From positions 1 to 63,369 of the forward strand of contig JAICWV010000002.1 of NCBI GenBank assembly GCA_025966365.1: DNA of 63,369 nucleotides, read 5' to 3'. The translations under genes and the position numbers were made by a program. Below, piece by piece: positions 1 through 63,369 of this stretch; the first letter of the stretch is position 1; each line of letters opens with the position of its first letter. Below the pieces are notes generated by a model. It did no database searches, was not told the origin of the DNA, and saw nothing but the letters and a program-made list of their open reading frames with translations. This stretch comes from Chloroflexota bacterium (GTDB lineage: Bacteria; Chloroflexota; UBA5177).

Positions 1-1
1 C

Positions 2-1219
2 TGGTGGCACGACCTCATGCGTGACGCCACCGCTCCAGCGCCTGCCGAACAGACCAACGCCGACGATCCCTTCATGATCATCTACACCTCGGGCACCACT
101 GGCCGGCCCAAGGGCGCCCTGCACGTCCATGCCGGGTTCCCGTTGAAGGCCGCGCAGGACATGGCCCACTGCTTCGACATCCATGACACTGATACCCTCT
201 TCTGGTTCACGGACATCGGCTGGATGATGGGCCCCTGGGCCATCATGGGCACGCTCATTCTTGGCGGCACCCTCTTCCTGTATGACGGAACGCCGGACTA
301 TCCCGAGCCGGACCGCGTCTGGCAGATCGTGGAGCGGCATCGCATCACGGTACTGGGCATCTCACCCACCGTGATACGCGCCCTCATGCCCTTGGGCACG
401 GAATGGGTGAGACCGCACGACCTATCCTCGCTGCGCGTGCTGGGAGGCTCCGGAGAGCCCTGGAACCCAGGCCCATGGACGTGGTACTTCCAGGAAATCG
501 GCGGCTCGCGCTGTCCCATCATCAATTACTCCGGCGGCACGGAAACGTCCGGCGGCATCCTGGGATGCAATACCATCCTCCCACTGCGCCCAACGTCCTT
601 CTCCACCCCGGTCCCCGGCATGGCGGCCGACGTCTTCAACGACGAGGGCCAGAGCGTGACCGGTCAGGTGGGAGAGCTGGTCGTGAAAGAGCCCTGGGTG
701 GGGATGACACGCGGCTTCTGGCGAGATCGCGAGCGCTACGAGGAGACCTACTGGACGCGCTTCCCGGGCATCTGGACGCACGGCGACTGGGCGCTCCGCG
801 ATCCCGACGGCTACTGGTACATCCTGGGCCGCTCCGACGACACCCTGAAAGTAGCGGGGAAGCGGGTTGGCCCGGCGGAAGTCGAGTCCGCCGCGGTAAG
901 CCACGACGCCGTTCGCGAGGCAGCGGCCATCGGGGTCCCTGACCAGATCAAGGGCGAGACCGTGACCGTCTTTGTCGTCCTCAAGAGCGATCGGCAGCCC
1001 GACGAGGATCTGCGCGAGGAGATCCGGCAGGCGGTGGGCCGCCAGCTGGGCAAGGCGCTGCTCCCCAGAGAGGTGCGCTTCTGCACTGATCTGCCGCGCA
1101 CCCGGAATGCCAAGATCCTGCGGCGGGTCATCCGGGCGCGCTACCTGGGCAAGGATCTCGGCGATCTCTCCTCCCTGGAGAACCCCGCTGCCATCGAGGC
1201 TATCGCCGCCAGCCAGTAG
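2..1219 (+). CDS. AMP-dependent acyl-CoA synthetase (acetyl-CoA synthetase family), 5' end cut by window edge
   Basis: Frame is open from nt 2 (WWHDL...). AMP-binding signature IIYTSGTTGRPKG, then YSGGTETSG and the C-terminal TRNAKILRR typical of adenylate-forming ligases. Confidence 0.85.
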   Translation, partial: WWHDLMRDATAPAPAEQTNADDPFMIIYTSGTTGRPKGALHVHAGFPLKAAQDMAHCFDIHDTDTLFWFTDIGWMMGPWAIMGTLILGGTLFLYDGTPDYPEPDRVWQIVERHRITVLGISPTVIRALMPLGTEWVRPHDLSSLRVLGGSGEPWNPGPWTWYFQEIGGSRCPIINYSGGTETSGGILGCNTILPLRPTSFSTPVPGMAADVFNDEGQSVTGQVGELVVKEPWVGMTRGFWRDRERYEETYWTRFPGIWTHGDWALRDPDGYWYILGRSDDTLKVAGKRVGPAEVESAAVSHDAVREAAAIGVPDQIKGETVTVFVVLKSDRQPDEDLREEIRQAVGRQLGKALLPREVRFCTDLPRTRNAKILRRVIRARYLGKDLGDLSSLENPAAIEAIAASQ

Positions 1220-1231
1220 TGAGTGGAGGAG

Positions 1232-1263
1232 GGAAGGCCGGCCCCTGTCGGGACCGACCTTCC
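1232..1263. terminator. Imperfect GC-rich hairpin between convergent genes (possible bidirectional terminator)
   Basis: ggaaggccggccc / gggaccgaccttcc arms with two mismatches, between the stop at 1219 (+) and the stop at 1272 (-). No clear U-tract. Confidence 0.35.
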
Positions 1264-1271
1264 TGGAGGAG

Positions 1272-1850
1272 TTACAGGGCGGCTTTGGTCAACGCGCTCT
1301 GCAGCGACTGCTCGAAGGCGCGGCTGGTCACGGTGGCGCCGGAGATCATGTGAATGCCGGCGCTCTGTGCCTTCAGCACTTCCTGCTTGAGCAACGGCAC
1401 CGCCTGGTCCTGAATGACGACCGAGCGGGCGGTGTCGGGCGTATTGCTGACCTTCACATCGGTGATCTGGCCGTTCTCGACCACCAGCGAGACCTGGATC
1501 GGGCCGTAGCGAGACTGGATCTGCGGGCCGGCGAAAGTGCCGGAGGCAGCGGAGGTAGGCGTTGTCGTCGGCCGGGGCGTCGATGTCGGCCTGGGTGTCG
1601 GCGTCGCCTTCGTGACCGTCTTTTTCTTCTTGGTTGTCCTGTGCTTCTTGTGCTTCTTAGTGGTCTTCTTCTTGGTTGACTTCTTGTGGACCGGCGTTTT
1701 CTTCACCTTCGCCTTCGCGGGGGTCGCCTTTTTGGCAGCCGTGTCCGCGGCGGCACTGGCATTTCCCGTTTGGCTCGTCACGGTCAGGGCAGCGCCGAAC
1801 GGCACCGCGGCAACCAGACTCAGAAAAAGCGAGATGAACTTGCGACGCAT
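1272..1850 (-). CDS. Exported FMN-binding domain protein with a lysine-rich linker
   Basis: N-terminal signal-like MRRKFISLFLSLVAAVPFGAAL. C-terminal YGPIQVSLVVENGQITDV...ISGATVTSRAF matches the FMN_bind pattern. Confidence 0.75.
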   Translation of the reverse strand: MRRKFISLFLSLVAAVPFGAALTVTSQTGNASAAADTAAKKATPAKAKVKKTPVHKKSTKKKTTKKHKKHRTTKKKKTVTKATPTPRPTSTPRPTTTPTSAASGTFAGPQIQSRYGPIQVSLVVENGQITDVKVSNTPDTARSVVIQDQAVPLLKQEVLKAQSAGIHMISGATVTSRAFEQSLQSALTKAAL

Positions 1851-2011
1851 CGATATGAGCTCCCCATGGCCGGATCCCCGGCAAACACGTACGCGCCCAG
1901 TGTAGGAAGCGCACCTTACCTTCCCCTGAGCAAATCGTGAACAATCCCTGAACGTAGAGCGGGACTATTGCTGCGCAACCAGAGGCGCTTGAGGGTAACC
2001 AACTATCTCTG

Positions 2012-2029
2012 GTAGGGGCCGGCCCCTAC
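2012..2029. repeat. 18-bp perfect palindrome gtaggggccggcccctac (REP-like hairpin)
   Basis: Read directly from sequence. Lies immediately upstream of the RAYT-like fragment. Confidence 0.7.
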
Positions 2030-2054
2030 CGAACGCCTCCCGCTCCTCGAAGTT

Positions 2055-2285
2055 GTGAAGAGATTCAAATCTTTAACGAGGATCCGCTATGGGATTGGGG
2101 TTAGGCAACAGGGATGGCGGCAATCCTCGGGACGGTTGTGGCAGCGAAGCTACTATGAGTGGGTTATCCGCAATGACCGAGAGCTGGATTCCGTTCGCCG
2201 TTACATTGTTGGGAATCCGTTGCAGTGGGACCGTGACCGCGAGAACCCTGATTACCGCCTGGGACGTGCGAAGTCGCAATTATGA
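2055..2285 (+). pseudogene. C-terminal remnant of a REP-associated tyrosine transposase (RAYT / IS200-like)
   Basis: 76-aa ORF with LWQRSYYEWVIRNDRELDSVRRYIVGNPLQW, the conserved C-terminal third of the family. The N-terminal HUH-bearing part is absent. Confidence 0.65.
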
Positions 2286-2677
2286 GGGAATCTCGGCAGA
2301 ACTTCTCCTCGGGAACGTCGTGGGAGCCGGTGGTGGGGTACTCGCGGGCGGTGCGCGTGGGGAATGTCGTCTACGTGGCGGGGACGACGGCGACGGATGA
2401 GAACGGTGAGATCGTGGGGGAGGGGGATGCCCACGCGCAGGCGGTGCAGGCGCTGATGAACATCCGGGCGGCGCTGGAGCGGGCGGGGGCGCGACTGGAG
2501 GATGTGGTGCGTACCCGCATGTATGTCACCGACATGGCCGATGCCGAGGCCGTAGGACGGGCACACGGGGAGGTGTTTGCCGGAATCCGGCCGGTCACCG
2601 CCATGGTTCAGGTCGTGGCGCTGATCGGTCCTGCCATGCTGGTCGAGATCGAGGCCGACGCCGTCATTACCACGTAG
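2282..2677 (+). CDS. RidA/YjgF family reactive-intermediate deaminase
   Basis: [19 protein letters not shown]...RTRMYVTD...[13 protein letters not shown] is the classic YjgF/RidA pattern. The ATG overlaps the upstream stop (ATGA). Confidence 0.85.
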
Positions 2678-2683
2678 ACGCGC

Positions 2684-3829
2684 TCAATCGCCCGACAGCA
2701 AGTCCTGGGCGATGATCATCCGCTGCACCTCGCTGGTGCCCTCGTAGATGCGGGTGATGCGTGCGTCGCGGTACATGCGCTCGATGTCGAACTCTTTCAT
2801 GTAGCCCATCCCGCCGTGCACCTGGACGGCGCGATCCACCACGCGGCCCAGCATCTCGCTGCAGTACACCTTGACCATGGCCGCCTCGTGTGACGCACGC
2901 TGCCCGCTGTCGATCTTCCAGGCGCCGTGGTAGACCATCATGCGGCCCGCGTGGATCTCGACCTCGGAATCGGCCAGCATCCACTGAATCGCCTGGTTGG
3001 AGGCGATGGGCTGTCCGAACTGGATTCGTTGCTTACTCCATTCCAGGGCCAGATCGAGCGCTGCCTGTGCCTGCCCCACACAGCTGGCGCCCAGTGACAT
3101 GCGCCCGCCATCAAGCGTCCGCATGGCCACCCGGAATCCCTTTCCCTCCTCGCCGATCAGATTCTCGGCCGGCACCCGCGCGTCGGCGAAGAAGACTTCG
3201 CTGGTCCTGGAGCCGCGCAGCCCCATCTTCTCGTCGATTTTCCCGATGGTGACGCCGGGCGTGTCCCGCTCCACGACAAAGGCCGAGACCCCTTTCGCCC
3301 CCTGATCTCTGTCGGTGACGGCGAAGACGGTATAGAGATCGGCCATGGGCCCGTTACTCACCCACAACTTGGAGCCGTTGAGGAGGTAGCTGTCGCCGTC
3401 CCGCCGGGCCGTGGTCTGGATGTGTGCGGCGTCCGAGCCGGCGTTGGGCTCGGTGAGAGCAAAGGCGCCCAGAATCTCACCCGTTCCCATGCGCGGCAGA
3501 TAGCGTCCCTTCAGCTCGTCGGAGCCGCCCAGGGCGATGGACATCCCGCACAGGCCACAATGACCGCCGATGATGTTGGAATACGCCGCATTCACGGCGC
3601 CCAATTCTTCAAAGGCAACGCAGTACCCCAATTCGCCGAGACCTGCCCCGCCGTACTCTTCGGGAAAGGGGATGGAGAACAGGCCCAGGTCCTTCATCTC
3701 CTGAAGGATGCCGTCGGGAATTCGGTCCTCTTCCTCGACCTGCATCGTTAGCGGCCGCAATCGGTCGCGGACATACTCTCGCACCAGGTCGCGCAGCATG
3801 GTCACCTCGTCGGGAAGGGCAAAGTCCAC
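2684..3829 (-). CDS. Acyl-CoA dehydrogenase
   Basis: 381 aa. GAFALTEPNAGSDA, and the C-terminal RDARITRIYEGTSEVQRMIIA typical of ACADs. Confidence 0.9.
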   Translation of the reverse strand: MDFALPDEVTMLRDLVREYVRDRLRPLTMQVEEEDRIPDGILQEMKDLGLFSIPFPEEYGGAGLGELGYCVAFEELGAVNAAYSNIIGGHCGLCGMSIALGGSDELKGRYLPRMGTGEILGAFALTEPNAGSDAAHIQTTARRDGDSYLLNGSKLWVSNGPMADLYTVFAVTDRDQGAKGVSAFVVERDTPGVTIGKIDEKMGLRGSRTSEVFFADARVPAENLIGEEGKGFRVAMRTLDGGRMSLGASCVGQAQAALDLALEWSKQRIQFGQPIASNQAIQWMLADSEVEIHAGRMMVYHGAWKIDSGQRASHEAAMVKVYCSEMLGRVVDRAVQVHGGMGYMKEFDIERMYRDARITRIYEGTSEVQRMIIAQDLLSGD

Positions 3830-3874
3830 CCGAAGCTCCTTTTCGCCGCTATGTGCCGGGCGAGTGAGGCGCGA

Positions 3875-4279
3875 TTACCCAAATAGGGCGTGAAACCACT
3901 GCTGCCACGTCGGTTCGGGCGCCACGTACTTCACCACTGGAGCGGCGTGGACCTCGGGACGAGCGTAGTGGAGCAGGGGAATGATGGCGACTTCACCGGG
4001 CTTGGTCAGTCCGATCACGGCTCGCGCCTGTTCTTCCACGTACTTGTTGGTTCGGTAGTAGCGGATGCGCTGATGAAGCGTTGTATTCTGTCGCAGAATT
4101 TGCTGGTTCTGGGCTTGCAGCGCGCCGGCCTCACGGTTGAGATCCTGCAGCTGCTGCGTCTTCTCGATGAACTTGAAGGCAAAGAACGCCAGAATCAGGG
4201 CCAGCACGATATAAAGCGGCCGGATACGGATGCGCCGCTCCGCCCGAACGGGCCGATCCTGTTTCAGTCGCTGCGCCAT
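3875..4279 (-). CDS. Septum formation initiator family protein (FtsB/DivIC-like)
   Basis: Single TM (LYIVLALILAFFAFKF), then a coiled coil and YVEEQARAVIGLTKPGE. Start placed at the internal ATG (MAQRLKQ) of the 3875..4318 ORF. Confidence 0.7.
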   Translation of the reverse strand: MAQRLKQDRPVRAERRIRIRPLYIVLALILAFFAFKFIEKTQQLQDLNREAGALQAQNQQILRQNTTLHQRIRYYRTNKYVEEQARAVIGLTKPGEVAIIPLLHYARPEVHAAPVVKYVAPEPTWQQWFHALFG

Positions 4280-4372
4280 ACCACCACCCTCAGAAATTCC
4301 TTGCACAGAGAATAGCACCTTCGAGTTATCGGAGGATTAGCTGCCGCGCCCTTTTGCTATCATTCGGCGCCC

Positions 4373-5329
4373 ATGCCGGTCACCCTTCACTACGGCGACA
4401 ATCCGCTCGAGATCGAGCGGGCGGTGCGTGCCGTGAAAGATACCTTCCAGAGCACGGACGTGGTGAGCTTCGAGGGCGGCTCGGTCTCGTTGCCGGATCT
4501 CTCCCAGGCCTGTCTGACGGTCGGCCTCTTCGACCCCGACCGCCTCGTCATCGTGCGCAATCTCCACGAGCGCTTCAAAGGCAAGGGCGCTGACAACGAG
4601 GAGCTTCGCCGGCTGCTGGGCTCTATTCCTCCCACCACCACCGTGATCCTGGCTTCACCGGGCATGAAAGAGGACAACCTCCTGGTTTCTGTCGTTCGCG
4701 AGGTCGGCGGCACCGTCCGGACCTACATGGTTCCCAAGCGGGCGGAGCTGCCCCGCTGGATCGCGGATCGCGCCCGCGATGCAGGGGTGCGCATCGAGCG
4801 GGACGCGGCCGACCTGCTGGCGGAGATGATCGGCGGCGATCCCATCGCGCTGAACACCGAGCTGCAGAAGCTGGCCACCTACGCCGGGGAAGACACCGCG
4901 ATCACCCCGACCATGGTGGAAGAGCTGGTGGGCGCGATGACGCAGGACTCGATCTTCACCCTTGTCGATGCCATCGCCGTCGGTGACCGCGCCAGAGCGC
5001 TTCGCATGCTGCACGATCAGCTCGATCAGGCCTCGTCCACGCCCACCGACGTGGCGCTGTACCTCATCCGCATGCTGGCCCGTCAGGTCCGCATCCTCCT
5101 GCGCATCCGGCTGGGGCAGGAAGCCGGCCGGTCCAACAGCCAGATCACCTCCGACGTCAAGATCCCTCGCTACTACGCCGATCGCTACTTCCGTCAGGCC
5201 CGCCGCCTCTCCAGAGGCCGGCTCCAGGGAGCCTTCGAACAGCTGGCGGCGCTGGAGTTCGCGCTCAAAAACGGTACCGCCGACGCTGCCACCGGCCTGG
5301 ATCTGCTGGTGACCGAGCTGGCCGGGTAG
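4373..5329 (+). CDS. holA: DNA polymerase III delta subunit
   Basis: 318 aa with delta-subunit layout: N-terminal YGDNPLEIERA, central LQKLATYAG...ITPTMVEELVG, C-terminal helical domain. Confidence 0.75.
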   Translation: MPVTLHYGDNPLEIERAVRAVKDTFQSTDVVSFEGGSVSLPDLSQACLTVGLFDPDRLVIVRNLHERFKGKGADNEELRRLLGSIPPTTTVILASPGMKEDNLLVSVVREVGGTVRTYMVPKRAELPRWIADRARDAGVRIERDAADLLAEMIGGDPIALNTELQKLATYAGEDTAITPTMVEELVGAMTQDSIFTLVDAIAVGDRARALRMLHDQLDQASSTPTDVALYLIRMLARQVRILLRIRLGQEAGRSNSQITSDVKIPRYYADRYFRQARRLSRGRLQGAFEQLAALEFALKNGTADAATGLDLLVTELAG

Positions 5330-5339
5330 CCCCGGAAAT

Positions 5340-6269
5340 TTACGAGGCGCCGGTACCGGCTTCGGGCGCCAGCTCCTGGGCCGGTTGCCGGATCTGCGAC
5401 TGCCCTGCCGGCTCGAGACGGTGGGTCCAGATGAGCCAGGCTGCCAGGAGCCAGAAGGGAACGGTGCCGAGCAGTCCGACGGGCGGGCGCAGAAGGGAAT
5501 CGCCTTTTGAGAGCAGCAGGGCCACGACGGTCGCCTGGCCATTGATGGCGGCGTGGAGCAGCACGCCCGGCCAGACGCTGCGTGTGTGGAAACGCAGCCA
5601 GGCCAGGATGATGCTGAGCGGGACGGTGAAGAGGAGCATGGCGAAGATGCCCGCGATGGGATAGCCGGGGAAGTTGTACCCGTCCAGCGCGATGAGCGGC
5701 GCATGCCAGAACCCCCAGATGATGCCGACAATCACCGCGGCCGTGACCCCGCCAAGCGGTGCCAGGCGCGGGAGGAGGTAGCCCCGCCAGCCGAACTCCT
5801 CGCCGAAGGTGAAGATGACGTTCAAGACGATGGCCACGCTCAACGAGTTGGCGGCGCCGGTCCAGAACGTCACCCAGGCCACGTACAGCTTGGTCTCGCC
5901 GGGCGGAAGATGCCCGATGGGAAGCTGGTGAGCGAGACGGTGGATGTTGGCATCCAGAGCCCAATGCTGTTCCTGTGTCAGAAGCGCCAGAAGCACGCCC
6001 AGTGTCATGAGCACGGGTGCGATGAGATAGGCGAGGCCGTAGTACTTCCAGTGCATGAGGTTGAGGCCACCGCCCGAATCGCGGAATCCGTCCTGCAGCA
6101 AGGGACCGCGCACCAGATACGCGGCGATGGCCGGCGCGAACATCGCCAGGGCGGCCCGCGTCAGCAGGTTAATGCCAAATGGCCGCAAGCCGATCTCGAC
6201 CAGCCAGGCGAGGCCGAATGCCAGCACGAGGAAGACGGCCACCCCCCGCCAGCGGATCTGCACCTGCAT
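5340..6269 (-). CDS. CPBP family intramembrane glutamic endopeptidase (CAAX protease-like)
   Basis: Polytopic. EEFGWRGYLLPRL and FWHAPL motifs. Confidence 0.8.
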   Translation of the reverse strand: MQVQIRWRGVAVFLVLAFGLAWLVEIGLRPFGINLLTRAALAMFAPAIAAYLVRGPLLQDGFRDSGGGLNLMHWKYYGLAYLIAPVLMTLGVLLALLTQEQHWALDANIHRLAHQLPIGHLPPGETKLYVAWVTFWTGAANSLSVAIVLNVIFTFGEEFGWRGYLLPRLAPLGGVTAAVIVGIIWGFWHAPLIALDGYNFPGYPIAGIFAMLLFTVPLSIILAWLRFHTRSVWPGVLLHAAINGQATVVALLLSKGDSLLRPPVGLLGTVPFWLLAAWLIWTHRLEPAGQSQIRQPAQELAPEAGTGAS

Positions 6270-6275
6270 GGGCGG

Positions 6276-7571
6276 CTAGGGGTACTGACTGCCGACGACG
6301 ACGACGATGCGCGCGCTCTGACCCGGCACGGTGCGGTGCACCAGATCGGCATTCAGCACCCGCTGCAGGCGGCGGGCTGTATACTCGCCGTCCCCGCCGG
6401 TCGCGGTGTTCACGATGACCTGCGTGCGCGTATACGTAGTCGCGTCGGCGTTTCCAGCGCCCACGGTATGGAAACCAAGTCCGGAGAGGAGCCCCTCAGC
6501 ATCGGATGCCGCGCCCGGCGTCGTGCTTCCATTGAGCACCATCACCGGCGTACGCTCCATCGCAATTTGCGGATCCGAGAAGAGCCGGTGGACCAGATTG
6601 GGGATGACGGTGCTGTTGGTCGGGGTGAGAATCGACTGCCCGTCATCGCTCCAGCCCGTCTGCACCATCCCGTTTTCCATATTGATGTAGGAGTGGTTCA
6701 CGCCTCCGTGGGCCAGAAGCATCTGCGCCGCCATCTCCGGCAGAGCGTTGAGGGGAATGTCGGTGATCAGCCCCTTTTCCAGGGTTCCGAGGATGGCGGG
6801 GTATCGCGGCCAGGTAGACGGGGACATCAGCTGGCGCTTGAGCGCTTCACCGAACGCCTGCTGATCCTTGACCCGGGCCAGATCCTGCTGGGCAAAGGCA
6901 TGTCGCTCGCGCACGAACTCGAGCGCCGTCGCACCGTCCATGTGCTGCACGCCGGGCTTGATGTCGATGGGGCAGTAGTCATATCCGACGAGGCAGGGGT
7001 AGGTGGGGTCCCTGAGCTCCTGAGGCACGTTCACGGTGACGCCTCCCATGGCGTTCACCAGTCGGGTAAAGCTCTTGAAGGTGAGGGCAACCGAATAGTC
7101 CACCGGAATGTTGAGATCCTGCTCCAGCGTGTACGCGGCCAGGCGCGGCCCCCCGATCTCGTACGCAATGGCGAGCTTTCCCTCACCGTAGCCCGGAATG
7201 TTCACCCAGAGATCGCGCGGCACCGAGAGCTCGTTGATCCGGTGATGGGCAGGGTCGATGTCGATCACCAGGAGGGTGTCCGTCCGCGCCGGCTCCGTGG
7301 TCCGCTGTGTCAGGCCCATGGCCACCACGGTGATACGGTCGTGGCCGTTCCAGGGGACGAGCCCGGGCTGCGGCTTGAGGACGACGGCGCTGAGCGCTTC
7401 CAGCACCCGGGGATCGAAGAGCAGAACGCCAACGGAGAGGACGCTCACCAGCAAGAAGATCAGGCAGAATGCCAGGAGGCGCCGGATGACCCGCCCCACG
7501 GCAGGGCGGGGCCGGGAGGGCGATTCTACCAGGGAAAGATCAGGGGTGAGGGGGGCCGTCTGCGCAGACAT
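6276..7571 (-). CDS. LCP (LytR-CpsA-Psr) family cell-envelope phosphotransferase
   Basis: N-terminal TM, DTLLVIDIDP...LSVPRDLWVNIPGYGEGKL core, C-terminal LytR_C-like VMVLNGSTTPGAA. Confidence 0.85.
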   Translation of the reverse strand: MSAQTAPLTPDLSLVESPSRPRPAVGRVIRRLLAFCLIFLLVSVLSVGVLLFDPRVLEALSAVVLKPQPGLVPWNGHDRITVVAMGLTQRTTEPARTDTLLVIDIDPAHHRINELSVPRDLWVNIPGYGEGKLAIAYEIGGPRLAAYTLEQDLNIPVDYSVALTFKSFTRLVNAMGGVTVNVPQELRDPTYPCLVGYDYCPIDIKPGVQHMDGATALEFVRERHAFAQQDLARVKDQQAFGEALKRQLMSPSTWPRYPAILGTLEKGLITDIPLNALPEMAAQMLLAHGGVNHSYINMENGMVQTGWSDDGQSILTPTNSTVIPNLVHRLFSDPQIAMERTPVMVLNGSTTPGAASDAEGLLSGLGFHTVGAGNADATTYTRTQVIVNTATGGDGEYTARRLQRVLNADLVHRTVPGQSARIVVVVGSQYP

Positions 7572-7626
7572 GCGAGGGGATTATAGCGTTGACCGCTGGC
7601 GCCATGTCTGGCATGTACAGTGAGCC

Positions 7627-9255
7627 GTGACGATCGAGCGCTTTTTCTCCAACGTGCCGGAAGAGGCGCCTGCCCTGGCCGGAGGGATCCTGGCTCCCGT
7701 GCTGGCGCTGCAGGGCGAGCAGGCGCGGCCGGGTTTCCGCATCACCCTTTTTGGAGCGGTCAAGACGGGCAAGACGGGCATGCTCAATCGCTTGCTCGGC
7801 ACCTCCGTCGTGCCCGAAGATGCGCTCAAGACCAAGAGCTGGATCACCACGGTGGCACACAATGCGGTGCCGTCGGCCATGCTGAGGATGCGGGATGGCT
7901 CGGAGCGCGCCGTGCCGTTCGATGAGCTTCAACGGTCCCGGCGGGAGTGGAGCGATCGCGAGGTAGGCGAGGTGCGGATCGGCGTGCCTCATCCCGTCCT
8001 CTCCGGAGGAATCACCCTGGTAGACACGCCGGGCCTGCTGGCAGACGAGGCAGCAACCGAGATCACATATGGGATGCTGGAGCGAACCGATCTGAGCATC
8101 ATGGTGCTGGCCGCCGACAAGATCCTCTCCGGTGAGGAGCGAGCCGTCGCCGCCTACGTCCACGATCTGCTCCACGGCAACATTGTGTTTGTGGTCAACC
8201 GCATGGATCTGATCAACGAGGAAGACCGTGACGATGTCCTCGCGTGGGCCTCCGCGGCGCTGAGCGGCCTGGGAAACTCGCTCCTCGGCCAGCCCCGTAT
8301 CCTGATCTCGGGCAGGTCCGGAGCCTATGCCGGGAGGGAGAGTATTTCTGCCTGGCTGACTGCTTTCTCGGAATCCGGCCCGGTGCAATCGGTTTCTACC
8401 CTCTCCCGATCGAGCGTCCTGGGCCACCGGCTTTCCCGCGCCGTCCGGTCGCTGCAGGAGGGACGAGGGGCCGCGGTGGGGCGCGCCAATGAGGCGCGTA
8501 TGCGGCATCTGGAAAGCACCATGCGCGAGCGCGCGGTCAGACGTCGGGCCGTGGGTGACGCGCGGAGGCAGCTGGACGTTGCCCGCGTGGAGATTGCAAG
8601 CCTCAGGCCGTCCTTCATCTCCCGGAGCATCCACGATACCAGCGAGTCGATACGTGGAAACCGGGCATCGTTACCCGTACGGCTGCAGCTCGAGGGCGCT
8701 ATCACTACCTATGCGGATGCCGTCAACGATCGGGTACGAGATGCGGTCATGGGAGCACCGGTCAACGCTCCACCCTTCGACCTTCGGACGTGGCTCTTCC
8801 GTCTGGATCTGAACGCCCGGCCCGACCCTGTCGGCAGCATCGGCAGCACCTTCGGGGATCTTTTGACCCATCCACTCGATAGTGGCAAGAGCGGCCGGGA
8901 AGCGGGTGAGGCACTCGGATCCTGGATCAGCAAGAACGTGCTGGGGAAGGATGCCGAGATGGAGATGGAGCAAGAAAGCGAACGGCTGGCCCACACCGCC
9001 CTGGTCTCGATCGAGGCAGAGGTCGATCGCTACTTTTCTGGTCTCTCCACGCTTCTGGACGAGGCAGACTCGTTCTACGAGATCTGGGTGCCTGCTGCCC
9101 CCGTGGTGGACGCGGCAGAGGAGGACGAGCGGTGCTGGGCGGTGGTGCTCCAGTGGGCCCAGGGGTTCGAGCGTGCCGCGCGGCGAGCGGCGGATGAGTC
9201 GCTCACGCCGTTGTCGCGAGAGGCGAGCGAGCCGCCTCCATCAGACCCGCGTTGA
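7627..9255 (+). CDS. Dynamin-like GTPase (DLP-A)
   Basis: GTG start. G1 GAVKTGKTG, G3 LVDTPG, G4 VVNRMD, followed by a long helical stalk-like C-terminal region. Confidence 0.8.
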   Translation: MTIERFFSNVPEEAPALAGGILAPVLALQGEQARPGFRITLFGAVKTGKTGMLNRLLGTSVVPEDALKTKSWITTVAHNAVPSAMLRMRDGSERAVPFDELQRSRREWSDREVGEVRIGVPHPVLSGGITLVDTPGLLADEAATEITYGMLERTDLSIMVLAADKILSGEERAVAAYVHDLLHGNIVFVVNRMDLINEEDRDDVLAWASAALSGLGNSLLGQPRILISGRSGAYAGRESISAWLTAFSESGPVQSVSTLSRSSVLGHRLSRAVRSLQEGRGAAVGRANEARMRHLESTMRERAVRRRAVGDARRQLDVARVEIASLRPSFISRSIHDTSESIRGNRASLPVRLQLEGAITTYADAVNDRVRDAVMGAPVNAPPFDLRTWLFRLDLNARPDPVGSIGSTFGDLLTHPLDSGKSGREAGEALGSWISKNVLGKDAEMEMEQESERLAHTALVSIEAEVDRYFSGLSTLLDEADSFYEIWVPAAPVVDAAEEDERCWAVVLQWAQGFERAARRAADESLTPLSREASEPPPSDPR

Positions 9256-11260
9256 GGCGTCGCAGCTCGGCCGCGATGGCATCCAGCCGAAGCTTTTCCG
9301 CCGCCACCGAAAACTGTTCATCGCGCTTCTGCTGCAGAATGCGTTCCTGCTCGGCGCGTGCCTCGTCGATCTGCGTACCGATCATGCCGGCGATCCGCTC
9401 TGCGAACTGCTGAAATCGCTCCTCGACGGCGCCGTGGACGAACGCCTGTCTGTCGTTCACTTGATCCCGCAGGGCCTCGAAGAGCCGCTCCCCCAGCTTC
9501 TGCCGGACGCGCCGCTTTATCTCACTCTCGCTCAGTCCTGCCTGGATGACCTCCACCAGAATCGTGCTCATCAGAAGGCTGGTTCTCATGAAGGTGCTGA
9601 TCAGGTACCCGATGATCGATTGCTGCACCAGCCGGCCCAGGACACTGTTCAGGTCACCGAGCGACAGCACATCGTCGGTGATCCCGGCAACCTCACTCAG
9701 AGAGAGCGCGAGCTGAAACGGGGCGCCGGTTTCGCTCCGGGCGCGATCTCGGCGTGGGGTCCCGGCAAAGGCGGCGGCAATGCGATCCAGCTCCAGCTGC
9801 AGATCGCCGATCTGGGCCTCGACCTCCGCCAGGAGTGCTGCAACCGTGCTCTCAATGGCGCCAGGGATTTTCTCAGACCAGGCAGTGAAGCTCACCTGGA
9901 CGTAGCGCTGTACCTCCTCGCTGATGGCGGCCGCGATTCGCTGCCTCGTCTCCGGCTGGGCATAGGCCATGAGGACGTTGCGCAAGGAGAGGGCTGAGTC
10001 GAGGTCCATGAGCCGATGCGAATCCTCGTCCCAGGTTTCCGGCAAGGTATCCACGAACGCCCGCAAGTCGGCGAAGACTTTCTGTTTGACGACGTCCCCA
10101 AAGCGCAGAACCGTCCGTTCCGTCTCGCGCTTACGGTCCTCGAGCGCGTGCAGGTGCCGCTCCGCGACTTCACGGCGCACCTCGAGCTCCTCGACAGGCG
10201 CATCGAGCGCGGACCGCGCCTGTGTGATCCGTTCCAGAGCTCCGGCCATGACCGGCTGAAGCGCCTGTGTCGTTGATTGAAGAATGGCTGCGACCCTTGC
10301 CTCCGTGGTGAGAAAGTGCTCCAACTCCTGCTCCAGGGCTGGAACGCCGCTGGCCGCCAGGGACTCCTCGTCGTGAGGAATCGTGCCGCGCGCCTCCAGC
10401 GCCCCCCGCGCGTTGAGGAAGGAAACCCGCCGCCGGTAGAGGTCGACATCGAAGGTCCCGTCCCCGCGGGTGAAGTGAGATTCCAGCTGGGACCGTACCC
10501 ACTCCTCGATCTCCGCCCTGCTCCCCGGATCAACCTGATCGATGCGATTGACCACAAAGAAGACGTGATCGAGCCGTCCCTCGCCGAGCATGCTCTCGAT
10601 AAAGACGCGCTCGTCGCGGGTCAGGATACGGGTGGCGTTGAGCACCACGATGATAGCCTGGGAGCGCTTCAAGAAGTTCGTCGCCACCCGCGTGCGGCTG
10701 ACGTGCTCGCCGAGACCGGGAGAGTCAATGAGCTTGACGCCGTGGGCGCAGAGCGCATGGTCCCGCTCCATCTCTGCGTACTCGACGCGAGCAAAACGAT
10801 CCACACTGCCGTGTTCCTGGATGGTTTCCTGGTCCTGCGGCGTGAGCTGGAACTCGCGCACGAACTCCTCCCAGCTGACGGAGCGCGGCTCCGCCCGTCC
10901 GCTTTCGTAAATGGCGACGTCTTCCCGGTGGCCGTAGACCAGGGCCGTGATGATGGCCGTGGCCGGGGCCGCCTTGGCCGGCAGTGTTTTGGTGCCCAGC
11001 ATGGCGTTGAGCAGGGTGCTCTTGCCGTTTTTGAACTCGCCGACCACGATGATCGTGAAGAGTCCCTGCCGCAGATCGCGGGCACGGGCCAGGAGCGAGG
11101 CGGCGTCCTCGCGCAGTCCCAGACCGGGAGTCACGGACGAGCCGTCGGGAAGTACCATGGGCTCGCCGCCGGCCTCCCCGATGAGCGTGGCCATTCCCTC
11201 CAGCGAGCGGGCCACGGCCTCGGTTGTGCTTCTGGCCGCTCCGTAGCCACTACCGGTCAC
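9203..11260 (-). CDS. Dynamin-like GTPase (DLP-B)
   Basis: G1 GEFKNGKST, G3 LIDSPG, G4 VVNRID. Hydrophobic paddle-like segment LVQQSIIGYLISTFMRTSLLMSTILVEVI. Its start overlaps the upstream gene's stop by 4 nt. Confidence 0.85.
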   Translation of the reverse strand: MTGSGYGAARSTTEAVARSLEGMATLIGEAGGEPMVLPDGSSVTPGLGLREDAASLLARARDLRQGLFTIIVVGEFKNGKSTLLNAMLGTKTLPAKAAPATAIITALVYGHREDVAIYESGRAEPRSVSWEEFVREFQLTPQDQETIQEHGSVDRFARVEYAEMERDHALCAHGVKLIDSPGLGEHVSRTRVATNFLKRSQAIIVVLNATRILTRDERVFIESMLGEGRLDHVFFVVNRIDQVDPGSRAEIEEWVRSQLESHFTRGDGTFDVDLYRRRVSFLNARGALEARGTIPHDEESLAASGVPALEQELEHFLTTEARVAAILQSTTQALQPVMAGALERITQARSALDAPVEELEVRREVAERHLHALEDRKRETERTVLRFGDVVKQKVFADLRAFVDTLPETWDEDSHRLMDLDSALSLRNVLMAYAQPETRQRIAAAISEEVQRYVQVSFTAWSEKIPGAIESTVAALLAEVEAQIGDLQLELDRIAAAFAGTPRRDRARSETGAPFQLALSLSEVAGITDDVLSLGDLNSVLGRLVQQSIIGYLISTFMRTSLLMSTILVEVIQAGLSESEIKRRVRQKLGERLFEALRDQVNDRQAFVHGAVEERFQQFAERIAGMIGTQIDEARAEQERILQQKRDEQFSVAAEKLRLDAIAAELRRLNAGLMEAARSPLATTA

Positions 11261-12990
11261 GATCTCGCATCTCCCGCAGCCGGTGAGATCTGCTCGCGCA
11301 GGCGGGGAAGCCGCTCGCGGACGATAGCCGAGACCTGCTGCCGCCGGGCGGCCAGATCCTCCGCGTGCGCTTCTCGCTCATCGAGTAATGCCAGCAGGCC
11401 TTCCATTCCCTGGCGGTAGACGTCGGCCACCTCCCGCTCCAGTTGCGCTGTCAGCGCCGTGAATTGCTCATCCATGCGCTGCTTGATCTCCTGCTCGACC
11501 TGCCGCGTCGCGGCCAGCGCCGAGGCCGTCAGCGCCTGCGCCTCCGCTTCGGCGAGATCGGCGCGCCGCACCCGCTGAACCACCTGGCTGGCGAGCAGGG
11601 ACAGCACCCCCAGCGGCGGCGAGAAAAAGAGCATGAAGAAGCCGTTGAAGGCCAGCCCACGGGCGATGTTTTCCGCTCTCCGCTTGGCGCGCCTCGGCAT
11701 GACAAAGACGTGGACCCCCGCCGGATCGCCGCCGAGGTCCCATTCCGCGGTCAGCACCGGCTGTCCCACGACGGCCAGCAGCTCGCGGAAATCGGCGTCG
11801 ATCATGACCGCCACCTGCGCTTCCTCGGCCTCGAGATCGCCTCGCATGGCAACCATCTGACGACGCAGGAAGTCGAGCCACACCGCTTCGATATAACCCG
11901 GCAGGTGGCGCCTGGCGACGGCGCTGTCGTTGATCGACCGGATCTCCTCCGGCAGACGGTTCCGGAGTGCGGCGCCAAAGTTCTCGATGCGCCGCTGCAG
12001 GGTCTCCCGCAGCAGTGTCTCCACCCATGCTCTGATGCGCCGCTGCGTTCGCTCGACGCGCTGTTCCAGCCACTGCTGTTGCCCGGCTATGCGGTCGCGG
12101 GCGCCTTCCACATCCGACGCCTCCAGTCCGTAGAGCACCTCGAGCCGTGCTGCCGTCACCACTAGCTCTTCGACCAGCGCCGCAGCCGTGTGCTGTAGTC
12201 CCCGGGTGCGAACCGGCTCACGCCGCTCCAGCACGTCGTCCAGCAGGGTCTCGAGCGTCCGGTGTTCGTCTCCCCCCTGCGCAGTCTCGCGGAGCGACAG
12301 GTCAATCACGGCGGGACGGCTCTGAAACGGCCCCAGGAATGTCTGTACCAGCTCCAGAAGAGAGGCACGCTCCTCCTCGGGCACCAGGTCCATATGGTTG
12401 ACGACAACGGCCACCCGCTCCAGACCGAGCTTCGGGACCAGCTGGTCGCGCACAAAGCGCCGTTCGACGTCTGAAAGGAGAGCGGACGCGTTGAGCAGAA
12501 TCATGACGTAGTCCGAGCTCGCCAGAAGCTCGCGCCATGACTCGGGGCTTCGCTCCGCTTCCATCGGCTCGATATGGAGGTCGCAGAGGGCGAGCAGCGG
12601 GGCGGGCGCTTCAATCTCAATTCGTCCCGGCACGGCATCGCCGTCGAGGAGAAGTTCACGGAGCTGAGATGAGGAAACGGCAACCCTATCGCCGTTGGGA
12701 TCCACGCGCGTCACCGAGACTGCATCGCCGTGCTGGATATCGATGCCGAACGGCGCCTTGGGAATGGCGGAGACCGGTACGAGGTCGGCTCCCAGCAGCA
12801 GATTGACCAGCGTTGCTCGCCCGGAGCCGGTCGGGCCCACCACCCGCAGCTGCAGTCGAGAGGTCTGCTTGTGGGCGAGTACTGCCTCCACTGCCTGCGC
12901 CACCACTCGGTCTCCAAGATCCGCCGCCATGGCCGCGATCTCATCCAGCGCCGAGGCAATCGGGGACGAAGCGGACGCGGCCGAGGTCAC
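11257..12990 (-). CDS. Dynamin-like protein with degenerate GTPase motifs (DLP-C)
   Basis: G1-like GPTGSGRAT (Arg in place of the P-loop Lys). The G3 position reads CDLHIEP. G4-like VVNHMD. Hydrophobic segment GLAFNGFFMLFFSPPLGVLSLLA. 4-nt overlaps with both neighbours. Confidence 0.75.
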   Translation of the reverse strand: MTSAASASSPIASALDEIAAMAADLGDRVVAQAVEAVLAHKQTSRLQLRVVGPTGSGRATLVNLLLGADLVPVSAIPKAPFGIDIQHGDAVSVTRVDPNGDRVAVSSSQLRELLLDGDAVPGRIEIEAPAPLLALCDLHIEPMEAERSPESWRELLASSDYVMILLNASALLSDVERRFVRDQLVPKLGLERVAVVVNHMDLVPEEERASLLELVQTFLGPFQSRPAVIDLSLRETAQGGDEHRTLETLLDDVLERREPVRTRGLQHTAAALVEELVVTAARLEVLYGLEASDVEGARDRIAGQQQWLEQRVERTQRRIRAWVETLLRETLQRRIENFGAALRNRLPEEIRSINDSAVARRHLPGYIEAVWLDFLRRQMVAMRGDLEAEEAQVAVMIDADFRELLAVVGQPVLTAEWDLGGDPAGVHVFVMPRRAKRRAENIARGLAFNGFFMLFFSPPLGVLSLLASQVVQRVRRADLAEAEAQALTASALAATRQVEQEIKQRMDEQFTALTAQLEREVADVYRQGMEGLLALLDEREAHAEDLAARRQQVSAIVRERLPRLREQISPAAGDARS

Positions 12991-13910
12991 GGCTTCACAA
13001 TCTGGTTCGTGAGCCGGTCCAGGTCGATCTGGTTGAGCAGATCGGTCCCCGGTGGCGGCTCCTCACCCTTGAGGTCGTAGTAGATCTCCGATCGGGCGAA
13101 CAGGCGTAGCGCCTCGATGCGTTTGGGGATCAGGGGATGCGTGATAAAGATTTGCTGCCAGCCGGAAGCGCCGTGGTAGTCCGCCATCTCCCGATAGTGC
13201 CGCAGATAGTCGTCAATATCGACCTGCTCGACGTCCGCGAACCCGGCCACCAGCCTGATCAGCGCCCGCTCGGCCGTATGAAGATCTCCACAGCAGAGGA
13301 GCCCGGCGCGATCGGCCGTCACCTCCGACCGCCGCGACCAGGCCCGGAGCGGAATGCCGGCAAAGCGATGGACCACATGCCCGATCGGTCCCAGGATGGG
13401 CAGCGCCAGGTCGAGCAGCACCGCGACCAGGGTGTGGTAGACCATGTGACGGGCCGCGATATGACCGCATTCGTGCCCGATGACAAACTGCGCTTCACCG
13501 GGTGAAAAGTACTTGAGAAGCGCATCGGTGAGAAAGACGAACTGGTACTCGTCGGTTCCGGCGGTGAAGGCGTTGAACTGCCCACCGAAGGAGCCGCAGA
13601 GCGAGTGCGGCGCCGCGATACCCAGGGTTCGGGCGCAGTCCTGCGCAATCGCGTACAGCTCGGGGAATGACTTCTGGTCGATGGGAATTCCCTGGGCCAG
13701 AAACTGCCCCATCTGCACCGAGATAAAGGTGTCGAGCGCCTTATCGAGCACGTTTCTGACCGGCGCCGATTCCAGTGCCCGCAGGATCCAGCCGTCTACC
13801 GGGTGCGCATAGGGTGGCGCCGTTTCGTCGTCCGACAGGCCGCGCCACGCGCGCCAATCGATGTAGTCCTGGAAGGATATGATGCGGATGTCGGGTTCTT
13901 GCGTGACCAT
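12987..13910 (-). CDS. M48 family zinc metallopeptidase
   Basis: HExxH as GHECGHIAARH, with a downstream glutamate in SEVTADRAG. Start placed at the internal ATG (MVTQEP) because the longer ORF would overlap galE. Confidence 0.8.
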   Translation of the reverse strand: MVTQEPDIRIISFQDYIDWRAWRGLSDDETAPPYAHPVDGWILRALESAPVRNVLDKALDTFISVQMGQFLAQGIPIDQKSFPELYAIAQDCARTLGIAAPHSLCGSFGGQFNAFTAGTDEYQFVFLTDALLKYFSPGEAQFVIGHECGHIAARHMVYHTLVAVLLDLALPILGPIGHVVHRFAGIPLRAWSRRSEVTADRAGLLCCGDLHTAERALIRLVAGFADVEQVDIDDYLRHYREMADYHGASGWQQIFITHPLIPKRIEALRLFARSEIYYDLKGEEPPPGTDLLNQIDLDRLTNQIVKP

Positions 13911-13938
13911 GGGCGCGTCCCTTCCTGCGCGGTGGTTC

Positions 13939-14946
13939 TTAGGAAGCGCTGCTCCCAACCGGCTCCGGGGTGGCATACCCGCGGGGGTGTTTCCGTTGCC
14001 ACTCCCAGGCAGAGCCGACGATGGTGTCGAGGTCGCTATGGCGCGGCTCCCAGCCGAGCGCCGCCCGGATCTTTCGGGCATCGGCCGTCAACTCTACCGT
14101 ATCGCCCTCGCGGCGCTGCCGGATCTCGATGGGGAAATCGACTCCGCTGATGCGACGGAGGGAGTTGATGACATCCCAGTTGCTGTGCCCCACGCCGGTG
14201 CCGACGTTGAAGATGTCGCTGGTGCCGCCACCCGTCAGGTGGTCAAGTGCGGCGACGTGCGCAGAAGCGAGGTCAAGTACGTGGATGTAATCGCGGATGC
14301 AGGTTCCGTCAGGGGTAGGGTAGTCATCTCCGTAGAGTGGGAAGACGGGAATGATGCCCAGCGCGGCCTTGATGGCGACGGTAATGAGGTGCGTGGCGGG
14401 CTCATGATCCTGACCCATGGAGCCATCCAGGGCGGCACCGGCGGCGTTGAAGTAGCGCAACGAGACGCTGCGCATCCCGTGGACGCGATCGTACCAGGGC
14501 AGAATCCGCTCCACGATCAGCTTGGTCTCGCCATAGGTGTTGGTGGGCACGGTCGGCGCCGTTTCCGTGATGGGAAGCCTGGCGTCATCGCCGTACACCG
14601 CGGCCGTGGAGGAGAAGACGACGGTCTCGATCCCGTGCCGCCTGGCGGCGTTGAACAGGTTGATGCTGTTGGAGACGTTATTGGTGAAGAAAGGGCCGAC
14701 ATCTTTCATCGACTCGCCGGCCTCGATGGAAGCGGCCAGGTGCACGATGACGTCGAAGCCGTGAGAGAGGGCGGCGTCGAGGGCGGTGCTGTCGCCGAGA
14801 TCGGCTACCACCAACTCGGCATTGATCGCCTCACGGTGGCCGTAGCTCAGATTGTCGTAGACGACGACCTCGTGGCCGGCCTCCTGAAGCGCGCGGGTAG
14901 TGAAACTGCCGATGTATCCGGCTCCGCCGGTCACGAAGACACGCAT
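13939..14946 (-). CDS. galE: UDP-glucose 4-epimerase
   Basis: VTGGAGYIGS Rossmann motif, YGETK catalytic motif, 335 aa. Confidence 0.9.
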   Translation of the reverse strand: MRVFVTGGAGYIGSFTTRALQEAGHEVVVYDNLSYGHREAINAELVVADLGDSTALDAALSHGFDVIVHLAASIEAGESMKDVGPFFTNNVSNSINLFNAARRHGIETVVFSSTAAVYGDDARLPITETAPTVPTNTYGETKLIVERILPWYDRVHGMRSVSLRYFNAAGAALDGSMGQDHEPATHLITVAIKAALGIIPVFPLYGDDYPTPDGTCIRDYIHVLDLASAHVAALDHLTGGGTSDIFNVGTGVGHSNWDVINSLRRISGVDFPIEIRQRREGDTVELTADARKIRAALGWEPRHSDLDTIVGSAWEWQRKHPRGYATPEPVGSSAS

Positions 14947-15413
14947 TACCGCTTCCTCTTTCCACGGAGCCGCTCGGGCCGCTGTCTGGCGGCGCGCTGC
15001 GGCTCACGGGGCTTCGATGCTGCCGGGCGATAGCGCCGCTGGGCGTCGGCCTCCTGCAGGCGCCAGACCGCCAGCGGATAGCGCTCGCTGCGATCGTAGA
15101 CGAAGTAAGCGGCCACGATGATCATGGCCAGGACCAGGAGATACATCCAGAGTGGCATGTCGAGATAGTCGAACTGTACATAACGTGCGGCCACCAGCAC
15201 CAGACCGATGACGGAGGTCCACATGCCCGCCCTGGTGAGGCGGCGAATGAAGCGCCGTGCCACGGGGTTCCGGGGAGCGAGCTTGCCCCGCCGCCAGTAC
15301 GCAAAGGCGGATGCCAGGAAAATGATCGCGAAGACGATCGGCACGATGATATACGCCGACGGCGGATTGTCCACCGGTGATGTGGTCATGAAGTTCCAGG
15401 AGAAGAGATTCAC
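14946..15413 (-). CDS. Small integral membrane protein, unknown function
   Basis: Three hydrophobic helices and a basic C-terminal tail. Its stop shares one nt with the galE start. Confidence 0.55.
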   Translation of the reverse strand: MNLFSWNFMTTSPVDNPPSAYIIVPIVFAIIFLASAFAYWRRGKLAPRNPVARRFIRRLTRAGMWTSVIGLVLVAARYVQFDYLDMPLWMYLLVLAMIIVAAYFVYDRSERYPLAVWRLQEADAQRRYRPAASKPREPQRAARQRPERLRGKRKR

Positions 15414-15594
15414 AGTGACCTCGAAAGCATGATTACGCGGGAGCCAATTTGGTCTTCGGAAGGCCCGGCTCCGGACCGGAGAAGTCTACCACTCTGACGC
15501 TAGTCGCGACCCCAACCTGTAGCGTGAATCGGATGAAGTACCGGCCAATTGCTGCGCACCGCGATCGGAAGGTGAGGCAGAAATTTCTGTTTGG

Positions 15595-16443
15595 CTACGT
15601 CCTGGTGTACAGCCCCATCACCAGACGCATGGCCCAGTCTCGAACCCTGGTGGGGACGAAGCGCTCGAGGGTGGCAAGCCTGGCAGCGGCGGTGATGGTG
15701 TAGCGAGCGCGCGGGTGTTCGGACTGGACGGCGCGGAGCACGGTGCGGGCCACAGACTCTGCGGAGCGACCGAACCACCCCGATCGGTCATGGACGGCCG
15801 TGTAGCGCCGGAAGTAGGGGCCGTACGCTGACCCCTCGGGAGCCGCACGCACCACGGAGCGTCCGAAGTGGGTTGGAATCGGGCCCGGCTCGATCAGCAC
15901 CACCTCGATGCCAAAGGGCGCCAGCTCCAGCCGAAGGGCGTCACTCATCGCCTCCAGGGCGAATTTGGACGCGCTATAGGCACCGGTGAAGGGCGTGGAA
16001 ACGCGGCCGGCCGCGGAGCTGAGATTGATGATTCTCCCCCGGCGCCGCGCTCGCATCCCGGGCAGGAAGGCTTGAGTGAACGCCAGCAGGCCGAAGACAT
16101 TGACCTCGAAGAGACGGTGCAGCGCATCCTGCGAGATGTCCTCCATCGCGCCCATCAGCCCGTAGCCCGCATTGTTCACCAGAACGTCCACGCCGTAGCC
16201 GTCCGTTGCGCGCATCACCGCCTCGGCCGCGGCCGAGCGCGAGCCCTCATCGGCAATATCCAGCTCGACCGGCACGATCTCCCAGCCCTTGTCCTGTCCT
16301 TCATCGGATAGCGATTGAAGATCTGACCGTGTCCGGGCCAGCGCAATGACCCGATACCCCGCACGTGCGAGCTCGATCGCAGTGGCACGGCCGATCCCGC
16401 GCGACGCCCCGGTAACGGCGGCGATCTGCGCCCTAGTCCCCAC
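15595..16443 (-). CDS. SDR family oxidoreductase
   Basis: TGASRGIGRA and YSASKFAL motifs. Start set at the GTG at 16443 just before the glycine motif; the start is uncertain. Confidence 0.8.
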   Translation of the reverse strand: MGTRAQIAAVTGASRGIGRATAIELARAGYRVIALARTRSDLQSLSDEGQDKGWEIVPVELDIADEGSRSAAAEAVMRATDGYGVDVLVNNAGYGLMGAMEDISQDALHRLFEVNVFGLLAFTQAFLPGMRARRRGRIINLSSAAGRVSTPFTGAYSASKFALEAMSDALRLELAPFGIEVVLIEPGPIPTHFGRSVVRAAPEGSAYGPYFRRYTAVHDRSGWFGRSAESVARTVLRAVQSEHPRARYTITAAARLATLERFVPTRVRDWAMRLVMGLYTRT

Positions 16444-16963
16444 GATGCAGAGCGAGCGCCAGGATGGACTTGGCGTCGGCCATCTCGCCGCGCCAGATCG
16501 ACTTCCAGGCCTCATCCGGCGTCATGAGCACGACCTCGATCTGGTCGTTCTCCTCGGTTGCCTTTCCCGGGGTGAGGTCACGCAGGCGATACAGATGCAT
16601 TTTCTCGGTGGTGAAGCCGGGCGAGGAATAGAAGCTGGAGAGGTGCTCGGGGAAGCCAACGTCATACCCGGTCTCCTCCTTCATCTCTCGCCGTACCGCC
16701 TGCTCTGGCGTCTCCCCTTCGTCGATGCCGCCTGCGGGAATCTCCAGGAGGACCTGTCCTACTGCCTCCCGGTACTGCCGCACCAGGACCAGCCGGCCGT
16801 CTGCCAGCACCGGCAGCATGGCCACTACCTCGGGGTGGACTACGACCTCACGCTTCGCGTCCTTACCGTTGGGCAACCGGACGGTGTCGACCCGCAGGTC
16901 GATCAGGTTGCCCTGATACACGGTCTCGCTGTGCAGAACCTTATCGGGCTCAATCTCTCTCAA
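16433..16963 (-). CDS. NUDIX hydrolase (ADP-ribose pyrophosphatase-like)
   Basis: Nudix box GGIDEGETPEQAVRREMKEETG. Confidence 0.85.
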   Translation of the reverse strand: MREIEPDKVLHSETVYQGNLIDLRVDTVRLPNGKDAKREVVVHPEVVAMLPVLADGRLVLVRQYREAVGQVLLEIPAGGIDEGETPEQAVRREMKEETGYDVGFPEHLSSFYSSPGFTTEKMHLYRLRDLTPGKATEENDQIEVVLMTPDEAWKSIWRGEMADAKSILALALHRGD

Positions 16964-17163
16964 TGTAGTTCCCCTCCTCAGCCTACCAGTGGGCTGTCAT
17001 TCCTGTATCAGGCCGGCATCTCGAGTAGTTGTCCCTATGTGCTTCGAACGGTTCGCACGGCTGAGCTTCAGCCCGGAGGCACTCGATGGGCACATCCGCC
17101 ATCGATCTTCGATGGTGCGGTGATGCATCCGGCAATGGTGGGGGAGCCGCACAGTGCACTGGA

Positions 17164-17239
17164 CTGCGGGCTGAAGCCCTCGGCTACGTCGCGGGCGACA
17201 TAACGGGCACTTCAGGTAGCGGAGGGCTTCAGCCCGCAG
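17164..17239. repeat. 18-bp perfect inverted repeat with a 40-nt spacer
   Basis: ctgcgggctgaagccctc (17164-17181) is the exact reverse complement of gagggcttcagcccgcag (17222-17239). The right arm covers the glycosidase stop codon. A related cttcagccc copy lies near 17065. Confidence 0.8.
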
Positions 17240-18437
17240 TCTTTCTCTCGTGAGGAGCGAGCAGGGCAAGGGCGCTGAGGATGCTTCCCGCACCGGTGGC
17301 GAAGTCGGGGTTGTAGCGCCAGCCGCGGCGGGGCTCTATCCACTCATAGATGCGATTACAGCCGGGGCAGAAGCACCCCTCGATCAGTTGCGCCGCGACT
17401 TCCCGTTCTCCGAGCAGGGCACGAGCCTGGGCTTCCCACCCGGTGAGCCAGGTCCAGATGCCCCCGTTTTGATACTCGCCACGCCGGAACTGGTATGGGC
17501 CCATCCGGCCAGAGGCAAAGGAGGGGGTGATGACGCGATGCCCGAAGGGCGCAGCCAGACGGTTGAGTCGCTGCATCAGCATTCGGCCTTCCTCGACATT
17601 GAGCACGCCGTAGAGGACCAGCAAGGCAAAATCCTGGGTAACGCGCTTGCCGCGCGCCTGAGGGCATTGCCAGTCGAGCGGACCGGACGGGCGCAGCAGC
17701 GTTCGACGGGTCGCGGAGCGAACCGCATCAGGATCGGGGCCCCGAAGACCGATGGAGGCTGCTCCCTGCACCGCGGCATTCCAGACCGCTTGCGTGTACG
17801 TCACCTTGCCGTGCCGCCGCCAGTGATCGGCCCAGTCCTCGTTGGGGCATTGCTCGATGAGGAGATCTCCGTCGCTGTCGCGTCCGATCAAGTAGTCCAT
17901 CGCCGCCTGTAGCGGAGGGCGTAACGGCGCGATGGAGGCGGCGTCTCCTGTAAGCTCGCGGTATCGGGCGCAGGCGACGATCCACCAGGCGGTACTGTCC
18001 GGGTCAGGGTGGCAGCTGTAGATTTCGCGCGTACCGTCCGGGAAGCTCTGGCGCCCGATGTAGACCGAGGTGGGCAGACCGCCCCGATTCACGTCCAGCC
18101 AGGCCCCGTCTGGATGCGATATCTCCGCCTCTGTCCATTCCAGACGATGTTTGTTGAGAAGGATGTACTGCGCCGGGTCGTCGTCAACGCGGACCTGATA
18201 GGTTGCCCATGTCCGGAGAAGCGCGAGCGCAAGATCGGAGTATCCCCAGTCGAGCAGTCCCAGCACGATGATCATCGTGTCGCGCGACCACAGACCCTCG
18301 TACGTTGGGCTGGGCTGGACGATCGTCTCATCCAGATAGGTGCGAACGTTGTGCTCGATCGTATCCAGGGCGATTTTCACCCGCGCCGGCGATATCGCCG
18401 GAGAGGACGTCGAAACAGGCATGCCGGTACTCTCCAT
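17229..18437 (-). CDS. (alpha/alpha)6-barrel glycosidase-like protein (GDE_C / GH63 / GH100-like)
   Basis: 402 aa. LWSRDTMIIVLGLL and YQNGGIWTWLTGW motifs resemble six-hairpin glycosidases. Last gene of the sugar ABC operon. Confidence 0.6.
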   Translation of the reverse strand: MESTGMPVSTSSPAISPARVKIALDTIEHNVRTYLDETIVQPSPTYEGLWSRDTMIIVLGLLDWGYSDLALALLRTWATYQVRVDDDPAQYILLNKHRLEWTEAEISHPDGAWLDVNRGGLPTSVYIGRQSFPDGTREIYSCHPDPDSTAWWIVACARYRELTGDAASIAPLRPPLQAAMDYLIGRDSDGDLLIEQCPNEDWADHWRRHGKVTYTQAVWNAAVQGAASIGLRGPDPDAVRSATRRTLLRPSGPLDWQCPQARGKRVTQDFALLVLYGVLNVEEGRMLMQRLNRLAAPFGHRVITPSFASGRMGPYQFRRGEYQNGGIWTWLTGWEAQARALLGEREVAAQLIEGCFCPGCNRIYEWIEPRRGWRYNPDFATGAGSILSALALLAPHERKTAG

Positions 18438-18439
18438 AT

Positions 18440-19312
18440 CTAGCGCCCACCCTGGCCGCTGAGGGCGATACCCTCGACAACATATTTTTGCATCAGTACG
18501 TACACGATAAGTACCGGCAGAAGCGAGAGCGTGGCCGCCGCCATGAGGGGGCCCCAGGCGATGGCGAACTGATCCTGATACGCGGTCACGGAGAGCGGAA
18601 CCGTTTTCAGGCTCGGAGAGTCGATCACGACAAGAGGCCAGAGGAAGTTGTTCCAGGAGGCGAGGAAGGTGAGGATGACGACTGTCGCCAGAGCCGGACG
18701 GGCCAGCGGCAGAATGATCCGGGTGTAAATCTGCCAGTGGTTGGCTCCATCGATGCGCGCCGCGTCCTCATAGTCGGTCGGGATCGTCAGGAAAAACTGT
18801 CGGAGCAGAAAGGTGCTGAACACGCTGACAACGAAGGGAGCGATGAGTCCGGCGTAGGTGTCGTGCCAGTGGAGCTCGCGCACGATCAGGTAGTTCGGGA
18901 TCAGCGTCACCTGGGAGGGGATGATCAGGGTGCCGAGATAGAGGGCAAAGAGCGTGGAGCGGCCCCGAAACCGTAGGCGGGCGAAGGCGTAGGCGGCCAT
19001 AGAGGCCGTGAGGAGCTGCGCGACGGTAATGATGATGGACACAATGGCGCTGTTCAGGTAGAAGCGCGCAATTGGAAGTTCTCTTGCCACTTGCTGGTAG
19101 TTCGTCCATGTCAACGGGCTAGGCACGAATTGCGGTGTCAGCGATCCAATCTGAACAGCCGTTTCCAGGGAGGATGACACCATATAGACGAACGGCAGTA
19201 TGACCGAGAGTAACCCGATCAGCAGGAGGACGTAGACCACGGCATCGACAGCAACGTGGCGCAGGCGCCGGCCTCGCGCGGTGCGGTGAATAACGGCGCC
19301 GGAGCTACTCAT
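18440..19312 (-). CDS. Carbohydrate ABC transporter permease
   Basis: EAA-loop region DYEDAARIDGANHWQIYTRIILPLARPAL. Six TM-like segments. Internal ATG chosen as start. Confidence 0.85.
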   Translation of the reverse strand: MSSSGAVIHRTARGRRLRHVAVDAVVYVLLLIGLLSVILPFVYMVSSSLETAVQIGSLTPQFVPSPLTWTNYQQVARELPIARFYLNSAIVSIIITVAQLLTASMAAYAFARLRFRGRSTLFALYLGTLIIPSQVTLIPNYLIVRELHWHDTYAGLIAPFVVSVFSTFLLRQFFLTIPTDYEDAARIDGANHWQIYTRIILPLARPALATVVILTFLASWNNFLWPLVVIDSPSLKTVPLSVTAYQDQFAIAWGPLMAAATLSLLPVLIVYVLMQKYVVEGIALSGQGGR

Positions 19313-20219
19313 AGTGCACCCATCGCCGCTGTGCCACGAGCTGGATGATGGTGGCGGCAAAAATGATGATGAAGAGCGCCCAGGCTGTGGCCGAGGCTTC
19401 GCCCATATTCAGATCCACGAACGCTTTCTGATAGAGATAACCCACCAGCGTGTTGGTCGCGTTATCGGGGCCGAATCGTCCCGATGTAAGCACGAACGCC
19501 TGGTCGAAAAGCTGAAAGGAGCCGATGGTGGAGATGATGACAACGAAGAGGGTAGTCGGGCTGATCATGGGAAATGTCACGCTGCGAAATCGCTGCCAGG
19601 CATTGGCGCCATCCACGGTGGCAGCCTCAAGGAGCGGGCGCGGGACACTCTGGAGCCCGGCGAGAAAGAGGACCATGCTGAACCCTATCTGCCGCCACAC
19701 GCCGAAGATGATCAGCGCCGGCATGGCCCAGACGGAGCTGTTGAGCCAGGCGGGCGGATTGCTGACCCCCAGCATGTATAGATAACTGTCGATCAGCCCG
19801 CGGTTGGGATCGAAGATCCACTGCCACATCAGGGCTGCGGAGGCCAGGGTGGTAATGAAGGGCGCAAAGTACGCAGTTCGGAGCACGACGGTGCCGGGTA
19901 GGCGTCGGTTCAGGCCCAGTGCCACCAACAGACCGAGGGCGGTGGAGATCGGGACCACGGCCACCGTGTAGGAGGCTGTGTTCTTGACCACCTGCCAGAA
20001 CAGTGGATCGCCGGCGAGGGTGCGATAGTTCTCGAGACCCAGCCAGGTTGGCGCCCTGACCAGATCCCAGTGGGTGAAGCTGATGACGAGGGTGCCGATG
20101 ACACCGAGCAGGGTAAACACGAAGAAGCCGACGAAGTCCGGAAGCAGGAAGAGGATCGCCGCGCGCCCATCTCCCCGCTTCCGATGCTCGCCGGGACGCG
20201 AGGAGCGCCTGCGGGCCAT
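19305..20219 (-). CDS. Carbohydrate ABC transporter permease
   Basis: LLEAATVDGANAWQRFRSVTFPMISP EAA loop. Start at the internal ATG (MARRRSS) downstream of the binding-protein stop. Confidence 0.85.
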   Translation of the reverse strand: MARRRSSRPGEHRKRGDGRAAILFLLPDFVGFFVFTLLGVIGTLVISFTHWDLVRAPTWLGLENYRTLAGDPLFWQVVKNTASYTVAVVPISTALGLLVALGLNRRLPGTVVLRTAYFAPFITTLASAALMWQWIFDPNRGLIDSYLYMLGVSNPPAWLNSSVWAMPALIIFGVWRQIGFSMVLFLAGLQSVPRPLLEAATVDGANAWQRFRSVTFPMISPTTLFVVIISTIGSFQLFDQAFVLTSGRFGPDNATNTLVGYLYQKAFVDLNMGEASATAWALFIIIFAATIIQLVAQRRWVHYE

Positions 20220-20263
20220 GGAGACCTGCAGGCGCTCGATCGACGGAGCAAAGGGACGCACTG

Positions 20264-21601
20264 CTAGCCTTTGAGTGCCTTTTCCGCGGGGCCGACGGCG
20301 GCGTGCAGCGCCTCCCGGGCGGTCGATTCCCCGGTCCAGGCTTTGTCGAGAGCAGCCGCAACCGCATTCGAGACATCGCTCCACTGCGGGAACGACGGGA
20401 AGTCGTGCCCCAGCTTCGTCTGCTGCGTGAACACCTTGTTGTAGGGTTTGCTCAGCCACTGCTTCGAGTGCAGCGCCTTGGGATTGTTGGGAACGATGTC
20501 GTTCCCGCCCGCGAATATCAGGGATGCGGTCGATCCGGTGATGAACTCCCAGAACTGAAGGGAAGCGTTGATGTTCTTCGTCCAGCGGCTGATGGTGTAG
20601 CCTGCGCCACCGGCAACGTTCACCGTCTTGTGGCCCTTGAAGTGCGGCATGCCGACGACACCCCAGGACAGGCCCGGTGTGGAGGTGAAGCTGGGCACCA
20701 GCGCATGATTGCCGAAGGCCATGGCCAATTGCCCGCCGGCGAAGAGCGGCCCGATGTTGGTGGAGTCCACGATCTGGCTCGCGGCCGGGGTCACCTTATC
20801 CTTGTTGATCAGGTTGGCCATGAACTGGATGCCGGCCGCGGCGCTGGCATTGTCGAACGTGAGCTTGTGCGGAGTCTGGTCGCTGTCGAATAGCTCCGCG
20901 CCGTGCTGCCAGATGTAGAGGTCCCACTGGCCGGTTTCGAACGCGTAGCCGTACTGGACCACGCGGTCCCCCTGACGGATCGTCAGCTTCCTGGCGAGAG
21001 CACGCAGGTCATCGTAGGTCCAGCTGCTCTTGGGGGCTTTGACGCCGGCCTGGCTCAACAGCTTCTTGTTGTAGAAGATGACCTTGGTGTCGTTGTCACG
21101 CGGGACACCGAAGAGGCCCTTCTTGTACTCGAAGAGCTCCAGCTGGGCCTGGGTGTAGCCCTTGGGCAGCTGCTTGTTGTGCTTCTTGAGCAGACCGCGC
21201 AGCTCGTACAGGGCGCCCTTCTGGGCATAGCCCGGTACCAGGGTGAGGAACTGCACGTCCGCGGTGCTATGCGCTGCCACATCGGCGTTGTACTTCGGCC
21301 AGTAGTCGGTCCAGGACGCCAGCCGCGGGGTGACCGTGATGCTGGGGTAGCGCCGGTGGAAGACGTCCAGGACCTTATTGATCGTCGTCTGCTCGTCCGG
21401 GCTGCCCCAGGACGAGAACGAGATGTTCCCCTTCGCCTTGGCGGCAAACGCCGAGATCGGGCCCTCGACGTCTCCGAGCAGCGTCGCCACGGCCGACGTG
21501 GACAGCCCCAGCGCGAGTGCGCGTGTAATGAACGCCAGTCGGCTCATGGAGCCTGCCGACGCCTCGTCTACCAACTGATCGATGTCTGATGCGTTATCCA
21601 T
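20264..21601 (-). CDS. ABC transporter extracellular solute-binding protein (family 1, sugar)
   Basis: Signal-like SRLAFITRALALGLSTSAVA, with length and composition typical of sugar-binding proteins. Start at the ATG preceded by ggagga; the ORF extends to 21628. Confidence 0.8.
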   Translation of the reverse strand: MDNASDIDQLVDEASAGSMSRLAFITRALALGLSTSAVATLLGDVEGPISAFAAKAKGNISFSSWGSPDEQTTINKVLDVFHRRYPSITVTPRLASWTDYWPKYNADVAAHSTADVQFLTLVPGYAQKGALYELRGLLKKHNKQLPKGYTQAQLELFEYKKGLFGVPRDNDTKVIFYNKKLLSQAGVKAPKSSWTYDDLRALARKLTIRQGDRVVQYGYAFETGQWDLYIWQHGAELFDSDQTPHKLTFDNASAAAGIQFMANLINKDKVTPAASQIVDSTNIGPLFAGGQLAMAFGNHALVPSFTSTPGLSWGVVGMPHFKGHKTVNVAGGAGYTISRWTKNINASLQFWEFITGSTASLIFAGGNDIVPNNPKALHSKQWLSKPYNKVFTQQTKLGHDFPSFPQWSDVSNAVAAALDKAWTGESTAREALHAAVGPAEKALKG

Positions 21602-21636
21602 GTCTTCTTTCCATCCTCCATTTTCCATAGAACAAA

Positions 21637-21666
21637 CCGGCCGGCCTCATCGCTGAAGCCGGCCGG
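21637..21666 (-). terminator. Hairpin terminator downstream of the SEC-C gene
   Basis: ccggccggc ... gccggccgg 9-bp stem. On the minus strand it is followed by tttgtt. Confidence 0.45.
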
Positions 21667-21846
21667 TACCTCTACCTGGGTCGGGACTGCTGATTACCTC
21701 AGCACTCGACTATGACCCACGACAGAGCACCTGCTGCCGGCCCGGTACAGCAACAGCAACATCCGCGTATTGCGCACAGGGATGGCTGCTCTTCGTGAGG
21801 CATATGCATGGTGGCAGAGTGTATCACAAGCACTCTCAGCCGCACT

Positions 21847-22785
21847 TCAGCGTCCGTGACAGCGCTTGTACTTCTTGCCGCTGCCGCACGGGCAGGGGTC
21901 ATTGCGGCCGACCCTGGGACTTTCGCGGCGGTACGGGCCGGATATCGGTTCTCTCCATGTCAAGCGCTTGGCGAGCTCCCACTCAGCCCTATCCGCATCC
22001 GTCGGTTCCGGGCCCCCAAAATTGAACAGCGGCCGGCGCTGTCGCGCGTCGAGGTGGCGAGCGGTGTCGGGCGGAATCTCTAGCTCACTCCGGACTTCCC
22101 CCCACGAGATGATGGCCTCGTCGAGCCGCTCTTCCTCGTACGCCCGGATCACGGAGGGGATTGCCTCGGTTGCTCGGAGATCGACGAGGTTCGAGACCAG
22201 CGCGCCGCGCAGGGTGTACACGTCTTCATAGTCCTCATCCCTGTCCAGCTCTGTTATCAGTTTGGGGATGATTTGACCCACCAAGTCCGGGCAGGCTTGC
22301 GCGATCTCTTTCAATGCGTCCGCGGCGCGCCACCGCGTCCAGACCGTATGGTGAAGGTCTGATAGTACTGTCATCAGCGGATCGAGTGCGGGCTCCCCGA
22401 ATTGCCCCAGCGCCCTGGTCAAAACACTGGAGAGATAGTCGTAACCATCCCAGGGGAAGAGCGCAAGCAGCGGCTCCAGGGCTTCGGGTGGGTGAAGCTC
22501 ACCCAGGATCTTCACCGCCGAATACGGCGCCCAGCCAGTGACATCCTCGGTGTCCGACTCAGCCACTTCGTACTCGGCCGGGTCGGAAACCATGGCAATC
22601 AGGGACGGAACTGCTTCCATGCCCTGCGATCTGATTGCACCCAGCAGGGCTTCCGGAGGGCGCTGTCCAGCGACGCGCAGTTGCGCCAGAAGCTCGTCAA
22701 TCGCTTGGGAATTGGTGTGTGCTGAGGTATCCATCATGCCCGCCAGGGTACTTCCTACAGTAGCCGTCTGTACACCCGGGGACAA
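21847..22785 (-). CDS. HEAT-like repeat protein with C-terminal SEC-C metal-binding motif
   Basis: C-terminus [19 protein letters not shown] is the canonical SEC-C motif. The upstream part is helical-repeat-like. Confidence 0.75.
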
Positions 22786-22806
22786 ACGGATTCTCCCCCG
22801 TGATTA

Positions 22807-22912
22807 CCCCTCACCTCCGGCCCCTCTCCCTCAAGGGGAGAGGGAAGATGGATATCCGGCATCTGTTCCCCCTTCGCCCCGTGAGGGAAAAGGGGGTTAG
22901 GGGGATGAGGGG
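22807..22912. repeat. Dispersed ~105-bp G/C-tract repeat, copy 1
   Basis: Reverse complement aligns by eye with 61963-62072 (shared cctcatccccctaaccccctt ... gcgaagggggaaca ... gggagagggg ... ggaggtgaggg). Contains the internal hairpin ccctctccc/gggagaggg. Confidence 0.75.
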
Positions 22913-22992
22913 TTTGGTTTAGGCATTTACTTATCAGGGACATCTGGATATAATTGTGTAGCTAGACAGGTTTCTTCTACAGGATTTCCCGG

Positions 22993-23400
22993 ATGAATCA
23001 GAAAATCACCTACCACTTCGTCTGGGGACCCATGCGGAACAAGCCCTGTCTGACCGGAGAAGCAGCGGAACGGTTGCAGTCGCTGATCGACGAGGCGGCG
23101 GATCTCCTCTCGGTTGACCTGGAGGAGGTTGAGGTCTTTCCGGACCGCGTCTACGTCTCGGTGGCGGCACCACCCACGGTTTCTCCACATCGCATCGTTT
23201 GCCGGTTTAAAGCACATTCCTCTCATTGTCTGCGTCGCGAATTCCAGGAGATGACACGGATCCCGACGCTGTGGACACGGACGTATGTGGTCCAGGCAGG
23301 CGAGCACCTCCGTCCCGAGCAGGTGCTGGAGCTCTTCGAGGCTTCGCTCCCGCCGAGGCGCCGGCCCGGACGGCCAAAGTCGTGCGGCGGACCGGAATAG
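22993..23400 (+). CDS. IS200/IS605-type TnpA homologue with degenerate catalytic motifs
   Basis: YHFVWGPMRNKPCL, KAHSSHCLRREF and PTLWTRTYV align to the Y1 transposase fold. The HUH position reads R-V-Y (nt 23146-23154), and the expected catalytic-Tyr helix reads LELFEAS. Confidence 0.7.
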   Translation: MNQKITYHFVWGPMRNKPCLTGEAAERLQSLIDEAADLLSVDLEEVEVFPDRVYVSVAAPPTVSPHRIVCRFKAHSSHCLRREFQEMTRIPTLWTRTYVVQAGEHLRPEQVLELFEASLPPRRRPGRPKSCGGPE

Positions 23401-23420
23401 AAAGGATTCATAGAACCAAA

Positions 23421-25610
23421 ATGCAGAAATGTGAACGATGCAAGACCAACGATGCCCGCGTCCGGATCGATCAGATCGTGGCCGGCCGTCGCGAGCATCA
23501 CTATCTCTGCGAGTCCTGCGCGCAGGAGATCGTCGGCGGCGAGGCCGGAGTTGGGGGCACGCCCATCGGCTCGATCTTCGGGAACATGGGTGGCCAGGCG
23601 GGCCCCGGTGGAACCGCTACTGCCCAGCGCCAGCAGCCGCAGAGCGATACCCCGGCACTCGACCAGTTTGGCCGTGACCTGACCGGCGAGGCGGAGGACG
23701 GCAAGCTCGATCCCACCGCCGGCCGCGAGCGAGAGATTCGCCGCGTCATCACCGTTCTGGCACGCCGTCAGAAGAACAACCCGGTCCTGATCGGCGAGCC
23801 CGGCGTGGGCAAGACCGCCATCGTGGAGGGCATCGCCCGCCGCATCGTGGACGGGAACGTTCCTGCCGCACTGCTGGGTAAGCGCGTCATGTCGCTGAGC
23901 CTCGGCGGCATGATCGCAGGCGCGATGTTCCGCGGGCAGTTCGAGGAGCGCGTCAAAGCCATCCTCAACGAGGTCCGCGAACACCCCGAGATCATCCTCT
24001 TCATCGACGAGATCCATACCGTCGTCGGCGCCGGCGCTGCCGAAGGCGCGGTGGGCGCGGCCGACATGCTGAAACCAGCCCTGGCCCGCGGCGAACTGCG
24101 CTGCATCGGCGCCACCACCCTGGATGAGTACCGGCAGCACATCGAGAAGGACTCCGCCCTGGAGCGCCGCTTCGCGCCCGTCTTTGTGGACGAGCCGGAG
24201 CCGGAGGAGGCCATTGCCATGGTCCAGGCGGTCAAGCCGGAGTACGAGCGCCATCACGGCGTTCAGATCACCGACGCCGCCATCGAGGCGGCTGTGACCC
24301 TCTCCGACCGCTACGTCAACGATCGTTTTCTGCCCGACAAGGCCATCGATCTGATCGATGAAGCCTCTTCTTCGCTGCGCCTCGACGCCAGCGAGAGCGG
24401 CGAAGGCCCCGAGGCGGTTGCTGCCCTGGAGCAGCGGCTCCAGGTGCTGCAGTCGCAGAAGGAAGCCGCTGCCCTTTCCGAGGACTACGAGAAGGCCGCC
24501 AGCCTGCGCCAGCAGGAGCTGGTGGTGCAGACTGAGCTGGATACCGTGCGCGAGCACGTGTCCGAGGCACAGCCGCTGATCGTGACGCCCGAGCTGATCG
24601 CAGGGGTGGTCGAGGACTGGACCGGCGTGCCCGTCTCCCAGATGGTGGAGTCGGAGCGTCAGAACCTGCTGAACCTGGAAGAGGACCTGCAGCATCGGGT
24701 TATCGGCCAGGATGAGGCGATCGCGGTGGTCTCGAAGGCCATCCGGCGCTCTCGCGCCGGCCTGAAGGACCCCAAGCGTCCCATCGGCTCCTTCCTCTTC
24801 CTGGGCCCCACGGGCGTGGGCAAGACGGAGACGGCGCGGGCGCTGGCAGCCGAGCTGTTCGGCGGCGAGGATGCGATGATCCGGCTCGACATGTCGGAGT
24901 ACATGGAGCCGCACAGCGTCTCCCGCCTCTTCGGCAGCCCGCCCGGATACGTCGGCTACGACGAGGGAGGCCAGCTCACCGAGCAGGTGCGCCGCCGCCC
25001 CTACTCCGTCATCCTCTTCGACGAGGTCGAGAAGGCGCATCCGGAAGTCTTCAACGCCCTGCTCCAGATCATGGACGACGGGCGCCTGACCGACAGCACC
25101 GGCCGCACCGTGGACTTCAAGAATACGGTGGTCATCATGACCTCGAACGTCGGGAGCGGCGAGCTGCGCCGCGCGGCCCGGATCGGGTTCGCGATGGGCG
25201 TGGAGAGCGCGAACGATGAGCTGAAGAGCAAGGCGCTGGAGGGCCTGAAGCGGGCCTTCCGCCCCGAGTTCCTCAACCGGATCGATCAGGTGGTCGTCTT
25301 CAACTCGCTCAGCCGGGAGGATCTGCGCCAGATCGTGGATCTCCTCCTCGAGCACGTGGAGGAGCGGCTGCGGGAGCAGGAGATCTCGCTCCACGTCGGC
25401 GACGACGTGCGCGACTTCCTGATGCAGGAAGGGTACGACGAGCAGTACGGAGCCCGGCCGCTGCGCCGCGCTATCCAGAACCACGTCGACGATGTCCTGG
25501 CCGACGCCATCCTCAACGGGATGCTCGCGGCCGGCGGCACCGCCACCCTCCGCATGGAGAACGGCGCCATCGCCATCGAGGCCCAGCAGCCTCAGCCGGT
25601 GGCCGTCTAA
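23421..25610 (+). CDS. ClpC/ClpA-type double-AAA+ unfoldase with N-terminal Cys4 zinc ribbon
   Basis: Walker [10 protein letters not shown] and [12 protein letters not shown]-like middle segment [17 protein letters not shown] tripeptide (ARIGFAM). The N-terminus CERC...CESC replaces the Clp_N repeats. Confidence 0.9.
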
Positions 25611-25630
25611 GGACGCCCAACTCCTGAGAG

Positions 25631-25666
25631 GGGGCCGGATCCGAAAGGGTCCGGCCCCTTTTTGTT
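25631..25666 (+). terminator. Rho-independent terminator after the Clp ATPase gene
   Basis: ggggccggatcc-gaaa-gggtccggcccc stem followed by tttttgttt. Confidence 0.85.
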
Positions 25667-25827
25667 TCCAGGATCCATATCCGCTACCCCACGACTTTGT
25701 GACGTAGGGCCTCAGCCCGGGGACGCCCCGTCGATTGTCGATACTCGCATTGACACGGGAAGCATACGGGTCTACTCTGCGTGTATTGAGGTTGTCGACC
25801 TCATCAAGGACGGAGAGGAGAACCCAT

Positions 25828-26172
25828 ATGTTGTTTTCTGTCAGAGGAGAATATATTGACCCGGGTGCTTTGTTGCCGCCGCAGCAGGCGATCGATGTTG
25901 TCGAGCAGGCAGTAGTCCCCAGCTTTCAGATGCTGGCCCAGCAGAACGGGGTCACCGGAGGACTCTATGCCGGCGAGCGTGCCGGCGCCTTCCTCATCGA
26001 AGCCGACTCGCCGGAAGCCCTGGACAGCATGATGAACCATCTGCCCTTCTTCGGACTGGTCAAGTGGGAGGTCAAAGCTCTGGTACCGATTGCCACCATA
26101 GCCCAGAAGCTGCCGCAGTACGTCAACGACGCCCGGGCGCAGCTCCAACAGGGCGGCCAATCGACCCGGTGA
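25828..26172 (+). CDS. Muconolactone isomerase-like small alpha+beta protein
   Basis: MLFSVRGEYI...SPEALDSMMNHLPFFGLVKWEVKALVP resembles the MIase family. ggagaggag RBS lies 8 nt upstream of the ATG. Confidence 0.5.
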   Translation: MLFSVRGEYIDPGALLPPQQAIDVVEQAVVPSFQMLAQQNGVTGGLYAGERAGAFLIEADSPEALDSMMNHLPFFGLVKWEVKALVPIATIAQKLPQYVNDARAQLQQGGQSTR

Positions 26173-26538
26173 AGTGAGGCGGCCGGGGGGCGTTCTCCAG
26201 GCCCCTCGGCTGCAAAACCCTCCAGGAGCAGTCGCGGCCACGCCTTTCCGTTGGGCGCAGACCTTGTGCCTGCCCCAGGAAAATCCTCCTTATGGCTGCG
26301 GCGGCGGTGACCTGTAACTAAACCTGGCGACCGGGTGATTCAGCCAGCCCGCGAGTCCGTTCCAGACGGCCGCGCCGGGACAGGTGGGCTGGGGCCGGCC
26401 GGTGCGGCCGCTGTAAAAGGCGGCCCTGAAGGCTCCGCGGTGCTCGTATGGGTTCAATCTCACATATCGTTAACGGTGTCGAGCCCTCGGATGTAACGAG
26501 GCACGTGACGGCGCACTCCCTCCAACTGCCGCGATGGC

Positions 26539-27966
26539 TCAGGTTATTGAGATCACATTCATCAGGCCGTTAAGCATGTGGTAGAGGTTGTGGCAGTGGA
26601 ACACCCACTTGCCGGGATTGTTTGCGATCCAGTCAACCGTAAAGGACTGGGACGGGTTGACGTTCACCGTATCCTTCATCGGTCCGTTTCCCGTGCCGTT
26701 GGCGAGCTGGAAGAAGTGCCCATGAAGGTGCATAGGATGGATCTGTCCCGAGGCGTTGGTGATGATGAAGCGCACGTGGGTGTTGCGGGGGATATGCAAC
26801 GGTTGGTCAACGGGCAGAACGCGGCCGTTGAAGGTCATGTAAAAGGCGCCGAAGCGTGACCTGAGGCTCACGTACATGGTCATGTCCGGCTTACCGCTGG
26901 GGATGCCGTACCCACCGCTTGTCCGCAGCATGCCGTACTTCAGCACCTTTCCCTTGAGCTGTTTCGGCTTGAAGTGCGCCGGGGGTGCGGCGCCGGAGCT
27001 GCCGTTGTAGCGGACGATGGCGCGAGCCAGCGGACCGCGTGCTGATGGCTGGGCGGCGAGTTGCCAGACGCCGGGGTGGTTGGCGTGGACCAGCACGTCA
27101 TAGCGCTCTGCCATCCCGATGTCCAGAGCATCGACATCCACGGGAGCGACCGGCTGTCCGTCGGCGTGTGTCACCCGCATCCGATGACCTGCCAGCGCCA
27201 CCCGGTAGACGGTGGCTGAACCGGCGTTGATGATCCGGAAGCGCACTACCTCCCCTCGATTCACCGAGATCTGGGTCGGATTCTGCGCTGCCTTGCCGTT
27301 GATCAAGTGGTAGGGGAAGGATGCCGGCTCGACCGGCGGTCTCCCCGCCTCGGCGGTGTGCCGCTCGAAGCCGGTCTGGCACTCGTAGAGGCTGAGGAGG
27401 GCGTGGCTCCGTTTGCCGATGCCGTCTCGCCAGTCGTCCAGCACGAGTACAACCTCGCGGTCATAGCTGAGGGGCTCGCGTTTCGGATCCACGATGAGCG
27501 GACCGTACATGCCGCGGTCGAGCTGGGCGGAGGAATGGCTGTGATACCAGTACGTCCCCGAGACCGGCACTTTGAAGTCGTAGGTAAAGGTGCTGCCGGA
27601 ACGGATGGGGGATTGCGTCAGTCCTGGGACGCCGTCCATCTTGTTGACGATCGGAATCCCATGCCAGTGAATAGTGGTCGATGTCGACAGGTTGTTGTTG
27701 ACGTCGACGTGCAAACGATCGCCTTCAGTGGTCCGAAGTAATGGGCCTGGGAGCGACTCGTTAAAACCGATCGTCGACACGTTTCTGCTCCCCAGGCTTA
27801 CGCGTGTCGGAGCGGCGGTCAGCGCGTAGTCGGTAACGCTGTCCGGTGCAAGGAGATTCGCTGCGTGAGCGATACCAAGGTCGCCCAGTGTGAGAGCAGC
27901 GGTACTGCCGCCCACCAGCTGTAAGAATTCGCGCCGAGTTGCCTGTTGCCGGATTGAGCTCCGCAT
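26539..27966 (-). CDS. Tat-exported multicopper oxidase
   Basis: Twin-arginine signal TRREFLQLVGG. Copper motifs HWHG, YHSHS, HPMHLHGH, HCHNLYHM. Confidence 0.9.
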   Translation of the reverse strand: MRSSIRQQATRREFLQLVGGSTAALTLGDLGIAHAANLLAPDSVTDYALTAAPTRVSLGSRNVSTIGFNESLPGPLLRTTEGDRLHVDVNNNLSTSTTIHWHGIPIVNKMDGVPGLTQSPIRSGSTFTYDFKVPVSGTYWYHSHSSAQLDRGMYGPLIVDPKREPLSYDREVVLVLDDWRDGIGKRSHALLSLYECQTGFERHTAEAGRPPVEPASFPYHLINGKAAQNPTQISVNRGEVVRFRIINAGSATVYRVALAGHRMRVTHADGQPVAPVDVDALDIGMAERYDVLVHANHPGVWQLAAQPSARGPLARAIVRYNGSSGAAPPAHFKPKQLKGKVLKYGMLRTSGGYGIPSGKPDMTMYVSLRSRFGAFYMTFNGRVLPVDQPLHIPRNTHVRFIITNASGQIHPMHLHGHFFQLANGTGNGPMKDTVNVNPSQSFTVDWIANNPGKWVFHCHNLYHMLNGLMNVISIT

Positions 27967-28081
27967 GATCCCCCCTCTGTCCGCGGATGCGCTGAGAAGC
28001 CCGCGGTAATTCCGGTCATGATAGCCGATGGCGGCGCATCATGCAGCCAATTGTGCAGACGTCAGTGAGAAGCTGGAGCGA

Positions 28082-28285
28082 TCAGCGCGCAGTGTCTGCG
28101 TCTTCGCGCCAGGAGTCCAGAAGCTTCAGGAGCGACCAGTAATCGAGGAAGGCACGCTTCTCGCCGGTGCCGACATTCTCGATCTCGCCACGCATGGTGG
28201 AATCACCGTCGCTATCCGGCCACAGCCGGAGAATGAACGACATCGCGGGCGCTCGAACGCCGCTACTGTTCTGCATCTCGATCAC
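28082..28285 (-). CDS. Small conserved hypothetical protein (FILRLW motif)
   Basis: 67 aa, SFILRLWPD...MRGEIENVGTGEKRAF. Located just downstream of, and on the same strand as, the BTAD regulator. Confidence 0.45.
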   Translation of the reverse strand: MIEMQNSSGVRAPAMSFILRLWPDSDGDSTMRGEIENVGTGEKRAFLDYWSLLKLLDSWREDADTAR

Positions 28286-28381
28286 GGTCCTCCGCCCCTC
28301 TTGTCAATACCGAGGGACTGTAGCACCGCGAGATTAACCGGCAATTAGCTCGAAAGGAGAAGAGAAGCGGGAGTCTTTCGG

Positions 28382-29578
28382 TCAGCTTTCGGTGGGGGTC
28401 GGCCGGCCTTTGTACTCGGCCAGGATCTGGTCGCGAAGACGTGTCGTTTCCGCCGATGGCTCGGCCTCGACCTCCGCTCGCAGCGCCCGGCGACACTCTT
28501 CGTAGGCACGCAGCGCTTCGTGCGGACGTCCCGCCGCCACCAGGTATTCCATCAGCCGGCGATAGACCTCTTCCCGCCAGGGCTCGATGCGCAAGATCTT
28601 GCGCGAGAAGATGGCCGCCTGGTCGGGCGAGTCGTCCTCGGCGTGGATGCGCGCCGCGTCGCTAAGGACGTGCAGATGCAGCTCGCGCAGCCGCTCCCGG
28701 GTGGCAATCGTCCACTCGAAGAAGGGATCGTCGCGCAGATACTCTCCCAGGTAGAGCGCCTCTGCCACCTGATAGGCGTGCAGCGCCTCCTCTGTCCGGC
28801 CCTCCGCCGCCAGCTCCCGCCCCCGCGTTGCCGCGCTGTCGAAGGCCCCCATGTCGGTCCAAGCCGGCGACGCGGAATCGAAGTAATATGCCCCTTCCTG
28901 CTGGGCAATGTGCGATAGCCCTCCATTTTTGCGCCCGCCCTCACCCAGCATCTTCCGGAGCTCGTGGACTGCCACGCGAAGCCGGTTGGCGGCCACGTCC
29001 GGGTCCGTTTCCGGCCACAGCTCCTCGGCGAGCACGTCCTTGGGGTAGCGGCGACCCATGTGGGTGAGGAGGAGCTTGAAGATGGTCTTGGCCGGCTTGT
29101 TGCGCCAGCTCTCGTCGAAGAGCAGCTTCTCATCGCGGTAGACGCGCAGAGAGCCGAGAGCGAAGATGCGGAGCATTCCCACGCTGGAGGCGGCAAAACG
29201 GGGCGACCGCTGCAGCAGCCGCTGCATGCGGATGAGGAGCTCTTCCAGCTCGAAGGGCTTGGCGACGAAATCGCGCAGTTCCGAGTCCAGTGCGCCGAGG
29301 ACTGACGCTCCCGGCTTATGGGCGCTGAAGATGAGGACGGGGAACTCTTGCAGCAGGTTGTTGCGGAGATATTGCAGCACGCCATAGCCATCAACTTCCG
29401 GCATCATCAGGTCGAGCAGCATAATATCCGGCGTCTGCTGCGATGAGTCCAGCACGTTGATGGCTTCACGGCCGGTCGAGGCCGTCGACGTGTGGTAGCC
29501 CTCGTCCTCGAGGAAGTCGGTCAGGACGCTCCGTATCTCGGGGTCGTCGTCAACGATCAGGACAGACGCGCCTTGCAA
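28382..29578 (-). CDS. Response regulator with receiver + winged-helix + BTAD (SARP/AfsR-like) domains
   Basis: VLIVDDDPEIR...DIMLLDLMMPEVDG receiver. C-terminal BTAD-like EALHAYQ...YRRLMEYLVAAGRPHEALRAYEECRRAL. Confidence 0.85.
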   Translation of the reverse strand: MQGASVLIVDDDPEIRSVLTDFLEDEGYHTSTASTGREAINVLDSSQQTPDIMLLDLMMPEVDGYGVLQYLRNNLLQEFPVLIFSAHKPGASVLGALDSELRDFVAKPFELEELLIRMQRLLQRSPRFAASSVGMLRIFALGSLRVYRDEKLLFDESWRNKPAKTIFKLLLTHMGRRYPKDVLAEELWPETDPDVAANRLRVAVHELRKMLGEGGRKNGGLSHIAQQEGAYYFDSASPAWTDMGAFDSAATRGRELAAEGRTEEALHAYQVAEALYLGEYLRDDPFFEWTIATRERLRELHLHVLSDAARIHAEDDSPDQAAIFSRKILRIEPWREEVYRRLMEYLVAAGRPHEALRAYEECRRALRAEVEAEPSAETTRLRDQILAEYKGRPTPTES

Positions 29579-29699
29579 GCCGTCTCATTCCTCCTCGCTC
29601 TTCTGCCCGGCCAGAGCGCGCAGGCTGATAGTGTACTTCCGGCGCCCAACGTCAAGATGTGCGTCGGGTACCATGGGAGCGGAAACGCATCGGCTCCGC

Positions 29700-30944
29700 A
29701 TGTCCTACTCTTCCCCTCATCCTACACTGTCGCCACTGTTACGAAATCTCGTACTCTTTGGCCGATTTCTTCGCCGCCTCGGGCTGCGCGTCGCCCCGGC
29801 GCAACTTGCCGAGGTAGCCGATAGCCTGTCACTGATCGATATCAGCTCCGTGGAGGATGTCCGCAACGTGACCCGCGCCATTCTGGTCAATCGCCGAGAA
29901 GATCTTCCCGTCTTCGACCGCGCCTTCGATTTGTTCTGGGGGAACGCCGATATCAAACAGGGCCCGCTGCCCGAGGACTTCAACCCCATCGCGCCCGTGC
30001 AGATGCCGGGGGATGAGGGAAACGGCGAGAGCCAGGGAACGTCGGGAACGATAGCGGGAACGGGGTTCGCGCTGGACTCCGGTACGTCGGCGGAGCCTTC
30101 CGCCGATGATGAGCAGGGAGAGAGCGCGCTGGCGCTCTACAGCCCTGGAGAAGTGTTGCGGCACAAGGATTTTGGACAGTACACGGCGGACGAACTGGCC
30201 GACGCGCAGCGTGTTCTGAGCGGGATGCGGTGGGCGGTGACCCGGCGTCGCTCCCTTCGGCAGGGACCCTCGAAGCGGGGCAGGAGGCTGGATCTGCGCC
30301 GCTCGCTGCGGACCAATCTGCGGCACGGCGGCGAGATGTTTCATCTTGCGCGGCGGGCGCCCAAGCTCAAGCGCCGCCGGCTGGTGCTTCTCTGCGATAT
30401 CAGCGGCTCCATGGACCGCTACACGCGCCTGCTCCTCCACTTCCTGCACTCGATGGAGTGGAGCCTCGACAATGTGGAGGTATTCGTCTTCGGCACTCGC
30501 CTGACCCGGATCACCCACGCCCTGCGGACACGCAATCCCGATTCCGCCATCGCGGCCGTCGCTGACGAGGTCCAGGACTGGTCCGGTGGGACGCGCATCG
30601 GGGAATCGCTGCGCATCTTCAATCGCCGCTGGGCGCGGCGCGTGCTGGGGCATGGCGCAATCGTCCTCATCATCAGCGATGGCTGGGATCGCGGCGATCC
30701 GGCTCTACTGGCACGGGAGCTGGAGCGGCTACAGCGTGAGAGCTACCGGTTGATCTGGCTGAACCCGCTTCTGGGTGCTCCCGGCTACGAGCCGCTAACC
30801 CAGGGCATCCTTGCTGCGTTACCTTTCATAGATGACTTTCTTCCCGTGCACTCCATCGCCAGCCTGGAAGATCTGGCCAGAATTCTCAATCACGTGCAGG
30901 AGGGCCGGCCCGAGCGCCGCCAGGTCCTGCCGCGGACCGGATAG
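29700..30944 (+). CDS. CoxE-type VWA domain protein
   Basis: MIDAS LLCDISGSMDRY. CoxE-like N-terminal LRNLVLFGRFLRRLGLRV and C-terminal LIWLNPL. Start uncertain (ATGs at 29673 and 29700). Confidence 0.75.
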   Translation: MSYSSPHPTLSPLLRNLVLFGRFLRRLGLRVAPAQLAEVADSLSLIDISSVEDVRNVTRAILVNRREDLPVFDRAFDLFWGNADIKQGPLPEDFNPIAPVQMPGDEGNGESQGTSGTIAGTGFALDSGTSAEPSADDEQGESALALYSPGEVLRHKDFGQYTADELADAQRVLSGMRWAVTRRRSLRQGPSKRGRRLDLRRSLRTNLRHGGEMFHLARRAPKLKRRRLVLLCDISGSMDRYTRLLLHFLHSMEWSLDNVEVFVFGTRLTRITHALRTRNPDSAIAAVADEVQDWSGGTRIGESLRIFNRRWARRVLGHGAIVLIISDGWDRGDPALLARELERLQRESYRLIWLNPLLGAPGYEPLTQGILAALPFIDDFLPVHSIASLEDLARILNHVQEGRPERRQVLPRTG

Positions 30945-30950
30945 ACGCGC

Positions 30951-32372
30951 ATGCGCTTTGTAACTGGATTTCTCGCCTTCATCGTTATCGCCGCCGGATT
31001 TGGCGTCTTCGCCTACCGGAATTACATCGCCGGGCCGCCGGTGGTGCTGCCGCGGCCGACGCACCTGGACGTCGCCACCGCACGGGGCCAGCTGCTTCCC
31101 GGCGGTTGGGCAAATATGTCCACCGTCGATCTGGCGGCAACCGGTCCCAGGCATGGCCTTGGTCTGGACGTCGAGGTGCGGCCGCGGGGCCAGAAGCTCG
31201 ACGGCTCGCCCACCGCCACCTCCAGCGCCGATCCCAGGGCCATCGTCCATCTGGCCGACGGCCGTTACCGCTGGCAGGCTCGCCTGCACGGTCCGGCCGG
31301 CGTCTCTCCCTGGGTCCCCTACCGCGGAGCGCTCAACATCGACACCGTCGCGCCGCCGGTCACCAATCTCACCTCATCCACCGACCCTGACCCGGCGGCC
31401 ACCTATCACACGTCCGATGCTGAGATCAGCTGGGTCTCCTCCGACTCCGGCTCCGGTATTGCCGGATATTCCTACCGGCTGGACTCGGCAAGAGACGGCG
31501 CTGCGCCTGCCGAGCTGCGTACCTCGAGCCCCAGGGTGACGCTGACCGGCCTGGAGACGGGCCAGTGGTACTTCCACGTCCGGGCCCTGGACAATGCCGG
31601 CAATTGGGGGCAGACGGTCACCTTCCCGCTACACATCGACGTGACACCGCCCGGTCTGGCGCACGTTCGTTTCAGCCAATTCCAGTTCGATCCACAGTTC
31701 GGCACTATGGACGTGTCCTTCTCGGTGACGAAATCGGCGAGCACGGTGCGGGTGGGTGTCTACCGCCAGAGCAATGACAGCCTGGTCCGGCTCTACACCT
31801 ATAAGAAGCTGACCTCGGGGGACAGCAAGACCGTGTCCTGGAACGGACGTGACGAGAAGGGAACTCCCGTCGCGGCAGGCTCCTACATGCTGTATATTCG
31901 CGCCACCGACAAGTACGGCCACAGTAGCCTGACCGGCTGGCGCGACCTGACGGTGGACTACAAGCGGATCGTGGTCGACCTGAGCGAGCAGCGGCTCACT
32001 GCCTACGACGGGAACAGGGTGTTTCTGACGACGCTGGTCACGACCGGCAATCCCAAGCTGCCCACGCCCACCGGCACCTTCCATGTCATGGCCAAGTTCC
32101 ACCCCTACAAATTCATCAGCCCCTGGCCCAAATCGTCGCCGTACTACTACGCCCCCTCGAAAGTGCAGTACGCCATGCTCTTCAGGTCTGGCGGTTACTT
32201 CCTGCACGATGCTCCCTGGCGCGGCGTCTTCGGCCCCGGCTCCAACACCGTCATCGGCACCCCGGGCCAGGACTACACCGGCACCCACGGCTGCGTGAAT
32301 CTCCCCACGGCCGCGGAAATTCAGCTCTACAACTGGGCCGACATCGGCACCGTGGTCCAGGTGGTCCCGTAA
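30951..32372 (+). CDS. Membrane-anchored L,D-transpeptidase (YkuD) with Ig-like / FlgD-Ig-like modules
   Basis: N-terminal TM. SWNGRDEKGTPVAAGSYMLY (FlgD_ig-like). Catalytic region GYFLHDAPW...GTHGCVNLP. Confidence 0.85.
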   Translation: MRFVTGFLAFIVIAAGFGVFAYRNYIAGPPVVLPRPTHLDVATARGQLLPGGWANMSTVDLAATGPRHGLGLDVEVRPRGQKLDGSPTATSSADPRAIVHLADGRYRWQARLHGPAGVSPWVPYRGALNIDTVAPPVTNLTSSTDPDPAATYHTSDAEISWVSSDSGSGIAGYSYRLDSARDGAAPAELRTSSPRVTLTGLETGQWYFHVRALDNAGNWGQTVTFPLHIDVTPPGLAHVRFSQFQFDPQFGTMDVSFSVTKSASTVRVGVYRQSNDSLVRLYTYKKLTSGDSKTVSWNGRDEKGTPVAAGSYMLYIRATDKYGHSSLTGWRDLTVDYKRIVVDLSEQRLTAYDGNRVFLTTLVTTGNPKLPTPTGTFHVMAKFHPYKFISPWPKSSPYYYAPSKVQYAMLFRSGGYFLHDAPWRGVFGPGSNTVIGTPGQDYTGTHGCVNLPTAAEIQLYNWADIGTVVQVVP

Positions 32373-32432
32373 CCAGTCGGGAGAGATCTCCGGGAATCGT
32401 AGGGGTGAGTGCCGGTCACTGGCCCCGTTGAT

Positions 32433-33116
32433 TTAGCGGCCGGGTGCTACCAGGCCATGCTGCATGGCGTAGACGACGGCCTGGGCACGGTCGCGCAGAG
32501 CGGCCTTGCTGAAGATGTTGTTGATGTGAGTCTTGACGGTGGAATCGGCCACTACCAGCCGCTCGGCGATCTCCGCGTTGCTCAGTCCCTCGGCGATGAG
32601 CCGCAGCACCTCGGCCTCGCGAGGGGTGAGCCCGTCGGGCAGTTCGGGCTCTGATGCGGCAGGGCGCGGCGCGGCGCCTCGCACCTTCTGGATGAGTCGG
32701 CGCTGCACGGCGGGATCGAGCAGCGCTTCACCGGCATGGACGGTGCGAATGGCCTCCTGAATCTCGCTGGCACCCGCGTCCTTGGTGAGGTACCCCATGG
32801 CTCCCGCCTCCAGCGCACTGAAGATTGACTCATCGTCGGCATACGTCGTCAGGACGACCACGCGGATCGAGGGATGGTCGCGCGTGATGCGGCGCGTTGC
32901 CTCCACCCCATCGCAGCGGGGCATCCGGAGATCCATGAGCGCCACATCGGGCTCCTGCCGACCAGCTAAATCGACCGCCTCATCCCCGTCGGTCGCGGTC
33001 CCAACCACCTCGATTCCAGGACTCAAACCGAGGAGCATCTGGAGCCCCTCGCGGATGAGCGCCTGGTCGTCAGCGATCAGGACACGGATTGGGGGCGGGA
33101 CGTCGTCGGTATCCAT
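32433..33116 (-). CDS. NarL/FixJ-type response regulator (LuxR HTH)
   Basis: Receiver RVLIADDQ...DVALMDLRMP. HTH LTPREAEVLRLIAEGLSNAEIAERLVVADSTVKTH. Confidence 0.9.
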   Translation of the reverse strand: MDTDDVPPPIRVLIADDQALIREGLQMLLGLSPGIEVVGTATDGDEAVDLAGRQEPDVALMDLRMPRCDGVEATRRITRDHPSIRVVVLTTYADDESIFSALEAGAMGYLTKDAGASEIQEAIRTVHAGEALLDPAVQRRLIQKVRGAAPRPAASEPELPDGLTPREAEVLRLIAEGLSNAEIAERLVVADSTVKTHINNIFSKAALRDRAQAVVYAMQHGLVAPGR

Positions 33117-34246
33117 AGCTGCACTCTGAACCCCCTGGCGGTGCGAGCGGCTTCTAGCGTGCCGTGGAGAAGCTCTGCCCGCTCGCGCATGCCGCTGACG
33201 CCATGGCCACCGCCCGGGAGGGGGGAGGCGCGCGGTGTACCCTCATTTTCGACCACCAGCTCGACGCCACCTGCCTCGTTCCGCAGGGTGATGGTCACGT
33301 ATGAGGCGTCGGAATGTTTGCGCACGTTGGTAAGCGCCTCCTGCGCAATGCGGTAGAGGGCCAGCCGGGCGTCGGCGGGGAGATCCACGGGATCCCCCTC
33401 GACCTCGAGGCGGCAGGGCACCCCGGTATCCTGCTCGTACTCCCGGGCGAGATCGGGTAAAAGATCCGGGCCCGGAAGGGTTTCACCGTGCAGCGATCCC
33501 ACCGCCCGACGCGCCTCCCCTAGGCCTTCACGGGACAGCCCGCTGACTCGCTCGATCGCCGCAACGATGTCTGGGTCGCAGCCACGCTGCTCGGCCAGCA
33601 TCCGCGTCCCCTCGAGCTGAATGCTGAGCGCGGAGAGCGTGTGCGCCAGCACATCGTGCATTTCCCGTGCGAGATGTGCCCGCTCGTCCAGTGCAGCGGC
33701 CCGGACGATCGCGTCCCGCCCGGCCACGACCTCCTCAAGAAGCTCCGCCGTCCGCCGCTGCTCAGTCCGCAGGCGCCGCGTCGCGGCTGATCCCAGGTAG
33801 GTAAAGAGGAAGGCCAGCACCACGGCCACCGCCTGGCCGGGCGAGATAGGAACGGTAGCGAAGGAACCGGCGGCGAGGAAGCCGAGACTGCTCAGGGCCG
33901 CCACCCGGCGACTCAGGTCCGTGTCGAGTCTGATGCCGGCAACGGCAATAACCGCGATCACGGCGACGAAGGCGCCGTTACTGGGGGCGCAGAACTCCAT
34001 CGCCACGCCGGCAAGCGCGCTGAGCGGCAGAAGCCGAAGAAGCTCCGGCCGCTCGATGGCGGCGGTGAAGGTCAGGAGGAAGACGACGGTGGCGATCCAG
34101 GCGCCGGCCCCGCGTAGCGTCGACAAGCGCGGCACGACGGCGGCGGTGCCGTAAGCGACGGCCAGCCAGCACACGACGAGGAGGACTCGGCCGACCCTGG
34201 GAGGGACGAGCGAGTCCTGGGAAGCTCTCGTCGATGTGGCGGTCAT
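33077..34246 (-). CDS. Sensor histidine kinase (HisKA_3 type)
   Basis: Five N-terminal TM-like helices. H-box EMHDVLAHTLSAL. HATPase motifs NVRKHS and GGGHGVSGMRERA. Confidence 0.9.
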   Translation of the reverse strand: MTATSTRASQDSLVPPRVGRVLLVVCWLAVAYGTAAVVPRLSTLRGAGAWIATVVFLLTFTAAIERPELLRLLPLSALAGVAMEFCAPSNGAFVAVIAVIAVAGIRLDTDLSRRVAALSSLGFLAAGSFATVPISPGQAVAVVLAFLFTYLGSAATRRLRTEQRRTAELLEEVVAGRDAIVRAAALDERAHLAREMHDVLAHTLSALSIQLEGTRMLAEQRGCDPDIVAAIERVSGLSREGLGEARRAVGSLHGETLPGPDLLPDLAREYEQDTGVPCRLEVEGDPVDLPADARLALYRIAQEALTNVRKHSDASYVTITLRNEAGGVELVVENEGTPRASPLPGGGHGVSGMRERAELLHGTLEAARTARGFRVQLWIPTTSRPQSVS

Positions 34247-34300
34247 GGCTCCGTTCGCATCAACAGTACCGCGTTGGCGAGATTCGTGCCGGTGCGTCTG

Positions 34301-34828
34301 CTACGACCGCAGGGTCGAGGCCAGCGGCGAGGGCCGGTTCACCATCAGCACCCGGGCGCCCACGATGACGCTGCGAACCACGACCATGGAGAGTGCCATC
34401 AGGACGAAGGCGGCGGTCCAGGCAGCGGAGCTGGTGATCTCGTGCTGGACGGAGAACTGCGCAACCTGGTGCGACCAGAGGTGAGTAGCGGCCCAGGCAA
34501 AGGCCAGCCGTCCGCCGAAGACGAAGGTCCAGAGGGCGGCGTAAGCGAACCCGGCCTGAGTGACGATTCGTCCAGTCTGCTCGTCGCGCTCGACGCGCAT
34601 CAGCATGGCAGCGAGGACGCCGCAGATAACGCCGGTGAGAGCGAGGCTGATCTCGAAGTCGAGGTCGCCGCCCACGGTCGGAATGGTCTGCAAAAAGTGG
34701 TATCCCACCACGGCCGCGGCCGCAAGCGGGATCAGGAAGCGGCGCACGGTGAACTGGCGGCGAGCGAGCTGGGTGCCGATGATCAGGACTGCGAGTCCGG
34801 CGAAGGTGATGATCTCTGGAGCGCTCAT
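34301..34828 (-). CDS. Integral membrane protein (possibly DUF1453-like)
   Basis: 175 aa with four to five hydrophobic helices. Immediately upstream of the two-component pair on the same strand. Confidence 0.55.
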   Translation of the reverse strand: MSAPEIITFAGLAVLIIGTQLARRQFTVRRFLIPLAAAAVVGYHFLQTIPTVGGDLDFEISLALTGVICGVLAAMLMRVERDEQTGRIVTQAGFAYAALWTFVFGGRLAFAWAATHLWSHQVAQFSVQHEITSSAAWTAAFVLMALSMVVVRSVIVGARVLMVNRPSPLASTLRS

Positions 34829-35004
34829 TTTGGTCCTCCTTGTGTGACCTTGGTTTCTTCGAGTTCCACACTACTGGAGGAAAAGCGCGCGGTCATCGGA
34901 GCAGGGGTGGATTTTTGGCATTCTCGCCCTCCACCCTCGGGTGGAGGAGATCAACCGGCCCGAGCGTCTACCATAGCCCAAGGTCTGAAACGAGGAGGCT
35001 GTTC

Positions 35005-35241
35005 ATGGCACTGGTGCGTTCAATCGTACTTTCCATCCTGCTATCTGCTGTGGCGAGTGTCGCCGTGCGGCAGCTGCTCTCCGCTTCGCACCCGGGTGGG
35101 GGCGACAATCAGCCGCAATCACAGGGCCACAGCGTCGTGGTCGTGGTGCCGGTCTTCGTCGGAAACAGCAATAACCGGATCGGTTACGTGAAGGAGGTCC
35201 GCGCTTTCCCTCGCCGTCTCTTTGGCCGTGGTGGCTCGTAG
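35005..35241 (+). CDS. Small hypothetical membrane-anchored protein
   Basis: ATG preceded by gaggagg 7 nt upstream. N-terminal hydrophobic helix IVLSILLSAVASVAV. Confidence 0.4.
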   Translation: MALVRSIVLSILLSAVASVAVRQLLSASHPGGGDNQPQSQGHSVVVVVPVFVGNSNNRIGYVKEVRAFPRRLFGRGGS

Positions 35242-35378
35242 TTCACGACCACATGGATCGTGATCAGTAGCTTCACGAATGGCGGCCCTGACGAACGTCG
35301 GTTCTCTACACGGGCCACCCCTTGCCCGGAATCATCGGGAGTATTGCATGCCGAACAGCGCTGGGGTACCGTCACCTT

Positions 35379-38087
35379 ATGGCCACGCCGGTTTTGGTCA
35401 CCAAGCTCTTTGTGCCCCGGCCCCGGTCCGAGCGCGTCCGTCGTTACCGCCTGATCGATCGACTGAACCAGGGGCTGCACCGCGATCTGACCCTCATCGC
35501 CGCCCCGGCCGGCTTTGGCAAAACCACCCTGGTCAGCGCGTGGATCGAAGGAATCGAGCGGCCGGCCGCATGGCTGTCGCTGGACGACGGGGATAACGAC
35601 CTCACACGCTTTCTGCTTCACCTGGTCGCCGCTCTACAGACGATTGCTGCAGATGTTGGGGAAGGGGCGATGGAAGCTCTCCGCTCCTCGCCATCACCGC
35701 CAACCGAAGCGATTCTGTCGGCCCTGGTCAACGACGTCACCAACCTCCCGGAGAACGTCGTCCTCGTCCTTGACGATTACCACCTGATCGATGCCGAGCC
35801 GGTTGACCATGCCGTCACCTTTCTGCTCGAGCACTTGCCGCCACAGTTACACCTGGTCATCGTCACTCGCGAGGACCCCCAACTCCCCCTGTCCCGGCTG
35901 CGGGGAAGGGGCAATCTGACTGAGTTACGCGCCGCCGACTTGCGCTTCACCTCTGCAGAGGCCGCTCAATTTCTCAATCAGATCATGGGGCTCAGCCTGT
36001 CGGCGGCAGACATCGCTGCCCTGGAAGACCGCACCGAGGGCTGGATTGCCGGCCTGCAGCTGGCTGCGCTGTCCCTGCAGGGCCACGACGACGTCTCCAG
36101 CTTCATTCGGGCCTTTGCGGGCGACCATCGGTACATCGTGGACTATCTGGTCGATGAGGTCTTGCACCGTCAGTCGGAGGATATTCGCAGCTTCCTACTC
36201 CAGACATCCATTCTCGACCGGTTGATCGGCCCGCTGTGCGATGCTGTTACCGGCCAGGAGGGAGGCACCGCGCGCCTGGAAGCGCTGGAGCGCGGCAACT
36301 TCTTTGTCATACCGCTCGACGACCAGCGCCAGTGGTACCGCTATCACCACCTCTTTGCCGACATGCTCCACGCCCATTTGAAGGCGGAGCAGCCCGACCG
36401 TGTCCCGACGCTGCACCAGCAGGCGAGCGAGTGGTACGAGCGGTATGGGTTTGCAGCTGAGGCGATCAGCCATGCACTGGCTGCGGAGGACGTCGAGCGG
36501 GCGGCGGCCCTGATCGAGCAGGCGGCCCGTGTCATGAGCCAGAGCAGGCAGGAGGCCACGTTGCTCGGCTGGCTGGAGGCGCTGCCCGATGAGGTGCTCC
36601 GGGCCAGACCGGTACTCAACGTTATGTATGCCGGGGTTCTGCTTCTGAACGGGCGCTTGGACGGCGTGGAGGCGCGGCTGCGGGATGCCGAACGGTGGCT
36701 GAACACTGAAGGCGACAGAAGCACGATGGTCGTCATGGATGACGCAGAATGGCGACGACTCCCCGAGTTGATCGCGATCTACCGTGCCGCCATTGCTCAG
36801 GCGCGGGTAGAGGTGGCCGATGTTACGCGCTATGCGCAACGAGCGCTCGATCTCGCCTCACCGGACGATGATCTCGTCCGTGGATCGGCTGCGGGGTTCC
36901 TCGGACTTGCTGCCTGGACAAGCGGGGATCTCGAGACCGGGCATCGGATGTACGCCGAATGCATGCGAAGCATATTGAAAATCGGGTACCGCTCGGACGC
37001 CCTCGGGTGCGCAATTGCCCTGGCGGACATTCGGATCGCACAAGGGCGTCTCTCCGACGCCATGCGGACCTATGAAGAGGCGCTGCAGCTGACGGCGGAG
37101 CAGGGCGTTCCTCCCCTGCGCGGTACGGCCGACATGTATGTGGGCATGAGCGAACTCCACCGGGAGTGGAACGATCTGCGCGCCGCGACGCAGCTCTTGC
37201 TGCAGAGCAAGGAGTTGGGCGAGCTCGGTGGACTGCGGCAGAACCCGTATCGCTGGTGCGTTTCCATGGCCCTGATACGGGAAGCCGAAGGAGATCGAGA
37301 TGGTGCGCTCGACCTGCTTGCCGAGGCAGAGCGCCTGTATCAGGGTGACTTGTTCCCCAACGTGCGTCCGATCGCGGCGCTGAAAGCACGCGTATGGCTT
37401 GCGGAGGGGCGTGTTGGTGAGGCCCTCCGCTGGACGGAGATGCAGGGTGTGACCACCGAGGACGACCTCAGCTACCTGCGCGAGTTCGAGCACATCACCC
37501 TGGCCCGGGTGCTCCTGGCCCAGTACGAGAGCGACCGTGCAGAACGGTCCATACACGATGCACTGAGACTTCTGGACCGTCTGCTGCCGGCAGCGGAGGA
37601 CGGCGGCAGGATGGGAAGCGCGATCCAGATCCTGGTCGTGCTGGCGCGTGCCCATGCAGCGCGCGGCGACACCCCTGCTGCACTCGCGTCGCTGGAGCGT
37701 GCCCTGACGCTCGCCCAGCCGGAGGGCTACATCCGCCTGTTCGTGGACGAGGGCGCGCCGATGGCGCACTTGCTGCGCGAAGCTGCTGCTCGCGGAATTA
37801 TGTCGGCCTATGCAGGCACGCTGCTCGCAGCCTTCGACGGCGAGCACCGAGAGCCCATCGAGGAATCTCCTCTCCCCGCTCCGCAGCCCCTCATTGAGCC
37901 ACTGAGTGAGCGCGAGCTTGACGTGCTCCGATTGCTCAACAGCGAGCTTACCGGGCCGGAGATCGCTCGTGAGCTCGTGGTCGCCCTGAGCACCGTCCGC
38001 ACCCATACCAAGAGCATCTACCAGAAGCTCGACGTCACCAACCGCCGGGCCGCGGTCAAACGGGCAGCGGAGCTGAACCTGATCTAG
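35379..38087 (+). CDS. MalT/LAL-type transcriptional regulator (P-loop NTPase + TPR-like + LuxR HTH)
   Basis: Walker A APAGFGKTT, Walker B LVLDDYHLI. C-terminal LSERELDVLRLLNSELTGPEIARELVVALSTVRTHTKSIY. Confidence 0.9.
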   Translation: MATPVLVTKLFVPRPRSERVRRYRLIDRLNQGLHRDLTLIAAPAGFGKTTLVSAWIEGIERPAAWLSLDDGDNDLTRFLLHLVAALQTIAADVGEGAMEALRSSPSPPTEAILSALVNDVTNLPENVVLVLDDYHLIDAEPVDHAVTFLLEHLPPQLHLVIVTREDPQLPLSRLRGRGNLTELRAADLRFTSAEAAQFLNQIMGLSLSAADIAALEDRTEGWIAGLQLAALSLQGHDDVSSFIRAFAGDHRYIVDYLVDEVLHRQSEDIRSFLLQTSILDRLIGPLCDAVTGQEGGTARLEALERGNFFVIPLDDQRQWYRYHHLFADMLHAHLKAEQPDRVPTLHQQASEWYERYGFAAEAISHALAAEDVERAAALIEQAARVMSQSRQEATLLGWLEALPDEVLRARPVLNVMYAGVLLLNGRLDGVEARLRDAERWLNTEGDRSTMVVMDDAEWRRLPELIAIYRAAIAQARVEVADVTRYAQRALDLASPDDDLVRGSAAGFLGLAAWTSGDLETGHRMYAECMRSILKIGYRSDALGCAIALADIRIAQGRLSDAMRTYEEALQLTAEQGVPPLRGTADMYVGMSELHREWNDLRAATQLLLQSKELGELGGLRQNPYRWCVSMALIREAEGDRDGALDLLAEAERLYQGDLFPNVRPIAALKARVWLAEGRVGEALRWTEMQGVTTEDDLSYLREFEHITLARVLLAQYESDRAERSIHDALRLLDRLLPAAEDGGRMGSAIQILVVLARAHAARGDTPAALASLERALTLAQPEGYIRLFVDEGAPMAHLLREAAARGIMSAYAGTLLAAFDGEHREPIEESPLPAPQPLIEPLSERELDVLRLLNSELTGPEIARELVVALSTVRTHTKSIYQKLDVTNRRAAVKRAAELNLI

Positions 38088-38310
38088 CCGTCCAGCCGCG
38101 TCGCCGCAACAGACATTTGCATCGGTTCGGCGGATTCCGCAGTGTTGGAGCGCGTCCTCGGGTGCCTGTCTCACAGTCCGGCGTCCTCCCCTGCGCGCGT
38201 CTCCGGAAAAATCCCCACATCAATCCCCACAGATGGGGAGGACAGCTCCCCACATTGCCCCGTACGGTGTCATCACAGACACGAACGGACACACCGACAC
38301 GAAGCACGAG

Positions 38311-46387: not shown

Positions 46388-48610
46388 ATGGAGCAGAGTG
46401 AGTCGTCGGCATTGGGCGTTCTCCTTCGCCGCTACCGTGTTGCCGCCGGTCTGACGCAGGCAGAGCTTGGCGAGCGAGCCCGCGTCAGCGCCAGAACGGT
46501 CAGTGACATCGAGCGGGGCATCGCGCGGCGGCCGCAGACGTACACCGCTCTCCAGCTTGCCGATGCACTGGGCCTGGTGGAGGATGATCGCGGCGAGTTC
46601 CTGGATGCTGCGCGGGGACGGCAGGTACCGCGGGCCGATCATGGCCAGGCGGGGCCGGAACCGACCGGGACCGGCGATGCGGCACGTTCGCCGCATGAAG
46701 CAACCAGCACCGTGGACCTCTCCGAACCGGAACAGGAGAGAGCCGGGATTCTGCCGTTCCCACAGGTGCAGCCGGAGCGTTCGCGTGAGGCGGTCCTGAC
46801 CCATCCCATCGGGGTTGTGGTCATTGCTGCTCTGATGGTGATGGCTGCTGTCGGATTTGGGGCACGGGTCCTGGTCATCGGTCACCTATCGGCGGCAGGC
46901 AGCACCGCCGCGGGTCCCGTTCTTATCGGTACCTGGGGAACCCACGTCACCGGACCGTTCCCGATACCCCATATGTGGAACCTCACCGTTCTGCCCAACG
47001 GTCGCATCGCCGTCATTACCTATAAGGGGGTTGATGAGTACCCGGTGGAAGTAGGGGTCGACGAGCTGTCTGCATCAGGAGATCTTCTCTGGTCCTGGGC
47101 GGTCCATTCGTCGCGCAATAGTGGCCTGAGCGGGCTTGCAGGCGATGCCCGGGGTGACCTCTATCTCGCTGCCCGGTACTGGAAAGAAATCGATAAGTTC
47201 TCGCCGGACGGCAGGCTCATGGCGCGCTGGGGGCCGGGACTGGGACTCAAGGGGCCCACCCGGGTGGCAGTGGACACGCAGGGGAATGTGTGGGTTCTGG
47301 ACTTCGACGCCTCTCGCCTGCTGAAGCTCTCGCCATCGGGAAAGCTCCTTGCAGCCTTTGGTTCTGCCGGCAGCGGTATCGGCCAGTTCACCAATCCTGA
47401 TGGGTTGGCCGTCGGGCCGAACGGCAACCTATACATCGTGGACTGGATGCAGGACCGTGTCACCGAGTATTCGACCGGCGGAAGGCCGACTCGCAGTTGG
47501 GGAGGCACCGGGGAGGGTCGGGGAGAGCTTCTCTATCCACGTGGGGTGGCGACCGACTCGGCCGGTAACCTCTATGTCGCCGACACCGCCAACGCCCGCA
47601 TCCAGAAGTTCACGGCCAGCGGGCACTTTCTGGCGACGTGGGGCAGGCGAGGTACGGGACCGGGAGAATTCTCGTATCCGACCGGCATATTCGTCGCACC
47701 AACAGGCAACGTATACGTGGCCGATGACGGCAACTCGCATTACTGTTCTTGTTGGGCGCCAGACCGGATCGAGATATTCTCACCTTCCGGACGGTACCTC
47801 TCCGAGATCTCTGCCTCGGTACTGCAGCATCCGATGCTCTCCGATATTTCCGCCCTGGCGGTCGACTCCCGCGGCGATATCTATGCGGCGGATGACGGCG
47901 GGAGCCGGGTTGTCGCGTTTGGCCCGAACCACCTGCCCATCCACGGCTGGGGCGGGAGCGCACTCGCGGACGCCAACGGCATCGCGGTGGACAGCGCGGG
48001 AGACGTCCTGGTATCTGACAGCGGGAACAACCGGGTGGTCCGGTTCACCTCCCGCGGCCTCTTCCTTCAACAGTGGAAATCGATCAATCGCGCCGCGTAC
48101 TTCTTCAGCGACCCCTACGGCATCGCCGTGGACCGCGCCCGGCGCGTCTTCGTGGCGGACAACCTCAGCCAGCGGGTCGAGGAGCTGAACCCGGAGGGGG
48201 CGCTTCTCCGCAGCTGGCCCGCCACCTTTTCCAGCAGTAGCCCAGTTCCGTACGACGCACTCGCCACGAACGCTGCCGGCAGCGTCTACGTGGGCAACGA
48301 GGCCTCGCTGACCGTGGACATGTACACATCGAACGGAAAGTACCTTGGCTCGGTGGGCGGTCAGGGGTCTGGCGTCGGCTCGCTCCGGTCTATTTCCGGT
48401 ATTGCGGTGGATGCACGCGGGCGGGTCTATGTCGTCGATGCGGCATCGAAAGCAGTGTCGGTTTTCTCACCCTCGGGAACGCTGCTGGCCCGGTGGACCG
48501 CCTCCCGCTTCCCCGGCCTCGGCCAACCTCGGGCTATCGCGCTCGATCACGCGGGACATATCTACGTCGGCGGCGGACATCAGATCGTGGAGCTGGCGCC
48601 GCTGGCGTAG
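46388..48610 (+). CDS. Membrane-spanning XRE-family HTH protein with extracytoplasmic NHL-repeat beta-propeller
   Basis: HTH LTQAELGERARVSARTVSDIERG. TM GVVVIAALMVMAAVGFGARVLVI. NHL units such as GQFTNPDGLAVGPNGNLYIVD, LLYPRGVATDSAGNLYVAD and FSYPTGIFVAPTGNVYVAD. Confidence 0.85.
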   Translation: MEQSESSALGVLLRRYRVAAGLTQAELGERARVSARTVSDIERGIARRPQTYTALQLADALGLVEDDRGEFLDAARGRQVPRADHGQAGPEPTGTGDAARSPHEATSTVDLSEPEQERAGILPFPQVQPERSREAVLTHPIGVVVIAALMVMAAVGFGARVLVIGHLSAAGSTAAGPVLIGTWGTHVTGPFPIPHMWNLTVLPNGRIAVITYKGVDEYPVEVGVDELSASGDLLWSWAVHSSRNSGLSGLAGDARGDLYLAARYWKEIDKFSPDGRLMARWGPGLGLKGPTRVAVDTQGNVWVLDFDASRLLKLSPSGKLLAAFGSAGSGIGQFTNPDGLAVGPNGNLYIVDWMQDRVTEYSTGGRPTRSWGGTGEGRGELLYPRGVATDSAGNLYVADTANARIQKFTASGHFLATWGRRGTGPGEFSYPTGIFVAPTGNVYVADDGNSHYCSCWAPDRIEIFSPSGRYLSEISASVLQHPMLSDISALAVDSRGDIYAADDGGSRVVAFGPNHLPIHGWGGSALADANGIAVDSAGDVLVSDSGNNRVVRFTSRGLFLQQWKSINRAAYFFSDPYGIAVDRARRVFVADNLSQRVEELNPEGALLRSWPATFSSSSPVPYDALATNAAGSVYVGNEASLTVDMYTSNGKYLGSVGGQGSGVGSLRSISGIAVDARGRVYVVDAASKAVSVFSPSGTLLARWTASRFPGLGQPRAIALDHAGHIYVGGGHQIVELAPLA

Positions 48611-48797
48611 TCGCCGCCCGGTGCTGGATCGGTTGTAAGGGCGCGATTCTACCGCGCCCTCTTCGTGCCCGGGTCAAATGTTCCAGGAACCCAGGCAAGA
48701 CGGGCGGCGCACCATCCGGCGTCCATCGGCACGAATACATGCACGTACCCCGAACCATATGAGGCGAGCGCGTGGAGTGCGCGATAGAATCGCGCCT

Positions 48798-49196
48798 CTA
48801 CAGATGGGCGAGTTGGTGCAGGAGGCCGGGAATCGGGCTGCCGGGGGTGAGAAGGAGGAACAGGATTGCCAGGAGCAGCACCGCGATCAGGGCGGCTCCA
48901 TTGCGCTTCAGGCCGATCAAGAGCGCGTTCACAAATACCCCGTGCTCCGGCTCTAGTTGGTGCTTCTGGACCTCGGCCATGACTCGCTGCTCTACGGAGA
49001 GCGGTGGCCGGGCCGGTGAGAATGGGCCCGCGGAGTAGCGCAGCGAGCGGAAGATCTCGTCCTGGACCGAATAGTCATGCTCTGCCTCGCGGCATTGGCC
49101 GCAGGACTGCAAGTGCTCTTCCAGGCGGTCCTCCTCGTCCGTAGAAAGCTCGCTACGGCGGGCGAGCATGGCGCGGTAGGTCGCGTGTGGTGTCAT
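48798..49196 (-). CDS. Anti-sigma factor (zf-HC2) with C-terminal TM
   Basis: HLQSCGQC zinc motif. 4-nt overlap with the upstream ECF sigma gene. C-terminal LIAVLLLAILFLLLTPGSP helix. Confidence 0.8.
   Translation of the reverse strand: MTPHATYRAMLARRSELSTDEEDRLEEHLQSCGQCREAEHDYSVQDEIFRSLRYSAGPFSPARPPLSVEQRVMAEVQKHQLEPEHGVFVNALLIGLKRNGAALIAVLLLAILFLLLTPGSPIPGLLHQLAHL
48810..48897. repeat. Direct repeat copy B (~88 bp)
   Basis: See copy A. Lies inside the 3' end of the anti-sigma gene. Confidence 0.85.
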
Positions 49197-49699
49197 CGCT
49201 CCCTCCAGAGCCGGCGGAAGCGATCTCGGGCTCGCATCAAGCGCGTACGGGCGGCGCCGGGACGGATATGGAGCATCTCCGCGATTTCTTCGGTGGTGAA
49301 GCGATCGACGGTGTGCAGGTAGAGGATCTCCCTGTCTTCGGTCCGCATCGCCGCCATGACGCGCCGAACGGCCGCGTCGTGCGCATCTCGCTCGCCGTCC
49401 GCTGGAATTTGTTCCAGCTCATCTGAATCCTGGCGAAGCGTCTTGCGCTGCCGGAACTCGTCCATGGCGCGGTTGCGGGCGACGGTGTAGAGCCAGGCGG
49501 ACGTGAGCGAACGGCCGCGGCGGAGGTGATCGTAGGCGCGCACGAAGGTATCCTGGGCGCAATCCAGAGCGAGATCGTCGTCGCCGAGCAGGACCTGGAG
49601 ATAGCGTATGATCGGACGCTCGTGGGCGCGGATGTGTGCGAGGAGCGCCGACTCGGCATCCTCGATCGCCTCGAATCCCATTTCCTGGCTGATTTCCAT
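49193..49699 (-). CDS. ECF-type RNA polymerase sigma factor
   Basis: Region 2 LALDCAQDTFVRAY. Region 4 FTTEEIAEMLHIRPGAARTRLMRARDRF. Confidence 0.9.
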   Translation of the reverse strand: MEISQEMGFEAIEDAESALLAHIRAHERPIIRYLQVLLGDDDLALDCAQDTFVRAYDHLRRGRSLTSAWLYTVARNRAMDEFRQRKTLRQDSDELEQIPADGERDAHDAAVRRVMAAMRTEDREILYLHTVDRFTTEEIAEMLHIRPGAARTRLMRARDRFRRLWRER

Positions 49700-49741
49700 A
49701 GTCTCTTACCCATACAACGAGAGAGGGGGCAGAATGTCACC

Positions 49742-50326
49742 ATGCCCGACTCCATAGAGATCGTGCCCTATCGTGACCAATGGCCCGACGAGTTTCGGGC
49801 CCTGGCCCGGCGGCTCCGCGAGGGGCTGGGAGAGATGGCCCTGGGCATCGACCACATCGGCTCCACGTCCGTACCCGGCCTCGCTGCCAAGGATGTCGTG
49901 GACATTCAGGTGACCGTGGCCTCGCTGGAGCCGATTGAGCCGATCCAGCAGGGGCTGGTGCGGGCGGGGTTCGCCCTCTGGGAGGACATCGGGGAAGACC
50001 ACCGGCCGCCGGGCGAGGAAGGGCCGGACGAGGATTGGCGCAAGTGCTACGCCCGGGAGGCACCGGGGCAGAAGCGAACCCACGTCCATATCCGAGCGGC
50101 GGGCCGGCGTAATCAGCGCTACGCACTGCTGTTTCGGGATTACCTCCGCGCACATCCGCTGATGGCAGAGGCATACGCAAGGCTGAAGTATCAGATCGCC
50201 GCGTTCCACCCCGATGACCGAATTGCCTATGTGGAGATCAAAGATCCGGCGGTGGATTTGATTGCGCTGCCCGCCGAGGAGTGGGCCGAGCGGACGGGCT
50301 GGAAACTGGGGCCGTCCGACGCGTGA
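49742..50326 (+). CDS. GrpB (UPF0157) family protein
   Basis: IVPYRDQWPDEF...IDHIGSTSVPGLAAKDVVDIQV...HVHI pattern. Confidence 0.85.
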   Translation: MPDSIEIVPYRDQWPDEFRALARRLREGLGEMALGIDHIGSTSVPGLAAKDVVDIQVTVASLEPIEPIQQGLVRAGFALWEDIGEDHRPPGEEGPDEDWRKCYAREAPGQKRTHVHIRAAGRRNQRYALLFRDYLRAHPLMAEAYARLKYQIAAFHPDDRIAYVEIKDPAVDLIALPAEEWAERTGWKLGPSDA

Positions 50327-50470
50327 TGCGGAGGGCGAACCCTGTCACTGCGGCCTAAAGGCCTCCGCTACGGATTGGCGGAACGGTACTCGCATACGTA
50401 GCCGAGGCCTTTAGGCCGCCCTGCGCTGATGGGTTTGAACGCGGTACACTTCCCTGCAAGGAGCCATTGC

Positions 50471-50875
50471 ATGTCACGACGCGTCCATATGATTCCTCTG
50501 TTGCTGGTGATTTCATTGCTCTTCGGAGCTGTTCCGGTCGACGCGGCACGGCCGCACGCGCACCTCCGCGTCTTTCCCAACCCGGTCACATTGAAGCAGC
50601 GCTTCACCGTCACGCTCACCGGTGCAACCCCCGGCGAGGCCCTGATCTTTCTGGCCACGCCCAGCCGGGAGGGGTTTGGCGGTGGAGACATGGGAACGCA
50701 CCGGGCCAATACGGCCGGGACCATCCGGTTTCGTTACGGTCCCTTCAAGAACAAGCTGGATGTCGGCGTCTGGACGGTGACCGTGGTCCGTAAGGGGGCG
50801 AAGGCGGTGACCAGGGGAGCTTTCAAGGTGGTGATGCCGAAGAAAGCCAAGAAGAAGAAGTCGCACACGTCGTAA
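50471..50875 (+). CDS. Small secreted hypothetical protein with lysine-rich tail
   Basis: Signal MIPLLLVISLLFGAVPVDA, beta-rich body, C-terminal KKAKKKKSHTS. Stop overlaps the next start (TAATG). Confidence 0.55.
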   Translation: MSRRVHMIPLLLVISLLFGAVPVDAARPHAHLRVFPNPVTLKQRFTVTLTGATPGEALIFLATPSREGFGGGDMGTHRANTAGTIRFRYGPFKNKLDVGVWTVTVVRKGAKAVTRGAFKVVMPKKAKKKKSHTS

Positions 50876-52032
50876 TGCTGCGACGCCTCCCGATTTTCCT
50901 GGCGGTGGCGGCCGCGCTCATGGTCAACGCAACATTTGCCGGCTCGTCCTGGCCGCAGGGACAGCACGACGCGCGTGGAACGAACTTCAATGGCTCGGAG
51001 AAGATGCTCTCCGCACGGACGGTACGGAAGTTGCATGTTGCCTGGACGTACCCCCGGGTTACCGCCGCTGTGGCCTCCGGCTCACTCGTGTACGGAGTCT
51101 TCGACGGGAACACTATCGGTTCTTCCCCCGGTGTGGTTGTGATCAACGCGCAGACGGGCACGGTTACCCGACACTTTTCCGCGCGTCAGCTAGGGCTGCG
51201 GACCCAGGACGTACCTCGGTCCGTTGCCGTCTGGAACGGTCGGCTGCTGGTGAGCACAACCAGGCAGGTGCTGTCAATGAACCCAGGCACCGGCAAGGTT
51301 GACTGGCGGGTGCCCGGTGGGGCAGATGCCCTGGTTGTATCCGGTCATACGATCTACACGGGTAAGGGCTGTCAAAACCCCTGTGGCCTGCAGGCATCTC
51401 AGAGCATCGATCTGTCGACGGGCAAGCTCCTGTGGACCCACGCGGGTAACTTTGGCCACGTTCCTGCCCTTATCGGCGGTCATCTCTATCAAGCCTGGGG
51501 TGAGTACAACGGCCGGACCAATGTCTATGCTCCAACCAGTGGCCGGCTGCTCGGTACGATGCCCATCTATGGGGAATGGACGGGGGATGCGCATCATACC
51601 TATGCCTACGTGGTCACCGGTCAGTCGATCACCGACAAGCACGCGGCATTGAAGGAGATCGGTCCCGACGGACGGGCGCGGTGGAGCACGAGCCTTGGCC
51701 GCGCCGGAGATGGCTATCTTGTCTACGCGTACAGCACCATCTACTCCGGCTCCTACCGCTTCAGCCCGGGCATGGTCGCGATCAATGCCGCCAATGGCCG
51801 GATTCGCTGGGCCGCCAATCTGGGCCAGTACCTGCACCTGGCCGCGGCCAATCATCTCCTGGTGGTAGCAAATGACCAGACCGGCCAGATCTCGGTGCTC
51901 AATGCAGGTAGCGGCAGAGTGCTGCGCCAGCTCATCCTCCCCGATAAGCCCCATGCCGTCTCCGGACTGACCATTGCCGGCGGCGCCATCTACGTCACCG
52001 ACGGCAGCGGGCTTACCGCCATTCGTCCCTGA
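50875..52032 (+). CDS. Secreted PQQ-like (BamB-like) beta-propeller repeat protein
   Basis: Signal peptide, GQHDARGTNF near the N-terminus, repeated G.V.W..... blade-like units. Confidence 0.7.
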   Translation: MLRRLPIFLAVAAALMVNATFAGSSWPQGQHDARGTNFNGSEKMLSARTVRKLHVAWTYPRVTAAVASGSLVYGVFDGNTIGSSPGVVVINAQTGTVTRHFSARQLGLRTQDVPRSVAVWNGRLLVSTTRQVLSMNPGTGKVDWRVPGGADALVVSGHTIYTGKGCQNPCGLQASQSIDLSTGKLLWTHAGNFGHVPALIGGHLYQAWGEYNGRTNVYAPTSGRLLGTMPIYGEWTGDAHHTYAYVVTGQSITDKHAALKEIGPDGRARWSTSLGRAGDGYLVYAYSTIYSGSYRFSPGMVAINAANGRIRWAANLGQYLHLAAANHLLVVANDQTGQISVLNAGSGRVLRQLILPDKPHAVSGLTIAGGAIYVTDGSGLTAIRP

Positions 52033-52034
52033 TC

Positions 52035-52589
52035 GTGACCTATGTCGTCGTGGTGACCGGTCCGCCGGCCAGTGGCAAGACTACCCTGGGCCGGCGGATG
52101 GCTGCCGACCTGAGCGTGCCGTTTCTTGCCAAGGACGCCATCAAGGAGTCGCTGTACGATTCGCTGGGCTGGACCGACAAAGCCGGCTCGCGCAAGCTCG
52201 GTGTCGCCAGCTTCGGCGTCCTGTACGTGGTGCTCAGTGAGTTGCTGGCTGTCGGGGTCTCGGCGGTCATCGAGGCGCCATTCGATCCCGAGATGGCGGC
52301 AAAGGAGCTTGAGACGCTGCGTGGCCGCTATCCGTTTGAGCTGGTGCAGGTGCTGTGCTGGGCTGAGGGACAGACACTGATCGAGCGCTACCGCTCGCGG
52401 AACGGGTCCGGCGACCGGCACCCTGGCCACATCCAGACCGACCTCTTGGCCGATGTCGAGGAGTACCTGGCCGTCGGTAAGCGGGATCCGGTGGCGATCG
52501 AAGGCGCGATACTCGAGGTGGACACGACCGGCCCAGTGGATTACGAAGTCGTACTGGAGGACGTAACCCGTGCGATTGGACCCGGTTGA
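52035..52589 (+). CDS. P-loop NTPase / small-molecule kinase-like protein
   Basis: GTG start. Walker A VTGPPASGKTTLG. ~180 aa, like AAA_33 / zeta-type or chloramphenicol-phosphotransferase-type kinases. Confidence 0.7.
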   Translation: MTYVVVVTGPPASGKTTLGRRMAADLSVPFLAKDAIKESLYDSLGWTDKAGSRKLGVASFGVLYVVLSELLAVGVSAVIEAPFDPEMAAKELETLRGRYPFELVQVLCWAEGQTLIERYRSRNGSGDRHPGHIQTDLLADVEEYLAVGKRDPVAIEGAILEVDTTGPVDYEVVLEDVTRAIGPG

Positions 52590-53283
52590 GGCGGCTCTGC
52601 GCTTCGTCACCCAGCGATTTCCCGAGGCGCACGCTGCCATCGTCGGTGGCAGCCCCATCCGCGGCGACGCCACCCAAACCTCCGATCTCGATATCCTGAT
52701 CCTGACCGATCGAGAGGAGGCGCCCTTTCGTGCCTCGTACCACGAGCACGGCTGGCCCATTGAGGCCTTCGTCCACACTGACCGGTCGCTGGAAAAATTC
52801 TTCGTGTCGGACGTCCGCCGGCGCCGGCCCAGTCTTCCCAACATCGCTGCAGAGGGAGTGATCCTGGTGGACAACGATGGCGCCGCCGCGCGTCTTCAAG
52901 AGACGGCACGGGATCTCCTTGTCCGGGGACCGAAGCCCCTCACGGCCGAGCAGATGGAGGACTGGCGCTACTCCCTGACCGATCTGCTGGACGACTTCAG
53001 TGGTGTGGGCCGCCTGGACGAGGGCATGTTCATCGCCCATGCCCTGGCGATCGAAGCTACTGACCTCCTGCTGTTAATGAACCGGCGATGGCTGGGTAGC
53101 GGGAAGTGGGTGGTGCGGGCGCTCGCCCGCTTCGATCCTGGTGCTGCCATTCGCATGACCGAGGCCCTGGAGGCGTATGTCCGCTGCGAGGACAAAGAGC
53201 CGCTGCTGCGCTTTGCCGAGGGGGTGCTGGCACAGGCGGGCGGCCGGATGTTCGAGGGCTACCACCGGCAGGCGCCCCGGTAA
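52570..53283 (+). CDS. Pol-beta-fold nucleotidyltransferase domain protein with helical C-terminal domain
   Basis: GGSPIRGDATQTSDLDILILTD motif. 20-nt overlap with the upstream P-loop gene. Confidence 0.75.
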   Translation: MRLDPVEAALRFVTQRFPEAHAAIVGGSPIRGDATQTSDLDILILTDREEAPFRASYHEHGWPIEAFVHTDRSLEKFFVSDVRRRRPSLPNIAAEGVILVDNDGAAARLQETARDLLVRGPKPLTAEQMEDWRYSLTDLLDDFSGVGRLDEGMFIAHALAIEATDLLLLMNRRWLGSGKWVVRALARFDPGAAIRMTEALEAYVRCEDKEPLLRFAEGVLAQAGGRMFEGYHRQAPR

Positions 53284-53427
53284 CCGGCGTGTTTCATCAT
53301 CCGCTGGAACCATGGGGACACAGAGGGCGCCGTGCCACGTAATGACACGGCCCGTTGGGAAGACTTCGCCGTGAACGGTGTGCGCTGGCTGATCAGGGGC
53401 GTGAATGCCTGGAAGCGGATCCTGGCT

Positions 53428-54510
53428 CTAGCTGGCGCCGGGAGAAGCTGAGCTCTCGGCCCACCGTGCCAGCTCGTCGCGCTCGATGACGGGCAGAGGA
53501 CCTTCCTTCCCGTCGCGCACCAGTGTCATTCCCTCTTCCGGGGGCCGAAGCTCGCCGATGATTGCCGCCTCGATTCCGGCTTCTCGGAGCGAGTCCATGC
53601 CGGGCGCGACGTCATCAGGGTAGATGGCGGCGAGAAGGCCACCGGAGGCCAGCAGCGCCAGCGGATCGAGGCCAAGAGCGCGGCAGATCTCTTGACTGGC
53701 TGGGAGTACGGGGACGCGATCGGCGTCTAGAAAGAGGCCGGTGCCGGAGGCTGCCGTCAGCTCACGTGCGGCGGCAAGCAGACCTCCCTCGGTGGGGTCG
53801 TGCATGGCGTGGGGGAGGGTTACCCTGGCCAGCGCGTGTACCGCGGGCAGGACGGAGATGCCGGGGCTCTGCAGGAGATTGCGCGCCCCCGCCAGCACGC
53901 CCTCGCTTACTCCACGCCCCTGGAGCAGATCGCCGTATTCGGCCGCCAGTATGGCGGTACCCTCGATGGCGATGGGACCGGCAAGAAGCAGCTGGTCACC
54001 CGGCTGCCCGCCGGCGCTGGTCACCAGAGCATCCGGCGCTACCAGGCCGAGCATGGTAGCGGTGACGACGGGGCGAGTCACAGACGTGGTGATCTCGGTA
54101 TGGCCGCCAACCAGGGCGATGCCGAGCGACCGGCAGCTGGACGTGAGCCCGTCCATCACCGCACGCACCTCGTCTTCCGACGTGCCCGCCGGCAGCAGGA
54201 CCGAGGCCAGGAGCCAGCGTGGCTCGGCACCCATGACGGCGATATCGTTGGCGTTGACATCCACGGCAAAGGCGCCCGGCCGCTCGCTCAGGGTGACGGG
54301 GTCCGAGGCCACGACCAGATAGCGGTCGAGGTGACCGGGTATCTCGAGGACGGCGGCGTCCTCCCCGGGCGCAGCACTCACGATCACGCCGGGAACCGGC
54401 GCGAGACCGGTCAGGAGGTCGGCCAGGAGGCGGGGAGGTAGCTTCCCTGATGGTAGCGGCACGTCGTCCCTCACCCCATTCTCCCACTGTTTGCAGAACC
54501 GGGCAGTCAA
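53428..54510 (-). CDS. AIR synthase-related protein (PurM / HypE / ThiL superfamily)
   Basis: GEDAAVLEI...LVVASDPVT...NANDIAVMGAEPRWLL...ALVGGHTE pattern. Confidence 0.7.
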   Translation of the reverse strand: MTARFCKQWENGVRDDVPLPSGKLPPRLLADLLTGLAPVPGVIVSAAPGEDAAVLEIPGHLDRYLVVASDPVTLSERPGAFAVDVNANDIAVMGAEPRWLLASVLLPAGTSEDEVRAVMDGLTSSCRSLGIALVGGHTEITTSVTRPVVTATMLGLVAPDALVTSAGGQPGDQLLLAGPIAIEGTAILAAEYGDLLQGRGVSEGVLAGARNLLQSPGISVLPAVHALARVTLPHAMHDPTEGGLLAAARELTAASGTGLFLDADRVPVLPASQEICRALGLDPLALLASGGLLAAIYPDDVAPGMDSLREAGIEAAIIGELRPPEEGMTLVRDGKEGPLPVIERDELARWAESSASPGAS

Positions 54511-54540
54511 ACGTGATCCTGAGTGGGGAAGGGGATTTCG

Positions 54541-63369: not shown

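Follow-up and report, generated by a model that had tools for sequence, protein, structure and literature searches.

A recurrent gene module pairing an M48 metallopeptidase with dynamin-like proteins, an apparently undescribed candidate membrane machine

What bacterial dynamins do in the cell, and how they are regulated, is still little understood. To our knowledge, the known bacterial dynamin systems are pairs or fusions of dynamin-like proteins (DLPs) without enzymatic partners. DLP1/2 of Campylobacter jejuni form heterotypic membrane-tethering complexes from DLP pairs, iniBAC is an operon of membrane DLPs linked to stress, membrane integrity involves both DynA and IniA, and DynA has a part in membrane stress and phage resistance. 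In mitochondria, the M48 peptidase OMA1 acts on the dynamin OPA1. A bacterial precedent is RdcA, a dynamin-like GTPase that docks to its partner, a membrane enzyme, and so controls it (PMC6510439). The tested Eleos system consists of two consecutive DLPs and needs a functional P-loop in both (Millman preprint).

The locus presented here joins DLPs to an M48 protease, and the module to which it belongs would be an apparently undescribed, protease-coupled membrane machine. Full-text literature searches returned no description of an M48-DLP module, save one uncommented supplementary-table entry: in Jilly et al. 2018 the M48 is absent from the main text, and Data Sheet S1 only lists Cal7507_5390 ('peptidase M48 Ste24p') next to a gene for a dynamin. 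This agrees with the preliminary description, to the author of which no characterised bacterial M48-dynamin pairing was known.

Layout of the locus

Four ORFs spanning positions 7627-13910 were studied in the window, i.e. the whole 63,369-nt stretch of DNA analysed. With the two genes upstream, they are arranged as follows.

7627-9255, plus strand: DLP-A, 542 aa, predicted dynamin-family GTPase without a hydrophobic paddle
9203-9255: convergent 3' ends of DLP-A and DLP-B, a 53-bp overlap derived from the ORF coordinates
9203-11260, minus strand: DLP-B, 685 aa, canonical BDLP-type dynamin
11257-11260, minus strand: GTGA stop/start overlap of DLP-C and DLP-B, read directly in the sequence
11257-12990, minus strand: DLP-C, 577 aa, predicted dynamin-fold pseudo-GTPase
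12987-12990, minus strand: GTGA stop/start overlap of M48 and DLP-C, read directly in the sequence
12987-13910, minus strand: M48 zinc metallopeptidase, 307 aa
13939-14946, minus strand: galE, upstream of M48
14946-15413, minus strand: small membrane protein with three segments, upstream of galE

The ORF coordinates bear out the minus-strand order given in the preliminary description (small membrane protein, galE, M48, DLP-C, DLP-B). Both of the 4-nt stop/start overlaps that it reported are present, and the third DLP, DLP-A, does converge from the plus strand. The longest ORF of the M48 gene reaches 14081, while orthologues and gene callers place the start at 13910. The M48/DLP-C spacing of -3 recurs in several other loci, in Chloroflexota and elsewhere, and shorter DLP-A/DLP-B 3' overlaps (17-21 bp) occur in two relatives (L001 and L007). 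A promoter/terminator scan of positions 7000-16000 gave no above-shuffled signal marking the operon ends, and Rfam gave no match over the whole window. The neighbourhood within the window is made up of housekeeping genes and is fully syntenic in relatives.

The metallopeptidase and its dynamin-like partners

The 307-aa protein scores 94 bits against Peptidase_M48 (PF01435; GA 20.3), which places it in the M48 family. The M48 identity that had been proposed from its HExxH motif is thus well founded, and a third zinc ligand, E196, is also present.

13461-13475, minus strand: HECGH (residues 146-150), the HExxH zinc site of M48
13368-13448, minus strand: hydrophobic stretch (residues 155-181), the sole one in the protein, between the HExxH helix and the Glu ligand
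13308-13325, minus strand: EVTADR, containing E196, the M48 Glu ligand
13290-13295, minus strand: Cys pair of M48, invariant

HECGH and E196 are invariant in an alignment of 51 homologous sequences. The closest PDB folds to an AF2 model of the protein (pLDDT 80.8) are ZMPSTE24/Ste24, followed by HtpX. By sequence, HtpX (M48B) is the nearest solved relative (3CQB, E 2e-8 with a profile), and the two have in common an HExxH...E arrangement in which a hydrophobic insert separates the ligands. However, the best score of the protein against the HtpX equivalogs of NCBIfam is 42.6 bits, where the cut-offs lie at 245-422. Furthermore, HtpX has four transmembrane helices, whereas the protein studied here has one hydrophobic stretch and no N-terminal transmembrane pair, and carries instead an HECGH...CC signature and a conserved soluble N-terminal region of ~130 residues.

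The Kyte-Doolittle profile of the protein reaches a 19-residue maximum of 1.98, and its N-terminus is without a hydrophobic segment. Most homologues possess a comparable hydrophobic stretch at the same position, and the AF2 confidence across this region is moderate (pLDDT 63-72). Judged by hydropathy, the stretch would be a re-entrant or in-plane membrane anchor, because the zinc ligands that flank it must share one membrane face. In some loci the M48 ORFs are long (423-690 aa); an extra domain or fusion was rejected for these, as Pfam finds the M48 domain only. One cyanobacterial subclade has an M48 that has lost a zinc ligand (GRECGH/GCECGH). In Nostoc foliaceum and Okeania this pseudo-M48 is still part of the operon; Caldora has one too, on a contig that stops just past the gene.

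Dynamin-type G motifs had initially been ascribed to all three remaining ORFs. This is correct for DLP-A and DLP-B and incorrect for DLP-C, which has neither GxxxxGK[ST] nor D[TS]PG. The paddle-like hydrophobic segments noted in DLP-B and DLP-C were both recovered.

7753-7776, plus strand: DLP-A G1, GAVKTGKT
8023-8034, plus strand: DLP-A G3, DTPG
8197-8208, plus strand: DLP-A G4, NRMD
11018-11041, minus strand: DLP-B G1, GEFKNGKS
10715-10726, minus strand: DLP-B G3, DSPG
10538-10549, minus strand: DLP-B G4, NRID
9545-9616, minus strand: DLP-B paddle, residues 549-572, from hydropathy
12814-12837, minus strand: DLP-C degenerate P-loop, GPTGSGRA, with Arg for Lys and Ala for Ser/Thr
12388-12399, minus strand: DLP-C NHMD, its only G4-like motif
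11575-11658, minus strand: DLP-C hydrophobic paddle, residues 445-472, from hydropathy

The Pfam check for Dynamin_N that had been suggested places DLP-A and DLP-B above GA 27 (46.5 and 80 bits, respectively). DLP-B also matches PF21808 (Dynamin-like_hel_bact) at 66 bits (GA 28.3), a family not detected by Pfam in DLP-A or DLP-C. It aligns over its full length with Nostoc BDLP 2J68 (E 5e-44), its second-best PDB match being 5OWV chain A, while the best PDB sequence match of DLP-A is 5OWV chain C (the C. jejuni DLP pair). Hydropathy reveals no hydrophobic paddle in DLP-A. An orthologue of DLP-A accompanies the module in other phyla, where it is collinear, and it is convergent in Chloroflexota. 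Since DLP-A also lies above the Pfam threshold for MMR_HSR1, the module may correspond to what Jilly et al. 2018 call the 'HSR1 clade', in which a cBDLP precedes a GTPase of the HSR1 type. Variants of the gene set include a 1142-aa protein with two G domains in the DLP-B slot of Microcoleus. In Bacillota and Bacteroidota, a gene for a protein of ~172 aa with two TM segments separates DLP-B from DLP-A; the window holds no homologue of this protein at E <= 10.

DLP-C scores 23.8 bits against Dynamin_N, under the Pfam gathering score of 27, and its G3 position reads CDLHIEP, with no DxxG. The Arg of its P-loop (R58) is invariant among 16 orthologues, and in its counterpart from Bacillota and Bacteroidota the P-loop is wholly absent. 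The AF2 model of DLP-C (pLDDT 72.8, with the hydrophobic segment as a low-confidence tip) nevertheless has IniA (3e-16), BDLP (4e-15) and mitofusins (~1e-11) among its top Foldseek matches, which range from E 1e-16 to 1e-11. The model displays the G domain, helical bundle and paddle expected of the dynamin superfamily. As the P-loop Arg is invariant in orthologues and yet the predicted fold is clearly dynamin-like, DLP-C is a predicted conserved pseudo-GTPase with a dynamin fold. The trio would hence comprise two predicted active GTPases, DLP-A and DLP-B, and one conserved pseudo-GTPase.

Degenerate members are retained in both halves of the module, namely the invariant Arg P-loop of DLP-C and the pseudo-M48 that is still in the operon, an observation in keeping with a complex.

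Recurrence of the protease-dynamin pairing

In 185,579 species genomes, 352 relatives of the M48 subfamily were found, and gene neighbourhoods were taken from the best 80 loci. Adjacency was counted only for loci with at least 1.5 kb of downstream DNA, i.e. 76 of the best 80. In 72 of these 76 informative loci (species-representative genomes), M48 is followed in less than 500 bp by the start of a DLP gene on its own strand. Such loci come from Chloroflexota, Cyanobacteria, Bacillota, Bacteroidota, Myxococcota and other phyla; the module itself is found in at least six phyla. The stop and start codons of M48, DLP-C and DLP-B overlap or are tightly spaced. Alphaproteobacterial carriers were not seen among the 80 best loci. 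The cultured carriers are Sorangium/Polyangium, Fischerella, Butyricicoccus pullicaecorum DSM 23266 and Murimonas intestini DSM 26524.

Four natural M48-DLP fusion proteins, all metagenomic and on separate contigs, were found (P0259 and P0297-P0299, the latter being 52-54% identical to P0259), and all four retain HExxH, the Glu ligand, G1 and G3. One fusion locus (L089) is syntenic with an unfused Sorangium pair (L090). Dozens of Sorangium strain genomes carry a related two-gene form, with synteny shared by the two Polyangia loci examined, and one five-gene form is common to gut Bacillota and Bacteroidota. Across the flanks of 28 loci (131 ORFs, Pfam and PADLOC), no family occurred in more than two members; it seems, therefore, that nothing outside the module is conserved.

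This recurrence bears on whether the genes are neighbours by chance or merely by transcription, with an ordinary HtpX-like quality-control protease lying upstream of a dynamin operon. The operon in the window does have the unrelated galE and small membrane protein upstream, as such a juxtaposition would allow. However, the pairing persists across phyla, in 72 of 76 loci, while all other neighbours vary, M48 and DLP are naturally fused in some proteins, and M48 scores far short of each of the HtpX equivalog cut-offs and is without their N-terminal pair of transmembrane segments. We regard this explanation as extremely improbable, and the comparative data have already effectively refuted it. Because the adjacency recurs so widely, M48 and the DLPs are not together by chance, and the earlier proposal that they form one functional unit withstood the refuting condition set for it, a lack of recurrence in related genomes, and is reinforced by the fusions. 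The comparison demonstrates a conserved unit with a degenerate G domain, protease motifs intact in nearly all loci, natural fusions and unconserved flanks.

The alternative of an Eleos-related anti-phage system, already raised in the preliminary description, holds that the DLPs sense or counter phage-induced membrane events and that M48 is the effector or activator. Eleos/dynamin systems likewise have two consecutive DLPs. DLP-B shows full-length but weak homology to the PADLOC models LeoA (47 bits) and LeoBC (39 bits), DLP-A matches LeoA (56 bits, partial) and DLP-C matches LeoBC (22 bits); these are raw scores of superfamily level, and PADLOC's own thresholds might still yield an automated Eleos call. 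The sparse cross-phylum distribution, together with the five-gene form in gut Bacillota and Bacteroidota, suggests horizontal transfer, an EAD7-dynamin gene adjoins the module in two loci (L005/L015), and on plasmids of Thermus, M48 relatives of 30-35% identity have HNH, HEPN, toxin-antitoxin and CRISPR genes as neighbours.

Several observations nonetheless speak against defence. M48 has no match among the PADLOC v2 models, the LeoA/LeoBC scores of the DLPs reach just 22-56 bits, and DLP-C is without the workable P-loop that the tested Eleos requires in both partners. The housekeeping context of the window, fully syntenic in relatives, and the two-gene form in dozens of Sorangium strains, with synteny between two Polyangia loci, are likewise unfavourable. 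Relatives of M48 are absent from phage records and essentially absent from IMG/VR. The flanks showed no recurring defence genes, the PADLOC matches listed for flanking ORFs being mostly to PD-T4-6 models, in a scan that was underpowered for defence-island enrichment. On balance, Eleos membership finds no support here, and we consider the defence alternative unlikely. Plasmid matches to M48 are only 29-35% identical, and the two contexts inspected are without annotated dynamin genes. The patchy phyletic spread and the distant relatives of M48 in defence islands of Thermus plasmids would, however, also fit a conflict role.

A possible assembly and its relation to known systems

The fusions and the gene order point to physical contact between M48 and the DLPs. 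In the reading that we prefer, and to which we give an even chance, the module is self-contained, and M48, at the membrane surface, belongs physically to a heteromeric assembly of DLPs as one of its subunits. Complex formation, topology, trigger and substrates are what we infer in the following scheme. The four-gene module would be self-contained and horizontally mobile. Upon perturbation of the bilayer, the DLPs would come together at the cytoplasmic side of the membrane, with DLP-B (with paddle) and DLP-A (without paddle) as the predicted active GTPases of the assembly and DLP-C, which has a paddle, as an adaptor for the protease that would be made in a fixed ratio with M48. Assembly would concentrate or gate M48, the active site of which may be kept at the membrane surface by the re-entrant hydrophobic segment. 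Remodelling or repair of the bilayer could in this way be coupled to cleavage of membrane-associated proteins, possibly the DLPs themselves. The physiological role may lie in membrane stress or repair, in OMA1-like processing of DLPs or in phage defence.

We also put forward, tentatively, a protease-gated dynamin machine in which M48 would cleave or activate the DLPs, or be switched on by their GTP-driven assembly, upon membrane damage or phage attack, with the pseudo-GTPase as adaptor. If true, OMA1-OPA1 control would have a counterpart in prokaryotes. By analogy with the mitochondrial pair, the main substrate of M48 might be its own DLP partner, stress-activated cleavage (e.g. freeing a DLP from its paddle) then switching assembly states. 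Such a switch is consistent with an M48-family protease whose catalytic residues are intact in nearly all loci, with its obligate genomic pairing with DLPs, with the prediction that its active site and the paddles of the DLPs alike lie at the cytoplasmic surface of the membrane, and with the OMA1-OPA1 precedent. In contrast, the single-chain fusions and the retained zinc-ligand-deficient M48 suggest a structural partnership more than one of enzyme and substrate alone, no conserved site that might be cleaved was identified, and the nearest solved relatives of M48 by sequence and fold are HtpX and Ste24. We find this switch rather doubtful, and because of the fusions and the pseudo-protease subclade a stable complex is at least as favoured as an enzyme-substrate pair.

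A protease that travels with DLPs in at least six phyla, translationally coupled to them and sometimes fused, represents a testable regulatory or effector partner. Furthermore, the module would offer a natural pseudo-GTPase–GTPase heteromer in which to study how DLP pairs work, and its cultured carriers allow experiments.

Among the described systems, BDLP of Nostoc punctiforme (2J68/2J69/2W6D) shares its G domain, helical neck/trunk and paddle with DLP-B, which is, however, no orthologue (154 bits only); the partner of BDLP as described is a second DLP (Tandem A), without a protease. The idea that the cyanobacterial variant of the module holds the orthologue of the crystallised Nostoc BDLP was rejected, the match being just 120 bits. 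DLP1/DLP2 of C. jejuni (5OWV/5OXF) are likewise adjacent and different DLPs, and a hetero-oligomer would be expected here too; both are active GTPases without a protease or third DLP, whereas one partner here is a predicted pseudo-GTPase. The DLP-C model finds its best structural match in mycobacterial IniA (6J72), a protein that binds and hydrolyses GTP, unlike predicted DLP-C; the iniBAC operon has no M48 gene. DynA of Bacillus subtilis unites two DLP units in one machine, comparable to the Microcoleus two-G-domain protein; it has no dedicated protease, and DLP-B and DLP-A score 38 and 17 bits against its equivalog NF052648, the cut-off of which is 1600.

Eleos (LeoA and LeoBC; Millman et al. 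2022) also has consecutive dynamin-like genes, with remote homology between its models and the DLPs studied here. The present module adds a protease and a third DLP, has four genes rather than two, with one P-loop dead, and lies in a window without defence-island context. Finally, OMA1-OPA1 serves as an analogy only; OPA1 is not of the BDLP type, and the bacterial M48 is without full transmembrane helices. In both cases an M48-family protease would be tied to a dynamin-superfamily remodeller at the membrane surface. With the module, one can ask in bacteria whether the control of dynamins by proteases is a general principle beyond mitochondria.

Gene layout and domain content

The minus-strand order membrane protein, galE, M48 peptidase, DLP-C and DLP-B given in the preliminary description, with a third dynamin-like protein (DLP-A) convergent from the plus strand, agrees with the ORF map. 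The reported stop/start overlaps of M48/DLP-C and DLP-C/DLP-B were likewise found, with GTGA read at each junction.

Genes of the locus (from the ORF map unless stated)
14946-15413, minus: membrane protein, 155 aa
13939-14946, minus: galE
12987-13910, minus: M48 peptidase; the ORF extends to 14081, the real start being 13910 according to all orthologues and gene calls on relatives
11257-12990, minus: DLP-C, 577 aa
9203-11260, minus: DLP-B, 685 aa
7627-9255, plus: DLP-A, 542 aa, convergent on the minus-strand genes

The 3' ends of DLP-A and DLP-B overlap by 53 bp (9203-9255), as they also do in two Chloroflexota-type loci, L001 (13701-13717, 17 bp) and L007 (9076-9096, 21 bp). DLP-A is flanked by a CPBP/Rce1-like intramembrane protease (5340-6269) and an LCP (LytR-CpsA-Psr) protein (6276-7571), an arrangement that is syntenic in the close relatives L092-L094 and absent from more distant carriers.

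The M48 product (Peptidase_M48, 94 bits in Pfam) shares an invariant HECGH motif, Glu ligand E196 (EVTADR) and C206, and a nearly invariant C207, with 51 homologues aligned. Its nearest solved relative by sequence profile is the HtpX fragment 3CQB (2e-8), while the nearest folds are ZMPSTE24/Ste24, followed by HtpX and BlaR1; it scores far under all NCBIfam HtpX equivalog cut-offs. Hydropathy analysis revealed a single hydrophobic stretch (residues 155-181), located between the zinc ligands, and no hydrophobic segment at the N-terminus. Since the zinc ligands necessarily lie on one side of the membrane, this stretch is probably a re-entrant or in-plane anchor, which would hold the catalytic centre against the cytoplasmic face of the membrane, alongside the DLP paddles.

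Dynamin G motifs had been ascribed to all three DLPs, and this holds for DLP-A (Dynamin_N, 46.5 bits; Pfam gathering score 27) and DLP-B (Dynamin_N, 80 bits; bacterial dynamin helical domain, 66 bits), both of which carry canonical G1/G3/G4 motifs. It does not hold for DLP-C, which at 23.8 bits falls short of the gathering score and reads GPTGSGRA at the P-loop (Arg replaces Lys, and Ala the Mg-binding Ser/Thr) and CDLHIEP where DxxG is expected. The paddle-like hydrophobic segments claimed for DLP-B and DLP-C were recovered by hydropathy at residues 549-572 and 445-472, respectively; DLP-A displayed none.

In the AlphaFold2 model of DLP-C (pLDDT 72.8), an α/β domain leads into long helical bundles whose tip is disordered. 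Foldseek matched this model in the PDB to IniA (3e-16) and Nostoc BDLP (4e-15), as well as to mitofusins and the C. jejuni DLP pair. The motif is always GxxGSGR in orthologues from Chloroflexota, Ktedonobacteria-like genomes and cyanobacteria, the next residue usually not being Ser/Thr, and R58 is invariant in 16 sequences with identities down to 32%. Bacillota and Bacteroidota have in this slot a gene that lacks the P-loop entirely and keeps the remaining G-domain scaffold. DLP-C is thus a conserved pseudo-GTPase with a predicted dynamin fold, whose degenerate site is under selection rather than decaying.

Recurrence, architectures and fusions

In neighbourhoods from Microcoleus, a JGI metagenome and an 11-Mb Chloroflexia MAG, M48 homologues (70% and 53% identical) are followed by a ~575-aa gene without Pfam match, a DLP and a further DLP. 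A search with the M48 alignment across 185,579 species, each represented by a single genome, returned 352 relatives (~0.2%), of which the best 80 loci were analysed, with DLPs detected by phmmer and an iterated HMM. Downstream sequence of 1.5 kb or more was available at 76 loci, 72 of which have a same-strand DLP gene beginning less than 500 bp after M48; of the four exceptions, one has the DLP 2 kb away, one is an artefact of ORF calling, and two lack a DLP (L053, L055). The recurring adjacency proposed as a test in the preliminary description was therefore observed, and the support for a widespread coupling of M48 and DLPs is strong. Five classes of architecture can be told apart.

Architectures of the M48-DLP module
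Class I (window type): M48, DLP-C (GxxGSGR), DLP-B, DLP-A, the last collinear or convergent; Chloroflexota, Ktedonobacterales, several cyanobacteria
Class I' (pseudo-protease): M48 without the first His of HExxH, other conserved His lost; Nostoc foliaceum, Okeania, Caldora
Class II: M48, P-loop-less DLP-C, DLP-B, ~172-aa two-TM protein, DLP-A; Bacillota, Bacteroidota, Gastranaerophilaceae
Class III: M48 and a single DLP with canonical GEFNHGK[ST] P-loop; Myxococcota, some Chloroflexia
Class IV: one or two DLPs upstream, M48, DLP, all canonical; other cyanobacteria

In class I' (L020:10001-10906, L023:10001-10906, L027:1248-2159), HExxH is replaced by GRECGH/GCECGH, and H155 and the H258-P259 motif are also missing. 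DLP-C-like and DLP-B-like genes still follow in Nostoc foliaceum and Okeania (the Caldora contig ends first), which points to a retained pseudo-protease.

A DLP-C profile search of 1.84 billion representative proteins yielded 86 representatives at E <= 1e-30, and also P0259, a 906-aa chain containing both Peptidase_M48 (86 bits) and Dynamin_N (100 bits). With P0259 as query, three further fusions were found (P0297-P0299; 888-901 aa, 52-54% identical to P0259), from separate contigs and sources. Each of the four has GEFNHGKS and DTPG as well as an intact HExxH and Glu ligand. Upstream of both the fusion locus L089 and the unfused M48-DLP pair of Sorangium CP012672.1 lie genes for an HflX-like GTPase and an APH kinase, so that the fusion derives from the adjacent pair. 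These Rosetta-stone fusions, the translational coupling and the retention of dead M48 and DLP-C versions argue that the protease would be a physical subunit of a DLP assembly, and not a mere neighbour.

Nothing is conserved outside the module: no Pfam or PADLOC family occurred more than twice in 131 flanking ORFs from 28 loci. The ~172-aa two-TM-helix protein, encoded between DLP-B and DLP-A in Bacillota/Bacteroidota and after DLP-B in some cyanobacteria (L031:14591-15148, L050:14693-15226, L023:15124-15666), looks like a fifth component; a search of the window for a homologue gave none. Many Bacillota loci carry, directly upstream of M48, a conserved ~260-aa gene without Pfam match (L021:8980-9768, L028:9070-9858, L048:8599-9405), whose product possibly has a C-terminal HTH-like sequence, judged by eye, and may be a dedicated regulator. 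A 242-aa gene without Pfam match lies behind the DLP in the two Sorangium-type loci (L090:7937-8665, L091:3510-4238) and may encode an additional part of this variant; in L089, the place behind the fused gene is taken by a 280-aa gene (10747-11586).

Other variations were also noted. Three tandem M48 paralogues (HELGH, HELGH/HEIGH and HECGH) precede the DLPs in Prevotella and Paludibacter (L032:8285-10828, L040:8130-10828), and in a Symbiobacteriaceae MAG the gene immediately before M48 encodes a Fic/DOC domain (L019:8911-9666). The Microcoleus DLP-B slot (L003:11695-15123) encodes a DynA-like internal fusion of 1142 aa with two Dynamin_N domains, and a 203-aa gene is translationally coupled behind DLP-A. 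Just past the module of an 11-Mb Chloroflexia MAG, behind an IS element, is an EAD7 (effector-associated domain)-dynamin protein of >900 aa (L005:17206-18924 / L015:18206-20921). Thermus thermophilus plasmid pTthSNM3-3c has an M48 gene (L086:8658-9948; 30-35% identical) immediately after an HNH-endonuclease gene, among HEPN, toxin-antitoxin and type I-U CRISPR genes, and no dynamin gene.

Possible functions

We favour, as a reading with an even chance of being correct, a DLP-scaffolded or DLP-gated protease, in which the DLPs would scaffold or gate M48 where the membrane is perturbed. Around the module, the window carries housekeeping genes (acyl-CoA metabolism, holA, CPBP protease, LCP protein, galE, SDR, NUDIX hydrolase, sugar ABC transporter), and related MAGs preserve synteny across the entire arrangement. 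The two-gene form occurs in dozens of Sorangium strains, with synteny common to the two Polyangia loci examined. M48 matched no PADLOC model, and its relatives were absent from phage records and essentially absent from IMG/VR. These observations count for a physiological membrane role and against a defence system, which we consider improbable, even though the sparse, cross-phylum distribution, the five-gene form common to gut Bacillota and Bacteroidota, the weak LeoA/LeoBC homology of DLP-A and DLP-B, the EAD7-dynamin gene adjoining one module, and distant M48 relatives that neighbour HNH, HEPN, toxin-antitoxin and CRISPR genes on Thermus plasmids would fit a role in conflict. By analogy with OMA1, M48 might process a DLP, which seems rather doubtful. 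The scaffolded or gated protease and these two readings are not mutually exclusive.

Relation to known dynamin systems

The published Eleos system consists of two DLP genes in an operon, requires both P-loops and adjoins defence genes in ~60% of occurrences. The suggested Eleos membership was not borne out: the module differs in composition, the P-loop of DLP-C is dead, LeoA/LeoBC scores are superfamily-level only and M48 has no PADLOC match, so we do not assign the module to Eleos. In keeping with the preliminary description, full-text searches outside subscription journals returned no account of a bacterial M48-dynamin unit. In classifying cyanobacterial BDLPs, Jilly et al. 2018 name KGK, HSR1, chaperone and Tandem A/B clades and mention no protease in their text; their supplementary table lists Cal7507_5390, 'peptidase M48 Ste24p', uncommented beside a dynamin gene, and their 'HSR1 clade' may be the DLP-B/DLP-A part of the module. 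A precedent for a dynamin-like GTPase governing a membrane-enzyme partner is E. coli RdcA/RdcB-DgcE, where control is exerted by docking (PMC6510439). The module belongs among the bacterial dynamin operons, with an M48 protease coupled to the DLPs.
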